A stretch of 64,000 bases of DNA, from contig QAKR01000043.1 in the NCBI GenBank assembly GCA_003343705.1, forward strand, positions 25,237 through 89,236. Reading direction: 5' to 3'. Origin of the DNA: Clostridiales bacterium. GTDB lineage: Bacteria; Bacillota; Clostridia; Oscillospirales; UBA644. Of this stretch, positions 1 to 64,000 are shown in pieces. The notes beneath the pieces are model-generated. The model did no database searches. It was given only the letters and a program-made list of their open reading frames with translations, and was not told the DNA's origin. Position 1 is the stretch's first letter; each line of letters begins with the position of its first letter. Position numbers and translations under genes: made by a program.

Positions 1-338
1 ATGAATATATGGATAACATTACTCTGCATTCGGTAGAACACATGTTTGCTACTTATGCCAGAAACAGCGTATTAGCAAAAAATGTTATTTATTTCGGGCC
101 TATGGGTTGTCAGACAGGCTTTTACTTAGTTATGCGCGGAGTTCAGGATTTTGAAGTTCTGGTGTTGGTGAAAACCGTTTTACAGGACATAATTGATCAT
201 AAGGGACCTATGCCGGGAGGTAAAAAAGCAGAATGCGGAAACTTTAAGAATCTTTCGGTTGCTGCTGCAAAAATTGAGGCACGCAGATATCTTAAAATTC
301 TTAATTCAAAAGAAAATGACTTTAAATATAACTCATAA
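1..338 (+). CDS. luxS: S-ribosylhomocysteine lyase LuxS, 5'-truncated by window edge
   Basis: The reading frame is open to the window start. It carries the HSVEH (HxxEH) metal motif and the GPMGCQTGFYL catalytic-Cys block typical of LuxS. Confidence 0.9.
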   Translation, partial: EYMDNITLHSVEHMFATYARNSVLAKNVIYFGPMGCQTGFYLVMRGVQDFEVLVLVKTVLQDIIDHKGPMPGGKKAECGNFKNLSVAAAKIEARRYLKILNSKENDFKYNS

Positions 339-358
339 AATGCATTACCGGAGGTTCT

Positions 359-805
359 ATGGTAAAGTTAGTAAAAGTAAATCAAGATAATTATAACGAT
401 GTAATTAATTTACAATTAACCGAATCGCAAAAAGATTTTGTCTCTCCAAATATCAGATCCCTTGCCCAGGCATGGGTTTTTTATGAAAGAGCACGTCCTT
501 ATGCCATTTACAGTAATGATGTTTTGGTTGGTTTTATTATGTTTGATTACCGCACAGAATTGCGTACTGCGGAGATCTGGAGATTTATGATAAGCACTGA
601 ACATCAAGGAAAAGGTTACGGAAAACAGGCACTACTGACTGCAATTGAATTCTTAAAAAACGAGAATCTTTTTGACAAAATTTTAATAAACTACGTTAAA
701 GAAAATGACATAGCTAAAACACTATATAGGAAGCTTGGTTTTGGCGAAACGGGAGACATGGATGGTAACGAAGTTATCATGAGTCTTGATATACAGCAAA
801 AATAA
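359..805 (+). CDS. GNAT family N-acetyltransferase (diamine/spermidine acetyltransferase-like)
   Basis: 148 aa. Acetyl-CoA binding block HQGKGYGKQAL and the overall GNAT layout. Confidence 0.8.
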   Translation: MVKLVKVNQDNYNDVINLQLTESQKDFVSPNIRSLAQAWVFYERARPYAIYSNDVLVGFIMFDYRTELRTAEIWRFMISTEHQGKGYGKQALLTAIEFLKNENLFDKILINYVKENDIAKTLYRKLGFGETGDMDGNEVIMSLDIQQK

Positions 806-819
806 AAGGAGATTTTTAA

Positions 820-1518
820 ATGGTAGGAATTATCTGCGCAATGGATATTGAGCTTGAAAAAATTCTTGCAGCAATGGAAGACATTGAAACATGTGTTATA
901 AGTAACATTAAGTATAATAAAGGGATGATTAAAGGCAACGAAGCTGTTGCGGCAGTTTGCGGTGTGGGAAAAGTTAATGCCGCAATATGTGCACAAACAA
1001 TGATTTTGCAATTTTCACCGGACTTAATAATAAATTCAGGGGTTGCAGGAGGATTAAGTGATTCACTGAATACAACCGATATAGTTATTGCAGATAAAGT
1101 TGCAGAACATGATATGGACACAACCCCGTTAGGTGATGAACCTGGGTTTATTTACGGACTTAACACCGTAAAAATTGAATGTGATAATAAAACAGCACAG
1201 ACTCTTTTTGACTGCGTTGAAAGCCTTGGTATACACTGCGAGAAAGGCCTTATAGCATCGGGAGATCAGTTTATAAATGGCGGAGAAAAAATGGAATATA
1301 TAAAGAACACATTTAATGCTTCCGCTGCTGAAATGGAAGGTGCGGCAGTCGGGCACGTCTGCGCACTGAACAACATCCCGTTTTGTGTTCTTCGTTCAAT
1401 TTCAGATAAGGCTGACGGTTCTTCACATATGGATTATTTAGCTTTTACTAAAATTGCTTCTCAAAATTCCGCCAATGCAATAATACGCTTTATGGAAAGC
1501 TACAAAAGTAAATCATAA
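820..1518 (+). CDS. mtnN: 5'-methylthioadenosine/S-adenosylhomocysteine nucleosidase
   Basis: GVGKVNAA, SGVAGG and EMEGAAVGHVC blocks, plus SISDKADG, typical of Pfs/MtnN. RBS aaaggag lies upstream. Confidence 0.9.
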   Translation: MVGIICAMDIELEKILAAMEDIETCVISNIKYNKGMIKGNEAVAAVCGVGKVNAAICAQTMILQFSPDLIINSGVAGGLSDSLNTTDIVIADKVAEHDMDTTPLGDEPGFIYGLNTVKIECDNKTAQTLFDCVESLGIHCEKGLIASGDQFINGGEKMEYIKNTFNASAAEMEGAAVGHVCALNNIPFCVLRSISDKADGSSHMDYLAFTKIASQNSANAIIRFMESYKSKS

Positions 1519-1534
1519 AGAAGGTTTTGCTATA

Positions 1535-3187
1535 ATGGAAAATTTAATTCCAACCGCTTTAGGTCGTGAAAAAGCCGACTTAGTTTTAAAAAATGCAAAT
1601 ATCATTGATGTTTTTTGCCAACGTATTATTAAAAACGATGTAGCAATTAAAAACGGTATGATTGCAGGAATCGGCGAATACGAGGGTTTAGAAGAGATTG
1701 ATTGCTCTGAAAAATTTGTTATGCCCTCTTTTGTTGACAGCCATGTTCATATAGAAAGCTCTATGGTAAGCCCAGCTGAATATGCAAAGGCTGTTGTTGC
1801 AAGAGGTGTAACCTGTGTTGTTTGTGACCCTCACGAAATAGCAAATGTTTGCGGCGAAGACGGGTTAGAATTTATGATAAACTCGGCTAAGACTGTTCCT
1901 TTAGATACATTTTTCATGCTCCCATCCTGTGTTCCGGCAACACCCATTGACAGTTCGGGAGCATTTATTAATGCAGAAAAAGCTGAGGAAATCAAAAATC
2001 GTTTTCCCGAATTTAAAGGCATCGCAGAAATGATGAATGTTCCGGGTGTTTTAGGCCAAGATAAAGATGTTATTAAAAAACTTTCGCTGTTTGATATATG
2101 TGACGGTCATGCACCAATGCTTTCAAATAATGAACTTAATGCATATATTGCCGCCGGAATAAAAAGCGACCACGAATGTGTTACAGCTGGTGAAGCTATT
2201 GAAAAAGTTTCAAAAGGGATGTATGTTCATATAAGAGAAGGAACAGGGGCAAAGAACCTTAAAGAGATAATAAAAGCCGTTACACCTTTAAATATGCACC
2301 GTTTCACCTTCTGTACAGATGACAAACATGCAGATGAAATAATAGAAAACGGAACAATACAAAATTGTGTGTGTCTTGCCTGCAAAAACGGACTTAACCC
2401 AATAACAGCCATAACAATAGCGTCACTTAACGCTCGTATGTGTTATGGGATGAAAAACGCAGGTGCGATTGCACCCGGATATAAAGCTGACTTTATTATT
2501 TGTGATGAACTTATACCTAAAAATATTATTTCCGTTTATAAAAACGGTAAGCTTGTTGCTGAAAACGGTAAAGCTTTATTCAAAGGCTCACAGACAGAGA
2601 GTTTAAAAGTTGAAAACACTGTTAATGTTGCAGATGTTAACGAAGAGGATTTCCACCTTCCTTTTACAGGAAAGGAAACTGTCATAGAGATCCATGATAA
2701 CACTCTTGTAACTACAGTTGCCAAAGAGTATACAGCAGAGGGACTTAACCTTTGCGCAGTTATCGAAAGGCATAAAAAAACAGGACAAAAAGGAATGGCT
2801 TTTGTTAAAGGGTTTAAAATAAAAAATGGAGCTATTGCACAAACAATAGGCCATGACAGCCACAATATTGTTGTTGTCGGAGACTGTGCAAAAAACATGA
2901 ACGCAGCTGTTCACGCATTGGGAACAGAAGGCGGGATAGTGGTTATAGAGGACGGCAAAATAGCGGCAAAGCTAACACTGGAAATTGCCGGTATAATGAC
3001 GAAAAAGTCTCTTGAAGATGTTGCTCTGGGAAATTCAGAAATTATTAAAGCAGCAAAGCGTTTAAACCCGGAACTTACATCATCAAGATTAATGATTTTA
3101 TCATTTATTTCTCTTATTGTCATACCAGAAATTAAACTTTGCGATAAAGGTCTCTTTGATGTTATTAACTGGAAATTTATTGAATAA
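1535..3187 (+). CDS. ade: adenine deaminase
   Basis: SFVDSHVHIESSM and CDPHEIANV amidohydrolase motifs. The 550 aa length fits Ade/AdeC. Confidence 0.9.
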   Translation: MENLIPTALGREKADLVLKNANIIDVFCQRIIKNDVAIKNGMIAGIGEYEGLEEIDCSEKFVMPSFVDSHVHIESSMVSPAEYAKAVVARGVTCVVCDPHEIANVCGEDGLEFMINSAKTVPLDTFFMLPSCVPATPIDSSGAFINAEKAEEIKNRFPEFKGIAEMMNVPGVLGQDKDVIKKLSLFDICDGHAPMLSNNELNAYIAAGIKSDHECVTAGEAIEKVSKGMYVHIREGTGAKNLKEIIKAVTPLNMHRFTFCTDDKHADEIIENGTIQNCVCLACKNGLNPITAITIASLNARMCYGMKNAGAIAPGYKADFIICDELIPKNIISVYKNGKLVAENGKALFKGSQTESLKVENTVNVADVNEEDFHLPFTGKETVIEIHDNTLVTTVAKEYTAEGLNLCAVIERHKKTGQKGMAFVKGFKIKNGAIAQTIGHDSHNIVVVGDCAKNMNAAVHALGTEGGIVVIEDGKIAAKLTLEIAGIMTKKSLEDVALGNSEIIKAAKRLNPELTSSRLMILSFISLIVIPEIKLCDKGLFDVINWKFIE

Positions 3188-3199
3188 AGAGGGAAATTT

Positions 3200-3895
3200 A
3201 TGAAAATATTTACAATGAGTTATGATGACGGTATTCATCAGGACAAGAGGTTTATATCTCTACTTAAAAAATACGGTCTTCAATGTACGTTTAACATAAA
3301 TTCGGGCCAACTCGGAGCGACTAATTGGTTTGATTTTCCCGACCGCCGTGTGGATCACATACGTTTTAAAGAAGAAGAGCTACCTATAATTTACAACGGA
3401 TTTGAGATAGCGTGCCATACAAAAAACCATCCCTGTCTTGATGCTTGTGCTAAAGAAAAAGTAATTGATGAAGTGTTAGGTGATCAACAAAATCTTGAAC
3501 ATATATTGGGTTGTAAAATCACAGGCATGGCATACCCTAACGGAAATTTTTACACAGAACAAACAATTCAGATAATATTAGAAAACACATCAATACGTTA
3601 CGCTCGTACTATTGCAGATACACTGTCTTTTGAATTCCCTAAACGTTTAATGGAATGGCATCCGACTTGTTATCATATCCGAGATGAAATTTTTGAACTT
3701 GCAGAAAAATTTATAAAATTATCTCCGGAAGAAGATGCTCTTTTTTATTTATGGGGGCATTCTTACGAGTTTGATTTTACTGACGACGGATGGTCTCGAA
3801 TAGAGAAATTCATGCAGCTTATATCAAACAGAAAAGACATTATTTATGCAACTAACCAAGGGGTCGTTGATCTTATGCAAAATTCACAAAAATGA
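3200..3895 (+). CDS. polysaccharide deacetylase (NodB-homology) family protein
   Basis: SYDDG (motif 1) and CHTKNHP His motif. 231 aa. Confidence 0.75.
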   Translation: MKIFTMSYDDGIHQDKRFISLLKKYGLQCTFNINSGQLGATNWFDFPDRRVDHIRFKEEELPIIYNGFEIACHTKNHPCLDACAKEKVIDEVLGDQQNLEHILGCKITGMAYPNGNFYTEQTIQIILENTSIRYARTIADTLSFEFPKRLMEWHPTCYHIRDEIFELAEKFIKLSPEEDALFYLWGHSYEFDFTDDGWSRIEKFMQLISNRKDIIYATNQGVVDLMQNSQK

Positions 3896-3967
3896 TAACT
3901 CTTTTACCATATTTATTTTAAATATAAATAAATAAGTTTTACATATATGAACAATTGCGGAAATGGC

Positions 3968-3996
3968 TTGACATACATATGTCTGTTTGATATAAT
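3968..3996 (+). promoter_or_regulatory. sigma-A type promoter of the ABC transporter operon
   Basis: TTGACA (3968-3973), 17 nt spacer, TATAAT (3991-3996). RBS ggaggga lies about 9 nt before the ATG at 4033. Confidence 0.65.
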
Positions 3997-4032
3997 TCTT
4001 TATGTAAATTTTAATATGGAGGGATATCGAAA

Positions 4033-5289
4033 ATGTCCAAGAAAGTTATCGCACTTTTGCTCATGGCAATCATGTGCCTGAGCGTGTTTGCAGGCTGTAA
4101 TAATGCTCCTGCAACAGACAACGGCGGCAGCGACTCCGACAAAGCATCTTTCAAAGTAGGCGCTATCTACATCACAAGCCAGAATGATACAGCAGGTTAT
4201 ACCTTCGCTCATCATTACGGCATCACAAAAGCAATGGAAAACCTGGGGCTGTCCAAAGACAATTTGTTTATCGTTGACAATGTTGCCGAAGACAAAACAC
4301 AGGTAAGCAACGCTATTGATACTTTAGCAGGCAAAGGTTGTAACATTATTTTCGGCATTAGCTTCGGTTACATTGAGGCTTTTGCAGAAGCAGCAGAGAA
4401 AGAAGAATACAAGGATATCATTTTCTCACACGCTACAGGTTATAAAGCAAACAAAACAAACTTTAACAACTATTTCGGAAGAATATATCAGGCAAGATAC
4501 CTTACAGGTGTTGCAGCCGGCCTTAAAGCTCTTGAGCTCAAAAACCCGAATATCGGTTACGTTGCAGCTTGGGGCACAGAATATGCAGAAACTTGCAGCG
4601 GTATAAACGCTTTCGCACTTGGTGTACAAGCTGTTTACCCTGAAGCAATCGTTCATGTAAACAAAATCAGCACATGGGGCGATGAAGCCAAAGAAAAACA
4701 AGCTGCAGAAGCTCTTATCGACACATACAACTGCTGCGTTATAGCACAGCATTGTGACAGCGCACAACCTCAGAAGGTTGCAGAAGCAAGAGGAGTGTTC
4801 TCTTGTGGTTACAACTCTGACATGACAGCAGAATCACCCAAGGCTCAACTTACATCAGCTATTTGGAACTGGCCGGTTTATTACCAAACAGCTATCGAAG
4901 CTGCTAAGAAAGATCCTGCTAATTTCATGACTAATGTAGGCATTTACTACGGTGGTCTTAAAGAGAACTTTGTAGGTATCTCTCCTGTTACAGCTAACTG
5001 CGCAGCAGGTACAAAAGAAATCCTTGAAAAGGTTTCTGCGATGATAACGTCCGGTGATTGGGATGTATTCCAAGGTACTAAACTCTCAATTTCACAAGAC
5101 GGAACTATCACAAAGACAACTGCTGCAACTCTTGACAACAAAGATGCAACAGTTATAGCAGAAGACGGAACTATGTTCTGCTATGTAAACAATGCTCTTG
5201 CAAGCTCTAATGAGTTCGGTGCATTTGAACATGACGCTGTTATAAAGGGTTCAATGAACTATTTTGTAAAAGGCGTTGTTGAAGGCTAA
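4033..5289 (+). CDS. BMP-family (PnrA/Med-like) ABC transporter substrate-binding lipoprotein, probable nucleoside binding
   Basis: Signal peptide with lipobox LSVFAGC. BMP-like sequence, followed by a CUT2-type ATPase and two permeases. Confidence 0.75.
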   Translation: MSKKVIALLLMAIMCLSVFAGCNNAPATDNGGSDSDKASFKVGAIYITSQNDTAGYTFAHHYGITKAMENLGLSKDNLFIVDNVAEDKTQVSNAIDTLAGKGCNIIFGISFGYIEAFAEAAEKEEYKDIIFSHATGYKANKTNFNNYFGRIYQARYLTGVAAGLKALELKNPNIGYVAAWGTEYAETCSGINAFALGVQAVYPEAIVHVNKISTWGDEAKEKQAAEALIDTYNCCVIAQHCDSAQPQKVAEARGVFSCGYNSDMTAESPKAQLTSAIWNWPVYYQTAIEAAKKDPANFMTNVGIYYGGLKENFVGISPVTANCAAGTKEILEKVSAMITSGDWDVFQGTKLSISQDGTITKTTAATLDNKDATVIAEDGTMFCYVNNALASSNEFGAFEHDAVIKGSMNYFVKGVVEG

Positions 5290-5310
5290 ACATAAACTAA
5301 CAATTTATCG

Positions 5311-5347
5311 ATTGCCGCCCCAAAATTTTAAATTTCGGGGCGGCAAT
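5311..5347 (+). other. intra-operon stem-loop between the binding-protein and ATPase genes
   Basis: attgccgcccc / ggggcggcaat form an 11-bp GC-rich stem. No U-tract follows, so a partial terminator or mRNA stabiliser is plausible. Confidence 0.55.
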
Positions 5348-5368
5348 TAACAGTAAGGGAGTGCAAAC

Positions 5369-6940
5369 ATGTCAGAATACGCAATCGAGCTTCGAAACAT
5401 AACAAAAACATTCGGGTCCGTTATTGCAAACAAGAATATAAACCTAAACGTAAAGCCGGGTGAAATTCTTGCTCTTCTCGGTGAAAACGGTTCGGGTAAA
5501 ACTACGCTTATGAATATGCTTTCCGGAATTTATAAGCCGGACGGCGGTCAGATATTTGTAAACGGCAGAGAGGTTTCCATAACCTCCCCTGAAGATTCGA
5601 AAAAATTAGGCATAGGTATGGTGCATCAGCATTTTAAGCTTGTTGACGTATTCTCAGCAGCAGACAATATTTGTTTGGGTGATGAAAAAGGATCTCTGTT
5701 TCTCTCGAAAAAAAGATATAAAAAAATAAATGATATTGCGAAAAATTTTAGGTTTGATATTGACAGTAGAAAACTTGTAGTGAATATGTCTGTAAGTGAA
5801 AAGCAGACGCTTGAAATAATTAAAGTTCTTTATTACGGCGCAAAAGTTATCATTCTTGACGAACCTACGGCCGTTTTAACCGTACAGGAAACACAAAAGC
5901 TTTTTGATGTTTTACGTAAAATGAAAGCCGACGGTCACTCAATTGTTATCATAACTCATAAACTTAATGAAGTTATGGAAATCAGTGATCGCGTGACGGT
6001 CTTACGCAAAGGCGAATATATTGACACAGTTAGAACAAGTGAAACAAACGAACAACAGCTCACAGAACTTATGGTGGGCAGAAAAATTGATCTTAACATT
6101 GAACGTCCCGAAACGGAAAAGAATATTCCGCTTCTTGAAATAAGAAACCTCACCGTTAAAGACGATGAAAACAATTTGGCAATAGACGACCTCAGCTTTT
6201 ATATCCGCGGAGGTGAAATCCTTGGCGTTGCCGGAATTGCCGGTTGCGGGCAAAAAGAACTTTGCGAAGCAATTGCTGGGCTTAGGCCGATAGTATGCGG
6301 GAAACTTATGCATAAAGGCGAAAGTATTGTCGGGTTGTCTCCGCAAAACATTATTGAAAAAGGCATTTCCATGAGCTTTATTCCTGAGGACAGACTCGGA
6401 ATGGGGCTTTCTCCTTCTCTTTCAATAACTGATAATATGCTTTTAAAAAATTATTCAACTCTTTCACCATGGTACAATCCGTTTATTAATCGCAAAAAAG
6501 GCCGTGAAGATGCAAAACGCGTAATAAAAGATCTTTCAATAGATACTCCTTCGACAGAAACACCGGTTCGTAAACTCTCCGGCGGTAATGTTCAAAAAGT
6601 TCTTTTAGGTCGTGAAATAAAAGCTGGCCCCAACGTAATTGTAACGGCATACCCTGTTCGAGGGCTTGATATTAACTCTTCTTATGCAATATATAACATT
6701 CTTAACGAACAGAAAAAAAGTGGTGTAGGAATTTTATATGTAGGCGAAGACTTGGATGTAATGCTTGAACTTTGCGATAAAATAATGGTTCTTTGTCATG
6801 GGAAAATGATGGGTGTAGTAAATTCATACAACACAACAAAAGAAATGCTCGGTCTTATGATGACTGGTACGGTCATAACCCCCAACATTGAGGGTAAAAC
6901 CCCTGGTATAGCAAAAGACAGTAATATAAAGGAGGTCTGA
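5369..6940 (+). CDS. ABC transporter ATP-binding protein with duplicated ATPase domains (nucleoside/sugar type)
   Basis: Walker A GENGSGKTT and second-domain GIAGCGQKE. Signature LSGGNVQK. Walker B ILDEPT. Confidence 0.9.
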   Translation: MSEYAIELRNITKTFGSVIANKNINLNVKPGEILALLGENGSGKTTLMNMLSGIYKPDGGQIFVNGREVSITSPEDSKKLGIGMVHQHFKLVDVFSAADNICLGDEKGSLFLSKKRYKKINDIAKNFRFDIDSRKLVVNMSVSEKQTLEIIKVLYYGAKVIILDEPTAVLTVQETQKLFDVLRKMKADGHSIVIITHKLNEVMEISDRVTVLRKGEYIDTVRTSETNEQQLTELMVGRKIDLNIERPETEKNIPLLEIRNLTVKDDENNLAIDDLSFYIRGGEILGVAGIAGCGQKELCEAIAGLRPIVCGKLMHKGESIVGLSPQNIIEKGISMSFIPEDRLGMGLSPSLSITDNMLLKNYSTLSPWYNPFINRKKGREDAKRVIKDLSIDTPSTETPVRKLSGGNVQKVLLGREIKAGPNVIVTAYPVRGLDINSSYAIYNILNEQKKSGVGILYVGEDLDVMLELCDKIMVLCHGKMMGVVNSYNTTKEMLGLMMTGTVITPNIEGKTPGIAKDSNIKEV

Positions 6941-8070
6941 TGATGAAAACAAAACAACCGCTTATACGAGTCGTAAGAAGAACAGACTTTCCTCTTTGGG
7001 CAACAATTTTAATTTATATTGGTGCAATAATAGTTGCCCTTAGTATCGGAGCATTACTTTTAATGGCAATAAAAGTTAATCCTACTGCTTATTATAAAGA
7101 TATGTTTACTATAGGAGCTCTTGGAAATCGTTTTGCATATAAAAACTTTGAAGGGCTTATAAAATTATTTGTCCCGCTTTTAATAACTTCACTTGCACTT
7201 TCACTGGCATTTAAAATGAAGTTTTGGAACATCGGCGGTGAAGGGCAATTTATAATGGGAGCTATTTCAGCATCTACAGTTGCTCTTATTTTAGGAAATA
7301 CGCTTCCTTCAGGGCTTGTTTTGATTTTAATGGCATTATGCGGTGCACTTTCTGCCGGAATTTATGGGCTCTTGGTTGCCTGCCTTAAGGTGAAATGGGG
7401 CACAAATGAAACGCTTTTAACTCTTATGTTAAACTATATAGCACTTTATATTTTAAGGTTTTTCGGAGAAACAAAAGCAGATTGGAACTTCTTTTTAAGC
7501 ACCGACAGTGAACGCCCTGTTTTTGCGACATTCCCTGAAGGGGCATGGATGTATACAATAAAAATAGGAAAATTCTCACTTAACATTACACTTATAATTG
7601 CACTGTTACTTTGTGTGTTTTTATATATTTACCTTAAAAAAACAAAACACGGTTATGAAATATCTGTTGTTGGCGACAGCCCGAGTACAGCAAAATATGC
7701 AGGCATGAAAGTCGGCCGAATAGTAATGCGTACAATGTTCTTTTCTGCATCACTCATCGGATTAGCCGGAGCGTTTTATGTTTCAACATCCCATACATTA
7801 TCAACTTCAGTTACAAACAACGTAGGATGGACGGGAATAATAGTTGCATGGCTTTCAAGGCTTAGTCCTATAGGAATATTTGTAACATCAATTTTAATAA
7901 GTATACTTCGGTTCGGATGCCAAATAGCCGCAACAAACTTCCCTGTAATCGATTCAAACTTTGCAGACTTATTACAAGGAATAATATTATTCGTTGTTCT
8001 TATGGCAGACTTCCTGACACGCTTTAAAATAGTATTTCGCCAAAAGCAGATTAAGGAGGTTCAAGACTGA
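6940..8070 (+). CDS. ABC transporter permease
   Basis: Polytopic membrane protein. Its start overlaps the ATPase stop (ATGA). Typical BMP-system permease. Confidence 0.8.
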   Translation: MMKTKQPLIRVVRRTDFPLWATILIYIGAIIVALSIGALLLMAIKVNPTAYYKDMFTIGALGNRFAYKNFEGLIKLFVPLLITSLALSLAFKMKFWNIGGEGQFIMGAISASTVALILGNTLPSGLVLILMALCGALSAGIYGLLVACLKVKWGTNETLLTLMLNYIALYILRFFGETKADWNFFLSTDSERPVFATFPEGAWMYTIKIGKFSLNITLIIALLLCVFLYIYLKKTKHGYEISVVGDSPSTAKYAGMKVGRIVMRTMFFSASLIGLAGAFYVSTSHTLSTSVTNNVGWTGIIVAWLSRLSPIGIFVTSILISILRFGCQIAATNFPVIDSNFADLLQGIILFVVLMADFLTRFKIVFRQKQIKEVQD

Positions 8071-9074
8071 TGGATATGCAGATTGATGCTTTAAATGTTG
8101 TAACCATGTTTTTATTCAACATAATTGTATACAACATAATCCTTTTATACGGCACCGTTGGTGAAATAATTACTGAAAAAGCTGGTAGCCTTAACCTGGG
8201 TGTTGAAGGAACAATGGCTGTAGGGGCTATTAGCGGATACCTTATGGGTTGCTATACAAACAGCATGCTTGTAGGTGTGTTGTTTTCCGTCATTTCAGCA
8301 GGGTTATGCGGATTATTGTTCGCATTTTTAACAGTTACGCTTCAAGCGAACCAGAATGTTACAGGCCTAACGATCTCGACTTTCGGTGTCGGCCTTTACT
8401 TCTTTATTGGCAAAGGTTTCGGCGAAAACTTCCCTGTTATTTCAGATTACCCTGCTATTAAGGCAGGAGCAGGGCAAATACACATCCCGTTTTTAAGCGA
8501 CATCCCTGTAATAGGTAAAGTTATATTTTCTCAAAATATCCTTGTTTATTTGGGAATTGCAATAGCACTGCTTGCTTGGGCATATCTTAAATATACAAAA
8601 GCAGGGCTTTGTGTACGTTCTATAGGTGAAAATCCGGCAGCTGCAGACAGTATGGGTGTAAACATAACATTATATAAATATATTCACTTAGTAATCGGTT
8701 CTGCAATAATGGGTATAGGCGGTTATTATATGGGCCTTGTAATGGGCGGAAGTTTTGAAGGTAGCAATTGCTGGACCGGGGGGTATGGCTGGATAGCTAT
8801 AGCACTTGTTATATTTGCAAGTTGGAATCCAGCAAAAGCTATTCTGGGAACGATAATATTCGGGTTCTTTAATACGCTTCAGATTTACAGCGGCTCTCTT
8901 GCGGATGCTTTCCCGGGATTTCTAGGTTGGCTACGTGATGTACCCGCACAGTTTTACTCGGCATTACCGTTTTTAATTACTGCAATTGTCCTGGTTGTAG
9001 AATCCATGCGTAAAAAGAAAAATAAAAATGAGCCTTCTGCAATAGGCGTTAATTATTACCGCGAGGACAGATAA
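8070..9074 (+). CDS. ABC transporter permease
   Basis: Polytopic membrane protein. Its start overlaps the preceding stop. Confidence 0.8.
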   Translation: MDMQIDALNVVTMFLFNIIVYNIILLYGTVGEIITEKAGSLNLGVEGTMAVGAISGYLMGCYTNSMLVGVLFSVISAGLCGLLFAFLTVTLQANQNVTGLTISTFGVGLYFFIGKGFGENFPVISDYPAIKAGAGQIHIPFLSDIPVIGKVIFSQNILVYLGIAIALLAWAYLKYTKAGLCVRSIGENPAAADSMGVNITLYKYIHLVIGSAIMGIGGYYMGLVMGGSFEGSNCWTGGYGWIAIALVIFASWNPAKAILGTIIFGFFNTLQIYSGSLADAFPGFLGWLRDVPAQFYSALPFLITAIVLVVESMRKKKNKNEPSAIGVNYYREDR

Positions 9075-9092
9075 CAATTTCTTATATTTCAT

Positions 9093-9131
9093 GAAGATGC
9101 TGAAGGTGCGTAACGCACCTTCAGCATCTTC
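9093..9131 (+). terminator. 18-bp perfect hairpin downstream of the ABC operon
   Basis: gaagatgctgaaggtgcg-taa-cgcaccttcagcatcttc. No clear U-tract. Confidence 0.6.
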
Positions 9132-9155
9132 TATATCGCAATATTGTTATTTATG

Positions 9156-9187
9156 TACAACATATACCTACATATGTTGTATTTTTT
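9156..9187 (+). terminator. second intrinsic terminator after the ABC operon
   Basis: tacaacatat / atatgttgta form a 10-bp stem followed by TTTTTT. Confidence 0.6.
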
Positions 9188-9329
9188 ATAGCCATTTTAC
9201 CAATTGAAATGTTTTATAAAAAGAAGTATGCTATTTTTATAAACAGCATATAATTTTTTAATTACTATGTAAGGCTAATATAAAACCATATAATATTATG
9301 TAAAACATTAATTTTAGGGAGGGAATTTA

Positions 9330-10406
9330 ATGAGCAAAATTTTAAAAGCACTTTCTTTTGTGTTGATTTTTGTTTTATTTATCAACACATTGATTTTTTC
9401 GTTATCTGCAGAAGAGGAGGTTACAGAATGGAATTATTATAACAGTATTATTGTTTCTGTCACAGTCCATGGGCAAAAAATTTTTACCCCGGAAAATTTT
9501 TCGGAAGTGGATTGCACAAAAGCCCTTGTAATAGAAAAAGATGTCAGTGAAATATCCAAATATAAAATGATACTTATTTTAAATCAGGTTTATACTGATG
9601 AAGAAATTGAAGCTACAGTAAGTGCCATAAAATTAAATCCAATCGTTACCTCAGCCGAAAGGAATTATTATGCTCCTTTTGAATCCACAATAGAACTTAA
9701 TGAATCTCAGTTAAAATTAAAAGTAGGCGAAAAGTTTGATTTAAAAATTACTAAAAATAATTTTTGTTATAACGATAGAATAGGTAATGATTTGATGATA
9801 GTTTTAGATCCTCAAATTTATGATATCAGCCAAATTAAAGACGATAGCTTCTCTGAACAGGGCGTAACAATTAAATATCTAGAGGCAATTGATGTGAAGC
9901 CGTCTGATCCACTGTTTCTTGAAGTTAACCAATTATCGGATGCTGCAACTATAGAAGCCATGAATAACCTTTCACAGTTACCTGGTGTAATATATGTTGA
10001 TTTTGAACCGGTCTGTGGATGTTGGCAAACAGAAGTATGGAAGACAAGCGATGAAAGCACCGTAAATTTCACTGAAGATCTTTCTTCTGATGAAAAAAAA
10101 GATATCATTGGTAAAACAGTAACGATTGAGGGATTAAAGACAGGGACAGCGGAAATTTCAGTAATACGGGAGGGGACGTCTATCGAGCATATTGAGGCAA
10201 GCTGCACTGTCACCGTCTATCTGCCGGGTGATCTGACCAACGACGGAAAAGTTACACTGCCAGACGCCATGACTCTATTCAAATATATTGCGGGGAAAAT
10301 AACGCTTGAAAAAAGTCAGACTTATGCAGCAGATATGAATGAAGACAATGAAATTCGCCTTGACGATGCAATGCGGTTATTTAAATATATTTCAGGAAAA
10401 AAATAG
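9330..10406 (+). CDS. secreted dockerin-containing protein of unknown function (paralog A)
   Basis: Signal peptide. C-terminal dockerin with two Ca-loop segments, DLTNDGKVTLPDA and DMNEDNEIRLDDA. Collinear with the ORF at 10752-11831. Confidence 0.7.
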   Translation: MSKILKALSFVLIFVLFINTLIFSLSAEEEVTEWNYYNSIIVSVTVHGQKIFTPENFSEVDCTKALVIEKDVSEISKYKMILILNQVYTDEEIEATVSAIKLNPIVTSAERNYYAPFESTIELNESQLKLKVGEKFDLKITKNNFCYNDRIGNDLMIVLDPQIYDISQIKDDSFSEQGVTIKYLEAIDVKPSDPLFLEVNQLSDAATIEAMNNLSQLPGVIYVDFEPVCGCWQTEVWKTSDESTVNFTEDLSSDEKKDIIGKTVTIEGLKTGTAEISVIREGTSIEHIEASCTVTVYLPGDLTNDGKVTLPDAMTLFKYIAGKITLEKSQTYAADMNEDNEIRLDDAMRLFKYISGKK

Positions 10407-10600
10407 TTAATAATAAATATTTTATTCCTATCTTCGGACAGTATCTTTTTATTTTGTATATCACTAAACGTATATATATTATTTTCTTTTTATAAAATTT
10501 TTTCACAGCTAGTAAATAATATGATTATCTGTAGCTGTATCTTGAATATTAATGGGTTTAACAATGTATACAAATATACTATATCTTATTTATTTGCTTA

Positions 10601-10629
10601 TTGACATATCATAAAATAAATCGTATCAT
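10601..10629 (+). promoter_or_regulatory. candidate promoter of dockerin paralog B
   Basis: TTGACA (10601-10606), 17 nt spacer, TATCAT. Confidence 0.45.
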
Positions 10630-10751
10630 AATATTATAAGTAAGTAAATATTTACCATATAGTTAATCTTACCGTTTTTTATTTGTTAAATAATCATAGA
10701 AGGGATAGGCTTAATATCGTATTATAAGCATAAATTACAGGAGAAAGATTT

Positions 10752-11831
10752 ATGAGCATAAAGATGAAAACGCTTTCATGTGTGTTAGTTCTTGTTTTAC
10801 TTACCAGCACATCGGTTATTGCGACATCTGCACAAACCGAGGCTGCGGAATGGAATTATTATAACAGTATTGAGGTTTTTGTTACTGTCGATGAAGAGAA
10901 AATTTTTACCCCTGAAGATTTTCTGGAGGTAGACTGTTTAAAAGTCCTTGTAACAGAAAAAGAGGCATATGATGAATTTAAATACAGATTGATCATTGTT
11001 TTAAATCAATTCTGTGATGATGAAGAAATCGAAGCTGCGGTAAATGCAATAGCAGCAAATCCAATTGTAATATTAGCAAGAAGGAACACATTCGCGCCTT
11101 TTGAGTCAAAAATAGAGCTTAATGAATCGCGGATAAAATTAAAAGTCGGTGAAAAATTCGACTTAAAAATAACAGATGAAAAATTATATTCAACCGGCGG
11201 TATAAACAATAGTTTGACTTTTATCTTAGATCCGCAAATATATGATATTAATAATATAGAATTCGACATTTTTTCCGGTTATGGAGTAATAATAGAAAAT
11301 CAAGCGAAAAATATAGACGGAGAACCTGCTAACTTATTTAATGCGTCTACTTCAGACGAATCAAGATTCGAAATAATAGAAACTATAAACTCATTGTCAC
11401 ATTTACCAGGTATTAAGTATATTAATTTTGACTATCTGTCAAGCGGAGCCCGACCAACCGAAGCATGGGTGACAAGTGATAAAAGAATAGTAGATTTCAC
11501 AGAAGATCAATCTTCTTATGAAAGCGTGTTATCTGTTGGTAAAACTGTAACGGTAGAAGGTCTTAATGTAGGTATGGAGGAAATTTCTGTAACGCGTACA
11601 GCCGCGTTTGTCGCTCCGGTTACTGCAAGCTGTATTGTTACCGTTTATCTGCCTGGAGATCTAACCGAGGACGGTGAAGTCACCTTGGAAGATGCTATGA
11701 CTCTGTTTAGATATATTGCTGGGAAAACAACCTTAGGGCAAAATCAGTCTTATTCGGCAGACATGAATGAAGACAATGAAATTCGCCTTGACGATGCAAT
11801 GATTATCTTTAAACAAGTGGCAGGAAAATAA
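10752..11831 (+). CDS. secreted dockerin-containing protein of unknown function (paralog B)
   Basis: Signal peptide. Same domain order as paralog A. Dockerin segments DLTEDGEVTLEDA and DMNEDNEIRLDDA. Confidence 0.7.
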   Translation: MSIKMKTLSCVLVLVLLTSTSVIATSAQTEAAEWNYYNSIEVFVTVDEEKIFTPEDFLEVDCLKVLVTEKEAYDEFKYRLIIVLNQFCDDEEIEAAVNAIAANPIVILARRNTFAPFESKIELNESRIKLKVGEKFDLKITDEKLYSTGGINNSLTFILDPQIYDINNIEFDIFSGYGVIIENQAKNIDGEPANLFNASTSDESRFEIIETINSLSHLPGIKYINFDYLSSGARPTEAWVTSDKRIVDFTEDQSSYESVLSVGKTVTVEGLNVGMEEISVTRTAAFVAPVTASCIVTVYLPGDLTEDGEVTLEDAMTLFRYIAGKTTLGQNQSYSADMNEDNEIRLDDAMIIFKQVAGK

Positions 11832-11920
11832 GCTTAAATTTTTTAAATATTTTATATTAGGTATATGAAAATGAATATTAGAAATTATAGCAGAATTTTT
11901 TTATTTTAAATAAACTATAT

Positions 11921-11965
11921 TTAAAAGCGGAACGCCGGTTTAATAAACCAGCGTTCCGTTGTCGT
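11921..11965. terminator. hairpin shared by convergent genes (dockerin paralog B and ypeB)
   Basis: gcggaacgc / gcgttccgt stem. The right arm lies inside the 3' end of the ypeB CDS. An A/T run flanks each side. Confidence 0.45.
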
Positions 11966-13280
11966 TTTGCAATAGTATAAGAATTTTTTCTTCTCTGCCT
12001 GTTTGGGCGTTTATATAAACCAATGCATCATTTTCACCATCTATTAAAAACTCATAACAAAAAACTTCTCCGCCACCGTCAGTGGGAATAAAAGTCTTTT
12101 TTGTTGCGCTTGGTGCAGACGACAAGTTTAACTTTGTTGCTGCATTTTCTGCACTTATTGCTGTTTCAAATTTACGTGTGGTATTATGGTTTAATAAATA
12201 ATTTGAAGCATCTATAAATACTGCTTCACCGTTATCAAGGGCCACACCAACTTTTATTAAATCAGTATAGCACATAACATCATTTTGCACATATGCGTAA
12301 TTAACTACAAGAACGTTCCCGCTTTCTATATAATAAGTTTCTTTCATGTTTTTATAACCGAGTTTTTCAAGCTCACTTTTACCTCTTGAAACAGCTTCTT
12401 CAAAAGAAATGGCAGCATCTTCTATTGCACGTGCATTTGAAAGGTACTTAACATAACCACCTGCTTCTGTAATATATGCATCACATGTTCCAAAATTGTA
12501 GTAATAACATTGTTGGCCTAAATAATCAACTTTGCTTTGCAATTGAGGGCTATATTGTGATACATTAAGCGCATAAGCACATATTTGCTGTGCCTTTTCT
12601 TCCGTAACAGGATCTTTCCCGGGCAGAAAAACAGATTCCTTATTCATATTTCCTTCAGAAAACGGGCCGTCATATATAAGAGTCGGTAAAGCTTGTATAT
12701 CACTCTCTATCTTCGCAAATCCTGTAGGTTCTGCATCTTCGGCAATATCTTCCGCGCTTTTAAACATTTCCGTTAAAGCCTGTGCATTAGGATTTTCATC
12801 TAAAACCTTCTCTTCTGCACTTAAAAAAGACTTACAAACACCATATACTTCGGATGTCAATTTTTTAAGGTTTGAAGATTCATCTTCTGTCAAAGTGTCT
12901 CCTGAAAGCATTTTTTTTGCAAGAGCAAAAGCATAATCAGCTGTTACAGATAACAAGCTTGATGTCTTTTTTAAACCTGTTTCAGACCCCGGCAGCTGTT
13001 CAAAAGCTGTTTTAACGCCTTCTGCTGAAGACCGTATCTGAGAAACAAGCGTCACAAACTGATATGCACTTTTTGCATATTCCAGCTTTTGTAAGCTGGA
13101 TAAAAGTGTTTCTGATAAGGCTGCAACTTCAGCTATGTTTTTTTGATAAGCCGAAGATAAAACATATCTTGTATTACGGCTTTCATACCAGGACTGAATT
13201 GCAAAACCTCCTAAAACAAGAATAACAGCAAGAGTTAAAGAAATAATTTTAACAAACGTCCGAGTTGTTAATTTAATCAT
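11940..13280 (-). CDS. ypeB: germination protein YpeB-like (N-terminal TM anchor, C-terminal PepSY-like region)
   Basis: About 446 aa with a single N-terminal TM helix and a helical region resembling Bacillus YpeB. I prefer the ATG at 13280 (RBS gggtga 8 nt upstream) over the ORF-track TTG at 13295. Confidence 0.55.
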   Translation of the reverse strand: MIKLTTRTFVKIISLTLAVILVLGGFAIQSWYESRNTRYVLSSAYQKNIAEVAALSETLLSSLQKLEYAKSAYQFVTLVSQIRSSAEGVKTAFEQLPGSETGLKKTSSLLSVTADYAFALAKKMLSGDTLTEDESSNLKKLTSEVYGVCKSFLSAEEKVLDENPNAQALTEMFKSAEDIAEDAEPTGFAKIESDIQALPTLIYDGPFSEGNMNKESVFLPGKDPVTEEKAQQICAYALNVSQYSPQLQSKVDYLGQQCYYYNFGTCDAYITEAGGYVKYLSNARAIEDAAISFEEAVSRGKSELEKLGYKNMKETYYIESGNVLVVNYAYVQNDVMCYTDLIKVGVALDNGEAVFIDASNYLLNHNTTRKFETAISAENAATKLNLSSAPSATKKTFIPTDGGGEVFCYEFLIDGENDALVYINAQTGREEKILILLQNDNGTLVY

Positions 13281-13494
13281 TTTATAATCACCCAATAAGT
13301 ATTTTTTACAAATGTTAGCTAAATATTCCTGTAACTCTTTACTAAATTAAAAAAATATGTTATACTTATAATACTAATTTTTATTTAACAGGTTGATAAA
13401 ATAAAACAATATTTTGGAAAGCTTTGTAAAATTAGTAATGGAAAACTTTTATACTATAATAAAAATAAAATAGTATAAAGTATACGTTTGAGAG

Positions 13495-14460
13495 GTGCTT
13501 TTTTTGGAGAATACAATTATATTTGAGAACGAAAAAATGTTTAGCGTACCTGTAAAAATTGTAGACAGCTATCTTTCAGCTCCTGAAACGGAACTGAGAC
13601 TTATACTTTTTTTACTGCGTAACCAAAACACCTCGTTTACAAAAAATGATATTTTAACTGCACTCGGGGTTGATGAGCAACGTGCAGATAAAGCTTTTGA
13701 ATATTGGTGTAAAGCAGGGATTTTATATAGTTACGGGAATCGATTCACCCTTGAAAGACCTAAAATAGCTGCATCCGAAATTATGAAATATTCAGCGGAC
13801 CAAATTGCAAAGCGTATAGAAGAAGATGACGGTGTACGCTTTTTACACGCGACTGCCGAAAAAATACTTCGTAAACCTCTTTCAACAGCTGACAGTTCTA
13901 TAATACTTTCACTTATGGACTGGGATGGGCTTCCGCCGGAAGTTGCAGCTCTTTTAATACAGTATGCCGCAGAACAAGGTTTCGGGCTTTCCCGAATTCA
14001 AAAAATGGGTATTGAATGGGCGGAAAAAGAAATAAATACATATGACAAAGCTGAAGCATATGTAACAACCGAGGCAGAGAAAAGAAATCACCTCAATGCT
14101 ATTGCACGTTTATTAGGGATTTCTCACCGTGCCCTTACAGAAGCCGAAAAAAAGATATTCACATCTTGGAACACAGAACTTGGATACGGAGCTGAAATGA
14201 TTCGGCATGCTTACGACGAAACAATAAAAAACACAGGAAAATACTCATATCAATATATGGATAAAATTCTAACATCCTGGCGTCGTGACGGCTTTAAATG
14301 CGTTGAAGACACTGAAAAAGCTTCCTCTGAGGAGAGAAAAGTTGTACGAGGTGCAAAAAAGACAATGCCTAAAAACACTGCTGGGAAGAAGAAACAAAAG
14401 GGCGATTGGGATATTATAATGCGCCAATTAGAGGAGGGCACGCAAGATGAAGAAGAATGA
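13495..14460 (+). CDS. DnaD-domain replication initiation / primosome protein (DnaB/DnaD-like)
   Basis: Two DnaD-like repeats (LSRIQKMGIEWAEKEINTY and YMDKILTSWRRDGF). Basic C-terminal tail. The start is uncertain (GTG at 13495 or ATG at 13537). Confidence 0.7.
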   Translation: MLFLENTIIFENEKMFSVPVKIVDSYLSAPETELRLILFLLRNQNTSFTKNDILTALGVDEQRADKAFEYWCKAGILYSYGNRFTLERPKIAASEIMKYSADQIAKRIEEDDGVRFLHATAEKILRKPLSTADSSIILSLMDWDGLPPEVAALLIQYAAEQGFGLSRIQKMGIEWAEKEINTYDKAEAYVTTEAEKRNHLNAIARLLGISHRALTEAEKKIFTSWNTELGYGAEMIRHAYDETIKNTGKYSYQYMDKILTSWRRDGFKCVEDTEKASSEERKVVRGAKKTMPKNTAGKKKQKGDWDIIMRQLEEGTQDEEE

Positions 14461-15403
14461 TTATTATGCCGCAGCGCTGCGTCGGCTTAGCGACTATCGT
14501 TGTTCAGCATTACAAAAACAGGCTGATAACATTGCTACTGCTTATAAAAAAATTCCTAAACTTGCAGAAATAGATATTAAACTAAAAAAGAATATGCGCG
14601 AATTTATGGAAGCGTCAATGTCTGATAATTTCACCGATGAACAAGCACAAAAATACAGCTCTCGTTCACTTGATTTGCAAGCAACCAGAGCTGAAATGCT
14701 TTATGAAAAAGGATTCCCTATCGGGTTTATGGATGTTCAATATCACTGTACCGAATGTGAAGATGAAGGATACATAAACGGTAGAATGTGTAAATGTCTG
14801 AAAAAGCTTATTGCAGATGAATATATGAAAAATTCAAATATTGCAACAAATTATCGTAATCGGACATTTAAAAATGTGGACTTATCTCTTTTCGGAAATG
14901 AAAACGAAAAAACAATGAAGCTCATTGTTTCCTTTTGTAAAAAGTATGTTAAAGAGTTTACTTCAAACAAGCAAAACCTATTTTTCGCAGGAGTTCCCGG
15001 TAGCGGAAAAACATTTATGTCTACTGTGATAGGAACGGAGCTTATAAATAGCGATGTTTTTGTTTTTTATACATCTTCTCAAGATATGATTTCTTCTTTT
15101 GAAGCTGAAAAATTCGGAAAAGATATTTCCTCTGCTGTTGAAACGGATTTATATACAACGTGTGAACTTCTGATAATAGACGACTTAGGAACCGAGTTTA
15201 ACACACCGTTTGCAGAAAGTGTTATATATAATGTTATTAACACCCGTATAAACAAAAGTCTGCCCATAATTATCAGTTCAAATTATACACCGGAAGAATT
15301 CGAAGGAATGTATAATGACAGGCTTATATCAAGAATTAATTATGATTTTACTTTAATTTCATTTCCTGATATTGATATTCGTAAAAAGAAAAAAGAAAAA
15401 TAA
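14447..15403 (+). CDS. DnaI/DnaC-like helicase loader ATPase
   Basis: N-terminal Cys cluster CTECEDEGY..CKC. Walker A GVPGSGKT and Walker B LLIIDDLG. Overlaps the dnaD-like stop. RBS gaggaggg. Confidence 0.8.
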   Translation: MKKNDYYAAALRRLSDYRCSALQKQADNIATAYKKIPKLAEIDIKLKKNMREFMEASMSDNFTDEQAQKYSSRSLDLQATRAEMLYEKGFPIGFMDVQYHCTECEDEGYINGRMCKCLKKLIADEYMKNSNIATNYRNRTFKNVDLSLFGNENEKTMKLIVSFCKKYVKEFTSNKQNLFFAGVPGSGKTFMSTVIGTELINSDVFVFYTSSQDMISSFEAEKFGKDISSAVETDLYTTCELLIIDDLGTEFNTPFAESVIYNVINTRINKSLPIIISSNYTPEEFEGMYNDRLISRINYDFTLISFPDIDIRKKKKEK

Positions 15404-15414
15404 TATTAACTTAT

Positions 15415-15465
15415 AAAAAAAAGAGCATAATGGCAAACAACACTGCCATCATGCTCTCTTTTTTT
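15415..15465. terminator. bidirectional terminator between the dnaI-like and SDR genes
   Basis: agagcat-a-atggca ... tgccat-c-atgctct compound stem flanked by an A-run and a T-run. Confidence 0.7.
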
Positions 15466-16219
15466 ATCTCATTTTACTGTTTTGAATATTATAAACAATT
15501 TTTAAAACTGTTTTATCTGTAACAAATCGACTGAGAGGTTTAAGAAACTTCATTATAAAAGAAGGGACTATAACAAGTTTCTTTCTCATCATCTGTTTAT
15601 AAGCATATTCAGCAACATCTTTAGCATTTGCACCAAAGCCTGCAAATGAGACATTTGCAACTTTTTCAAATTCAGTTGAAACAGGGCCGGGGCATAAGAC
15701 ACTGATATGAACGTTCGATTTTTCACGCCGAAGTTCTTCATATATGCCTAAAGTCAAACTGTGAACATATGATTTTGTTGCATAATATGCAGAAAATATC
15801 GGGCCACCCGGTACAAGTGCTGCCAGAGAAGCAGTGTTTAAAATATATCCATTGTTTCTTTTCTTAAAGTCAATTAAAAAAAGCTTACATAAAATATGCA
15901 TTGCAGTTACGTTTGTATCAATCATTGTAAGTTCGTCTTCAAGGCTTGTCTTATCAAACTCCCCAAAAACACCAAACCCTGCATTATTTATAAAAATATC
16001 TATATTTTCATCTTTTAATGTCTCATGAAGATCTATACATTTTTGTCGTAAAGAAAGATCTGTTGTTATTATACGTACGTTTGTTTTCAACTCACTTGCT
16101 AAATCTCTTAATGCAGCTTCACGCCTGGCCACAATAATAAGATCATAGCCTTTATTTGATAATAATTTTGCAAATTCGCGCCCTATACCAGATGATGCGC
16201 CTGTTATCAGTGCTAACAT
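15464..16219 (-). CDS. SDR family oxidoreductase
   Basis: TGASSGIG cofactor motif, NNAG, and the YATKSYV (YxxxK) catalytic motif. Confidence 0.85.
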   Translation of the reverse strand: MLALITGASSGIGREFAKLLSNKGYDLIIVARREAALRDLASELKTNVRIITTDLSLRQKCIDLHETLKDENIDIFINNAGFGVFGEFDKTSLEDELTMIDTNVTAMHILCKLFLIDFKKRNNGYILNTASLAALVPGGPIFSAYYATKSYVHSLTLGIYEELRREKSNVHISVLCPGPVSTEFEKVANVSFAGFGANAKDVAEYAYKQMMRKKLVIVPSFIMKFLKPLSRFVTDKTVLKIVYNIQNSKMR

Positions 16220-16278
16220 TTTTATGCCTCCGAATATTTTATAAAATTTAGAATAAACTTGTATTGAGGTGACGTATT

Positions 16279-16749
16279 ATGAAAAGAATAGACTGGAAAT
16301 TATTAATTTTTGCATTAGCAGTGCCTCTTTTAGTTGGGGGGCTTGCCGGAATTAGCACAATGGGGTCAATGGAATTTTACAATAGCCTTGAACTCCCGTC
16401 CTTTGCTCCGCCGGGATGGGTTTTCCCCGTTGCATGGACTATACTATATGCACTTATGGGCCTTGCATCATACTTTATCATGATACAACCTAAAAGCCAA
16501 CAAAAGAAAGATGCCTTACGGCTTTATTATTTCCAACTTATAATTAACTTTTTTTGGCCTATAATCTTTTTCAACATGGAAAATATAACTATAGCTCTTT
16601 TCTGGCTTATCATATTACTAATTATTAGCATAGCAACGCTTATCCTCTTTTTTAAAGAAGATAAGCGTGCAGGATGGATGTTTTTACCTTATGTCCTGTG
16701 GCTGATTTTTGCTACGGTGCTCAATTTTAGTGTTGTTTTATTAAATTAA
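16279..16749 (+). CDS. tspO: TspO/MBR family tryptophan-rich sensory protein
   Basis: Five TM helices with Trp-rich blocks GWVFPVAWTILY and WPIIFF. RBS gaggtga. Confidence 0.85.
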   Translation: MKRIDWKLLIFALAVPLLVGGLAGISTMGSMEFYNSLELPSFAPPGWVFPVAWTILYALMGLASYFIMIQPKSQQKKDALRLYYFQLIINFFWPIIFFNMENITIALFWLIILLIISIATLILFFKEDKRAGWMFLPYVLWLIFATVLNFSVVLLN

Positions 16750-19382
16750 AAATAGTAATAGTAGCTTAATCTGCCCATGGGGAAAGATTTTCCTGTTACG
16801 TAGTAATTGCATATATCAAGATAATCAGTGATATTATCTGCAATCTTGAAGTAGAAGCCGGTCTCGCTGCCTGTCGCGCCAATGGCGGAAAGCGGGACGG
16901 CTATTTGTATATTCTTACCTGACATTGATATTGTCGCTGTCCCTACCTTAACGCCTGTTGTACCGTCGGCATTAAGAAGATTGATGCTGCCGGTACCGGT
17001 CATTCCCGAATTAAGGGTTGTAGCAGTACGATTTACAACATACTTATACCCTTCCCAACCTTGAGCTTTCAAGCTTCCTACACTTAAAAATACATTCATC
17101 CAACGGTCTGAACTGGTTAATGCCGATGAACCGTTTCCAACAGCGTTTGCTGACGTTGTTATTAAAAAATAAATATTTTTACTATCATTAGTAATTTTTA
17201 CTCCTGTAATATTATTTACAGGGGCAGCAGCTCTGTAAAGAGACTTATCTTCCGGCAGAAGAGACCCGGCAACAGGAGTGGCATACCGGTTATATGAATA
17301 AAACTGAACATTGCGATAATTATTTGTAACATCATTCCATTGTGTAAAGTCTGATATATTATTTACATCAATGGTCTTTTTTACTGTTTGAGACATATTG
17401 CCGTATTCACCTTTATAACGGCGTATGTTAGATATCATCTGTAAATAAAAGCTGTCTTCAAATCCGCCTGTAACAGGCTCAATATCTCTTGAAAACTCAG
17501 GATTATATTGATCACAGAAATATATAACTCCTCCAGCGTCTACGGAATTGTCTTTTGTAACAGTCCACTCATTCCACCCTGTCATAAATACAGTTGTAGC
17601 GCCTTTTTCTAATGCTATATCCCACTGTCTTTGGAAATTCTGACCAAGCCCATAACTGTCTTCATTACGATTTCCCGCTGCATCCGTTCCTCGACCCCAG
17701 TTGTTACCGGTACGGGGGAGAGCCGTATGGGGGGTTATCGGGGCAAAGGAAAATCCACCGTTTCTATGTTGTGCAACAGAAACACAAATAGTTTTATCTG
17801 CATGCATATAAGGCTCGAAAACCCACTCAATCCAAGGAAATCCTTGATAACCATAATCATCAAGTGTTCCCCATTCACCTTGTTGCGGCCAGTATGAAGG
17901 CCTAACATCCATATTTGCAGCAACCTCGGCTGTAGGATTATCGCCTATAATTAGAGGTTTACCGTTGGGCGCATAATATAAATCTCCATATTTTGCAGTA
18001 TATAAAGAGTTGGAATAGAGAGTGTTGTAAACCTCAGTCATTGTAGACGATGAATAAAAATGAGTATAAAAACCTATTTTAGGAACATTCCAACCTTCAT
18101 CTTTATATTTACGTAAAGCTTTAAGCACCGTGAAGTATGAGTCTTGATACACTATTGCATTAGTGACATCAAATAAAATATAATCAATTCCGGCACTTGA
18201 AAGCATCTCAATATGCCGATTTACAACCCATGGTTCGCCGGAACGGTAATACCCGAATACGGGTTTTCCCCAGAAAAACGTCATACCAAACGCATATGGG
18301 GAATATAAAACATCCTCTTCTTTTCCTTCTGCTATAAGTTGTGTTATGTCATAAATTTGTGTTTGCCCTGAGGGGATATGCGGGCCGGTTGCGAGAAAAT
18401 AAAAGATACCCACATCCTTATTGTTATCAAAACCGGAAACAGGCTCAAATGTTCTGCCGTACATATCAACACCGCAAAGATAGTTAAAGTTCAGCCCATT
18501 TGAATATGTTTGTGCAGAGTTTGAAAAAGTTGTTCCGTCCACAACCGCATAGAAAGATGTTTTTTTATCTCCATATACTACATTAATATTTTTTTGACCT
18601 CTGGATGTAGATGAAAAACCTGAAACTGTTGTAGCTGATAAGTCAACCATCTCTTTTATTCCTTCGGAATATGTAGCAAATATTTTGCCACCTTCAACAG
18701 AAAGATTTTCGTTTATTTTATATTCTGTTTTAATCGGAGGAACGCATATTTCAATATCAGTAACAATGCCTTTATCGGAAAGAGAGCTTTCCAAAACTTT
18801 ACGAGCTAAAGATGTCGAAAGCTTATCCGTTTCAAAAAGAGCATTTGTCTGTTCAGCACCTGTTAATATTCGATTACCTACAACAGCTTGCAAAATATAT
18901 CTTGCGTCAGTTGTAGAGACCTTGCCGTCAAGATTTGTATCATTTTTTATCTGAGACCCAATAATATCAACATATTTAACAATATTTTCAGCGGTAACAG
19001 CCTCTTGCCCGGCTAATGCAGATTTAACGTAAAGATTAAATTTATATGAGCCTACATAAGCTTTATCTGAAACATTAAAAACCACAGAGCATACATTGGA
19101 TAAGGTATTACCTGAAAAATTCAAAGTAACATCCCCAGATGAATCATTCGCTGTTGCTCCGCTTACACTTGCATAGGAAAACATAGCTGCATCGTAACTC
19201 AGAGTTAAATTTGCCGATGTGAGCGGCTGTGCGTCGGAATAAAGTATATCAAGCCGTACGCTGTTACCGGCATACGTATACCCTGCTTGCATTGTAAATT
19301 CTGATGTTTGTGCATTTGAAGAAAATACTGATGCCAAAATAAACAAAAATGTTAATGAGAAGACTAACGTTAGTTTTTTCAT
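16746..19382 (-). CDS. secreted multidomain protein: cohesin-like, dockerin-like, Ig-like, putative (beta/alpha)8 glycoside hydrolase and C-terminal beta-sandwich
   Basis: Signal peptide. LTLSYDAAMFSYASVSG is a cohesin-like block. NDTNLDGKVSTTDARYILQ is a dockerin Ca-loop. FGYYRSGEPWVVNRHIEMLSSAGIDYILFDVTN is a GH99-like/TIM-barrel-like block. The family assignment is uncertain. Confidence 0.6.
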   Translation of the reverse strand: MKKLTLVFSLTFLFILASVFSSNAQTSEFTMQAGYTYAGNSVRLDILYSDAQPLTSANLTLSYDAAMFSYASVSGATANDSSGDVTLNFSGNTLSNVCSVVFNVSDKAYVGSYKFNLYVKSALAGQEAVTAENIVKYVDIIGSQIKNDTNLDGKVSTTDARYILQAVVGNRILTGAEQTNALFETDKLSTSLARKVLESSLSDKGIVTDIEICVPPIKTEYKINENLSVEGGKIFATYSEGIKEMVDLSATTVSGFSSTSRGQKNINVVYGDKKTSFYAVVDGTTFSNSAQTYSNGLNFNYLCGVDMYGRTFEPVSGFDNNKDVGIFYFLATGPHIPSGQTQIYDITQLIAEGKEEDVLYSPYAFGMTFFWGKPVFGYYRSGEPWVVNRHIEMLSSAGIDYILFDVTNAIVYQDSYFTVLKALRKYKDEGWNVPKIGFYTHFYSSSTMTEVYNTLYSNSLYTAKYGDLYYAPNGKPLIIGDNPTAEVAANMDVRPSYWPQQGEWGTLDDYGYQGFPWIEWVFEPYMHADKTICVSVAQHRNGGFSFAPITPHTALPRTGNNWGRGTDAAGNRNEDSYGLGQNFQRQWDIALEKGATTVFMTGWNEWTVTKDNSVDAGGVIYFCDQYNPEFSRDIEPVTGGFEDSFYLQMISNIRRYKGEYGNMSQTVKKTIDVNNISDFTQWNDVTNNYRNVQFYSYNRYATPVAGSLLPEDKSLYRAAAPVNNITGVKITNDSKNIYFLITTSANAVGNGSSALTSSDRWMNVFLSVGSLKAQGWEGYKYVVNRTATTLNSGMTGTGSINLLNADGTTGVKVGTATISMSGKNIQIAVPLSAIGATGSETGFYFKIADNITDYLDICNYYVTGKSFPMGRLSYYYYF

Positions 19383-19476
19383 ATAATCACCTACTTAAGC
19401 TAAATATTAATTAAAAACTATTACTTTAATAATTAACAATTTATTACATAATAACATAAATACAAATTAAATGCAA

Positions 19477-19513
19477 GAAAAAACACATATCACAAATAAA
19501 TTTGTGATATGTG
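19477..19513 (-). terminator. intrinsic terminator of the EamA transporter gene
   Basis: cacatatcacaaa / tttgtgatatgtg form a 13-bp stem followed by a U-run on the minus strand. Confidence 0.7.
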
Positions 19514-19568
19514 ACAATGTTAATTATTCTGTTTTGTATAAATTAACAAATATATTTTTTATGTTATT

Positions 19569-20462
19569 TTAGTGTTTGCAAGACTTTGCTATATGCGGCT
19601 TTTTAAATTGAGCATTCATTATACAAATCCCGCCTACAATAAATAAAATGCCCAAAGCAGTATTTATTGTAAAAGATTCGCCGAAAATAAAAACACTTAT
19701 TAATGTTGCTACAACAGGCTCTACGGTTGATATCATAGAGGCTTTACCGTTTTCTAAACCTATAAGGCCTTTTGTGTATAATATATACGGTAAAAGGCAG
19801 CTGACAATACCAAGCAAAGCCATATAAACAGAGGTTTTTACAGTAACAAGGGGGATCATCCCCGAAATGTCTGAAAAAGGTAAAATACCTATTGAAGCAA
19901 ATAAAAACGTATAGAATGCCACAGTAAATGGTTGATATCCCCTGTTTAGGGCAAAACGGCCGAAAATACTGTAAAGAGCATAAGCGAAACCGGAACCTAA
20001 CCCGAATAAAATACCTATAACCGAAATTGAGCCGGTGCTGCTTAAAAGACCGGTTACAAAAACGCAACCAGCAATCATTAAAACCATTGCAACACATTTT
20101 GCAATGGTAAGTTTCTCTTTAAATAAAAATGTAGAAAATACGACAACAAAGAGAGGGGCAGTGTATAAAAGTACTGCCGCTACAGAAAGCGTTGAATACT
20201 GCATAGACTGAAAATAACATATGTTAAAGAACAGTAAACTTAAAAATCCCGTTCCAAAAAAACACCATATATCTTTGAGTTTTATTTTAAAAAGATTTTT
20301 ATCTTTAAATAAAATAATAAAGAACATTCCAATTGCAGCAATCACAACACGAACGGCTACAAGTTGAAGTTGACCGAAACCCGCAGCTGTCAGAGTTTTT
20401 GCAAAAAGCCCTGTCATACCCCAACAAACAGCAGCCAAAACAACCTGCATATAACTTTTCAT
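19569..20462 (-). CDS. EamA/DMT family transporter
   Basis: About 10 TM helices in two EamA-like halves. 297 aa. Confidence 0.8.
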   Translation of the reverse strand: MKSYMQVVLAAVCWGMTGLFAKTLTAAGFGQLQLVAVRVVIAAIGMFFIILFKDKNLFKIKLKDIWCFFGTGFLSLLFFNICYFQSMQYSTLSVAAVLLYTAPLFVVVFSTFLFKEKLTIAKCVAMVLMIAGCVFVTGLLSSTGSISVIGILFGLGSGFAYALYSIFGRFALNRGYQPFTVAFYTFLFASIGILPFSDISGMIPLVTVKTSVYMALLGIVSCLLPYILYTKGLIGLENGKASMISTVEPVVATLISVFIFGESFTINTALGILFIVGGICIMNAQFKKPHIAKSCKH

Positions 20463-20510
20463 ATAAAATAAAGGACTCCCCTCGCCTTTTTAGGCTATAT
20501 AATATTTAAA

Positions 20511-21119
20511 TTATCTTTTTGTTCTTTTCTCGCCTTTAATCAGCGGCGAAAGATATTTATAACAAATAAATGTAATGGCAACACTTATCATACCCTTAAT
20601 AAAGGTAAAAGGCAGATTAAATATTAATAACGCAGACCATAAATCTGTTACCGACGGTAATATAGCTTTATACATGCCTAAAATTGCTTCCATAGGCATA
20701 AACAGCTTTGCATAAATGGGATAAACTATATAATAATTTGAAAAAACACTTATAACAGACATAGCAACGGCGCCTGTAAGAGATCCCCAAAAAGCCATGC
20801 CTCGTGTTTTTCTATGTTTATAAAACATTCCCGCTGTGAAAACAAATACAGAGCCTATAATAAAGTTGGAAAGCTCCCCTATCCCCATAGTACTTGATAA
20901 AAACAAATGCATAAGGTTTTTAATCAGACAGACTAAAATGCCCCACCAAGGGCCGATTGAAAATGATGCTAATAATGCCGGAAGCTCTGAAAAATCAAGC
21001 TTAATAAAGCTTGGAATAATAGGAATAGCAAATTCCAAAACCATTAAAATAAACCCGATTGCTCCGAAAAGTGCCGCGATAACCATTTTACGAATAAGAT
21101 TTTTACGCTTTTGTTGCAT
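20511..21119 (-). CDS. ribU: ECF transporter S component, riboflavin-specific (RibU-like)
   Basis: Six-TM ECF-S-like protein directly downstream of an FMN riboswitch. The start is moved to the ATG at 21119 (RBS aaggag 8 nt upstream), because the ORF-track start at 21176 lies inside the riboswitch terminator. Confidence 0.8.
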   Translation of the reverse strand: MQQKRKNLIRKMVIAALFGAIGFILMVLEFAIPIIPSFIKLDFSELPALLASFSIGPWWGILVCLIKNLMHLFLSSTMGIGELSNFIIGSVFVFTAGMFYKHRKTRGMAFWGSLTGAVAMSVISVFSNYYIVYPIYAKLFMPMEAILGMYKAILPSVTDLWSALLIFNLPFTFIKGMISVAITFICYKYLSPLIKGEKRTKR

Positions 21120-21156
21120 TGAAAAACAACTCCTTAAATATTTTTGCAATGCAATT

Positions 21157-21182
21157 GAAAAACCCTCTGCATACACAGAGGG
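21157..21182 (-). terminator. expression-platform terminator of the FMN riboswitch
   Basis: On the minus strand, CCCUCUG-UGUAUG-CAGAGGG is followed by UUUUU. Confidence 0.7.
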
Positions 21183-21204
21183 ATAAAGTCATCAAAAAGA
21201 TGAC

Positions 21205-21358
21205 AAAGCTTTTTTCATCCGGACTCTCAACAGTGATTATACACTGTTACCGTCGGTACGAGAATTTCACCCGTTCGGCTTAAAAAGCAGATAAAGCATT
21301 TTTAAGTTCGTGGACTATAACCACCGGTAAGGAATTACACCTAACCCCAAAGCATTGC
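21205..21358 (-). promoter_or_regulatory. FMN riboswitch (RFN element) aptamer
   Basis: The minus strand reads GGGGUUAGGUGUAAUUCCUUACCGGUGGUUAUAGUCCACGA ... GGGUGAAAUUCUCGUACCGACGGUAACAGU ... AGUCCGGAUGAAAAAAG. This matches the conserved RFN core blocks. Confidence 0.85.
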
Positions 21359-21366
21359 TTATTAAC

Positions 21367-21395
21367 AGTATATAACGACTTTTTAAATTTGTCAA
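21367..21395 (-). promoter_or_regulatory. promoter of the FMN riboswitch-ribU unit
   Basis: Minus strand: TTGACA (21390-21395), 17 nt spacer, TATACT (21367-21372). Confidence 0.6.
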
Positions 21396-21535
21396 TACAT
21401 TTCATAAAAAGTTGCACAATATACTCTTTACAAATATTCTATGGTTTGTTATAATGATATATAATACAATTAGCAACTACTAAATAAACTGGTTGTTTCA
21501 GTTTATTCGTATAGATTAAATAATGAGGGATAAAA

Positions 21536-22603
21536 ATGCTTGATAAATTAAAAAGTATTTCAGACAGATATGATGAAATAAACGAAAAGCTTTCCGACCC
21601 CGGCATAATGTCGGATCTTTCTCAATACAAAGCATTGATGAAAGAAAATAAAAACCTAGCACCTATTGTTGAAAAGTATAACGAATATAAAAAAGCTGTG
21701 GAAACAATAGATGAAGCAAAAGAGCTTTTAGATCTTCCTCAGGATAAAGACTTTAAAGAGATGCTTGAAGCGGAGCTTTCCGAAAACAAACAGGCTCTTG
21801 AAAAGTTAGAAGAAGAGATTAAAATACTGCTTCTGCCTAAAGACCCCAATGATGACCGCAGTGTTATTGTTGAAATACGTGGTGGAGCCGGAGGCGAAGA
21901 AGCCGCACTTTTTGCAAACTCGCTTTACAGGATGTATTCAATGTATGCTGAAACAAAAGGTTTTAAAACAGAAGTTCTATCTATTAATGAAACAGAGCTT
22001 GGCGGAATAAAGGAAATATCTTTTTCAATTGACGGAGAAGGCGCTTACAGTCGTTTGAAATTTGAAAGCGGCGTTCACCGTGTTCAGCGTGTACCGGAGA
22101 CAGAAAGCCAGGGTCGAATACACACCTCAACAGTAACGGTTGCAGTTCTTCCGGAAGTTGATGAAGTTGAATTTGAAATTAATCCTACCGATTTAATAAT
22201 TGAAACACATCGCTCTGCAGGCGCAGGCGGCCAGCACGTTAACAAAACAGAATCTGCCATTCGTATTATTCATGTCCCGACAAACACTATTGTAGACTGC
22301 CAGGATGAACGTAGCCAACATAAAAACAAAGAAAAAGCTATGAAAATTCTGCGTTCCCGAATTTACGAAAACATGCTTGAAGAACAGGCAAAAGAAATTT
22401 CAGCAGAGCGTCGTAGCCAGGTAGGAACAGGAGACCGCAGCGAACGTATACGAACATATAATTTTCCTCAAGGTCGTGTCACAGACCATCGCATAGGTCT
22501 TACTCTTTATAAAATTCTTCAAATTATGGACGGAGACCTTGATGAAATTATAGACGCACTTGTCACAACAGATCAAGCTCGAAAACTTTCATCAGGACAA
22601 TAA
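21536..22603 (+). CDS. prfA: peptide chain release factor 1
   Basis: GGQ motif ([10 protein letters not shown]). [17 protein letters not shown] is an RF1-type tripeptide region. 355 aa. Confidence 0.95.
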
Positions 22604-22629
22604 ATCTGGCTATAAAAGGAATAATAAAA

Positions 22630-23499
22630 ATGGATGAAACCAATGTAACAATTATAGAATCTACTGCTGAACAAATAAAAACCGAAAAAAAGCATTTGCC
22701 GCCAATAGCTAAAGAAATATTAAAATACTTCTTTACATTTTTACTCATAGGTGCACTATTCACGGCAGTAACGGCTATTTTCCCTATTTTTCCGTTTCAA
22801 CTTCAAACCGCTAAAGAGATAAACCCGCTTAAATTCGGTGTTCCGTTCGGATTTGTTGAAATGACACCAGACAAAACTACGCTTGATTCTTTTGCTGACA
22901 GTAAAGGCATATCATGGTCGTTTTTTTTGCCGCGATATGACATTTATGAATTTCAAATAATATGGTGGAAAGCCGTTTTAAATATAATAATTGCAGGAGC
23001 GTTTTTTGCGCTTATATATTTCTTTTTTGTTTATTTTAATAAAATTGCAAAAAAAGTTTTGTTATTCACTTTAATTGGTTTTATTATATCGGCTGCTTCT
23101 TCTTTTTTACCTAAAAAATTCAACGTAGATGAGATAAATCCGATGCACTTCGGGGGAGTTGTCCCATTTGTTGAACAAACGCCAGATATGGGAACAATAA
23201 GCACAGTGCCGGACATTGAAGAATGGCTTCCTCAAACGTATCTTGCACCCAAATTTACATCAGCCTATACTACACGAATTGTTATTTGGAAGCTTGCGCT
23301 TTCAAGCGTTATCAACGGGCTTATATTCGCCGCTTTATGGTATTCATTGCGGTGGTTTAAATATTATCTGTTTGGGGGTAAAGAAGTAGCAAATCAAAAA
23401 TTCAAAGAAGAGAAGCTGAAATTGCTTGCGCAAGCCCCAAAAAGTTCAACTTTACATTTAAAAAACTTAGACGACCCCCTTGACAAATTAAAAAAATAG
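22630..23499 (+). CDS. membrane protein of unknown function with an internal tandem duplication
   Basis: Two collinear halves. Each has a TM helix, then EINP(L/M)xFG..PF(G)FVE(M/Q)TPD, then a W(W)K-containing TM helix. Basic C-terminal tail. Confidence 0.6.
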   Translation: MDETNVTIIESTAEQIKTEKKHLPPIAKEILKYFFTFLLIGALFTAVTAIFPIFPFQLQTAKEINPLKFGVPFGFVEMTPDKTTLDSFADSKGISWSFFLPRYDIYEFQIIWWKAVLNIIIAGAFFALIYFFFVYFNKIAKKVLLFTLIGFIISAASSFLPKKFNVDEINPMHFGGVVPFVEQTPDMGTISTVPDIEEWLPQTYLAPKFTSAYTTRIVIWKLALSSVINGLIFAALWYSLRWFKYYLFGGKEVANQKFKEEKLKLLAQAPKSSTLHLKNLDDPLDKLKK

Positions 23500-23507
23500 T
23501 GTATAAT
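23480..23507 (+). promoter_or_regulatory. promoter of tRNA-Gln, embedded in the 3' end of the upstream CDS
   Basis: TTGACA (23480-23485), 16 nt spacer, TATAAT (23502-23507). The tRNA starts about 30 nt downstream. Confidence 0.6.
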
Positions 23508-23537
23508 ATTATAGGCGATTAATTTCATCGCCTTTAT

Positions 23538-23611
23538 TGCGGAATTGTGTAACGGTAGCACGGCAGACTCTGACTCTGTTTGTCTGGGTTCGAATCCTAG
23601 TTCCGCAGCCA
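23538..23611 (+). tRNA. tRNA-Gln (anticodon CUG)
   Basis: Hand-folded cloverleaf. Acceptor TGCGGAA/TTCCGCA with U1-A72, anticodon loop CU-CUG-AC, T-loop GGTTCGAATCC, encoded CCA. 74 nt. Confidence 0.9.
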
Positions 23612-23620
23612 ACATAAAAA

Positions 23621-23652
23621 ACCTTAAAATCGTTATGATTTTAAGGTTTTTT
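23621..23652 (+). terminator. intrinsic terminator after tRNA-Gln
   Basis: accttaaaatc / gattttaaggt form an 11-bp stem followed by TTTTT. Confidence 0.75.
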
Positions 23653-23784
23653 ATGTTTTTTTCTAGATTTTATAAAAGAAGATGTATTTCATTAAAAAAC
23701 AAAAGTATATTTTTTATAGAATCACTTGAATTTTTTTCACTATCATAGTATAATAAAAAAAGATTTTTGAAAGCAGGGTTTAAT

Positions 23785-25206
23785 ATGAAAGAGTTTTTTG
23801 CAACTGAAGATATAAATGCATCAGCCGTTAATGAGTTTTTTAACGACAGTTTGAAAAAAGATAACCATATACATGCAATGTCTGTGTATATAGGCGGTGA
23901 AAAAAAGTTGGAATTCGCTGCTGAACCGTATTCGCTTTATGATAAAAGAGAAATATATTCTCTTTCAAAAAGCTTTACATCAGCGGCTATTGGGGCTGCT
24001 TGGGATGAGGGATTTATAAACCTTGAAGAAAAGCTTATTGATATTTTCCCGGATAAGCTACCTAAAAATATCAGCGATAACTTATCTAAAATGACTGTTT
24101 GGCATTGCCTTACAATGACAACCGGGCATGAAGAGTGTGTGATGAAAAGTTTATTTAATTCATCCGACCCAGCAAGGGATTTTCTCGCAAATGAAGTACA
24201 ATATGAGCCCGGGACACATTTTTTATACAACACGGGTGCATCCTGTATGCTGGGTGTTATTCTTGAAAAGAAAACAGGACGTAAGCTGTTTGATTATACC
24301 TCGGAGAAAATACTGGAACCTCTCGGCATAAATGAAAGCTACTGGACAGAGTGTGCATCGGGCGTAAATGAAGGCGGTATAGGGCTGCATATAAGCTGCG
24401 ACGATATTTCTAAATTCGGACTTATGCTGGCAAATAAAGGTGTTTACAAAGGCAAACAAATCCTTTCCAAAGAATGGATTGAAATGGCCGGAGCTGCACA
24501 AGTTGACAATAAATTAAATGGGGATAGCGGAACAGGAAACTGGACAAGCGGTTATGGTTTTCAATTCTGGCGCACAGCAAAAGACGGGTACCGAGGTGAC
24601 GGGTTGAAAGGGCAGCTTTGTATGATAATGCCGAAAAACAACGCCGTCGTTAATATTGTGGCTTGCACAAAAGATATGGAAAGCGAAATTGCAGATGCAG
24701 TAACACTTGTAGAGAACATTATTGGCAACAGCATTCAGACACTAAACATTCCGGACTACCCACCGCTATCGTTAGATAATGAAAGTCTGCCGGATTACGT
24801 AGGGAAAACTATCATCACTGATAAAACACCTACAAAAATAACTTCACTAAGAATAGATAAAACTGAAGGCGGCATTGCAATAAATCTTTATAACGGGCAT
24901 GATAAACAAATACTTTTTGCAGGCGACGGCAAATGGGAAGAAAGCAGTCTTTATATGCCGGCAACAGCCCCTAAAATAACCATGTTTATGAATCCGTACA
25001 TCTCTGAAAAGGTTCGAACAGCAGCCTCCTTTACATTTAAAAATGGCAAACTTATTATAAAAGTTAAGCATCTTTCAAATCCTCATACTGTTTATATTAC
25101 CGTTACACAAAATAAAAACAAGCTGACAGCCCATTTTGAAACGGAATGGATGCCGGATATGCTTCCTAATGATGCAAGAACATTAACGGCAACTATTATT
25201 GAGTGA
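23785..25206 (+). CDS. serine hydrolase, beta-lactamase-related (class C/PBP4*-like) with a C-terminal extra domain
   Basis: SLSKSF (SxxK) active-site motif near the N-terminus, and YNTG (YxN-like). I prefer the ATG at 23785 over the TTG at 23767. Confidence 0.75.
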   Translation: MKEFFATEDINASAVNEFFNDSLKKDNHIHAMSVYIGGEKKLEFAAEPYSLYDKREIYSLSKSFTSAAIGAAWDEGFINLEEKLIDIFPDKLPKNISDNLSKMTVWHCLTMTTGHEECVMKSLFNSSDPARDFLANEVQYEPGTHFLYNTGASCMLGVILEKKTGRKLFDYTSEKILEPLGINESYWTECASGVNEGGIGLHISCDDISKFGLMLANKGVYKGKQILSKEWIEMAGAAQVDNKLNGDSGTGNWTSGYGFQFWRTAKDGYRGDGLKGQLCMIMPKNNAVVNIVACTKDMESEIADAVTLVENIIGNSIQTLNIPDYPPLSLDNESLPDYVGKTIITDKTPTKITSLRIDKTEGGIAINLYNGHDKQILFAGDGKWEESSLYMPATAPKITMFMNPYISEKVRTAASFTFKNGKLIIKVKHLSNPHTVYITVTQNKNKLTAHFETEWMPDMLPNDARTLTATIIE

Positions 25207-25253
25207 TAAGCTTTATTTTAAATATAAAAACAGATGTACAATATTTACCAACG

Positions 25254-25285
25254 GCGCGATGTAAGTATCGCGCTTTACTTTTTAA
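25254..25285 (+). terminator. intrinsic terminator after the serine hydrolase gene
   Basis: gcgcgat / atcgcgc stem followed by a T-rich tract. Confidence 0.6.
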
Positions 25286-25337
25286 CGAGTTTTTAATACC
25301 TCTTAGCAGTGAAATCATACCTGATGATTAAAAATCA

Positions 25338-25366
25338 TTTACAAACATAAAACTTTATACTATAAT
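25338..25366 (+). promoter_or_regulatory. promoter of the LytTR / LiaF-like operon
   Basis: TTTACA (25338-25343), 17 nt spacer, TATAAT (25361-25366). A small inverted repeat, atgatt-aaa-aatcat, overlaps the -35. Confidence 0.55.
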
Positions 25367-25390
25367 AGTATTAATAAAGGTGGTGTTTGA

Positions 25391-25849
25391 GTGAAGGTTC
25401 GGGTTGAACTTATAGATGACGGATCGGAAGATGAGATAATCATCCGCTGTGGCCGCGTGGATGATACTGTTCATAAAATTCATCAGTACATAAAAGATCT
25501 GTCTGAACAAAATCTTCAGATAGATTTGTATAAGGATAATGAAGAATTTTATTTTTCAGTTGAAGATATTTTATTTTTTGAAACTGAACAAGAGTCTGTT
25601 TACGCACACACAATACAAGACTCTTACTTAATAAAACATCGATTGTATGAATTAGAAAAAATGCTGCCGGGATATTTTATCAGATCATCAAAATCAACTA
25701 TTATAAACAGTAAACAAGTCTATTCAATCACCAGAAACCTCACCGCGTCAAGCCTTGTAACCTTTAAAAACACCCACAAACGCGTTTATGTATCACGTAA
25801 TTATTACAGCCAGCTTCGCCAGCTTCTAAGAAAGGAATATATAAAATGA
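25391..25849 (+). CDS. LytTR-domain DNA-binding protein (no receiver domain)
   Basis: ILFFETEQESVYAHT...HRLYELEKMLP..FIRSSKSTIIN is a LytTR signature. GTG start with RBS aaaggtgg. Confidence 0.8.
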   Translation: MKVRVELIDDGSEDEIIIRCGRVDDTVHKIHQYIKDLSEQNLQIDLYKDNEEFYFSVEDILFFETEQESVYAHTIQDSYLIKHRLYELEKMLPGYFIRSSKSTIINSKQVYSITRNLTASSLVTFKNTHKRVYVSRNYYSQLRQLLRKEYIK

Positions 25850-26550
25850 GAAACACTAAATGGCTCTGGGCAACGTTTTCAATCTTATCCGCAGTCTTTA
25901 TAATAGCCAGCCAAGTAACAGATTTTGTAAACATAGGTTTTTGGAGCATCCTCGGAACGATTCTTCTGTCAGCGGTGCTGATACAAAGTATAATTCATCG
26001 CAACTTCTTCGGTATTTTTATCCCTCTTGCACTAGGTTATAAAATTTATTGTCAACCTCTGAACTTGCTGGATATATCTGTTTGGATTCTTTTATCTGCT
26101 GCAGTTTTATTAGCAATAGGCTTTAGCTTTATCTTTAAAAGCCGCCCGCCTAAATTAAAATATAAGTTTGATAAGTGCGAACATTTTAACGAAACTGTAT
26201 ATAATGCAGACGACAACAACCCTTACGCAAAAGTTAATTTCGGAGCATCTACAAAATATCTTCATTCAACATCATTACAAGCAGGTCAATTCTATACCTC
26301 ATTCGGTTCTATGGAAGTATACTTAGATCAAGCTCAGCTAAGCCCGGAGGGTGCTGAAATTTATGTAGACTGCAAATTCGGAGCTATTGAACTTTACGTT
26401 CCTTCAAGGTGGAATGTTAAAAATAAAGTTCACGTCAGTATGGGTGCGGCAGATATTCCTGAACATCGTACCGCTTCAGACCCGTCTTCACCTGTTCTTA
26501 TTATTTCAGGAAATGTGTCTTTCGGAGCAGTTGAAGTTAATTATATTTAA
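25846..26550 (+). CDS. membrane protein with LiaF-like (DUF2154-type) C-terminal domain
   Basis: Four N-terminal TM helices plus a C-terminal beta-rich domain (FGAIELYVP...GNVSFGAVEV). Its start overlaps the LytTR stop. Confidence 0.6.
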   Translation: MRNTKWLWATFSILSAVFIIASQVTDFVNIGFWSILGTILLSAVLIQSIIHRNFFGIFIPLALGYKIYCQPLNLLDISVWILLSAAVLLAIGFSFIFKSRPPKLKYKFDKCEHFNETVYNADDNNPYAKVNFGASTKYLHSTSLQAGQFYTSFGSMEVYLDQAQLSPEGAEIYVDCKFGAIELYVPSRWNVKNKVHVSMGAADIPEHRTASDPSSPVLIISGNVSFGAVEVNYI

Positions 26551-26606
26551 CTCTTATAAAATGTGTACAAATTAATAAACATCAACAAATTATCTATTTA
26601 ATAATG

Positions 26607-26645
26607 AAAACGGTCAGCCCGAATAATAGGCTGACCGTTATTTTA
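26607..26645. terminator. bidirectional terminator between convergent genes
   Basis: aacggtcagcc / ggctgaccgtt form an 11-bp stem flanked by A4 and T4. Confidence 0.75.
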
Positions 26646-26656
26646 TTTATATATTT

Positions 26657-26947
26657 TTATTGATCTCCAGCGTCGGCTATAGCAATATCAATCCATGCGC
26701 TGGCAATGTCCAGTGCCTGGTAAAGCCCGTTTTTAGTAGTGAATTTTATAACTTCTTTACTTCTTTGCGGATCTGTATACATAAGCTGTACGTCAATTTT
26801 CGTTGCAACAGGAAGTTCCTTAACCTTTTTCTGGTCGGATATGGAGAGTAATGTATAATATCTATCGGACATATTTCCGTAAAATATCAAGTTTCCAGTT
26901 CGGACAAGATTCCGGCCACGGAACGTGATAAATTTATTTTCACCCAT
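26657..26947 (-). CDS. hypothetical small acidic protein (about 96 aa)
   Basis: I prefer the ATG at 26947 (RBS aaggtga). The longer ORF-track start at 27007 lies upstream of the predicted promoter -10. No recognisable motif. Confidence 0.5.
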   Translation of the reverse strand: MGENKFITFRGRNLVRTGNLIFYGNMSDRYYTLLSISDQKKVKELPVATKIDVQLMYTDPQRSKEVIKFTTKNGLYQALDIASAWIDIAIADAGDQ

Positions 26948-26978
26948 TCGTGTCACCTTTTTCTTATTTGATAAATAA

Positions 26979-27007
26979 AGTATACCATTAAATTGGAGAA
27001 ATGTCAA
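26979..27007 (-). promoter_or_regulatory. promoter of the 26657-26947 gene
   Basis: Minus strand: TTGACA (27002-27007), 17 nt spacer, TATACT (26979-26984). Confidence 0.6.
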
Positions 27008-27016
27008 GGGTTCCCC

Positions 27017-27045
27017 TTGACATTTCGATTTGTTTTTGGTATTAT
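27017..27045 (+). promoter_or_regulatory. plus-strand promoter facing rhaA
   Basis: TTGACA (27017-27022), 17 nt spacer, TATTAT (27040-27045). Its -35 is the right arm of the palindrome at 27001-27023. Confidence 0.5.
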
Positions 27046-27054
27046 TAATATAGG

Positions 27055-27237
27055 TTATTTTTGCATATATTGCCCGGCAGCCGCTTTTATTCTTTTAATG
27101 GTTTTCATCATCGCATCCATTTTTTTTCTGTCACATACAAAAAATGTAGCTGATGCAACACCAATGCCGGCAACCATTCCTACAACCATACCGGGCACAA
27201 ATCTCTTTTTTTCTCTTCTAAACAGCACAGTTATCAC
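27055..27237 (-). CDS. possible small membrane protein (glycine-zipper TM plus amphipathic tail)
   Basis: GMVVGMVAGIGVASA TM segment. GTG start with a poor RBS. A plus-strand ORF and the predicted rhaA leader overlap it, so the coding strand is unresolved. Confidence 0.3.
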   Translation of the reverse strand: MITVLFRREKKRFVPGMVVGMVAGIGVASATFFVCDRKKMDAMMKTIKRIKAAAGQYMQK

Positions 27238-27294
27238 CTCGGTTTTATTATGCGCTGAAAATTTAAATTTATAATATAAGGAAGGATAAATATT

Positions 27295-28545
27295 ATGTCC
27301 GACAATTATGCAATCGCAAAAGAGCTTTATGCTTCTTACGGAATCGATACAGAAGAAGCTCTTAAAAAACTTGAAAATATTTCTATTTCACTTCATTGCT
27401 GGCAAGGCGATGACGTCGGAGGATTCGAAAAAGTAGGCAGTACTTTATCCGGCGGAATACAAGCAACAGGAAATTATCCGGGAAAAGCCAGAACAATTAC
27501 CGAACTTAAAAACGATATCGAATTTGTTTTGTCTAAGCTTCCCGGTAAACATAAACTCAACCTTCATGCGCTTTATCTTGATAACGGAGGCAAATTCGTA
27601 GATAGAGACGAAATCGAACCGAAACACTTTGAAACATGGGTTGACTTTGCAAAGAAAAATAAAATTGGTCTTGATTTTAACCCATCTTATTTCAGCCATG
27701 AAAAAGCTGAAAGCGGGCTCACTCTTTCCAACCCGGATAAAGCTATTCGTGATTTTTGGATTGAACACGGAAAACGCACACGTAAAATTTCTGAATATTT
27801 TGGTAAAGAGCTTGGCATTCGCTGCAACACAAACTTTTGGATGCCCGACGGCATGAAAGATACACCGGTTGAGCGCTACAGGTTACGTCAAATAATGAAA
27901 GAATCTCTTGATGAAATTTTTGCATTACCGATTGATATAAAATGCGACCGTGATGCGTTGGAAAGCAAACTTTTCGGTATCGGCTGCGAAAGCTACACAG
28001 TTGTTTCAAATGAATTTGCAACATCTTACGCTGCACAAAACCCCAATGTTATGGTAACCATGGATGCTGGGCATTATCATCCTACAGAAGTAATTTCAGA
28101 CAAAATTTCAACAATGGCAACATTCTGCGATGAAATGCTTTTACACGTAAGCCGCCCTGTTCGTTGGGACAGTGACCACGTTGTTATTTTAAATGACGAG
28201 CTTTGCGACATTGCAAATGAAATAATCCGTGCAGACCTTCTTTCAAAAGTAAATATCGCACTTGACTATTTCGACGCTTCTATAAATCGTATTGCAGCTT
28301 GGATCGTTGGTGTCCGTGCAACTCAAAAAGCATTACTTCGTGCTATTCTTACACCTAACGAAGTTCTTAAAAAATGTGAAGCTGAAGGCGATTATACCTC
28401 ACGTCTTGCACTTAACGAAGAATATAAAGCACTTCCATTCGGACTTGTTTGGGATGAGTTCTGCGCACGTCAAAACGTACCCGGTGGAACGAAATGGCTT
28501 GATGACGTTAAAAAATACGAAAAAGACGTATTATCCAACAGATAA
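27295..28545 (+). CDS. rhaA: L-rhamnose isomerase
   Basis: The N-terminal block GIDTEEALKKLENISISLHCWQGDDVGGFE closely resembles E. coli RhaA. 416 aa. RBS aaggaagga. Confidence 0.9.
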   Translation: MSDNYAIAKELYASYGIDTEEALKKLENISISLHCWQGDDVGGFEKVGSTLSGGIQATGNYPGKARTITELKNDIEFVLSKLPGKHKLNLHALYLDNGGKFVDRDEIEPKHFETWVDFAKKNKIGLDFNPSYFSHEKAESGLTLSNPDKAIRDFWIEHGKRTRKISEYFGKELGIRCNTNFWMPDGMKDTPVERYRLRQIMKESLDEIFALPIDIKCDRDALESKLFGIGCESYTVVSNEFATSYAAQNPNVMVTMDAGHYHPTEVISDKISTMATFCDEMLLHVSRPVRWDSDHVVILNDELCDIANEIIRADLLSKVNIALDYFDASINRIAAWIVGVRATQKALLRAILTPNEVLKKCEAEGDYTSRLALNEEYKALPFGLVWDEFCARQNVPGGTKWLDDVKKYEKDVLSNR

Positions 28546-28560
28546 ATTACATAAAATTTT

Positions 28561-28590
28561 AAAAGGGCTGATTTCAGCCCTTTTATTTTT
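28561..28590. terminator. bidirectional terminator between rhaA and the hydrogenase-like gene
   Basis: aaaagggctg / cagccctttt stem with T-rich flanks. Confidence 0.75.
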
Positions 28591-29819
28591 TAATCAAATT
28601 TTCTTATAAAAATATCACTGTTTTCTAAAAACTCTTCAACTGTTTCGAAACCAAGCTCGTTTAACATTTTTAAAACATAAGGATTATTTAACGGCGTTTT
28701 ATATTCAGCCTCATCACCATATCTTTCGACATTTACACGGCCGGTCTGCCTGTCCAAAACAGCTTTAGGACCACCGACACACCCACCTATACATCCCATT
28801 CCTTCAAAAAAGTTAGCATCGGCACTCCCATTTTTCAAAGACTCTATCATTGCTCGGCAGGACGGAACGCCTTCTGCCATTTTTGTTTTAATTGCAATAT
28901 TACGCTCCGGAGACATAGCTTTGACTGTTTCCCGAACAGCCTCACTAACGCCACCGCTTTTTGCATAAAGCCTACCTGCACGAGAAGAATGATCTCTCTC
29001 TGTTTCTTTCATTTCCGAAGGATTAATTCCTGCCGCATCAAAAATATCCTGCATTTCACGAAAGGTTAAGACGAAATCAACCGCACCACTTATATCGGGC
29101 TCCCTTGCTTCCGCTTTTTTAGCAACGCACGGCCCGATAAAAACAGTTACTGCATCAGGGTGCATCTTTTTTACAGCACGTCCTGCCGCAATCATAGGCG
29201 ACACAGCTCCCGGAACATGAGGGATAAGCTCACTGTACATTTTACGTATCATACCTATCCATATTGGACAGCAACAGCTTGCCAGCTGAAAGTCAGTTAT
29301 AGTTTTTACGTTACGATCAAATTCGAGAGCTTCTTTTAAAGTTAAAACATCAGCAAATAATGCAACTTCTATCATTCCGTCAAATCCGAGATCCCGGAAT
29401 GCCGTACGAAGCTTACCCGGTGTTACGCCATCAGAAAATTGGCCTAAAAAAGCAGGTGCTATAAGCGCATATACAGGCCCTGAAGCCTCCTTTACAGCAT
29501 ACAATGCTGGAAGCACATCACGGCTTTGCACCAAAGTACCGTTATTACAAGCTTCAATACAAGCACTGCACCCGGAACAACGGGCTGCATCGATTGTTAT
29601 TTTACCGCTTTCATCACGACTTATTGCATCAAAAAGGCAGGAAGCCGTACACTTGCCGTTACCTTCACATTCACATTTTTTTATCTGCCACACAGGAGCG
29701 TGCTTTTCAGGATGGAAAAGGCAATCAAGATGCCCTTCATCCGCACCGCTTATGGACGTTTTTTCACTGTTTACTGCATTTTTTAAAAGTCGTTTATATA
29801 AATCTTCAAAAGTTGTCAC
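28590..29819 (-). CDS. [FeFe]-hydrogenase-like protein (N-terminal Cys-cluster/ferredoxin-like region plus H-cluster domain)
   Basis: H-cluster motifs: L1 variant ASCCCPIW (nt 29259-29282), L2 GPCVAKKAE, L3 EGMGCIGGCVGG. Upstream are CxCxxxxxCxxxC and CSGCSACIEAC clusters. GTG start with RBS ggagga. Confidence 0.75.
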   Translation of the reverse strand: MTTFEDLYKRLLKNAVNSEKTSISGADEGHLDCLFHPEKHAPVWQIKKCECEGNGKCTASCLFDAISRDESGKITIDAARCSGCSACIEACNNGTLVQSRDVLPALYAVKEASGPVYALIAPAFLGQFSDGVTPGKLRTAFRDLGFDGMIEVALFADVLTLKEALEFDRNVKTITDFQLASCCCPIWIGMIRKMYSELIPHVPGAVSPMIAAGRAVKKMHPDAVTVFIGPCVAKKAEAREPDISGAVDFVLTFREMQDIFDAAGINPSEMKETERDHSSRAGRLYAKSGGVSEAVRETVKAMSPERNIAIKTKMAEGVPSCRAMIESLKNGSADANFFEGMGCIGGCVGGPKAVLDRQTGRVNVERYGDEAEYKTPLNNPYVLKMLNELGFETVEEFLENSDIFIRKFD

Positions 29820-29904
29820 CTATAGTTCCTCCGCCTATTATATTAAATATTATTAAAAAATTATGTAAAATTATACTGATAAGCTATATACCATTCTTCT
29901 CATT

Positions 29905-30552
29905 TTATGTTTCTGATCCAATTACCATTCCGCAATATTCACATTTACCTCCGCCACCATAAATTGTATTAGGTGCTCCGCAATACGGGCATCTAATTAT
30001 TTTTTTATTTTTTTCTGCGTCTTTGTTAGCTTTTTCAATTGAAGAAATAATTATTCTGTGTTCTTTTTCATCCACATAAGCTTGTCCGAAAAACCCCGCT
30101 TCAATCATATCACGAAGGTCTAGGCTTGCCGTTTCATATGACGAGGACATTTCAGACGAAATTTTATCAATGTTTGTTTCGCCCTTTATATCGATGATAT
30201 TATAATAATGTAAATATTTTTCTCCTCTTTTTTTATAGAGAGATGAAAAATATAACAGTAAAATTCCACCGCCTACAAGTAAAAAGGCGGAGACGACAGA
30301 AGTAATGATATAATTTTGAGTAGTAAGTTGGCTCTCTTGCGTACCGGTTAAAGGAACAATAATATAAAAAGCCCACAGAGCAATAAGCACTATGCCTAAA
30401 ACCCGCATAACTTTAGCATTTTTAACATATCTTTGTTTTTCACTTTTGACTTTTAAAATTAATAAAGGTATCCCGGCCGGAAAAAAAATAAATAAAATAA
30501 TAATAACCAGCGGCCAAGAGACACCCTGTGTTTTTTCGGACATATTTATCAT
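29905..30552 (-). CDS. membrane protein with C-terminal zinc-ribbon
   Basis: Four predicted TM helices, a soluble linker, and a terminal CPYCGAPN...GKCEYCG (CxxC-x14-CxxC). Confidence 0.6.
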   Translation of the reverse strand: MINMSEKTQGVSWPLVIIILFIFFPAGIPLLILKVKSEKQRYVKNAKVMRVLGIVLIALWAFYIIVPLTGTQESQLTTQNYIITSVVSAFLLVGGGILLLYFSSLYKKRGEKYLHYYNIIDIKGETNIDKISSEMSSSYETASLDLRDMIEAGFFGQAYVDEKEHRIIISSIEKANKDAEKNKKIIRCPYCGAPNTIYGGGGKCEYCGMVIGSET

Positions 30553-30622
30553 CTACTTTTTTTTATTATGATATCATACAATAAATAAAAAGTCAAGCTA
30601 AAAACATACGCACTTAAATCAG

Positions 30623-31921
30623 CTATTTTTTAAGATTTCCTGTTGCAGGGTTGTCAATAAGTTTACCATCTTCTGTAAATCGAGAACCATGACAAGGGCA
30701 GTCCCAGGAATGTTCTTGATCATTCCATTTTAAGGCACAACCTAAATGGGGGCAGCGTTTTTTTGATATTGTCAAAAGATTTTTAACAGCCTCAAATGAG
30801 TTTACTGCAAGCTGGGCTCTTAAAATAGTTCTTGTAGGCAGAAAAACTTGTTCGTATTCGCTTTTACGGCCGCATACCATATCTGAAAGAATTGTTGCAG
30901 CCACCATAGAAGAGGTCATTCCCCATTTATTAAAACCTGTAGCAACATAAAAATCAGGTGTGTTTTTTGAATATAAACCTATATAGGGAATACGGTCGAG
31001 AGTCATACAGTCCTGTGTTGCCCAACGGTATTTTTCTACTGCATCAGGATAATAACGATTTGCAAATTCCTCAAGCTCTGACCAGTTTCCCCCTTTTTTT
31101 CCTGTTCTATGATCGCCTCCTCCTATGAGTAACAGGTTTTTATAATTACGAAAAGACATCCCGTTATCAGCTTCATCCACATACATACCATTAACATCTT
31201 CTGCATTTTCTAATGCGATTACATATGAACGATGCTGATACATTTTAATAAAATAATTTCCGTGTTTATTGATAAACGGGAAGTGTGTTGTAGTAATAAT
31301 TTTGTTTGCGGTAATAACTGCATTATCTGTAGTCGCTTTATGCTCACTAAGTTCCCTAACAGCAGAATTTTCAAAAATATTTAGTTTTGCAGAAATAGCA
31401 GAAATGAATTTTAAAGGATTGAACTGTGCTTGGTTTTTAAATTTTATTGCTCCGCAAACAGGAAACGGTAACGAAATATTTTTTAAATACTCTGCATCAA
31501 AACCAAGTTTATCAAGGGCTTTTTTTTCTTTTATGATTTTTTTATGATTATCAAGAGAATATACAAATGCGTCTTTATTTTCAAAATCACAATCAATGTT
31601 TTTACAAATCTCCCTAAATTTTTCAACGGCAGCTTGATTTGCGTTTAAATACATTTTAGCTTTATCAATACCAAAATCCTTTATTAACTGATCGTAGATT
31701 AAACCATGTTGAGAAGTTATTTTTGCAGTTGTGTTTTTGGTAACACCGTTACCTATTCGGGTTGCTTCTAACAGAACATAATCAACACCTGCTTTTTCAA
31801 GCATATAAGCACACAATATTCCAGCCATTCCACCGCCGATTATAAGGACATCTGTTTTTATATTTCTGTTTAATGTTTCAAAAACCGGAAAATCAGTTAA
31901 ATCAGACCAAACCGATTTCAT
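30623..31921 (-). CDS. FAD-dependent oxidoreductase with C-terminal Rieske [2Fe-2S] domain
   Basis: VLIIGGGMAGI dinucleotide fold. Rieske motifs CPHLGC and CPCHGS. Confidence 0.85.
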   Translation of the reverse strand: MKSVWSDLTDFPVFETLNRNIKTDVLIIGGGMAGILCAYMLEKAGVDYVLLEATRIGNGVTKNTTAKITSQHGLIYDQLIKDFGIDKAKMYLNANQAAVEKFREICKNIDCDFENKDAFVYSLDNHKKIIKEKKALDKLGFDAEYLKNISLPFPVCGAIKFKNQAQFNPLKFISAISAKLNIFENSAVRELSEHKATTDNAVITANKIITTTHFPFINKHGNYFIKMYQHRSYVIALENAEDVNGMYVDEADNGMSFRNYKNLLLIGGGDHRTGKKGGNWSELEEFANRYYPDAVEKYRWATQDCMTLDRIPYIGLYSKNTPDFYVATGFNKWGMTSSMVAATILSDMVCGRKSEYEQVFLPTRTILRAQLAVNSFEAVKNLLTISKKRCPHLGCALKWNDQEHSWDCPCHGSRFTEDGKLIDNPATGNLKK

Positions 31922-31945
31922 AATACCACTTCCATACTTAATTTT

Positions 31946-33886
31946 TTAAATATTTTCAATTGTGTTTGAGGGCGGGAGGCAATTGTTATTCTTACAAACA
32001 TAATAAGTTGTTTTATTATTTAACAATCTATACTCCTGTGTTGGTTTTTCTAAAACCGTAACAACTGAATCAATAGGGATTATGCAAGATATTTTTTTTA
32101 ACTCTTTTGGATCTTTAAGCACAGCAGTTATTCTTTGCGGCGGTTTTATATAATCGAAAAGAGCTGTAAGAAAAAAAGAAAAACCCGCGGGATATTGTTC
32201 TGAATTTGCTGACATGAAATCAACTTGTTTGTTTAACAATCTCATATAGTCCTCATTATCCGTAAGATAATAAAGCCTTAAAAGATTATATGTCATAACG
32301 GAATTTCCGCTGGGGATTGACAGATCATACGTTTCTTTAGGACGAATAATCAACTGTTCATTCTCATTACCGTATAAATAAAATCCGCCTTTTTTATGAT
32401 CATAAAAGTTTAAAATTGTTATATCACAAAAACTTATAGCTTTATTAAAATAATATTTATTAAATGTTGTTTCATAAAGGCAAATCAAAGCAAAAGTATA
32501 AAACGCGTAATCATCAAGAAACCCTTTGCTACCGTTTTTTTGTGATCTAAAGCTGACATAAAGTAAACCATTTTTTAATAGATTTTTTTCTATAAATTGT
32601 TGAGCTTTTTCTGCTGCATTTAAATAAACATCTTTATCACTTACACGATATAAATAAGCAAAGGCAGCTATTGCCAATGAATTCCATGCAGTTAATATTT
32701 TATCATCTAAATGAAGCGTATTTCTATTTTTCCGGTAATTATATATTAACGGCAAATATTCATCATATTTTCCACTTAAATCATCATTATTTAAGAGGTT
32801 CGGAATATTCTCACCATTTAAATCTCCATTTTCGGTAATATCATAATATTTATTAAATTCAGCCCCGACTTTTTCACCTAAAAGATTAATTATTTCAAAA
32901 GGCTTAAATAAATAATACTTACCTTCCACACCGTTAATATCTGCATCTTGTGCACTGTAAAATCCACCTTCAGGGCTCGTCATCTCACGCATAATATACA
33001 ATGCAGTTTTTTCTGCAACATTTAAGTAGAAAGCATTTTTGGTAATAGAATACGCTTTGCAATAGCTCATAACTAACAATGAATTGTCATATAGCATTTT
33101 CTCAAAATGGGGTATTAAAAAAGCATTATCGGTAGAGTAGCGAGAAAACCCATAACCTACATGATCAAAGATCCCGCCGCAGTACATTTTTTTAAGTGTA
33201 ATCTCAACCATATTCAAAGCTTCTGAATCTTTGCTTGCCTCATAATATTTCATTAAAAACAATAGATTATGAGGCGTTGGAAATTTGGGCGCAGGCCCAA
33301 ACCCACCAAAATCCTTGTCAAAACGTTGTTTAAAAATATTTACTGCAAGGTCAATCAGATTAACATCTGTTTTTGTTGAATTAGTTGATTCATGATTCAA
33401 ATATAGTACAATTTCATCTGCAGATTGCAATAAAGCTTCACGGTCTGATTTCCACTTTTCATCAATTATCTGAAGAAGCTGAATAAACCCTATTGCACCG
33501 TAATGAGAGTCTTTAGGAAAATACGTTCCCGCAAAAAAGGGCTTTTGATCACAGGTCATGAAAATGCTTGTCGGCCAGCCTGCATTCCCGGTAAAAGCCT
33601 GGCATACCTGCATATAAATACTGTCTATATCCGGGCGTTCTTCTTTATCAACTTTTATAGATATAAAATTTTCATTCAAGAGTGTTGCAACATTTTCATC
33701 CTCAAAGCTTTCATGAGCCATCACATGACACCAATGGCAAGTACTATACCCTATGCTTAAAAAAATCGGCTTGTCCTCTATCTTTGCTTTCTCAAAAGCT
33801 TCATCACACCACGGATACCAATTTACAGGATTTTCCGCATGTTGCAAAAGATATGGGCTTGTTTGGCTTTGTAAACGGTTTTTCAA
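31946..33886 (-). CDS. thioredoxin-domain protein (DUF255/YyaL-like, six-hairpin C-terminal domain)
   Basis: [18 protein letters not shown] and [11 protein letters not shown] blocks. 646 aa. TTG start with RBS aggggtga. Confidence 0.85.
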
Positions 33887-33934
33887 AGTATCACCCCTAT
33901 AAGTAGTATTCTTAATGAAATTATATTTTATGTA

Positions 33935-33972
33935 AAAAATAAGATCGCAACTTAAATATTGCGATCTTTTTT
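33935..33972 (-). terminator. intrinsic terminator after the superoxide dismutase gene
   Basis: aagatcgcaa / ttgcgatctt form a 10-bp stem with T-rich sequence on the minus-strand 3' side. Confidence 0.65.
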
Positions 33973-33973
33973 A

Positions 33974-34606
33974 TTATTTTATACAATTTAAATACCTTTG
34001 ATTTACCTCATCCCAATTAATAACATTAAACCAGTCGTCAATATAATCAGCCCTGAGATTATAATGTTTTAAATAATAAGCATGTTCCCAAACATCAAGG
34101 GCAATAAGAGGACATAAGTTTTGTTCAAGCGGAGTATTTTGATTTGGGGTTGTTACAATTTTTAACTTTCCGTTATCGTATACAAGCCATGCATACCCTG
34201 AACCGAAAACAGAAAGTGCAGTTTTTTTTAAAAGGCCTTTAAAATCTTCAAAACTTCCGAAATTTTTATTTATAGATTCTGCCATTGTATCTGAAACAGT
34301 TGTTTTTTGTGGTGACATCTGGTTAAAATATAATAAATGGTTATACACACCACCGGAATTATTTCGTATGGGGGCTTGCAAATCCTTAGGCAAATTAGGC
34401 AAATTTACTATTAATTGTTCAAGAGAACACCGTTGCAACTGCGGATATCCTTTTAAGATTGTATTTAAATTATTTATGTATGTTTGTAAATGTTTATCAT
34501 GATGTAAGTACATTGTTTTTTCATCAATATAAGGTTCTAATGCGTTATATGCATATGGTAATGGCTCGTTAACAAACGGATAGTACTGATTGATCATAAT
34601 TTTCAC
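33974..34606 (-). CDS. sodA: Fe/Mn superoxide dismutase
   Basis: LPYAYNALEPYID, HHDKHLQTY and DVWEHAYYL metal-ligand blocks. Confidence 0.9.
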   Translation of the reverse strand: MKIMINQYYPFVNEPLPYAYNALEPYIDEKTMYLHHDKHLQTYINNLNTILKGYPQLQRCSLEQLIVNLPNLPKDLQAPIRNNSGGVYNHLLYFNQMSPQKTTVSDTMAESINKNFGSFEDFKGLLKKTALSVFGSGYAWLVYDNGKLKIVTTPNQNTPLEQNLCPLIALDVWEHAYYLKHYNLRADYIDDWFNVINWDEVNQRYLNCIK

Positions 34607-34650
34607 CTCTGTATCATTTTATGACAAAAAGACAGAACTGTGCTTAATTG

Positions 34651-35205
34651 TTACAATACAATTCCGTATGCTCCGGTTGTTGTATCACAAAATATGGGAT
34701 AATGAGGTGGTATAAAGGTAAAGACTATAAAAGCTAAAAAAATCACTATAATTGTTATAACAGAAAAAATAATTTTTAGAGCAGTCGGTTTAACATATGT
34801 ATAGACATGTATGGCAAGTTTTAATGCAATAAAATAACAAATATAAACTAAAATTATATCAAAAATTAAAGATTCAATGCCCAACGCACCTGTGTAAGAA
34901 TAAAATATAAATAAAACTGTTAAAGGGGCTGTAACAACAGAAACTGCAGTTGCAATAATCCACTTATGCAGGTCAATTTGACATTTTCTTTTTTTAATAA
35001 AATACATTATAATCCACCATAAAAGGTTCGGAAAAACCATGAATTTTAAATGTTCCCAAACGCTTTCATTTACAGGATTAAACAGTCCAACTATTATTAA
35101 ATTTCCGCTTAATGCATACGCAAAATGAGAAAAACTTGCAATAAGGCCTAAGATAATAGTATTAATTAATACAAACAGTATACCGAATCTGCATTCTTTA
35201 CTCAT
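34651..35205 (-). CDS. polytopic membrane protein of unknown function (DUF6512-like, from memory)
   Basis: Six hydrophobic segments and an ESVWEHLKF block. No enzymatic motif recognised. Confidence 0.55.
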   Translation of the reverse strand: MSKECRFGILFVLINTIILGLIASFSHFAYALSGNLIIVGLFNPVNESVWEHLKFMVFPNLLWWIIMYFIKKRKCQIDLHKWIIATAVSVVTAPLTVLFIFYSYTGALGIESLIFDIILVYICYFIALKLAIHVYTYVKPTALKIIFSVITIIVIFLAFIVFTFIPPHYPIFCDTTTGAYGIVL

Positions 35206-35411
35206 AAAATTACCTTCACTAATTTTTGTTTCATTATATGATAAAAAAGCATATTTGTTTCATTTGATTTAAATATAAACAATTTAACCGTAAATCTTTA
35301 TAACCTTAGTTTCTTTTGCATGGATTTCCAGATGGTATATTATATAAGCTCAGTTTTTCAGATAATATTGTACTCATAAAAACATTATACCTTTACAAAA
35401 TAAATTTATTA

Positions 35412-36263
35412 TTAATTCTTATAAAATATATCTCCGTTACATTCAACCTCTCCATAAATTTTTTCACAAGTTATATTTCCACTACACTCAACAGAACCAT
35501 TTATATTACCACAGTTAATCTGAGTGCATTCAACAGACCCCTCAACATTACCACAATAAACTTGTTGTCCCGCTTCTACAGAACCACCAACATTACCACA
35601 ACTAACGTTTTGTCCTGCATCTATCGAATATCCCACATTACCACAATTAACTCCAGCCCCTGCATCAACATCTCCTGTAACATTACCACAGTTCACGTCA
35701 CAACCTGCACTTACTCCTCCGTTTATTTCACTATTGCAATTAATATTACATCCAGCATTCGCACCGCCGTTAATACCACCGCCAGAATTAATATCACACC
35801 CTGCAGTTGCTCCACCATTTATAATATTACAATTTATGTCACAAGCTGCATTTGCACCGTTTTTAATTTCTCCACATTCAATATTACAATAGCTTACAAC
35901 ATTTAATGCTTCACCATTATATTTAAATATAAATTTCGATATATCATCACATTTTTCTAAAATTTTATGTCCTTTATACACTACACCACGTATAGTTTCA
36001 TCATCACACCATGGCAAATCTTGCGTTAAATCAAAATGTGGCTCTTTTATAATTACCTTGCCAAACAGGTCATCAATGTGCACACCAAATATATCTGCAA
36101 GAACAGGTAATAACGTAATATCCGGGCTTGATTGGCCATTTTCCCATTTTGATATTGCCTGAAAAGACAAATTCACCTTTTCAGCAAGTGATTCTTGCGT
36201 TAAATTATTGGCTTTACGTAAAAATGATATATTATCTGCTAATATTTTTGAGTAATTTTTCAT
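35412..36263 (-). CDS. XRE-family HTH regulator fused to a Cys/Gly/Asn-rich ~15-residue repeat (solenoid-like) domain
   Basis: N-terminal LTQESLAEKVNLSFQAISKWENG is an HTH_3 signature. The C-terminal ~155 aa hold about 10 repeats of the type CGNVGGSVEAGQQVY, with 17 Cys. I prefer the ATG at 36263 (RBS aaagggga). Confidence 0.75.
   Translation of the reverse strand: MKNYSKILADNISFLRKANNLTQESLAEKVNLSFQAISKWENGQSSPDITLLPVLADIFGVHIDDLFGKVIIKEPHFDLTQDLPWCDDETIRGVVYKGHKILEKCDDISKFIFKYNGEALNVVSYCNIECGEIKNGANAACDINCNIINGGATAGCDINSGGGINGGANAGCNINCNSEINGGVSAGCDVNCGNVTGDVDAGAGVNCGNVGYSIDAGQNVSCGNVGGSVEAGQQVYCGNVEGSVECTQINCGNINGSVECSGNITCEKIYGEVECNGDIFYKN
35424..35888 (-). repeat. in-frame 42-48 nt tandem coding repeats
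   Basis: The plus-strand motif acattaccaca recurs at exact 45-nt spacing (accaca at 35550, 35595, 35640, 35685). A 42-nt spaced copy sits at 35508. Confidence 0.85.
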
Positions 36264-36331
36264 GAGAACATCCCCTTTCGTTAATAACATTATAAATCAT
36301 GAAAATAATTTACACCATAACCTATTTGTTG

Positions 36332-36376
36332 AAAAAATTATGGTACAATTCAACTAATAGTTGAATTGTACCATAA
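36332..36376 (-). terminator. 39-nt perfect palindrome plus U6; strong minus-strand intrinsic terminator or attenuator upstream of the XRE gene
   Basis: ttatggtacaattcaacta-a-tagttgaattgtaccataa (36338-36376, 19-bp arms). A6 on the plus strand (36332-36337) gives U6 after the hairpin on the minus strand. Confidence 0.65.
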
Positions 36377-36527
36377 AATATTAAGAATTTCAATATATTA
36401 TACGCTATATTTTTTTTGGACATTAAGTGTATTCACTGAGTAATAGAAATAACTGTCATATCATATAAGCATAAATTAACCTGGTTTGAGAATCTCTTGC
36501 TTTTCTGCACTACTCCCTGTTGAAATA

Positions 36528-36556
36528 TTATTAATTAATGCTGTACCTATTTTCAA
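36528..36556 (-). promoter_or_regulatory. candidate minus-strand promoter inside the non-coding gap
   Basis: Minus strand: TTGAAA (36551-36556), 17 nt spacer, TAATAA (36528-36533). Confidence 0.4.
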
Positions 36557-36614
36557 GAACAATCTTAATATGATTAACAAGCCTTGCCTTTCTGCGGAAA
36601 GAGCTGTGGTGCGG

Positions 36615-36641
36615 AAAAAGTGTCCACCAGACACTTTTTTT
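36615..36641. terminator. A/U-flanked hairpin (terminator-like in both orientations)
   Basis: aaaaagtgtc-cacca-gacacttttttt. Confidence 0.5.
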
Positions 36642-36681
36642 ACTCGCACCCTTCAAGTCCTGTACCTTATCAAATGCAAAT

Positions 36682-36711
36682 AAAAACAGCACCCTAATGG
36701 GTGCTGTTTTT
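36682..36711 (-). terminator. intrinsic terminator immediately 3' of tRNA-Leu
   Basis: aacagcaccc / gggtgctgtt form a 10-bp stem flanked by A and T runs. Confidence 0.8.
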
Positions 36712-36714
36712 ATT

Positions 36715-36801
36715 TGGTGCGGTCAACAGGACTTGAACCTGCACGAACTCGCGTTCACCAGCCCCTCAAGCTGGCGTGTCTGCCTATTCCACCATGACCG
36801 C
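36715..36801 (-). tRNA. tRNA-Leu (anticodon GAG), class II with long variable arm
   Basis: Hand fold of the reverse complement. Acceptor GCGGTCA/TGACCGC, anticodon loop UU-GAG-GG, long variable arm, T-loop GGTTCAAGTCC, encoded CCA. 87 nt. Confidence 0.9.
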
Positions 36802-36831
36802 ATATTCTGTTTTATAATATCGCGCTAAATT

Positions 36832-36860
36832 ATTATATCAATAAAATCGATTTTTGTCAA
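36832..36860 (-). promoter_or_regulatory. promoter of tRNA-Leu
   Basis: Minus strand: TTGACA (36855-36860), 17 nt spacer, TATAAT (36832-36837). Confidence 0.65.
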
Positions 36861-36910
36861 GTCCTGAAATTAAAAAAAATGAAATTTTTAATTTTTTTCA
36901 TAATTAAGCA

Positions 36911-36939
36911 TTGACAAAACCTAAAAAACCGTTTACAAT
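36911..36939 (+). promoter_or_regulatory. promoter of the yicC-remA-gmk-rpoZ-priA block
   Basis: TTGACA (36911-36916), 17 nt spacer, TACAAT (36934-36939). Confidence 0.6.
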
Positions 36940-37045
36940 GTAAAGTGAGCTAATATATATAGTAATAATATAATATAAACAAATTACATATTTAAGTGGT
37001 TTATATTTAAAACTTATTTCTTAAAACAAACATTACGGAGGTTTT

Positions 37046-37924
37046 ATGATAAAAAGCATGACCGGCTACGGCCGAGCACGAGAAGTCCTCAATAAACGAG
37101 ACATAACAGTTGAAATAAAGGCGGTTAACCACCGTTATTTTGAAATGTATGCTCGCATTCCGAGAACATATATGCAAATTGAAGACATGGTACGCTCTCA
37201 TTTACAAAAACAAATTGTTAGAGGTAAAATTGAAGTTAGTATTAATATCGACGACACCCAGTCCGACATACGAGGCGTACGTTTAAATGAAAATCTTTTT
37301 GAAGCTTATTATTCTTCACTGAAAGATCTTTCGCAAAAATACAATCTGTCTTTAGATACTTCCGCATCTGTTGCACTGCGCTTCCCTGATGTTTTAACAC
37401 AAACTCGTGATGAAGCTGATCTCGATGAGGTTTGGCAGGATGTTATGAGTGTTTTAGACAATGCACTTTCGGCATTTTTGAAACAGCGTAAAGCTGAAGG
37501 AGAAAGGCTTGCAGAAGATATAATAGCAAAATGCAGTGAGATTGAAAACAACGTAGATTATATCGAAAGCAGATTACCACAAATAGAAGAGGATTATATG
37601 AAAAAGCTTCGCCAACGTATTGAAGATCTCTTAGGTGATACAAAAGTTGACGAACAAAGGCTTTTAACAGAGGTTGCTATAATGGCTGATAAACTTGCGG
37701 TAGACGAAGAGCTTGTCCGTTTACGTTCGCACACCAAAGGTTTACGCGAAATGTTTAAAAGCGGAGTTTCCGAAGGCAAAAAAATGGATTTTTACATTCA
37801 GGAGATGAATAGGGAAATTAACACCACAACATCAAAAATTGGTGACATTGGTATAACTAAGGTCGCAATTGAAGTAAAATCTATTATAGAAAAAATACGT
37901 GAGCAAGTACAGAATATTGAATAA
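37046..37924 (+). CDS. yicC: YicC/YloC family endoribonuclease-like stress protein
   Basis: MTGYGRA N-terminus and a C-terminal EMNREINT block. 292 aa. Confidence 0.85.
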   Translation: MIKSMTGYGRAREVLNKRDITVEIKAVNHRYFEMYARIPRTYMQIEDMVRSHLQKQIVRGKIEVSINIDDTQSDIRGVRLNENLFEAYYSSLKDLSQKYNLSLDTSASVALRFPDVLTQTRDEADLDEVWQDVMSVLDNALSAFLKQRKAEGERLAEDIIAKCSEIENNVDYIESRLPQIEEDYMKKLRQRIEDLLGDTKVDEQRLLTEVAIMADKLAVDEELVRLRSHTKGLREMFKSGVSEGKKMDFYIQEMNREINTTTSKIGDIGITKVAIEVKSIIEKIREQVQNIE

Positions 37925-37936
37925 TGAGGTACACCC

Positions 37937-38203
37937 ATGAAACTTATTAACATTGGCTTCGGAAATGTTGTGGCTGCTTCTAAAATTGTTGCCATTGTCA
38001 GCCCTGACAGTTCTCCTATTAAGCGTGTTATCCAAGAAGCTCGTGAAAACGGATCGTTAATAGACGCAACTTACGGCCGACGCACAAGAGCAGTAATTAT
38101 AACAGATAGCGAACACGTAATATTAAGCGCAGTACAGCCCGAAACCGTTGCGGCAAGAGCAGAACCCGATGATGAAAACGAAACGGAGGAAGACGATGGC
38201 TGA
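37937..38203 (+). CDS. remA: RemA/YlzA (DUF370) regulator
   Basis: [11 protein letters not shown]...SPIKR...DATYGRRTR signature. 88 aa. Confidence 0.85.
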
Positions 38204-38774
38204 AATTTTCATAATATCCGGGCCGTCAGGCGTCGGTAAAGATACTTTGATAAAAAAAATGATGCCAAAATTAAGAAATGTCTTTTTGTCCGTATCCTGT
38301 ACTACCAGGTCTCCTCGCAAAGGCGAAATTGATAATATAGATTATTGTTTCGTTACCGACACATTTTTTCGTGATCAAGTTAAACAGGGTAATATGCTAG
38401 AATATGCCGATTATTGCACCGTATGTTATGGGACACCAAAGCAGCCGGTTGAAAAAGCATTAAAAGAAGGAAAGCATATAATATTAAAAATTGAGCGTGC
38501 CGGAATGGAGAGCGTTAAAAAAATATATCCTGATGCAATAACAATTTTTATTGCCCCGCCATCACTTGAAGAACTTCGCAACAGAATAATCCTACGCAAG
38601 ACAGACAGCGACCGTGCCATAGAAGATCGTATGAACAAAGCAAAAATCGAAATGGAAAAAAGTAAAGATTATATGGAAATAATGGTTAATGACGATGTTG
38701 ATAAAGCTGCTGATAAACTTGCAGGTATAATAAACAAATATATTGAAAAATCTGAAAGAGGTGCACATAAATGA
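38196..38774 (+). CDS. gmk: guanylate kinase
   Basis: P-loop [10 protein letters not shown] prefer the ATG at 38196 (RBS ggagga, overlaps the remA stop) over the ORF-track start at 38148. Confidence 0.9.
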
Positions 38775-38983
38775 TTTATCCTAGCATGAGTGATCTTGTA
38801 GACAAAAATAAAAAACAGTGCCGTTATTCTTTAGTGGTCGCTGTTGCAAAACGTGCCAGAGAGCTTGAAAAAGAAGCTGAGAACAATGGCGAAATGATAG
38901 AAGGAAGAGCTGTCTCCGCAGCTATTGATTCTTTTGCCGACGGAGAAGCAACATACGAAGAGCCTACGCAAGAAAATGCCTGA
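38771..38983 (+). CDS. rpoZ: DNA-directed RNA polymerase subunit omega
   Basis: 70 aa with the block RYSLVVAVAKRARE. Conserved position after gmk. Confidence 0.85.
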   Translation: MIYPSMSDLVDKNKKQCRYSLVVAVAKRARELEKEAENNGEMIEGRAVSAAIDSFADGEATYEEPTQENA

Positions 38984-41225
38984 AAAAACCGTTCTGGTGG
39001 CAGTTGAAAATGTGCCGTATCCGGCTGATATTCTATACGAATATAAGGTCGGCGGCACAAATGCGCAACCGGGTCATATTGTTACCTTCCCTTTTGGGAA
39101 AGGTAACAAAAAAGCACGAGGTATAGTTTTTGCTTACGGTAAAAACACAGAAGGGAAACGTTTAAAAACCCTAACCTCTCTTTATTCTGATGAAATCTAT
39201 ATAGATCACGAAGGAATTCTTTTAGCAGAATTCATGAAAAATAAATACTTTTGCTCGTATTTTGAAGCAGTAAGAACGATAATGCCTTCGGGTATAATGT
39301 CATCTAAGACAGCCTCTGAGAAAAGTGGAATAAAAGTTTGTTATGAAGAGTATGCTCACATTTCACATACTGCCGAGGAATATAAAAAAAGCCTTGGTCA
39401 AAGTGAACTTGCAAAAAAGCATTTAGCTATTATTGAATTTTTAAAAAATGGTGAACAAACAGTACGTAAAACCCTTGAATACGTAGGTATAACTAAAGGT
39501 GTTTTGCTTACTCTCCAAAAAAAAGGTGTATTAACTCTTGAAAAAAGAGAAGCTTTAAGAAGCCCTTTAAGAGGGATAACACCTCAGAAGGCTATGCCAA
39601 CAGCCCTTAATCAAGAGCAACAAACGGCATTTGAACAAATAAGAAAAAAATACGATACAGGCGGTGCACACCTGCTATACGGGGTAACCGGAAGCGGTAA
39701 AACACATGTCTTTATCGCCTTAATAAATGATTTAATAAAACAAAATAAAAGTGTTTTACTTTTATTACCGGAAATATCACTGACTCTGCAAATCGTTAGG
39801 CGGTTTTACGCAGAATACGGTGAAAAATTAGCTGTTTTACACAGTGCTCTCTCCCAAGGTGAACGTTTTGACGAATGGCGTCGTATAAGGGACGGTCGAG
39901 CAACTGTTGTTATAGGAACACGTTCGGCAGTTTTTGCACCGCTCAAAAATCTTGGCGCTATTATTATTGATGAGGAGCAGGAACACACATATAAATCCGA
40001 TATGTCTCCCAAATATGCCGCGGCGGAAATAGCGGCTTTTCGTGTAAAACGTGAAAAAGCTTTTTTACTGACAGCTTCTGCAACTCCTTCCTTTGAAAGT
40101 TGGTACAAAGCACAGAAAGACGAAATAGGTTTTTCCCAACTAACAACAAGATATAACGGCAGGCCTTTGCCTAAAGTCATTGTTGCAGATATGCGCCCGG
40201 AACTGGCAAGCGGTAATAAAGGTCTTTTAGGTAAGATTCTGGGCGAAGAGATTCTAAAAAATATGCAAAACGGCGAACAGTCCGTTTTATTTATGAACAG
40301 AAGAGGATACAATGCATATGTTTCCTGCCCCAGCTGCGGTTATGTCTATACCTGCCCCAGTTGCGGAATATCTTTAACATATCATAAAACAGATAAAAAG
40401 CTTCGCTGCCATTATTGCGGACATAGCGAAAACCTTTCTTCAACCTGTAAAAAATGTGGAAGTACAGCGCTTTTTTATTCCGGAGCAGGAACACAACGGG
40501 CAGAAGAAGAAATTAAAAATATCTTCCCGGAATTGCGAATTCTTCGTATGGATGCAGATACGGTTGTAAAAAAAGGTTCTCGTGATAAGATTCTAAGCGA
40601 CTTTCGTCAAAATAAATATGACGTACTTTTAGGAACTCAGATGATAACAAAAGGCTTGGATTTCCCGAATGTCACACTTGTAGGCGTTCTTAATGCCGAT
40701 GCCTCCCTATATACATCAGATTTCCGCTCTTATGAAAAAACATTTTCACTTATTACACAAGTTGTAGGCCGTGCCGGTCGAGCTGAAAAAGAGGGCAGAG
40801 CGGTTATTCAAACATATTCGCCCGAACATCAAGTTCTTGAATTTGCATTCAAACAGGATTATCCTGCATTTTTTAACAGTGAGTGTGCTCTACGCAAAGC
40901 TCTTATATATCCGCCTTATTGTGATGTTTGCCAAGTTATTTTTTTAGCAGACGGGCTTGTAAAAGCAACAGAAGGAGCGGAAAAGTTTATCGAAATGATA
41001 AAAAATCTTTCTGCAGAGGAATTTGCGGATGTTCCGTTACGGATTATACAACCTCTTCAGACAGCAGTACCCATGACGGACGGCAAAGACAGGGTTCGTA
41101 TTTTACTAAAGTGTAAAGATGTCCGTCGTACCCGAGATCTTTTTGCACGGGTCACAGCGACGTTTATGAAAGAAAATAAAGATATTTACATAAGTATTGA
41201 CATGAATCCTTCAGCAATACTTTAA
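38976..41225 (+). CDS. priA: primosomal protein N' (replication restart helicase PriA)
   Basis: Walker A GVTGSGKT, DEEQ box IIDEEQE, and a Cys-rich zinc region CPSCG..CPSCG..CHYCG..CKKCG. I prefer the ATG at 38976, which overlaps the rpoZ stop. Confidence 0.9.
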   Translation: MPEKTVLVAVENVPYPADILYEYKVGGTNAQPGHIVTFPFGKGNKKARGIVFAYGKNTEGKRLKTLTSLYSDEIYIDHEGILLAEFMKNKYFCSYFEAVRTIMPSGIMSSKTASEKSGIKVCYEEYAHISHTAEEYKKSLGQSELAKKHLAIIEFLKNGEQTVRKTLEYVGITKGVLLTLQKKGVLTLEKREALRSPLRGITPQKAMPTALNQEQQTAFEQIRKKYDTGGAHLLYGVTGSGKTHVFIALINDLIKQNKSVLLLLPEISLTLQIVRRFYAEYGEKLAVLHSALSQGERFDEWRRIRDGRATVVIGTRSAVFAPLKNLGAIIIDEEQEHTYKSDMSPKYAAAEIAAFRVKREKAFLLTASATPSFESWYKAQKDEIGFSQLTTRYNGRPLPKVIVADMRPELASGNKGLLGKILGEEILKNMQNGEQSVLFMNRRGYNAYVSCPSCGYVYTCPSCGISLTYHKTDKKLRCHYCGHSENLSSTCKKCGSTALFYSGAGTQRAEEEIKNIFPELRILRMDADTVVKKGSRDKILSDFRQNKYDVLLGTQMITKGLDFPNVTLVGVLNADASLYTSDFRSYEKTFSLITQVVGRAGRAEKEGRAVIQTYSPEHQVLEFAFKQDYPAFFNSECALRKALIYPPYCDVCQVIFLADGLVKATEGAEKFIEMIKNLSAEEFADVPLRIIQPLQTAVPMTDGKDRVRILLKCKDVRRTRDLFARVTATFMKENKDIYISIDMNPSAIL

Positions 41226-41251
41226 TAAAAGTCAAGGAGTTTAATATTATA

Positions 41252-41716
41252 ATGGCACTACGCAATATTATAAAAGAGGGCGACGAAACCCTAACAAAAA
41301 AATCACGTCAGGTAACTGAGTTTGATAAAAAGCTTCAAATTCTCATAAAAGACATGAAGGATACACTGAAAAAAGCTGATGGTTTAGGCCTTGCAGCACC
41401 TCAGGTCGGAATTCTTCGTCGTGTTGTAATTATACTTGACGAAGACGGTAAAACTATGCTTACCCTCGTTAACCCTGAAATTATAGATTCAAAAGGGGAA
41501 CAAGAAGCTACGGAAGGTTGTCTTTCTGTTCCGGGAATTTTCGGGCAAACCAAACGCCCTGCTGAAGTAACAGTGAAGGCTCTCAATGAAAAAGGAAAAG
41601 AAATAATTTTTACTCGAACAGGCATAACAGCAGTTTGTTGTTGCCATGAAATAGATCACTTGGACGGGATACTTTTCAGAGAACATGTGGAAAAGTATCT
41701 GGATTCCGAAGATTAA
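41252..41716 (+). CDS. def: peptide deformylase
   Basis: GLAAPQVG, EGCLSVPG and HEIDHLDG motifs. Confidence 0.95.
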   Translation: MALRNIIKEGDETLTKKSRQVTEFDKKLQILIKDMKDTLKKADGLGLAAPQVGILRRVVIILDEDGKTMLTLVNPEIIDSKGEQEATEGCLSVPGIFGQTKRPAEVTVKALNEKGKEIIFTRTGITAVCCCHEIDHLDGILFREHVEKYLDSED

Positions 41717-41738
41717 TATATAAATACGGAGTTTACTG

Positions 41739-42647
41739 ATGAACATTATGTTTATGGGCACATCGGATTTTGCGGTTGCCGCACTTTGTGCACTTTCCGA
41801 AAACAATCTAAAACCAAACATTGTTATATCTCAGCCGGATAAACCTCGCAACAGAGGGATTGTTACACCTACACCGGTAAAAGCAAAAGCTTTGGAACTG
41901 GGGATTGACGTTTTAACCCCTGATAAAATAAAAAACGGAGAATTCTCTGACACACTTAAAAAATACAATCCGGAAATTATTGTTGTTGTGGCATACGGCA
42001 AGATTTTACCCAAATACATTCTTGATTTTCCAAAGTTGGGTTGTATAAATATACATGCGTCACTTTTACCTAAATACCGAGGATCAGCGCCTATCAACTT
42101 TGCTATTATTAACGGTGAAAAGGAAACCGGTGTAACAACAATGTTCATGGATGAGGGCATAGACACCGGAGATATGATATTTACCGAAAAAACTCAAATT
42201 TCAGAAACTGACAATGTAGAAACCCTTCATGATCGAATGGCACAGATGGGCGGAAACCTAATAGTTAAAACACTGAGAGCTTTACAAGAAGGTACAGCGC
42301 CCCGCATTAAACAGGACGGTGAAAGCTCATACGCACCTATGATTGATAACCAAACACGTAAGATAGATTTTTCGTGCGATTCAAAAAAAATTGTAGATAT
42401 TATTAGAGGTTTATGCCCTGTACCGACAGCGTTTTCGACATTTGAAGGTAAAAATGTTAAAATATACGATGCAATACAAGCTGATACAAACATAAATGCC
42501 GAACCGGGACAAATTTGTGATAATAAAAAACTCATAGTTAAAACAGGTAACGGAGCAATTGAAATTTTATCACTACAACCAGAAAGTAAAAAACGAATGA
42601 GCGGCGAAGACTTTTTAAGAGGTCATAAAAGCGGCCGCTTTGAATAG
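41739..42647 (+). CDS. fmt: methionyl-tRNA formyltransferase
   Basis: HASLLPKYRGSAPI block. Position after def. Confidence 0.9.
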   Translation: MNIMFMGTSDFAVAALCALSENNLKPNIVISQPDKPRNRGIVTPTPVKAKALELGIDVLTPDKIKNGEFSDTLKKYNPEIIVVVAYGKILPKYILDFPKLGCINIHASLLPKYRGSAPINFAIINGEKETGVTTMFMDEGIDTGDMIFTEKTQISETDNVETLHDRMAQMGGNLIVKTLRALQEGTAPRIKQDGESSYAPMIDNQTRKIDFSCDSKKIVDIIRGLCPVPTAFSTFEGKNVKIYDAIQADTNINAEPGQICDNKKLIVKTGNGAIEILSLQPESKKRMSGEDFLRGHKSGRFE

Positions 42648-42649
42648 GA

Positions 42650-43351
42650 GTGAATTTAATGCCTTATTTTTTCATGGATTATTGGTATATAATACTTGTA
42701 ATACCAGCAATAATATTTTCTTTAATTGCCCAAGCAAAAGTTAATTCAACTTATGCACATGCTGCAAAAACAGCTTCGCAAAGCGGCTTAACCGGAAAAG
42801 ATATAGCAGAAAGAATTCTGCGTCAAAATGGAATAAATGATGTTTATGTTGTTCCTATTAAAGGAAATTTAACAGATAATTATAACCCTCGTACAAAAAC
42901 AATCTCTCTTTCCGAGGGTGTTTATGATTCAACTTCAGTTGCTGCGCTTGGGATTGCAGCACACGAAGCAGGACATACTTGCCAGCATTATCAAAACTAT
43001 TCACCTATCAGTGTCCGAAATGCGATTTTACCTGTTGCCAATATAGGTTCATCATTAGCAATCCCCCTTGTATTAATAGGATTTTTATTCAGCTGGCAAC
43101 CCTTAGTTCTTGCAGGAATTGTATTCTTTGCAGCGGTTGTACTATTCCAGCTTGTAACTCTTCCTGTTGAATTCAATGCTTCAAACAGGGCTATTAAGGT
43201 TCTCGAAAGCGGCGTTTTACAGCCTGACGAACTTGCACAAACAAAAAAAGTTCTGTCCGCAGCCGCAATGACATATGTTGCAGCTCTTGCGGTTTCTCTT
43301 GCACAACTTCTCAGGTTAATACTTTTAGCAAGAGGAGACGACAGACGGTGA
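42650..43351 (+). CDS. membrane zinc metallopeptidase (YugP-like)
   Basis: HEAGH (HExxH) motif plus flanking TM helices. Confidence 0.8.
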   Translation: MNLMPYFFMDYWYIILVIPAIIFSLIAQAKVNSTYAHAAKTASQSGLTGKDIAERILRQNGINDVYVVPIKGNLTDNYNPRTKTISLSEGVYDSTSVAALGIAAHEAGHTCQHYQNYSPISVRNAILPVANIGSSLAIPLVLIGFLFSWQPLVLAGIVFFAAVVLFQLVTLPVEFNASNRAIKVLESGVLQPDELAQTKKVLSAAAMTYVAALAVSLAQLLRLILLARGDDRR

Positions 43352-44358
43352 CAGACATTTCAAGCTTGACATACGAACAGCTTGGTGAATTTATTAATTC
43401 CCTCGGGGAGCCTAAATTCAGAGTCAAACAAGTTTTTGAGTGGATTTCACGCGGAGTTCTGTCCTTTGACGAAATGACAAATCTTTCTAAAACTTTTCGT
43501 CAAAAACTTGCTGAGCAAGCAACAATGGCGACTCTTTCTGTTAAAAAAAAACTTGTTGACACAGACGGAACGGTAAAATATCTTTTTGAGCTTTCTGATG
43601 GCAATTTAATAGAAACAGTTGTTATGAGTTATAAACACGGCAAAAGTGTTTGCATTTCCTCTCAAGCTGGTTGTCGAATGGGCTGTAAATTCTGTGCCAG
43701 CACGCTGCTGGGAAAAAATCGTGATTTAACAGCAGGCGAAATGCTTTTACAGGTAGCATACGCTAATAAAGAAAATCATGTTTCCAATGTTGTCGTTATG
43801 GGTGTTGGTGAACCTCTTGATAATTATGATAACCTTATAATATTTTTAAAAAATTTAAAAGATGAAAACGGGCTTAACATCAGCCATCGTCACGTATCTG
43901 TTTCGACATGTGGAATTGTCCCTAAAATAGACGAGCTTGCAGATGAAGATTTGCAGATAACTCTTTCAATTTCTCTTCATGCACCGGATGACGAAACACG
44001 TGATATTCTAATGCCAGTTAATAAAACATATAATATAAAAACACTTATATCTGCTTGCGATAGATACTTTAAAAAAACAGGCAGAAGAATTTCTTATGAA
44101 TATACACTTATTAAAGGTGTAAACGATACGGTGATACATGCAGAAAAACTTTCTGTTTTATTAGGCGGAAAGAACTGTCATATAAACCTTATCCCTGTAA
44201 ATTATGTTAAAGAAAGAGGGCTTCTGCCGTCTGACAAATCCGCAGCAGATAGATTTTTAAAAACTCTTATAAAAAATGGGCTGAATGCCACTATGCGCCG
44301 GACATTGGGCGGGGAGATAAATGCTTCATGCGGACAACTCCGAAACAGTGAAAGTTAA
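43348..44358 (+). CDS. rlmN: 23S rRNA/tRNA (adenine-C2)-methyltransferase RlmN (radical SAM)
   Basis: CRMGCKFCAS (CxxxCxxC) and a C-terminal catalytic Cys in GGEINASCGQL. Confidence 0.9.
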   Translation: MTDISSLTYEQLGEFINSLGEPKFRVKQVFEWISRGVLSFDEMTNLSKTFRQKLAEQATMATLSVKKKLVDTDGTVKYLFELSDGNLIETVVMSYKHGKSVCISSQAGCRMGCKFCASTLLGKNRDLTAGEMLLQVAYANKENHVSNVVVMGVGEPLDNYDNLIIFLKNLKDENGLNISHRHVSVSTCGIVPKIDELADEDLQITLSISLHAPDDETRDILMPVNKTYNIKTLISACDRYFKKTGRRISYEYTLIKGVNDTVIHAEKLSVLLGGKNCHINLIPVNYVKERGLLPSDKSAADRFLKTLIKNGLNATMRRTLGGEINASCGQLRNSES

Positions 44359-44433
44359 ATGTAATTGTTGTAAATTAATATTTTAAACATATACTTATTT
44401 TACACCAATACATGAAAGGACTGGTCATATAAA

Positions 44434-45171
44434 ATGGTATTGCACGGCAAATCCGACATCGGAAAGCAACGACAGCAAAATCAGGATTGCTTTATAATAC
44501 GTATGCTGAGCGACACCACCGGATATGGAATAGTATGTGACGGGATGGGCGGGCATAACGGCGGCAATGTCGCCAGTGAACTTGCTGTGCGCACTCTTGA
44601 TAATCTACTTGTTTCTAATTTTGAAGATCCTGCAACCGTAAATATTGAAGCATTGCTCCGAAGTACGGTTCGTACTGCCAACGGAACGGTTTTTCTACAT
44701 TCACTTAAGGACGAAACTCTTAAAGGAATGGGCACAACCGTTGTGATGGCTTATTATATGCCTGAAAGAATATATATAGCCAACGTAGGCGATAGTCGTG
44801 CATACTTTTTTGACGGTGAACGATTAACACAAGTGACACGAGATCATTCACTTGTTCAGGAAATGCTTGATAAAAATGAAATCACTCCTGAAGAAGCAAA
44901 GAGACACCCCTATAAACATGTAATAACTCGAGTTCTGGGCGTTACAAGTGATGTCGATGTTGATATTATGACTATGGATTTCGGGAATGAGGATGTTCTT
45001 TTATTATGTTCGGACGGGCTGACAAATATGCTGACTGACGAAGAAATTGAAGAGGTTTTAGCCGAATTTCCCTATAAAGACGCCTGCGATGAATTGGTTC
45101 GTCTGGCAAACGAACACGGAGGCCAAGACAACATAACCGTAACACTCATCTGCGGTGACAACGCTGTTTAA
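44434..45171 (+). CDS. prpC: PP2C-family Ser/Thr phosphatase (Stp/PrpC)
   Basis: DGMGGH, GTTVV and CSDGL..GGQDNITV motifs. Confidence 0.9.
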   Translation: MVLHGKSDIGKQRQQNQDCFIIRMLSDTTGYGIVCDGMGGHNGGNVASELAVRTLDNLLVSNFEDPATVNIEALLRSTVRTANGTVFLHSLKDETLKGMGTTVVMAYYMPERIYIANVGDSRAYFFDGERLTQVTRDHSLVQEMLDKNEITPEEAKRHPYKHVITRVLGVTSDVDVDIMTMDFGNEDVLLLCSDGLTNMLTDEEIEEVLAEFPYKDACDELVRLANEHGGQDNITVTLICGDNAV

Positions 45172-45193
45172 GGCAAGGAGAAAGGAAACTGAA

Positions 45194-47089
45194 ATGGATA
45201 AGCTAATAGGAAAAGTCCTTGACGGACGTTATATAATAAAAGAGATTATAGGAACCGGCGGAATGAGTGTTGTCTACAAGGCAGAGGATACACTTGAAGA
45301 CAGATTTGTTGCAATAAAAATTCTTAAAGAAGAATTTGTAAGTGAACCTAAATTCAGACGTCGCTTTTTAAATGAATCCCGAGCAATTGCTATGCTTTCA
45401 CACGAAAATATAGTTGATGTTGTTGACGTTAATTTTGAAGGTGAGCTTCAATACATAGTTATGGAGCACATCGATGGAATAACACTCAAAGAATATATAA
45501 ATTCAAAAGGTGCACTTCCTATTGAAGAAGCTCTAAATTACACTAAGCAGATACTACAGGCTCTTCGTCATGCCCATGAAAGAGGTGTAGTACACCGTGA
45601 TATTAAGCCTCAAAATATAATGCTATTACAAGATAATAAAATAAAAGTCACGGATTTCGGCATAGCACATGTTTCGAATTTTGAAACAGTAACCATGTCT
45701 GAAATGGCCATAGGATCTGTACACTATATCAGCCCTGAACAAGCAAAAGGAATGCCCACCGACGAGAAAAGCGATCTTTACTCCACAGGGGTTATGCTTT
45801 ATGAAATGATAACAGGCAGACTGCCGTTTGAAAGTGACACTGCTGTTTCTGTTGCTCTTATGCAAGTTCAACAAGATCCGCCTATGCCTTCGACATATAT
45901 CCAAACATTGCCCGTTGGCATTGAACAAATAATTATAAAAGCAATGCAGAAAAAAGTAGCTTACAGATATCAAAACGCACAAGAGATGCTTGATGACATT
46001 GAAGCATTTGAAGAAGACAATTCAATAGTTTTTGATCATTCAACAGATATTTCTCTTGATGAATCAACAAAGATGCTTGGTCGAATAAAAATAGATGAAA
46101 CACCTGAAGAGCGTAAAAGACTTATGTGGAAAAATAGGATATTTGCGCTTTGTTCAGGGGCTGCAGCAGCAATAATAGTTTTAATAATTGGCTCAATCTT
46201 ATTGTTTACATTGGGATCTGAGGATTCTAATTTAATTGAGATACCTAATCTGGTAGGTCAGCTTGCTGCAAACGTGAAAGAAGATATCAGCATTATTAAA
46301 TATTTCACAATAACAGAACAAGAAGCATATGACGATACTGTCAATCAGGGGTATATAATTTCACAAAACCCAGACGCCGGCAAAAAATACGAACAAGGCA
46401 AAGAAATAACGATCGTAGTAAGTAAAGGCAAAGAAATGACAACTGTTCCTCAAATAGTGGACATGGCTCCGGGACAAGCAAGAGTTATGATTGAAGGAGC
46501 AGGCCTTGTTTTCGGCAAAACAACATACAAACAAAGTAAAGATATACAAGAAGGGTTTATTATAACCTGTACTCCCGAGCCGGGTAGTTCTGTCGCAGCA
46601 GGAACGACAATTGATATAGTTATTTCCAAAGCGGAAGTAACGACATCTTCAACTGTTCCCGATGTTGTCGGCAAGTCGGAAGATGAGGCAAAGTCCACAC
46701 TTTCCAAACAAGGACTTTTAGTTGAAATAAAAGCAACATATAACAATTCATATGCAGAAGGTCTTGTTATTTCAACATCCCCTACTGCAGGTACAGAAGT
46801 AAATGAAGGCGATACCGTAACTTTATATATATCTAAAGGTGCAAGTCCATCATCTCCCACAATCCCGCAAAATTTAATAGGGAAACAGGAAGACGAGGTC
46901 ATTAGTATTCTGACGGGTCTTGGTCTTAAGGTAAACGCCGTAGAACATGAGAATTCGTCATATGAACCGGGTACGGTATATTCTGTTACACCACAACCGG
47001 GAACGACAGTGGAGGCCGGATCTACCGTAACAATTTCGGTGGCTGCAGGAAAAAATCCTGAACCTCAGCCGGAGCAACCAAACGAATGA
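45194..47089 (+). CDS. prkC: Ser/Thr protein kinase with four PASTA repeats (PrkC/PknB type)
   Basis: GTGGMSVVYKA..AIK, HRDIKPQN and DFG motifs, one TM helix, and four PASTA-like units (IPNLVGQ, VPQIVDM, VPDVVGK, IPQNLIG). I prefer the ATG at 45194 (RBS aaggag). Confidence 0.9.
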   Translation: MDKLIGKVLDGRYIIKEIIGTGGMSVVYKAEDTLEDRFVAIKILKEEFVSEPKFRRRFLNESRAIAMLSHENIVDVVDVNFEGELQYIVMEHIDGITLKEYINSKGALPIEEALNYTKQILQALRHAHERGVVHRDIKPQNIMLLQDNKIKVTDFGIAHVSNFETVTMSEMAIGSVHYISPEQAKGMPTDEKSDLYSTGVMLYEMITGRLPFESDTAVSVALMQVQQDPPMPSTYIQTLPVGIEQIIIKAMQKKVAYRYQNAQEMLDDIEAFEEDNSIVFDHSTDISLDESTKMLGRIKIDETPEERKRLMWKNRIFALCSGAAAAIIVLIIGSILLFTLGSEDSNLIEIPNLVGQLAANVKEDISIIKYFTITEQEAYDDTVNQGYIISQNPDAGKKYEQGKEITIVVSKGKEMTTVPQIVDMAPGQARVMIEGAGLVFGKTTYKQSKDIQEGFIITCTPEPGSSVAAGTTIDIVISKAEVTTSSTVPDVVGKSEDEAKSTLSKQGLLVEIKATYNNSYAEGLVISTSPTAGTEVNEGDTVTLYISKGASPSSPTIPQNLIGKQEDEVISILTGLGLKVNAVEHENSSYEPGTVYSVTPQPGTTVEAGSTVTISVAAGKNPEPQPEQPNE

Positions 47090-47955
47090 TGAAAAAAATA
47101 ATAATTAAAGGTGTAGGCGGTCTTTACACTGTAAAAACGGGCGAAGGTAATATTGAATGCCGTGCAAGAGGTGTTTTTCGTAATGAGAATATTACGCCTC
47201 TCGTTGGAGATTACGTAGAAACAGAAAACGGAGTAATTACAAAAATTCTTCCGCGGAAAAACAGCCTAATTCGTCCACCCTGCGCTAATATAGATAAAAT
47301 GTTTTTGGTTGTTGCACTTAATAATCCACTGCCTAATTTATATACTCTTGATAAAATGCTTGCGATAACTTATTATCACAATATTGAGCCTATATTGATT
47401 TTTAATAAAGCGGATTTGGGTGACGAGCTTTGTGTTGAAAATATTTACGGAAATCTGCCTATAAAACACTTCACACTATGTGCAACCAATGACAATCTTA
47501 ACGTTGCGGAGAAATTACGGGATCTTATTAATGGAAACACTGTTGTTTTGAGCGGGCTTTCAGGTGTCGGCAAATCGACTCTTATGAATATTTTAGATAA
47601 AAACCTTTCACTGCAAACAGGATGTGTAGGTGAAAAATCCCTTAGAGGTAAACATACAACGCGCCATGTAGAGCTCTTTGATTTAGCCGGCGGCCGTGTT
47701 CTGGACACTCCTGGATTCAGCAATTTACTTTTTGAATATTTTGACATCAAAGACCGTTCACTTCTGGCTGGATGTTTCCCTGAATTTACCGAGTATATGG
47801 GGAATTGCAGGTTCTCTGATTGTGCACATATTAAAGAACCCGGCTGCGGCATTATAAATGCGGTTAAAGATGGTATTATACCTAAAAGCAGACACGACCA
47901 TTATAGGCAGATGTATGATGAAATAGGACCTTTAGAAGAGTGGAAAGATAAATGA
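47086..47955 (+). CDS. rsgA: ribosome small-subunit-dependent GTPase A
   Basis: NKADL, GLSGVGKSTLMN and a zinc knuckle CRFSDCAHIKEPGC. Confidence 0.9.
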   Translation: MMKKIIIKGVGGLYTVKTGEGNIECRARGVFRNENITPLVGDYVETENGVITKILPRKNSLIRPPCANIDKMFLVVALNNPLPNLYTLDKMLAITYYHNIEPILIFNKADLGDELCVENIYGNLPIKHFTLCATNDNLNVAEKLRDLINGNTVVLSGLSGVGKSTLMNILDKNLSLQTGCVGEKSLRGKHTTRHVELFDLAGGRVLDTPGFSNLLFEYFDIKDRSLLAGCFPEFTEYMGNCRFSDCAHIKEPGCGIINAVKDGIIPKSRHDHYRQMYDEIGPLEEWKDK

Positions 47956-48581
47956 GAGCATTAATTTTTTGTAAAAGTGACGGCGACAGTTTGCCGATAG
48001 AAATAAAAAAGAATGACTTTATAATTTGTGCAGACAGCGGCGCAGAATATGCTTGGAGATGTGGCGCCACGCCTTCTCTTTTTGTTGGAGATTGTGACAG
48101 TTTTTCTAAAAACATTGCTGATAAATTCAGTTGCGAAAAAATATATTTACCTGAAGAAAAAGACTGCACAGACACATATTTTGCAGTTCAAAAAGCTCTT
48201 GAGAAAGGTGCCGACGAGATTATTATCTGCGGAGGTTTAGGGGGCCGGCTGGACCACACACTTGGAAACATTGCAACACTACGTCATGTAAAGATGAGCG
48301 GGAAAAAAGGGTTTTTATGTAATGAAAACACAATAGTTCACTATCTTTGTGATAACTCAAAACTATTACTTCCCTATTCCTCGCACTGTGAATACATTTC
48401 ATTAATTGCTCTTACCGAATCAACCGGTATTACTTTAAAAAATTTAAAATACCCTCTTGAAAACTATACAATGAAAACAGATTTTCCTATCGGTGTAAGT
48501 AACGAGTTTGTCTCGCAAAAAGACGCTACCGTTTTTATGAAAAATGGTGAAATTCTGGTAATATTAACTTTTAAGAATTAA
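47952..48581 (+). CDS. thiN: thiamine diphosphokinase
   Basis: GDCDS and GGLGGRLDHTLGN blocks. 209 aa. Confidence 0.8.
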   Translation: MRALIFCKSDGDSLPIEIKKNDFIICADSGAEYAWRCGATPSLFVGDCDSFSKNIADKFSCEKIYLPEEKDCTDTYFAVQKALEKGADEIIICGGLGGRLDHTLGNIATLRHVKMSGKKGFLCNENTIVHYLCDNSKLLLPYSSHCEYISLIALTESTGITLKNLKYPLENYTMKTDFPIGVSNEFVSQKDATVFMKNGEILVILTFKN

Positions 48582-48602
48582 AACACAAATAACGTTAAAA
48601 AT

Positions 48603-48638
48603 AACAATACCTAAGATAAAGAAAGGTATTGTTTTTTT
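48603..48638 (+). terminator. hairpin plus U5 directly abutting the CBS gene start codon
   Basis: aacaatacct / aggtattgtt form a 10-bp stem (48603-48633). TTTTT follows, then the ATG at 48639. Confidence 0.6.
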
Positions 48639-49055
48639 ATGAAAATTAAAGATATTATGTCAAGGGATATAAAATATATATCACCCGAATCAGGAATTGA
48701 CGAAGCCGCTAAAATAATGGAAGACGATGATATCGGATTTGTACCTGTTGTTTCAGACGGACTTTTATGCGGAGTTTTAACCGATAGAGATATTACTCTT
48801 CGTTGTGTTGCAAAAAAATCCAACCCCGATAATATGACAGCAAAAGATGTTATGTCAACCCGACTTGTGCACATAAGCCCTGATCACTCTATAACAGAGG
48901 CAGCAAGGCTCATGGCAAAAGAACAAATCAGGAGGCTTCCTGTATGTGAAGACGGAAGGCTTGTGGGAATTATTACGTTGGGAGACATCTCCAGATGTAA
49001 GAATTATTTTTCTGAAACAGCCGCCGCGTTTTGCGACATTTCAAAACCTGAATAA
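48639..49055 (+). CDS. CBS-pair domain protein
   Basis: Two CBS repeats (KDIMSRDI..., AKDVMSTRLV...RRLPV). 138 aa. Confidence 0.8.
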   Translation: MKIKDIMSRDIKYISPESGIDEAAKIMEDDDIGFVPVVSDGLLCGVLTDRDITLRCVAKKSNPDNMTAKDVMSTRLVHISPDHSITEAARLMAKEQIRRLPVCEDGRLVGIITLGDISRCKNYFSETAAAFCDISKPE

Positions 49056-49059
49056 CAAT

Positions 49060-49096
49060 TGCCAAGACATTGGGAATCCTTTGTCTTGGCAGTTTT
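49060..49096 (+). terminator. intrinsic terminator after the CBS gene
   Basis: tgccaagaca / tgtcttggca form a 10-bp stem followed by gtttt. Confidence 0.7.
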
Positions 49097-49302
49097 ACAT
49101 AAAAAATAAATATATAAACAGGGCTACACAAATTTAAATAATAGTTCATTATTAAAAATTTCAGGTTTAAAATATTTATTATTTATATTAAATAAAAAGC
49201 ACATGAATAATAAATTTTATTAAGATAACAAGTAATTATTAGCTACAAAAATTATTAAAGGAAGCCAGTTTTTAGCTTAATATACCACAATATAAATTAC
49301 AA

Positions 49303-49331
49303 TTGACAAAACGCGAAAAATGTTGTATAAT
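49303..49331 (+). promoter_or_regulatory. promoter of the plus-strand glycan operon
   Basis: TTGACA (49303-49308), 17 nt spacer, TATAAT (49326-49331). RBS aaaggag precedes the TTG start at 49356. Confidence 0.6.
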
Positions 49332-49355
49332 ATATAATTAAAGGAGTGCGTTAAA

Positions 49356-50360
49356 TTGACAGTTTCACTTGGAATTATTGCTTATAACGAAGAAAAATAT
49401 CTTAATAACATATTTAAAGACCTTTGCGCCCAAGACTTTGACCACAGCAAAATCGAAGTTGTATTGATAAACAGTGCATCAACTGATAATACAAACGCTA
49501 TTATGGAGGATTTTGCAGCACGAAATGAGGGGTTTATGAGCGTAAAAGTTCTGGAAAATCCTAAAAAAACTCTACCCTGCGGTTGGAATGTTTTTATCAA
49601 TGAATCGGAAGGAGACCTTCTGATAAAGTGGGATGCGCATGCTTCATTTCCGCCGGACTTCATTACGGCATCAGTCCGTTGTATAGAAAGCGGTGAAGAT
49701 GTATGCGGGGGAATTCGACCCTGCATAGTCGATGAAAACACACCATATAAAAACACACTTTTACTTGCTGAAAATTCACTTTTCGGCAGTAGTTTTGCAC
49801 CCTATCGCCGAAATACCGGCAAGGAATATGTAAAATCGGTTTTTCACGGTACTTATAAGAGAGAAGCCCTTATAAAAATCGGCGGATTTGATGAACGCCT
49901 TACTCGTACAGAAGATAACGATATTCATTATAGACTACGTAAAAACGGATATAAAATCTGTTTTGATAATAAAATACAATCAAAGCAGCTTATACGAGCT
50001 TCTTTTTCAAAAATGCTTAAACAAAAATATGCAAACGGTAAATGGATTGGTTTAACAACGGCTGTACAGCCTAAATGTTTAGAACTTTATCATTTTGTAC
50101 CGTTTTGTTTTATTGTGGGAATAGTTTTAACAACAATACTTGCTTGCTTCGGAATATGGCAACTTGCAGCACTTATGTGGGCTCTTTACGGAATTTTAGA
50201 TATTGCAATGAGCGCCGCAACAATTATTCGCAATAAACATTTTCATATTTCACAACTTTTATTACCTATAATGTTTTTACTTTTGCATATCGCTTATGGA
50301 ATAGGAACAGTGGTTGGATTTGTAAAAATTCCTTTTTGGAAGGAGAAAAAACATGAATGA
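49356..50360 (+). CDS. family 2 glycosyltransferase with C-terminal TM helices
   Basis: GIIAYNEEKYL and a TEDND (DxD-like) block. Three or four C-terminal TM segments. Confidence 0.8.
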   Translation: MTVSLGIIAYNEEKYLNNIFKDLCAQDFDHSKIEVVLINSASTDNTNAIMEDFAARNEGFMSVKVLENPKKTLPCGWNVFINESEGDLLIKWDAHASFPPDFITASVRCIESGEDVCGGIRPCIVDENTPYKNTLLLAENSLFGSSFAPYRRNTGKEYVKSVFHGTYKREALIKIGGFDERLTRTEDNDIHYRLRKNGYKICFDNKIQSKQLIRASFSKMLKQKYANGKWIGLTTAVQPKCLELYHFVPFCFIVGIVLTTILACFGIWQLAALMWALYGILDIAMSAATIIRNKHFHISQLLLPIMFLLLHIAYGIGTVVGFVKIPFWKEKKHE

Positions 50361-51222
50361 TTTTTCTCTGAGGGAGCTTCAACAAAAAAGTCTTGAAATT
50401 GCATTGTATTTTAAAGAATTTTGCAACGAGCACGGGCTTTTGTTCTTTATGTGTGGTGGCTGCTGTATCGGTGCACTTCGACATAAAGGATTTATCCCTT
50501 GGGACGACGACGTTGATGTTTTTATGCCCAGGGATGATTATGAAAAGTTAAAAAGGTTATGGCCGGAATATGCGAATACGGAAAAGTATTCCTGTGTCTT
50601 TTCCGATAAAACAATAGTAGACGGAAATTTATTTATTACCATCAGAGACAACGAAACAACTGCAATAAAGCCCTATCAAACAAATTTAGATATAAGCCAT
50701 GGAGTTGCCCTTGATGTTTTACCGCTTGATGGCTGGCCTGACAGCAGCATCAAACGTAAATTCCAAGTTTTTTGGGCTCTTATTTATTCCATATATTGTG
50801 CTCAAACGGTTCCGGTAAACCACGGAAAAGCTGTTACTTTATGCGGCAAAATCGCATTGAGTATAATTCCTTCTAAAAAACTACGTTATAAAATATGGAA
50901 ACTTGCAGAACGTAAAATGACAAAATATAAAATTAATGAATGTGATAATATTACCGAACTTTGCTCAGGGCCTTATTATATGAAAAAGCAATATCCGAGA
51001 TCAGCTTTTGACAAAGCTCTTTGGGTAGATTTTGAAAATGTTCAAATGCCAATTCCTGAAGGATACGATATTTATCTTAAAACGGCGTTTGGCGATTATA
51101 TGCAAATGCCGCCGCCGGAAAAACAAAAACCTCATCATGACGCAGTATTTATTGATTTACATAATACTTATAAAAAATATAAAGGTATACATTACCTTAC
51201 CGAAAGGGATGACCTTAAATGA
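50353..51222 (+). CDS. LicD-family phosphotransferase (phosphocholine/ribitol-phosphate transferase type)
   Basis: GGCCIGALRHKGFIPWDDDVDVFM is the signature LicD block. Confidence 0.8.
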   Translation: MNDFSLRELQQKSLEIALYFKEFCNEHGLLFFMCGGCCIGALRHKGFIPWDDDVDVFMPRDDYEKLKRLWPEYANTEKYSCVFSDKTIVDGNLFITIRDNETTAIKPYQTNLDISHGVALDVLPLDGWPDSSIKRKFQVFWALIYSIYCAQTVPVNHGKAVTLCGKIALSIIPSKKLRYKIWKLAERKMTKYKINECDNITELCSGPYYMKKQYPRSAFDKALWVDFENVQMPIPEGYDIYLKTAFGDYMQMPPPEKQKPHHDAVFIDLHNTYKKYKGIHYLTERDDLK

Positions 51223-51932
51223 TTTTCGGAGCAATTCTCGCCGGCGGAGTCGGAAGCAGAATGAAAATAGCGGACAGGCCAAAACAATTTTTACCATTAG
51301 GTGAAAAACCTATACTGATTCATACACTTGAAAAATTTTTACTTAGCACACGTTTCGAAAAAGTATATGTCGGAGTTCACGAAAAATGGGTTCTTCATGC
51401 TAAGGATCTTGTAAAAAAGTATATTTCAGAACCAGAACGCGTTGAAATAATCGAAGGTGGAAAAGACCGTAACGGCACAATAATGAACGTAATAAACTCC
51501 ATCGAACAAACATACGGAGAAAGCGCTGACCATATCATCGTCACACACGATGCTGTTCGTCCGTTTTTAACGATACGTATTATTGAAGAGAATATAGATG
51601 CGGCAATACAATACGGAGCTTGTGACACTGTCATTGCAGCAACAGACACAATTGTGCGTTCTGACGAAGGGGAATTCATAACAGAAATCCCTGAACGTCG
51701 TTTGATGTACCAAGGTCAGACTCCTCAAAGTTTTAACATGTCGCTTCTTAAACGCATTTATAATTCACTAACCGAAGAACAAAAAAACATACTCACCGAC
51801 GCTTGTAAAATATGTGTAGTCGGAAATGTACCGGTTCGCCTTGTAAATGGTGACGTTGCAAATATGAAAATCACTACAATTGAGGATTACCGTGTTGCGG
51901 AAGCGATGGCGGGAGGAAACAAACGTGATTAA
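51219..51932 (+). CDS. tarI: D-ribitol-5-phosphate cytidylyltransferase (IspD/TarI family)
   Basis: AILAGGVGSRM N-terminus. Followed by a Zn-ADH-type reductase, as in tarIJ pairs. Confidence 0.75.
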   Translation: MIFGAILAGGVGSRMKIADRPKQFLPLGEKPILIHTLEKFLLSTRFEKVYVGVHEKWVLHAKDLVKKYISEPERVEIIEGGKDRNGTIMNVINSIEQTYGESADHIIVTHDAVRPFLTIRIIEENIDAAIQYGACDTVIAATDTIVRSDEGEFITEIPERRLMYQGQTPQSFNMSLLKRIYNSLTEEQKNILTDACKICVVGNVPVRLVNGDVANMKITTIEDYRVAEAMAGGNKRD

Positions 51933-52938
51933 TTCAATTTATCAGCTTGTAAGCCCTCATGTATTTTCCGTTAAATACCAGCAGATGGATACAAATGATA
52001 AAGTTATTATACGGCCTGAGTATATGGCAATATGTCATGCGGATCAACGTTATTACAGAGGGCTCAGAAATCCTAAAGATCTGGCAAAAAAATTGCCCAT
52101 GGCCCTTATCCATGAGTGTGCGGGCATTGTTATAAAAGATAACAGCGGTTCATTTAAGGCTGGGCAGAGGGTTGTAATGGTTCCAAATATTCCGGGAGAC
52201 AGTCTCGACGGGATATATGAGAATTACGCACCCAACAGCGGGTTTCTTTCAAGCGGACATGATGGATTTATGCGTGAGCTTGTCAGCATAAACAGCGACC
52301 GTGTTGTATCATATGAAAATATCGATTCGACGACTGCAGCAATTACGGAATTTATAAGCGTTGCAGTTCATGCTGTCTCACGTCTTGAAAAAAAGGCTCA
52401 CTCATATCGGAATGATTTTGTTATTTTCGGAGACGGAAGTCTTTCATATGTTGTAAGCCTTGTGCTTAAAAATGTGTTCCCTTCTGCGAAGATAACTGTT
52501 GTAGGCATGAATCCTAAAAAGCTTGATCTTTTCAGCTTTGTTGATAATACTTATCTTGTAAACGAACTTCCGGAGGATTACCGTTGCGATCATGCATTTG
52601 AATGTTGCGGCGGTGAAGGAAGTCAGTCTGCTATATCTGAGATAATAGCTCATATAAGACCCCAGGGTACAATAATGTTAATGGGTGTAAGTGAAAACCC
52701 CGTACCTATTTTCACACGTATGGTTCTTGAAAAAGGACTCACAATTATAGGCAGCAGCCGTTCAGGCCGAAAAGATTTTGAGCGTGCAATATCTCTTATG
52801 CAAAATGTTGAAATGCAAACAAGATTAACTTCAATTATTCAGGAAGACGAGCCGGTGCATTATGTAAAAGACATCCACCGTGCTTTTGAAACAGATCTCA
52901 CCACACCATTTAAAACTGTTTTTAAGTGGAATATATAA
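51925..52938 (+). CDS. tarJ: ribulose-5-phosphate reductase / ribitol-5-phosphate dehydrogenase (MDR Zn-ADH family, TarJ-like)
   Basis: CHADQRY Zn-ligand region and an FGDGSLSYV nucleotide fold. I prefer the GTG at 51925 (RBS gggagga, overlaps the tarI stop) over the ORF-track start at 51880. Confidence 0.7.
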   Translation: MINSIYQLVSPHVFSVKYQQMDTNDKVIIRPEYMAICHADQRYYRGLRNPKDLAKKLPMALIHECAGIVIKDNSGSFKAGQRVVMVPNIPGDSLDGIYENYAPNSGFLSSGHDGFMRELVSINSDRVVSYENIDSTTAAITEFISVAVHAVSRLEKKAHSYRNDFVIFGDGSLSYVVSLVLKNVFPSAKITVVGMNPKKLDLFSFVDNTYLVNELPEDYRCDHAFECCGGEGSQSAISEIIAHIRPQGTIMLMGVSENPVPIFTRMVLEKGLTIIGSSRSGRKDFERAISLMQNVEMQTRLTSIIQEDEPVHYVKDIHRAFETDLTTPFKTVFKWNI

Positions 52939-52971
52939 ATTAATTAAAAAAGGATTATTGCGGACAAGAAG

Positions 52972-53985
52972 GTGTTTTCAAAAATTATACGTACTTCGCC
53001 TCACCGCACGGTATACCCTATGCCTAAAATAAGCATAATAGTTCCTATTTATAATGTTGAACCATATCTTGATAAATGTGTAAATTCAATTCTATCGCAA
53101 ACATTTACAGATTTTGAACTTATACTTGTTGACGACGACTCGCCAGACCGTTGCGGAGAAATGTGTGACGAGTATGCAAAAAATGACAACCGTATAAAAG
53201 TAATACATCGTAAAAACGGAGGATTGAGTGCAGCAAGAAACAGTGGCATTGATGTTGCGAAAGGCGAATATATAGGCTTTATTGATAGTGATGACTATAT
53301 TGATGAGGGCATGTACGAACATTTATATAAAGCTATAACAAAATACGACGCGGATATTGCCTGCGGAGGGATTTTTGACACATATCCAACAAAAACAACT
53401 ATTCTTTACGAACCGCTGGATCAAGTTTGCGTAAACGGAGAAGAAGCGTACAGAATAATGATGGAAGGGAAACACAGCTCATACTCAGTCTGTGGTAAAC
53501 TCTTTTCCGCCAAATCTATAGGGGATGTTCGCTTTCCCGAAGGTCGTCTTTATGAAGATGTATTCTTCTTACCTGATTATATTCAAAATGTTCAAAAAGC
53601 TGTAATTGATAATAAGCCATTTTACCACTATGTTCACCGCCGTGAAAGTATTACAACAAAAAAAATAACCAAGAAAAATTGTGATATTCTTGATGGCTAT
53701 CAACACAACCTAGATATTATTAATAAAAAATATCCTAATTTAATTAAATACGGCGAGTTCAGATATTTTTGGGGTTGTTTTGTGTTGCTGGACGGAATTA
53801 TGGCTGAGGAAAATCCTAAAGAAAACCCTCTTTATAATGAAGTTCTTGATAAAATAAGAAAAAATACTTTTAAAATATTACGTATCCCTTATTTTAGAAA
53901 AAAAAGGCATATTGCAGTGTGTATATTAAGATTAAATACAGCATTATACCGTTTTTTTGTTGTCAGAGACGCAGGTCGTATATGA
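52972..53985 (+). CDS. family 2 glycosyltransferase
   Basis: ISIIVPIYNVEPYL, VDDDSPD and FIDSDD (DxD). The start is either the GTG at 52972 or the ATG at 53020. Confidence 0.85.
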   Translation: MFSKIIRTSPHRTVYPMPKISIIVPIYNVEPYLDKCVNSILSQTFTDFELILVDDDSPDRCGEMCDEYAKNDNRIKVIHRKNGGLSAARNSGIDVAKGEYIGFIDSDDYIDEGMYEHLYKAITKYDADIACGGIFDTYPTKTTILYEPLDQVCVNGEEAYRIMMEGKHSSYSVCGKLFSAKSIGDVRFPEGRLYEDVFFLPDYIQNVQKAVIDNKPFYHYVHRRESITTKKITKKNCDILDGYQHNLDIINKKYPNLIKYGEFRYFWGCFVLLDGIMAEENPKENPLYNEVLDKIRKNTFKILRIPYFRKKRHIAVCILRLNTALYRFFVVRDAGRI

Positions 53986-54001
53986 AGGAGAAGCTTAAAT
54001 A

Positions 54002-55474
54002 ATGAAGAAAAAAATTGAAAACATTGCTTACAAATGCACTTTCCCCTATATTTTAATATATCTATTCTATGTTTGCATTAATGATATCTTATTTTTTATA
54101 AATTTATTAAATCCTATTAATAAGCTAATTTATCCTATGTTTGCAATAGCCGGTGCAATTCTGATTATTATAGACTTTTTCGGGCAAAGGCGAATGTTGA
54201 AAGCAAAAGGTTCATTGTTTTTGGTATTATTCGTTATTTTTACAGGTATTTCATCTCTTATAAACGCACGTTATGGGTTTGTAGAAAACGTAAAAACCAT
54301 TGTTTGGACAGCAATACTTTTTTTTGTCATTTATTCATTTACACAAATGCAATCAAAAACAGATTCTATAAAACAACTTAAAATTATCTCAAACACAATT
54401 ACTCCTATTTATTTCGGCGGAGTTATAGTTTCTTTTATGCAATTTGTTTTTCAAATTAATTATAATGTTCTTTCCTTAGATTCTGGCAAAAGTATGCGTC
54501 AAGGGTTTACCGAAGGCAGACTGTTTGGTGTTTTTTATGATCCGAATTACTCAGGAATAACTTGTCTTTGCATGATAGCATTAAGCGTATTTTTTATATT
54601 AAATTCTAAAAATATCTTGCTTAAAATATATCATTGGGTTAACATTGTTTTTCAGATTCTATATGTTGTTTTATGTGCATCACGCACCGCACAGCTTGCA
54701 GCATTAATTGCTCTTATTATATGTATTCCATATCCACTTTATCGTTTCTTACGTAATAAACAAAAAATACGCTTTGTTTCATTTATTATAGCGTTATCTG
54801 TTGCGGTAGGTTGTTGTGTGGTTGTTGTATACGGAACACAACTTATACGAGAAGGTGCAAGTTATCTACCTTCGCTAATAGGTGTTACACAAAAGAATCC
54901 GACAGGAACAGAAAAACCTGGAAACAATCATCAAGTTATTATGACACGCCCGGATACAGGTACCGAAAGCGAAATTTCAAACCACCGTATTGAAATATGG
55001 TTAGGGGGGTTAGAAATATGGAAATCAACACCGTTTTTCGGAACATCTCCAAGAAATAATCTTATTTACGCAAAAGAAGTTATGCCTGACAGCTTTATAG
55101 CAAAAAGCGGATATTCCATGCATAACGGTTATTTGAATGTTCTTGTCAGCACTGGATTCTTCGGGGCGATTTCATTTATCGGATTTGTTGTTATGTACCT
55201 ATGTTGTGTTATAAAAAGATTTCTAACAGCAACTAAATCAACTGATTTCTCGAAACCAGCAGTATTATTATCTATATTAATATGTTGTTCTTTAGGTGCA
55301 ATGTCTCTTCAAATGTTGATATTTATGAACTCTATTAGAGAAGTATTTTTCTGGACAATATTAGGATATATGCTTTCACTTATGCCAGGTGATACTACTG
55401 ACGAAAAACAACCTGTTCTCTATCGATTAAGCGAAAGTTTAATTTCTCATTTAAAAAAAGAGAGGAATATATGA
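54002..55474 (+). CDS. O-antigen polymerase/ligase-family (Wzy-like) membrane protein
   Basis: At least 10 TM helices with one large hydrophilic loop (NHRIEIWLGGLEIW). Confidence 0.7.
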   Translation: MKKKIENIAYKCTFPYILIYLFYVCINDILFFINLLNPINKLIYPMFAIAGAILIIIDFFGQRRMLKAKGSLFLVLFVIFTGISSLINARYGFVENVKTIVWTAILFFVIYSFTQMQSKTDSIKQLKIISNTITPIYFGGVIVSFMQFVFQINYNVLSLDSGKSMRQGFTEGRLFGVFYDPNYSGITCLCMIALSVFFILNSKNILLKIYHWVNIVFQILYVVLCASRTAQLAALIALIICIPYPLYRFLRNKQKIRFVSFIIALSVAVGCCVVVVYGTQLIREGASYLPSLIGVTQKNPTGTEKPGNNHQVIMTRPDTGTESEISNHRIEIWLGGLEIWKSTPFFGTSPRNNLIYAKEVMPDSFIAKSGYSMHNGYLNVLVSTGFFGAISFIGFVVMYLCCVIKRFLTATKSTDFSKPAVLLSILICCSLGAMSLQMLIFMNSIREVFFWTILGYMLSLMPGDTTDEKQPVLYRLSESLISHLKKERNI

Positions 55475-56550
55475 AAGTTTGTTTTATAGATTACGATTAT
55501 TCTGTAATGGGTGGGATAGAGAAGGTATTAATTGATTTAGCAAAAAGCCTTAATGGTAAATACGAAGTATCCATTTTAAGTATACTTTCAAAAAATAAAA
55601 AACCGTATTTTCCATTAAGCGAAAATATTCCTGTAACTGTTCTTTGTGAAAAAGAGAAAAGGTTAAGATGTCTTATAAAAGATTGTAAAGATCCTCTAAA
55701 AAACTTTTTTAAAAAAAACAATCCGGATATTTGCTTAATTTTTGGAACATACCCTATACCAATCCTTATTAAAACAATTTTATCATCAAAATGTAAATTT
55801 ATATTTTGTGATCATGGTGCGCTAATTAACCAGTGGAGTGATAAAAAACAGACATTTTTTCGTTTTATTGCATCAAAGATATGTACCAAAACAATAGCTT
55901 TGACAAAGCGAAACAAGGATGATTATATTAAGCGATTCCTTGTGCCTAAGAAAAAAATAGATTATATATATAATCCGGCACCTGACAATATTATATATAA
56001 ACCATATGATACATCTATAAAAAGAATCCTTTCAATTGGAAGGTTTTCACATGAAAAAGGCTTGGATTTGCTTGTTGAAGTTGCAAAATCAGTGCTTGAA
56101 AAACAACCGGAATGGGAATGGCATATCTATGGTGAAGGTGAAACTTTTAACCAAACAAAAAAGGATATTGAAATAAAAGGTCTTTCAAACAGAGTTATTC
56201 TTTGTGGAAAAGTTGCTTCTACTGCTGACATTTATAAAAATTATTCTATTTTCACTTTAACGTCATATCGGGAAGGACTACCACTTGTACTAATCGAGGC
56301 AAAAACAGCCGGGCTTCCAATGGTCTCATTTGACTGCATCACAGGTCCTTCGGAAATAATTGAAAACGGTGAAAATGGATTTTTAATTCCTTGTTATGAT
56401 AAAGATTTAATGAGCTATAAAATTAACGAACTTATCAATAACGATGAGATGCGTCTTACATTTTCTAAAAATGCATTGAAAAATCTTGATGCATTTAAAA
56501 AAGAAAATATAACTGCTCAGTGGATAAATTTAATAGAATCCTTTAAGTAG
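55471..56550 (+). CDS. family 4 (GT-B) glycosyltransferase
   Basis: GRFSHEKG and EGLPLVLIEA (E-x7-E) blocks. Confidence 0.85.
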   Translation: MKVCFIDYDYSVMGGIEKVLIDLAKSLNGKYEVSILSILSKNKKPYFPLSENIPVTVLCEKEKRLRCLIKDCKDPLKNFFKKNNPDICLIFGTYPIPILIKTILSSKCKFIFCDHGALINQWSDKKQTFFRFIASKICTKTIALTKRNKDDYIKRFLVPKKKIDYIYNPAPDNIIYKPYDTSIKRILSIGRFSHEKGLDLLVEVAKSVLEKQPEWEWHIYGEGETFNQTKKDIEIKGLSNRVILCGKVASTADIYKNYSIFTLTSYREGLPLVLIEAKTAGLPMVSFDCITGPSEIIENGENGFLIPCYDKDLMSYKINELINNDEMRLTFSKNALKNLDAFKKENITAQWINLIESFK

Positions 56551-56591
56551 AAAAAAGCGTAAAGGCATTTAAGATGCCTTTACGCTTTTTT
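56551..56591. terminator. bidirectional terminator at the convergence point of the two glycan operons
   Basis: agcgtaaaggcat / atgcctttacgct form a 13-bp stem flanked by A6 and T6. Confidence 0.8.
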
Positions 56592-56609
56592 CTGTCAATA
56601 TAAAAATTA

Positions 56610-58109
56610 CTATTTATCATATTTGTATGATCTTACAAAATTGATAATTGTTCTTCGTTCTTTTCCACACAAAGCAAACACAACTGCATAAAACAGCGGA
56701 ATAATAACAAGTGATGTCAACCCAGCACTTATTATCAATCCAATATATCCGTTGGTAACAAACGGGATATAACGGCTCACAAATACAAGTACTGTCATCA
56801 ATGAAGCATTTATTAGAGTTATTTTATATGTGTTCCATGGTGAACGTCCAAGAATTTTTCTATTGGAATAAATAATGACATCATTCGTACGATAGAAAAG
56901 AGCTATAATTGTACCTAAAAGAACTCCTGTTATGCCTAACTTAAAAACAAGAATTGATGAGATAGTCAGGTTAATTCCTGTTTCCAAAAGAGAACGCCAT
57001 TGAGTTTTTCTGAAGTGACCTGCAACGTTTATTGTATTAAGACCTGCGTTTCTAACAACCACAAGCAACTCAATAATTATAAACAATAGCGGAAGGTTAT
57101 TAAACAGATAGTTCTGATCAAATCCTGCGGTATAAAGCTTCATAAATGGCATATAGAATATATATGTAACTGTAGCTAACGAAAATCCAAATGTTTGATA
57201 AGCTGCATCGTACACGTTAATACGTGTTTTATAAAGCTCTTTATCAGTTGAATAGGTTTGTCCTAATATAAATGTAAGCCCCGATGAAACATTGTTGAAT
57301 AAAGTTGAAAGCATAGACATTATTAGCTTATACATTGAGTAAACACTAGAAATAGAAAGCCCACAAACCATTGTTAAAATTAAAACATCTGTATTTGCAA
57401 AAACAAGGCTCGAAAATTGGTGTACCATGACCGAATTTTTTTGCGAAATTGCAGTATAATCAGGAGGAGTAGACATATCAATCCATTTATAATGTTTTTT
57501 AACGTATAACGAAATTATAAGAACCTGCAACAGATTAATTATAAAAAATGAAATCTGAATACCAAGTATATTAAATCCCATTAAAAGTAAAACAATTTTT
57601 GCTACACTGCTTAACGTTGTAATCAAAGTCTGAGTATTTGTTGTAATGTACTTTTTACCGGAAGCATCAAGTAGAAGCTTATACTTTTCTTGTAAAGCAA
57701 AATTTATTACACTATTCAAACCTGTAAAAAACACGACGCCGAACACCATATAAAATCCGAACTGAGATCTTACGGAAATGCCAAAAATACTTGCAAAAAT
57801 TAATAATGCAATAAGATAAACAACAGATACTTTTTTATAATACTTGTTAGTCGCTGATAAAATTGCGTTTATTCCATACTTGTCATCTGTAGCTACCGGA
57901 CGGTATAGTGATTGTACAGTAGTAACTCCTATCCCTGCCTCTATAAGCGTAAAACAAGCGAAAACCTGATTTATAGTCTGCATAAGTCCGTTTGTTTCAG
58001 ACCCAAGATTTTCTACAAAAAGTTTAGGAACAAGTATTCCTAAAACAAGCGTTATAGCTTGTCCTAGTATTGCGTATAAGACATTGTTTACGCCATCCTT
58101 ACCTTTCAA
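56610..58109 (-). CDS. polysaccharide flippase (Wzx, MOP superfamily)
   Basis: About 14 TM helices, 499 aa. Its start overlaps the upstream GT2 stop. Confidence 0.75.
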   Translation of the reverse strand: MKGKDGVNNVLYAILGQAITLVLGILVPKLFVENLGSETNGLMQTINQVFACFTLIEAGIGVTTVQSLYRPVATDDKYGINAILSATNKYYKKVSVVYLIALLIFASIFGISVRSQFGFYMVFGVVFFTGLNSVINFALQEKYKLLLDASGKKYITTNTQTLITTLSSVAKIVLLLMGFNILGIQISFFIINLLQVLIISLYVKKHYKWIDMSTPPDYTAISQKNSVMVHQFSSLVFANTDVLILTMVCGLSISSVYSMYKLIMSMLSTLFNNVSSGLTFILGQTYSTDKELYKTRINVYDAAYQTFGFSLATVTYIFYMPFMKLYTAGFDQNYLFNNLPLLFIIIELLVVVRNAGLNTINVAGHFRKTQWRSLLETGINLTISSILVFKLGITGVLLGTIIALFYRTNDVIIYSNRKILGRSPWNTYKITLINASLMTVLVFVSRYIPFVTNGYIGLIISAGLTSLVIIPLFYAVVFALCGKERRTIINFVRSYKYDK

Positions 58110-59110
58110 TATATTTTACCTATCCTTTTAAATAATTTGAAAAAATAATAAAGTAACTCAGGTTTTATTAACAAAAGATTATTAGCAATCTTACGTTGTT
58201 TTGATTTAAGATTAACTCTAGATGCATTTTCGCGAAAAAAACAGTCTGACGAAATTTTCTTTATTTTATCTATAACTTCTTTCTTTGATTTACGATCTGT
58301 TATTGCAACAAGCCTAGAAATCGATAACAATACATCTGAAATATAAATTTCGCAGAGAGAAGGAAAAGAAAATTCTGACCCAAATATTTTTTTAAATTCT
58401 ATATCTGCAGTCATATAAAGCGATGTGAACTCTTCATAAAAATTTGGTCTTACAACTTTTGTCAAACTGTTATCTGAAATATTATTATAAATATACGGTG
58501 CTTTTTTAATGATACAAATACTGTTAATGTTTTGCAAATAATATATGTTAAATAATAAATCTTCGCCAATAGATCGATTAACATCAAAAACTGTTTTTAT
58601 CGCCGTAAGGGTGTATAGCTTATTACATGGACTGTTAAACAACCATCTTTTATAAAGAGCCTCTACATATTCCGAAAATTCCGAAATTAAAAATAAACCT
58701 TCACATGCTGGTATATTTTCAAAATATTTAACACCATCAAAAAATTTGTAACCGCATATAACAAGTCCTGCATTGCTTTCATGCGAAGCAGATATTAGAA
58801 TTTCACACATTTGAGGCTCGATAAAATCATCGCTGTCAATAAACTGAACATACTCACCTGTTGCAGACTGTAAGCCTGTATTACGAGCAGAGGAAACACC
58901 TCTGTTATTTTGATGAACAACTTTAATGCGTCCATCTTCAGTAGACAGTGTATCACATATTTCACCACTACCATCAGGTGAACCGTCGTCTACAAGAATT
59001 ATCTCTAAATTTTTATATGTCTGTCCCATTATTGAACGGACGCATCTTTCAATATATTTTTCAGATTTATAAACAGGTATTATAACACTTATTTTTCCTG
59101 TTTCAGACAT
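58106..59110 (-). CDS. family 2 glycosyltransferase
   Basis: ISVIIPVYKSEKYIERC, VDDGSPD and FIDSDD. Confidence 0.85.
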   Translation of the reverse strand: MSETGKISVIIPVYKSEKYIERCVRSIMGQTYKNLEIILVDDGSPDGSGEICDTLSTEDGRIKVVHQNNRGVSSARNTGLQSATGEYVQFIDSDDFIEPQMCEILISASHESNAGLVICGYKFFDGVKYFENIPACEGLFLISEFSEYVEALYKRWLFNSPCNKLYTLTAIKTVFDVNRSIGEDLLFNIYYLQNINSICIIKKAPYIYNNISDNSLTKVVRPNFYEEFTSLYMTADIEFKKIFGSEFSFPSLCEIYISDVLLSISRLVAITDRKSKKEVIDKIKKISSDCFFRENASRVNLKSKQRKIANNLLLIKPELLYYFFKLFKRIGKIY

Positions 59111-60717
59111 TCCTTATCCTCCGAGTGTTTATTTTTTCTATGTATAATTAGGAACACAACAACTCCCCCTCCGGTAATAATTAAAACACCGGTAAAAATG
59201 AGTATCCACTTTAATGTCCCTTTATTATTTGCTTGAAGGTCTTCTGCGGCAGAAGTTTCTTCCTGCTCTTCAATTTTCTGAGATAAAACTTCATTAAGCT
59301 TTGAGACTATATCATCAATTTCGTATTGTGAATTCTCTTCTGTAAAAGTTCTTGCTTTTTCTAAAAGAGTTTGCAGATTACTCCAGTTTTCCGCTGAAAA
59401 TTCTTTTTCAGTTATAAACTCCGTACTGTTTAAAACTGCATTAAGTGCCGAAACATCGGATTTTACCTTTTCTTCTCCTGGTTTTAACAGCGAAAGTATT
59501 GCCGACGTTAATGCATTATCCGCAGCTGTAATAACTTCATCAGACTCGTCGGACTTCACTTTACGAGCTGATTCAAGAGCTGTAATAAGCTGTTGCCAAG
59601 TCTCAGGAGTATAATCGCCTTCCGACAGTGCAGATGCTGAAGCAATAGTCGCGGTCAGCTTTTCAAATGCCGAAGCATTTACTGATATAAGAGAATCAAT
59701 TGCTTTTTTAAGAGCCTCTGCTGCTTCGTCTATTTCGTTTTGTGTATTTGCTTCTGTTATATTATCCGCTGCACTAAGAGCTTTTTCCAACACAGAAAAA
59801 GTTGATGTGGTATAGTTGCTTTTTTTCAACTCACGGGCTTTGTCAATAAGCTCTCTCAAAGCAGAAACATTACCCTTTGCAACATAATCAGGCGGAAAAA
59901 CAGTATTTCCGAATATCATGGTATTCAATTTTCTAGGGGTTAAGCTAAAGGGATCTCCGCCACTTCCGTAATCAATGGCTAAATAAAACGGAGATTGTTG
60001 TATTGAGTCTAAAAGAGCAATACCCAACCCCATTTTCGCCCCGACTTTATGCCTAGGTAGGCGGTCTCTTAAATTTAAAGCCGTCCAAGATATAAAAAAT
60101 TCCAGATCATACCCATCGGCAGAGATTGTCGAGGCTGAACGGACCCCAATAGTTTCCGAAACCTTACATTTAAACTGATTGTATTCGTAATTGCTGGGCG
60201 GGCCTTTTGTTTCAGGGGAAGAGTAGTATGAAAATGCATATGAAAAAATATTATCCGTATTTGTTGTACGATAATAGAACGGGTCTATGGAAAGCATAAC
60301 ACAGTCTCCTGCGTTTTGTCCGCCGCCGTCAGGATATGAAAAACCTCGAGACTTATCTTGCGCTACAACGCGAAAATAAAGCCCTCCGTTTTGGACATCC
60401 ATAACCTCGCCGCTTTCGTTTGGATCGCCATACCACATTATGTAAACATCATAACCCTTACATGCATTATCTTTATCCTGAATGAGGTTTTTAACAGCTG
60501 TTCCGTCACCCATAATACAACCGACCCAGTCGTAACCCTTTTCATAATTCATAAAAAAATGATATGCCCCGTACCATTCATATTCAGTTGTTGTTTTACC
60601 ATCCACAACAGGAGGTATAGCCGCCTGAGGGACAGTGTATTCTCGTGCTGAAAATATCAGAGGGAAAAGTACTGTAAACATTATTATAAATAAAGCCGAT
60701 ATAAAATATTTTTTCAT
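59089..60717 (-). CDS. membrane-anchored extracellular protein: CBM9-like domain, three FIVAR-like helical repeats and a C-terminal TM anchor
   Basis: Signal peptide. IPPVVDGKTTTEYEW is a CBM9/DOMON-like start. Three repeats of the type YT..TW..L..AL..A. Terminal TM helix ILIFTGVLIITGGGVVVFLII. Confidence 0.6.
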   Translation of the reverse strand: MKKYFISALFIIMFTVLFPLIFSAREYTVPQAAIPPVVDGKTTTEYEWYGAYHFFMNYEKGYDWVGCIMGDGTAVKNLIQDKDNACKGYDVYIMWYGDPNESGEVMDVQNGGLYFRVVAQDKSRGFSYPDGGGQNAGDCVMLSIDPFYYRTTNTDNIFSYAFSYYSSPETKGPPSNYEYNQFKCKVSETIGVRSASTISADGYDLEFFISWTALNLRDRLPRHKVGAKMGLGIALLDSIQQSPFYLAIDYGSGGDPFSLTPRKLNTMIFGNTVFPPDYVAKGNVSALRELIDKARELKKSNYTTSTFSVLEKALSAADNITEANTQNEIDEAAEALKKAIDSLISVNASAFEKLTATIASASALSEGDYTPETWQQLITALESARKVKSDESDEVITAADNALTSAILSLLKPGEEKVKSDVSALNAVLNSTEFITEKEFSAENWSNLQTLLEKARTFTEENSQYEIDDIVSKLNEVLSQKIEEQEETSAAEDLQANNKGTLKWILIFTGVLIITGGGVVVFLIIHRKNKHSEDKECLKQEK

Positions 60718-60761
60718 TGCTCTTCCTCCCGTTGTGTATTGCTTGAATTATGAACACATTA

Positions 60762-61142
60762 TTATTTTTTTGCCACCGTATACTGATAAAAACCTTCTTC
60801 GGTTTCATCAATAATGTAACGAACTAAAATAACGTATTTAACCCCGTCGGTTGTTTCAATCTGATAACGAGCATCTTTTTGAGTAACACCATTTGTGATT
60901 TCCACATTGCGGGCAAGAGGTTGAGAGTCTTTTATTTCACCCTCAACCGTTACCCCTTCCTGAAAGGTTGCATCAGATCGAAAAAGCTCGTCTTGCGTCT
61001 TTTCGTCGCCAGTTGCCATTGCTGTAAACATTTTCTTAACCGCCGTATCAAGCTCAGGGTCAGAAAGTGTCATAGATAACGCACTACACCCCGATAAAAA
61101 GCACAAGCAAATTATTATAGAAAAACAAATTATCTTTTTCAT
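60762..61142 (-). CDS. small lipoprotein of unknown function
   Basis: Lipobox FLSGCS. 126 aa. Its start codon overlaps the leuS stop (ATGA). Confidence 0.65.
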
Positions 61143-63544
61143 TTTACAACTAAATTTACAAGTTTTCCGGGAATGTATATTTCTTTTACAATTTGTTTAC
61201 CTTCTATTTGAGCTGCGATTTTATCATCTGTTTTAGCTTCCGAAAGTATAAAGTCTTTATCTGCATCTGCAGCAACTTTTATTACACTACGAAGCTTACC
61301 GCATATCTGAACAGGTATTTCAAGAACGCTGTCTTTTGTTTTTTCTTCGTCGTATTCCGGCCATTTTGCCTGGCAGCAAAGGCCTTCAAAACCGCAACGA
61401 GACCAGAGCTCTTCCGCAAGATGCGGAGCAAACGGCGTAAGCATTGAAAGATACGTTTTCATTTCGCCTTTTGTAATCTTTTGCTTTGAATATATTTCAT
61501 TAAGAAGTGCCATTAGTGCTGCAATTGCAGTATTAAACGACATTCTGTTAATGTCATCGTTAACTTTTTTAATTGTTTTATGGAAGCTGCTTTCAAGTTC
61601 TGCTGAATAATTTTCTTCGTCTGCAACCATATAAAGCAACCCCTCAACTCTGTCAAGGAATCTTCGGCAACCCTTAACACCGTTTTCGGACCAAGGAGCT
61701 GCTTTTTCAAAGTCGCCTATAAACATTTCATAAAGGCGCATGGTGTCTGCACCATACTCGTTTACAATATCATCAGGATTAATAACATTCCCGCGCGACT
61801 TAGACATTTTTTCGCCGTTTGAACCCAATATCATACCGTGTGAGGTTCTTTTAGCATAGGGTTCCGGATTTGGGACAACACCTATATCGTATAAAAATCT
61901 GTGCCAAAAACGTGAATACAGAAGATGCAGTGTCGTATGTTCCATACCGCCGTTATACCAATCAACAGGCATCCAGTATTTAAGAGCTTCAGGTGAAGCT
62001 ATAGCCGTATCACAGTCAGGGTCACAATATCTTAAAAAGTACCAAGAAGATCCGGCCCATTGAGGCATTGTATCTGTTTCACGTTTTGCCGGGCCTCCGC
62101 AATGTGGACAAGTAGTATTAACCCAGCTTGTAATCTTTGCCAGAGGAGATTCTCCGTTATCTGTGGGTTCAAAATTTTCTACATCGGGAAGAGTAAGAGG
62201 CAACTCGCTTTCCGGCAGCGGAACGCAACCGCATTTGTCACAAAAGACAACTGGAATAGGTTCACCCCAGTAACGTTGACGTGAAAATACCCAATCACGG
62301 AGTTTATAATTTGTTTTCTTTGTGCCTATACCCTTTTCATCTAAGAATTCTGTGATCCTAACCTTTGCGTCAGCTACAGAAAGTCCATTTAAAAAGTCCG
62401 AGTTGCACATAATACCTGTTTGAATATCCGTAAATGCTTCTTTTGAAACATCACCACCGGCTACAACTTCAATTATAGGTAGATCAAAAGCTTTTGCAAA
62501 CGCATAGTCACGTTCGTCATGGGCCGGTACAGCCATAATAGCACCTGTGCCATAGCTCATCAAAACGTAATCAGAAACAAATATAGGAATTTCTTTACCA
62601 TTAACCGGGTTTATTGCGGTAACGCCATTAAGACGTACACCTGTCTTATCTTTTACAAGTTCGGTTCTTTCAAAGTCGCTTTTTTTTGCAGCTTCTTCAC
62701 GATATGCAACGGCTTCAGCATAATTCTTAAGTTGATTTTTCCATTTTTCTACATATGGATGTTCAGGAGAGATAACCATATATGTTGCACCGAAAAGTGT
62801 ATCCGGTCGTGTGGTATAAACACGTAACTTATCGCCGGAAGTTGTATCAAAATCAACTTCTGCACCGGTAGATTTACCTATCCAATTTATTTGCTGTGTT
62901 TTAACACGAGGTATATAATCAACCGTATCAAGTCCGTCTATAAGTTTTTCTGCATAATCAGTAATCTTCAGAACCCATTGTGTTTTGTTCTTTCTAATAA
63001 CTTCACTGCCGCAACGCTCACAAACGCCATTAACAACCTCTTCGTTTGCCAAAACGCATTTGCAGGATGTGCACCAGTTTACTGCCATTTCTTTTTTATA
63101 TGCCAATCCGTTTTCAAGTAATTTAAGGAAAATCCATTGTGTCCAACGGTAATAATTAGGATCGGTAGTATTTATCTCTCTTGACCAGTCAAAAGAAAGC
63201 CCCAGAGATTTTATTTGATCTTTAAAATGTTCTATGTTCTTCTCAGTTACAATGCTGGGATGTATATTGTTTTTTATAGCATAGTTTTCTGTAGGAAGCC
63301 CAAAAGCATCCCAACCCATAGGATACAGAACATTAAAGCCCTGCATTCTCTTCTTGCGGGCAACTATGTCAAGAGCTGTATATGGGCGAGGATGTCCTAC
63401 ATGAAGCCCCTGCCCCGACGGATACGGGAATTCTACAAGAGCGTAAAACTTAGGTTTAGAGTAATCATTCTTAACCTCGTAAACGTGTTTTTCATCCCAT
63501 ACACGTTGCCACTTTTTTTCAATATTTTTATGATCGTACCCCAT
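61139..63544 (-). CDS. leuS: leucine--tRNA ligase
   Basis: HIGH-type motif ([10 protein letters not shown]), KMSKS (EKMSKSRGN), and CP1 zinc Cys pairs. 801 aa. Confidence 0.95.
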
Positions 63545-63546
63545 TT

Positions 63547-63903
63547 TTATTCCTCCAGAAATCCAGATATATCAATTTCCTCGCCGTCCGCCCAAAAGCG
63601 TTCAAGGTCGTAATGCTCACGCAATTCTTTATTATAAACATGGACAATTATATCTTTGTAATCAAGTAAAATCCAGTTGCCGGCATCCTTACCTTCACGA
63701 TGAAGAATTTTAAAACCAGCTTCTTCAAGCTGGAATTCGCACTCATCCGCCAACGCCCTTACCTGAGTAGTTGATGTTCCGTTACATATAATAAAATAAT
63801 CCGCAAGAGTTGTTAGGCTGTCAACCTTAATAACCTTTATATCAACGGCTTTTTTGCTGTCAAGAGCCTTCACCGCAGTCTTTACCATTTTTTCAATAGT
63901 CAT
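63547..63903 (-). CDS. rsfS: ribosome silencing factor RsfS
   Basis: [19 protein letters not shown] and DYKDIIVHV blocks. 118 aa. Confidence 0.9.
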
Positions 63904-64000
63904 ATATTTACCTCCGTTAAACTGTTATAAAATTCAAAAGTATCTTTATATAAATAAATTCCTTTTTTCACATTTTTTTCAATACACCATTGCACACCTA
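63900..64000 (-). CDS. 3' end of an upstream gene running off the window (possibly yqeK/nadD-type)
   Basis: The minus-strand frame is open from the window edge (...[32 protein letters not shown]). Its TGA overlaps the rsfS ATG. Identity is guessed from the usual nadD-yqeK-rsfS synteny only. Confidence 0.35.
   Translation of the reverse strand, partial: GVQWCIEKNVKKGIYLYKDTFEFYNSLTEVNI

Follow-up and report, generated by a model that had tools for sequence, protein, structure and literature searches.

An XRE-type regulator of Clostridia with a predicted Cys-lined, bactofilin-like beta-helix tail and a putative operator ahead of its gene

The gene, its product and its surroundings

The window, which is the whole 64-kb stretch of Clostridiales DNA that was analyzed, carries on its minus strand a coding sequence for a regulator (35412..36263; 283 aa plus stop codon, from the ORF list and the sequence). 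The product is 100% identical to a database entry from a Clostridiales bacterium MAG, the 283-aa 'hypothetical protein DBX47_06040'. A ribosome-binding site, AAAGGGGATG (36269-36278, minus strand), could be read from the sequence ~5 nt ahead of the start ATG at 36263, and is conserved in the homolog locus L013. An in-frame ATG at 36290 is unlikely to serve as the start, because the identical database protein has 283 aa.

The N-terminal domain (residues 1-68; 36060..36263, minus strand) is a helix-turn-helix (HTH) of the XRE or Cro/C1 type. Pfam HTH_3 (PF01381) matched residues 15-66 at E=1.8e-15, with 57.1 bits against a cut-off of 23. AF2 modeled the five helices of the Cro/C1 fold at residues 4-18, 23-30, 34-41, 49-59 and 63-67, with pLDDT 91-98; the Pfam match and these helices bear out the XRE domain that the earlier note had placed at residues 1-68. 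In Foldseek the domain superposed on the XRE repressors ImmR, C.BclI, P22 c2 and DdrO with rmsd of 0.9-2 A.

Residues 69-125 (35889..36059, minus strand) were resolved, using family conservation and AF2, into a linker and a conserved N-terminal cap for the beta-helix that follows. AF2 confidence is low over linker residues 69-85, which are probably flexible. The cap has the motif LPW-x-DD-x-x-(I/L)R-x-VV-x-x-G-x-K, whose W, D, R and G are almost invariant family-wide, and its AF2 strands lie at residues 90-93 and 112-124 (pLDDT 77-85). A minority of tail relatives have a SHOCT-like N-terminus in place of the HTH, and in these non-HTH relatives the identical cap type is found after it.

The remainder of the protein (residues 126-283; 35415..35888, minus strand) is a repeat array of ~10 rungs of 14-16 aa, delimited by lag identity, register and AF2. 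Residue identity at lag 15 was 0.385, whereas the best lag in 2000 shuffles reached 0.166 on average and 0.252 at most. Ten units fall in register (130-144, 145-159, 160-175, 176-191, 192-206, 207-221, 222-236, 237-250, 251-265 and 266-280), and position 1 is Cys in nine of them. The whole protein has 19 Cys, 17 of them in the array, where the Cys fraction is 10.8%, compared with 1.8% across the long ORFs of the window. By register layout, lag-15 identity and composition, the coordinates, repeat count, pattern and count of 17 Cys given in the earlier note are all correct. For the full protein AF2 produced a beta-solenoid with mean pLDDT 89, exceeding 95 over residues 170-283, and pTM 0.68; modeled alone, the tail had mean pLDDT 86. 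The proposal of a solenoid thus holds as a confident prediction, and the AlphaFold check that had been recommended for the repeat domain returned a folded array, not a disordered one. Net charge over the 158 tail residues is -14 (family median -12), and in the repeat logo Asp/Glu ladders occupy the outward positions 7 and 9. We describe the tail as a predicted long (at least 10 rungs), acidic, single-chain beta-helix.

No solved structure matching the tail was found by PDB sequence, PDB profile or Foldseek searches. A single-sequence search of PDB chains gave no match, and the tail profile gave only non-significant ones: a DARPin, antifreeze protein 3P4G (E=0.044) and the bactofilin BacA (E=0.92). 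Foldseek with the full-length model returned HTH proteins only; with the tail-only model nothing was better than E=0.14 and all matches were generic beta-helices, those to DUF4097-type 'putative adhesins' structures being likewise non-significant. Neither the tail nor its HTH has another copy within the 64 kb. PHROGs and PADLOC searches matched the HTH alone and left the tail without any match, and we rejected a phage or defence-system origin.

Eight homolog loci, the window included, presented eight different neighborhoods. The window gene lies near DUF6512 and superoxide dismutase (SOD) genes; the other loci showed DUF305 with an ABC transporter, a GHKL ATPase (HATPase_c_5) with DUF6125 and rubredoxin, a small ORF, MazG-like with RsgA, UvrC with an ABC ATPase, GH95 with AlaRS, and Tex with GDSL lipases. 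A conserved gene neighborhood or operon partner was rejected on this basis. The polytopic membrane protein, next to which the earlier note had placed the gene, is not a conserved neighbor either.

A divergent bactofilin-like tail and its Cys ladder

The family falls into 180 clusters when grouped at 90% identity, and has 597 representatives (E<=1e-3) at 50%. Nearly all of the 50%-identity clusters come from Clostridia MAGs, as do all of the full-length genome matches. Protein lengths range from 182 to >400 aa, and the closest homolog (74% identity) has an exact one-repeat deletion. The earlier note had allowed that the protein might belong to a well-characterised family with a known role. Instead, the tail falls outside every Pfam and NCBIfam model, and our literature search on HTH-bactofilin fusions and Cys-ladder beta-helix regulators turned up no account of this family. 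The family is previously unstudied.

The periodicity had also been likened to that of bactofilins, a resemblance that is real but distant. Against Pfam Bactofilin (PF04519) the window protein scored 11.6 bits at full length and 13.5 bits for the tail alone, below the cut-off of 27.9, with the sub-threshold match at residues 223-279; typical Cys-rich relatives scored 14-19 bits. Among 20 family tails, 14 matched PF04519 at E<=1 (best E=5.6e-8), and Bactofilin was the only Pfam family recurrently matched. The connection passes through P0016, a Cys-poor relative that exceeds the PF04519 cut-off (31.5 bits, residues 201-264) and has an E-value of 3.9e-26 against the window tail. On these profile matches the tail is a divergent, distant bactofilin-like helix, its homology being transitive via P0016. 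Direct Foldseek comparison of the tail with BacA (2N3D) gave no significant similarity (E=5.1, TM 0.13-0.21); repeat proteins of different length align poorly.

Bactofilins (PF04519; Caulobacter BacA, PDB 2N3D) share with the predicted fold of the tail a single-chain beta-helix built of short, Gly-punctuated repeats around V/I/A cores. The window helix differs in having at least 10 rungs of 15-16 residues with one conserved Cys per rung; BacA has about six windings, longer than these rungs. Architecture differs as well. Bactofilins have short tails, often with an N-terminal membrane-targeting sequence, whereas the window protein starts with a folded HTH followed by the conserved cap, and has no hydrophobic or amphipathic tail.

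Cys conservation was scored over 582 repeat units from 120 proteins, and position 1 is Cys in 87% of them, so the Cys positions stressed in the earlier note are indeed conserved in homologs. This figure exceeds what a purely steric role of the Cys would need, since Ala, Val or Ser would also pack. Individual position-1 columns are 85-100% Cys, the remainder being I/V/A/S and never His or Asp. Cys at position 10 alternates with Ala, and the additional Cys at positions 10 and 12 show no conservation. The repeat logo shows polar residues at positions 15, 7 and 9 and V/C/V/V/A at positions 14, 1, 4, 8 and 10; the DSSP strands are V-x-C and V-x-A. Strand alternation and the substitution spectrum together point to an inward orientation of the position-1 Cys. 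Because it is predicted to face inward and is replaced only by I/V/A/S, this Cys looks like part of a packed core and not like a metal site. We infer that the conserved Cys, with the inward Val and Ala, mainly serves to pack a helix that, at 15 residues per turn, is unusually narrow.

The metal or redox sensing suggested in the earlier note finds no support in this pattern, in which each rung has a single conserved Cys, predicted to lie on the inner face of the V-x-C strand. It can nonetheless be put as a definite alternative, in which thiols stacked ~4.8 A apart from rung to rung would oxidize to inter-rung disulfides, or bind soft metals or Fe-S. The altered rigidity or oligomeric state of the helix would then alter DNA binding, giving an obligate anaerobe an oxygen or oxidant alarm. 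The strong Cys enrichment of the tail and the position-1 conservation would suit such a sensor, as would some of its surroundings: the next genes downstream in the window encode DUF6512, an Fe/Mn superoxide dismutase and a thioredoxin-like DUF255 protein, the P0009 locus adjoins rubredoxin and a flavodiiron protein, and every host belongs to the anaerobic Clostridia. The typical family repeat, however, has a single Cys per rung without CxxC-type chelating pairs, and the chelating or disulfide-competent, ligand-interchangeable pairs of a thiol sensor were not seen. The ladder is absent from P0016 and P0067, which have Val or Ala at the Cys position, and even the closest homolog has lost two Cys (C188V and C192S). 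Oxidative-stress neighbors occur in only two of the eight contexts, and the SOD and DUF6512 genes have no operator in front. We therefore consider a redox or metal sensor unlikely. Its boldest form is a long shot, namely that the buried ladder is a built-in oxidant or soft-metal sensor, in which disulfide zipping or metal threading alters self-association of the helix and so switches repressors of gut anaerobes. If true, Cys-ladder sensing would be a signaling mechanism undescribed for any beta-helix or XRE regulator.

A conserved palindrome upstream of the gene

Upstream of the gene lies a 39-bp perfect palindrome (36338..36376), here termed O1, which we take as a putative operator from its inverted repeat and its conservation in the family. 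The repeat (I1) pairs 19 nt with 19 nt at 100% complementarity. Its core, TCAAC-N5-GTTGA at 36350-36364, reads TCAACTATTAGTTGA and is the sole perfect core match in the 64 kb; relaxed matches with one mismatch are at chance level in the window.

The same motif recurs in the family. CAAC-N5-GTTG is found once within 250 nt upstream of the gene at 50 of 55 loci, and also at L013, and the family palindrome has the consensus TTYCAACC-N3-GGTTGRAA. These are 50 sites in 13.5 kb, where ~0.2 would be expected. The remaining 298 kb held only 10 sites, and five of these belong to the same genes, at 267-451 nt upstream. When the upstream regions were searched for palindromes without bias, this motif came out as the best one in most of them. 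XRE regulators bind palindromic operators as dimers, commonly at their own promoters, and on this computational evidence nearly every family member carries a putative palindromic binding site upstream of its own gene. This recurrent upstream palindrome is new here. Genes that combine this HTH clade with other C-terminal domains are likewise preceded by the operator. There is one operator cluster per homolog locus, and no operator elsewhere in the 64 kb. A metagenome scan for TTCAACCNNNGGTTGAA yielded 120 loci, mostly environmental chance matches; only three adjoin an HTH gene of this clade, and no regulon could be derived from the scan.

A putative weaker operator, O2 (TCAACAAATAGGTTA; 36318..36332, minus strand), is centered 32 bp downstream of O1 and matches six of the eight core bases. 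The half-site TTCAACAAAT is present in L013 as well. Where 0.21 would be expected per offset, second sites in the family were enriched at +21/22, with 13 loci, and over +30 to +38; offsets on the upstream side showed no peak. The weaker second site is thus often placed two or three helical turns downstream of the main palindrome.

The best promoter-like element of the region, TTGAAA-17 nt-TACAAT with a TG extension (36365..36393, minus strand), was identified by consensus match only (10/12 plus TG). The left arm of O1 includes the -10 hexamer of this element, and at L013 a TATAAT immediately abuts TCAAC. Since O1 overlaps the -10/start region of this element, the protein most likely represses its own transcription.

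The earlier note had placed the gene downstream of a 'heavily structured leader'. The structures are really a tRNA-Leu gene with its terminator hairpin, another hairpin and the operator palindrome. Rfam detected only the tRNA in the upstream region, and between species the palindrome keeps its sequence instead of covarying. On these grounds we rejected a riboswitch or leader RNA, and the mode of conservation fits a protein site; we regard the palindrome as a putative protein-binding site.

A possible mechanism and related systems

The protein is best read as a one-component regulator of the XRE family that is cytoplasmic and controls its own gene. Other members of its HTH clade have TPR, methyltransferase, phosphoribosyltransferase-like or membrane domains in the place of the tail, which suggests that the tail is an input or oligomerisation module. 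We lean towards a repressor that acts on its own gene and self-associates, or docks onto partners, through its beta-helix, and give this somewhat better than even chances. An HTH dimer would bind the palindromic operator TTYCAACC-N3-GGTTGRAA, and occupancy of O1 over the -10/start region would repress transcription of the regulator's own gene. We infer that the tail mediates self-association into a dimer of dimers or a higher-order form, which could in turn give cooperative occupancy of O1 and the weaker site two or three helical turns away. Through the tail the regulator may also attach to other beta-helical scaffolds, which would set how much HTH is available for DNA. Tail-to-tail pairing in the bactofilin style would set the HTHs ~100 A apart, which is incompatible with a 15-bp palindrome, so dimers that occupy O1 must be joined at the HTH or lie side by side.

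Repression of this kind has well-known parallels. Lambda CI, 434 and P22 c2 are phage-type repressors with a C-terminal oligomerisation domain. Like them, the window protein combines an N-terminal Cro/C1-type HTH with a palindromic operator (putative here) over its own promoter-like element, and the spacing of the second site, by whole helical turns, suggests cooperative binding. Unlike them, it has a wholly different C-terminal fold, the beta-helix, and no phage context.

Very short coils with Cys or other small residues turned inward are also known from insect antifreeze proteins, which are secreted and disulfide-bonded with coils of 12 or 15 residues, and from pentapeptide repeats, which form four-sided coils of 20 residues. 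Neither type gave a significant match to the tail; nearest was 3P4G, the Ca-dependent bacterial antifreeze protein noted above. Toastrack modules (DUF4097/DUF2154/DUF2807; YvlB, LiaG), which can have SHOCT-like N-termini, are cytoplasmic beta-helical domains proposed as interaction platforms coupled to transcription (PMC11237479). The window tail resembles them as a cytoplasmic beta-helical repeat domain, and some of its relatives have a SHOCT-like N-terminus. Its similarity to DUF4097 is negligible, however (one of 20 family tails, E=0.34), and the window locus has no linked PspC, LiaF or membrane partner.

A precedent for bactofilins acting on a Firmicute HTH regulator is BacR (YhbD) of B. 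subtilis, which regulates its own operon and is held at the membrane by the bactofilins BacE/F, lowering its DNA binding (PMC13649987). DNA binding and localisation of BacR are thus controlled by bactofilin beta-helices; BacR belongs to DUF4004, not XRE, and BacE and BacF are separate polypeptides from the same operon (PMC13649987). In the window protein, by contrast, a single chain holds both the HTH and the bactofilin-like helix, and none of the eight neighborhoods has a linked bactofilin gene.

This precedent of bactofilin scaffolds recruiting a DNA-binding protein (PMC13649987) also favors a different role, that of a DNA-tethering polymer. The helix would polymerise, or co-polymerise with genuine bactofilins, and the HTH would anchor sites on the DNA, for nucleoid organization or segregation, with autoregulation as a side effect. 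The transitive homology of the tail to a polymer-forming domain and the variable helix length agree with such a role, as do P0130, P0239 and P0182, in which a Pfam-positive bactofilin segment is joined to this tail module. We nonetheless judge it improbable: the conserved cap closes the N-terminal end of the helix, a membrane-targeting tail is missing, there is no linked bactofilin gene, and a single operator cluster at each locus, with no others in the 64 kb, is the pattern typical of an autoregulator specific to its own gene.

That the acidic helix might instead act as an intramolecular DNA mimic, folding back on the HTH or competing with DNA in the manner of pentapeptide-repeat DNA mimics until a signal at the helix frees the HTH, would accord with the tail's negative charge, its outward Asp/Glu ladders and the low-confidence linker, but is very unlikely given that AF2 shows no confident HTH-helix contact (pTM 0.68, low-pLDDT linker), that the HTH itself is net negative (-2), and that pentapeptide-repeat proteins are unmatched by sequence or fold.

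Bactofilin-type beta-helices are known as cytoskeletal scaffolds; in this family a divergent form is joined to a domain for sequence-specific DNA binding. The fusion of helix and HTH is spread over hundreds of gut and rumen Clostridia lineages that lack a genetic model organism. The operator shared with paralogs that bear other C-terminal domains suggests a modular clade of regulators, with possible cross-talk, and its conservation makes regulon prediction from complete genomes and in-vitro binding assays approachable. The near-invariant Cys of each rung is either a clear example of packing in a 15-residue beta-helix or a new kind of thiol switch. For the autoregulated repressor that we favor, the family allows one to ask whether, in a one-component regulator, oligomerisation or signal input can be the task of a beta-helix.

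A regulator with a repeat-built tail, and its family

The regulator gene (35412..36263, minus strand) encodes 283 amino acids. Its ATG at 36263 closely follows a purine-rich ribosome-binding sequence, AAAGGGGATG (36269-36278). An alternative in-frame ATG at 36290 would add nine residues; we prefer 36263 because an identical database entry (Clostridiales bacterium MAG, 'hypothetical protein DBX47_06040') also has 283. Residues 15-66 match Pfam HTH_3 (E=1.8e-15). Seventeen of the 19 cysteines fall within residues 126-283, where cysteine content is 10.8%, against 1.8% for the long ORFs of the window. Ten in-register units of 14-16 residues span residues 130-280, nine of them with Cys at position 1, and residue identity at lag 15 is 0.385; across 2000 shuffles, no lag gave more than 0.252. 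The ORF coordinates, HTH, repeat pattern and cysteine count of the earlier note were thus accurate. At the DNA level the 45-nt unit is recognizable in only 2.8 copies, so the array is old, without recent expansion. Antisense to it runs an ORF of 196 aa (35316-35906, plus strand), a mirror-image product of repetitive coding for which we found no support as a gene.

AlphaFold2, given a family alignment of 64 sequences, modeled the full protein at a mean pLDDT of 89: five helices (residues 1-68), then a linker of low confidence and a capping region, followed by a regular beta-solenoid of the sort that the earlier note had envisaged for the tail. Its pLDDT exceeds 95 across residues 170-283; one loop, 158-168, is of low confidence. 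The tail modeled separately gave pLDDT 86 and pTM 0.79. Foldseek with the full model returned XRE repressors only; with the tail model the best match had E=0.14, and the matches listed were all beta-helices (tapirin, the Ca-dependent antifreeze protein 3P4G, LpxD/GlmU, hemolysin A, MinC, DUF4097-type 'adhesins'), with bactofilin BacA at rank 36. The PDB gave non-significant matches only, whether searched by sequence or by profile. In the models, then, the fold class of the tail is clear, with no close relative among solved structures.

Searching 5.8 billion proteins yielded 180 clusters, nearly all of the same architecture with a periodicity of 15 or 16 residues. With only the tail as query, exhaustive phmmer searching gave 597 representatives (50% identity, E<=1e-3), 209 of them at E<=1e-10. 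Most begin with the same XRE HTH; a minority carry a SHOCT-like helix pair, a bactofilin-like segment or a membrane anchor instead. Full-length matches in GTDB species genomes number ~56, all in Clostridia MAGs, mostly from animal gut; host taxa include Oscillospiraceae, Ruminococcaceae, Lachnospiraceae, Acutalibacteraceae, Faecousia, Acetatifactor, Herbinix, Anaerocolumna and Vallitaleaceae. Short variants of 187-207 aa at five loci (L070, L071, L075, L076 and L088) keep the HTH and the PW-DD-IR cap but have a conserved inserted 'CIEVSFPRNCNETTRQYFKVEVFGNL' segment and only three or four rungs; the operator described below is present at two of the five. No source gave a specific protein name (NCBIfam, PHROGs and PADLOC match the HTH only), and literature searches returned nothing on this family. 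The family is uncharacterized and widespread, and combines known kinds, an XRE regulator and a bactofilin-like helix, rather than forming a new category.

A conserved operator upstream

Upstream of the gene lies a perfect 39-bp palindrome, O1 (36338-36376), with core TCAACTATTAGTTGA at 36350-36364. A homolog with 74% identity has AATTCAAC-N5-GTTGAATT at the equivalent place, and an unbiased best-palindrome search of the 200 nt upstream of 57 family genes recovered the same motif in most. Of 55 genes, 50 have a single CAAC-N5-GTTG in the 250 nt before them, which makes 50 sites in 13.5 kb against ~0.2 expected by chance; the remaining 298 kb hold 10 sites, and half of these precede the same genes at a distance of 267-451 nt. 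As a consensus, the motif is TTYCAACC-N3-GGTTGRAA. Its core bases are kept in sequence, without compensatory change, which points to a protein-binding site rather than an RNA hairpin. A pattern scan of metagenomes also caught five copies of TTCAACCNNNGGTTGAA on the contig L162 (818, 1210, 1366, 1522, 1678), four of them at exact 156-nt spacing; these form an unrelated tandem repeat array.

O1 is the only perfect site in the 64-kb window. The best promoter-like element (TTGAAA-17-TACAAT, with TG) is overlapped by it at the -10 hexamer and likely start, and such a site over a predicted promoter is the classical arrangement for autorepression. Toward the gene, a weaker second site is enriched: 13 loci have it at +21/22 nt and others at +30 to +38 nt, against an expectation of 0.21 per offset; upstream offsets are flat. 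Here the putative second site, O2 (TCAACAAATAGGTTA, 36318-36332), is 32 bp from O1. Spacing of two or three helical turns suggests that two dimers may bind cooperatively on one DNA face, as a self-associating C-terminal domain would allow. At L019, a locus in a Eubacteriales MAG, there are three extra operator-like sites (-1314, -660 and +1743, counted from the gene start at 2995). One separates an asparagine synthase gene from a small HTH gene of 74 aa, and another precedes an ABC permease start by ~23 nt; all may be further targets or chance matches.

HTH genes of the same clade (52-64% identical) with different C-terminal parts share the upstream operator: CAAC-N5-GTTG lies 74-190 nt upstream at L084, L085, L086, L091, L092, L093, L095, L140 and L198. 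Their alternative parts comprise TPR-like repeats, a methyltransferase (Paenibacillus macerans), a phosphoribosyltransferase-like domain, membrane segments and others. Such sharing points to one operator common to a modular, autoregulated one-component clade, in which the beta-helix would occupy a variable 'input' slot. Cross-regulation among paralogs is possible.

Genomic surroundings

The 'heavily structured leader' of the earlier note resolves into separate elements, O1 among them. Much of it is explained by a tRNA-Leu(GAG) gene (36715-36801, minus strand) with a perfect promoter (TTGACA-17-TATAAT with TG, 36832-36860) and an 18-bp perfect terminator hairpin (36677-36716). Between that terminator and the regulator promoter, within 36470-36715, lie a nested hairpin, GGTGCG...(AAAAAGTGTC/GACACTTTTT)...CGCACC (~36595-36640, minus strand), and then a small CTTTC/GAAAG hairpin. 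With the tRNA terminator counted in, the stretch is 246 nt long; it folds with z=-5.6 and matches no Rfam family; the nested hairpin could be a small RNA or a second terminator.

Downstream, the polytopic membrane protein noted earlier belongs to DUF6512 (34651..35205). Beyond it come an Fe/Mn superoxide dismutase and a DUF255 protein that is thioredoxin-like and also has an (alpha/alpha)6-barrel-like region. Together the three form an oxidative-stress-flavored cluster (31946-35205, minus strand) in an anaerobe. We found no terminator-like site between the regulator and DUF6512 genes, and no operator before the DUF6512, superoxide dismutase or DUF255 genes. Eight homolog loci showed eight different contexts, so the membrane-protein neighbor is present here but not conserved.

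The cysteine ladder and the role of the tail

Bactofilin was the sole family to be matched repeatedly, by 14 of 20 tails (best E=5.6e-8), whereas similarity of the family tails to Toastrack/DUF4097 was negligible. The window protein itself scores 11.6 to 13.5 bits against PF04519, under the Pfam cut-off of 27.9; the bactofilin likeness suggested in the earlier note holds, but at a distance. A Cys-poor relative, P0016, passes at 31.5 bits and matches the window tail at E=3.9e-26, and three longer relatives (P0130, P0239, P0182) join a Pfam-positive bactofilin segment to the module seen in this tail. From these matches we regard the tail as probably a divergent, Cys-containing, shorter-pitch branch of bactofilin-like beta-helices, not a strict bactofilin.

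A repeat logo from 582 units in 120 proteins has C at position 1 (87%), G at 2 (88%), N or D at 3, V or I at 4, G at 6 (95%), D or N at 7, V at 8, D at 9, A at 10 (86%), G at 11 (87%), V or I at 14 and a polar residue at 15; the position-1 cysteines are thus kept in most homologs. Model strands are V14-x15-C1 and V8-x9-A10, and their alternation would turn the position-1 Cys inward with Val and Ala, and polar or acidic positions outward.

That the ladder senses redox or metal state, as proposed earlier, is unlikely. Its extreme conservation, the anaerobic hosts and neighbors of oxidative-stress type at two of eight loci would suit such a sensor, but the substitution spectrum argues against it. 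Across the family alignment, Cys makes up 85-100% of the columns of the window protein's position-1 cysteines, and I, V, A or S the rest; at position 10 Cys interchanges with Ala; and the position-12 Cys, the 'AGC-DIN-C' feature of the first rungs of the window protein, is not conserved. In a repeat scan two members, P0016 and P0067, lacked the ladder, P0016 having a 16-residue repeat with Val, Ile or Ala at that position, and the closest homolog (74% identity) lacks exactly one repeat and carries C188V and C192S. Such a pattern is typical of a buried packing position rather than of a set of ligands.

On balance we favor an autorepressing XRE regulator that would repress its own gene through O1, with the bactofilin-like helix supplying self-association or docking onto a partner and the cysteines packing a narrow helix from inside. 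A published analogue comes from B. subtilis, where the bactofilins BacE/F, acting in trans, reduce the DNA binding of BacR and determine where it is located (PMC13649987). End-to-end pairing in bactofilin style would put the HTHs ~100 Å apart, so the dimer reading the 15-bp core palindrome of O1 would have to form through the HTH or side-by-side helices. A DNA-tethering polymer is a doubtful alternative. The tail has a net charge of -14 (family median -12). That it acts as an acidic DNA mimic is very improbable.

The value of the family lies in its conserved operator, through which it can be tested at once, and in the question of why each rung retains one Cys.
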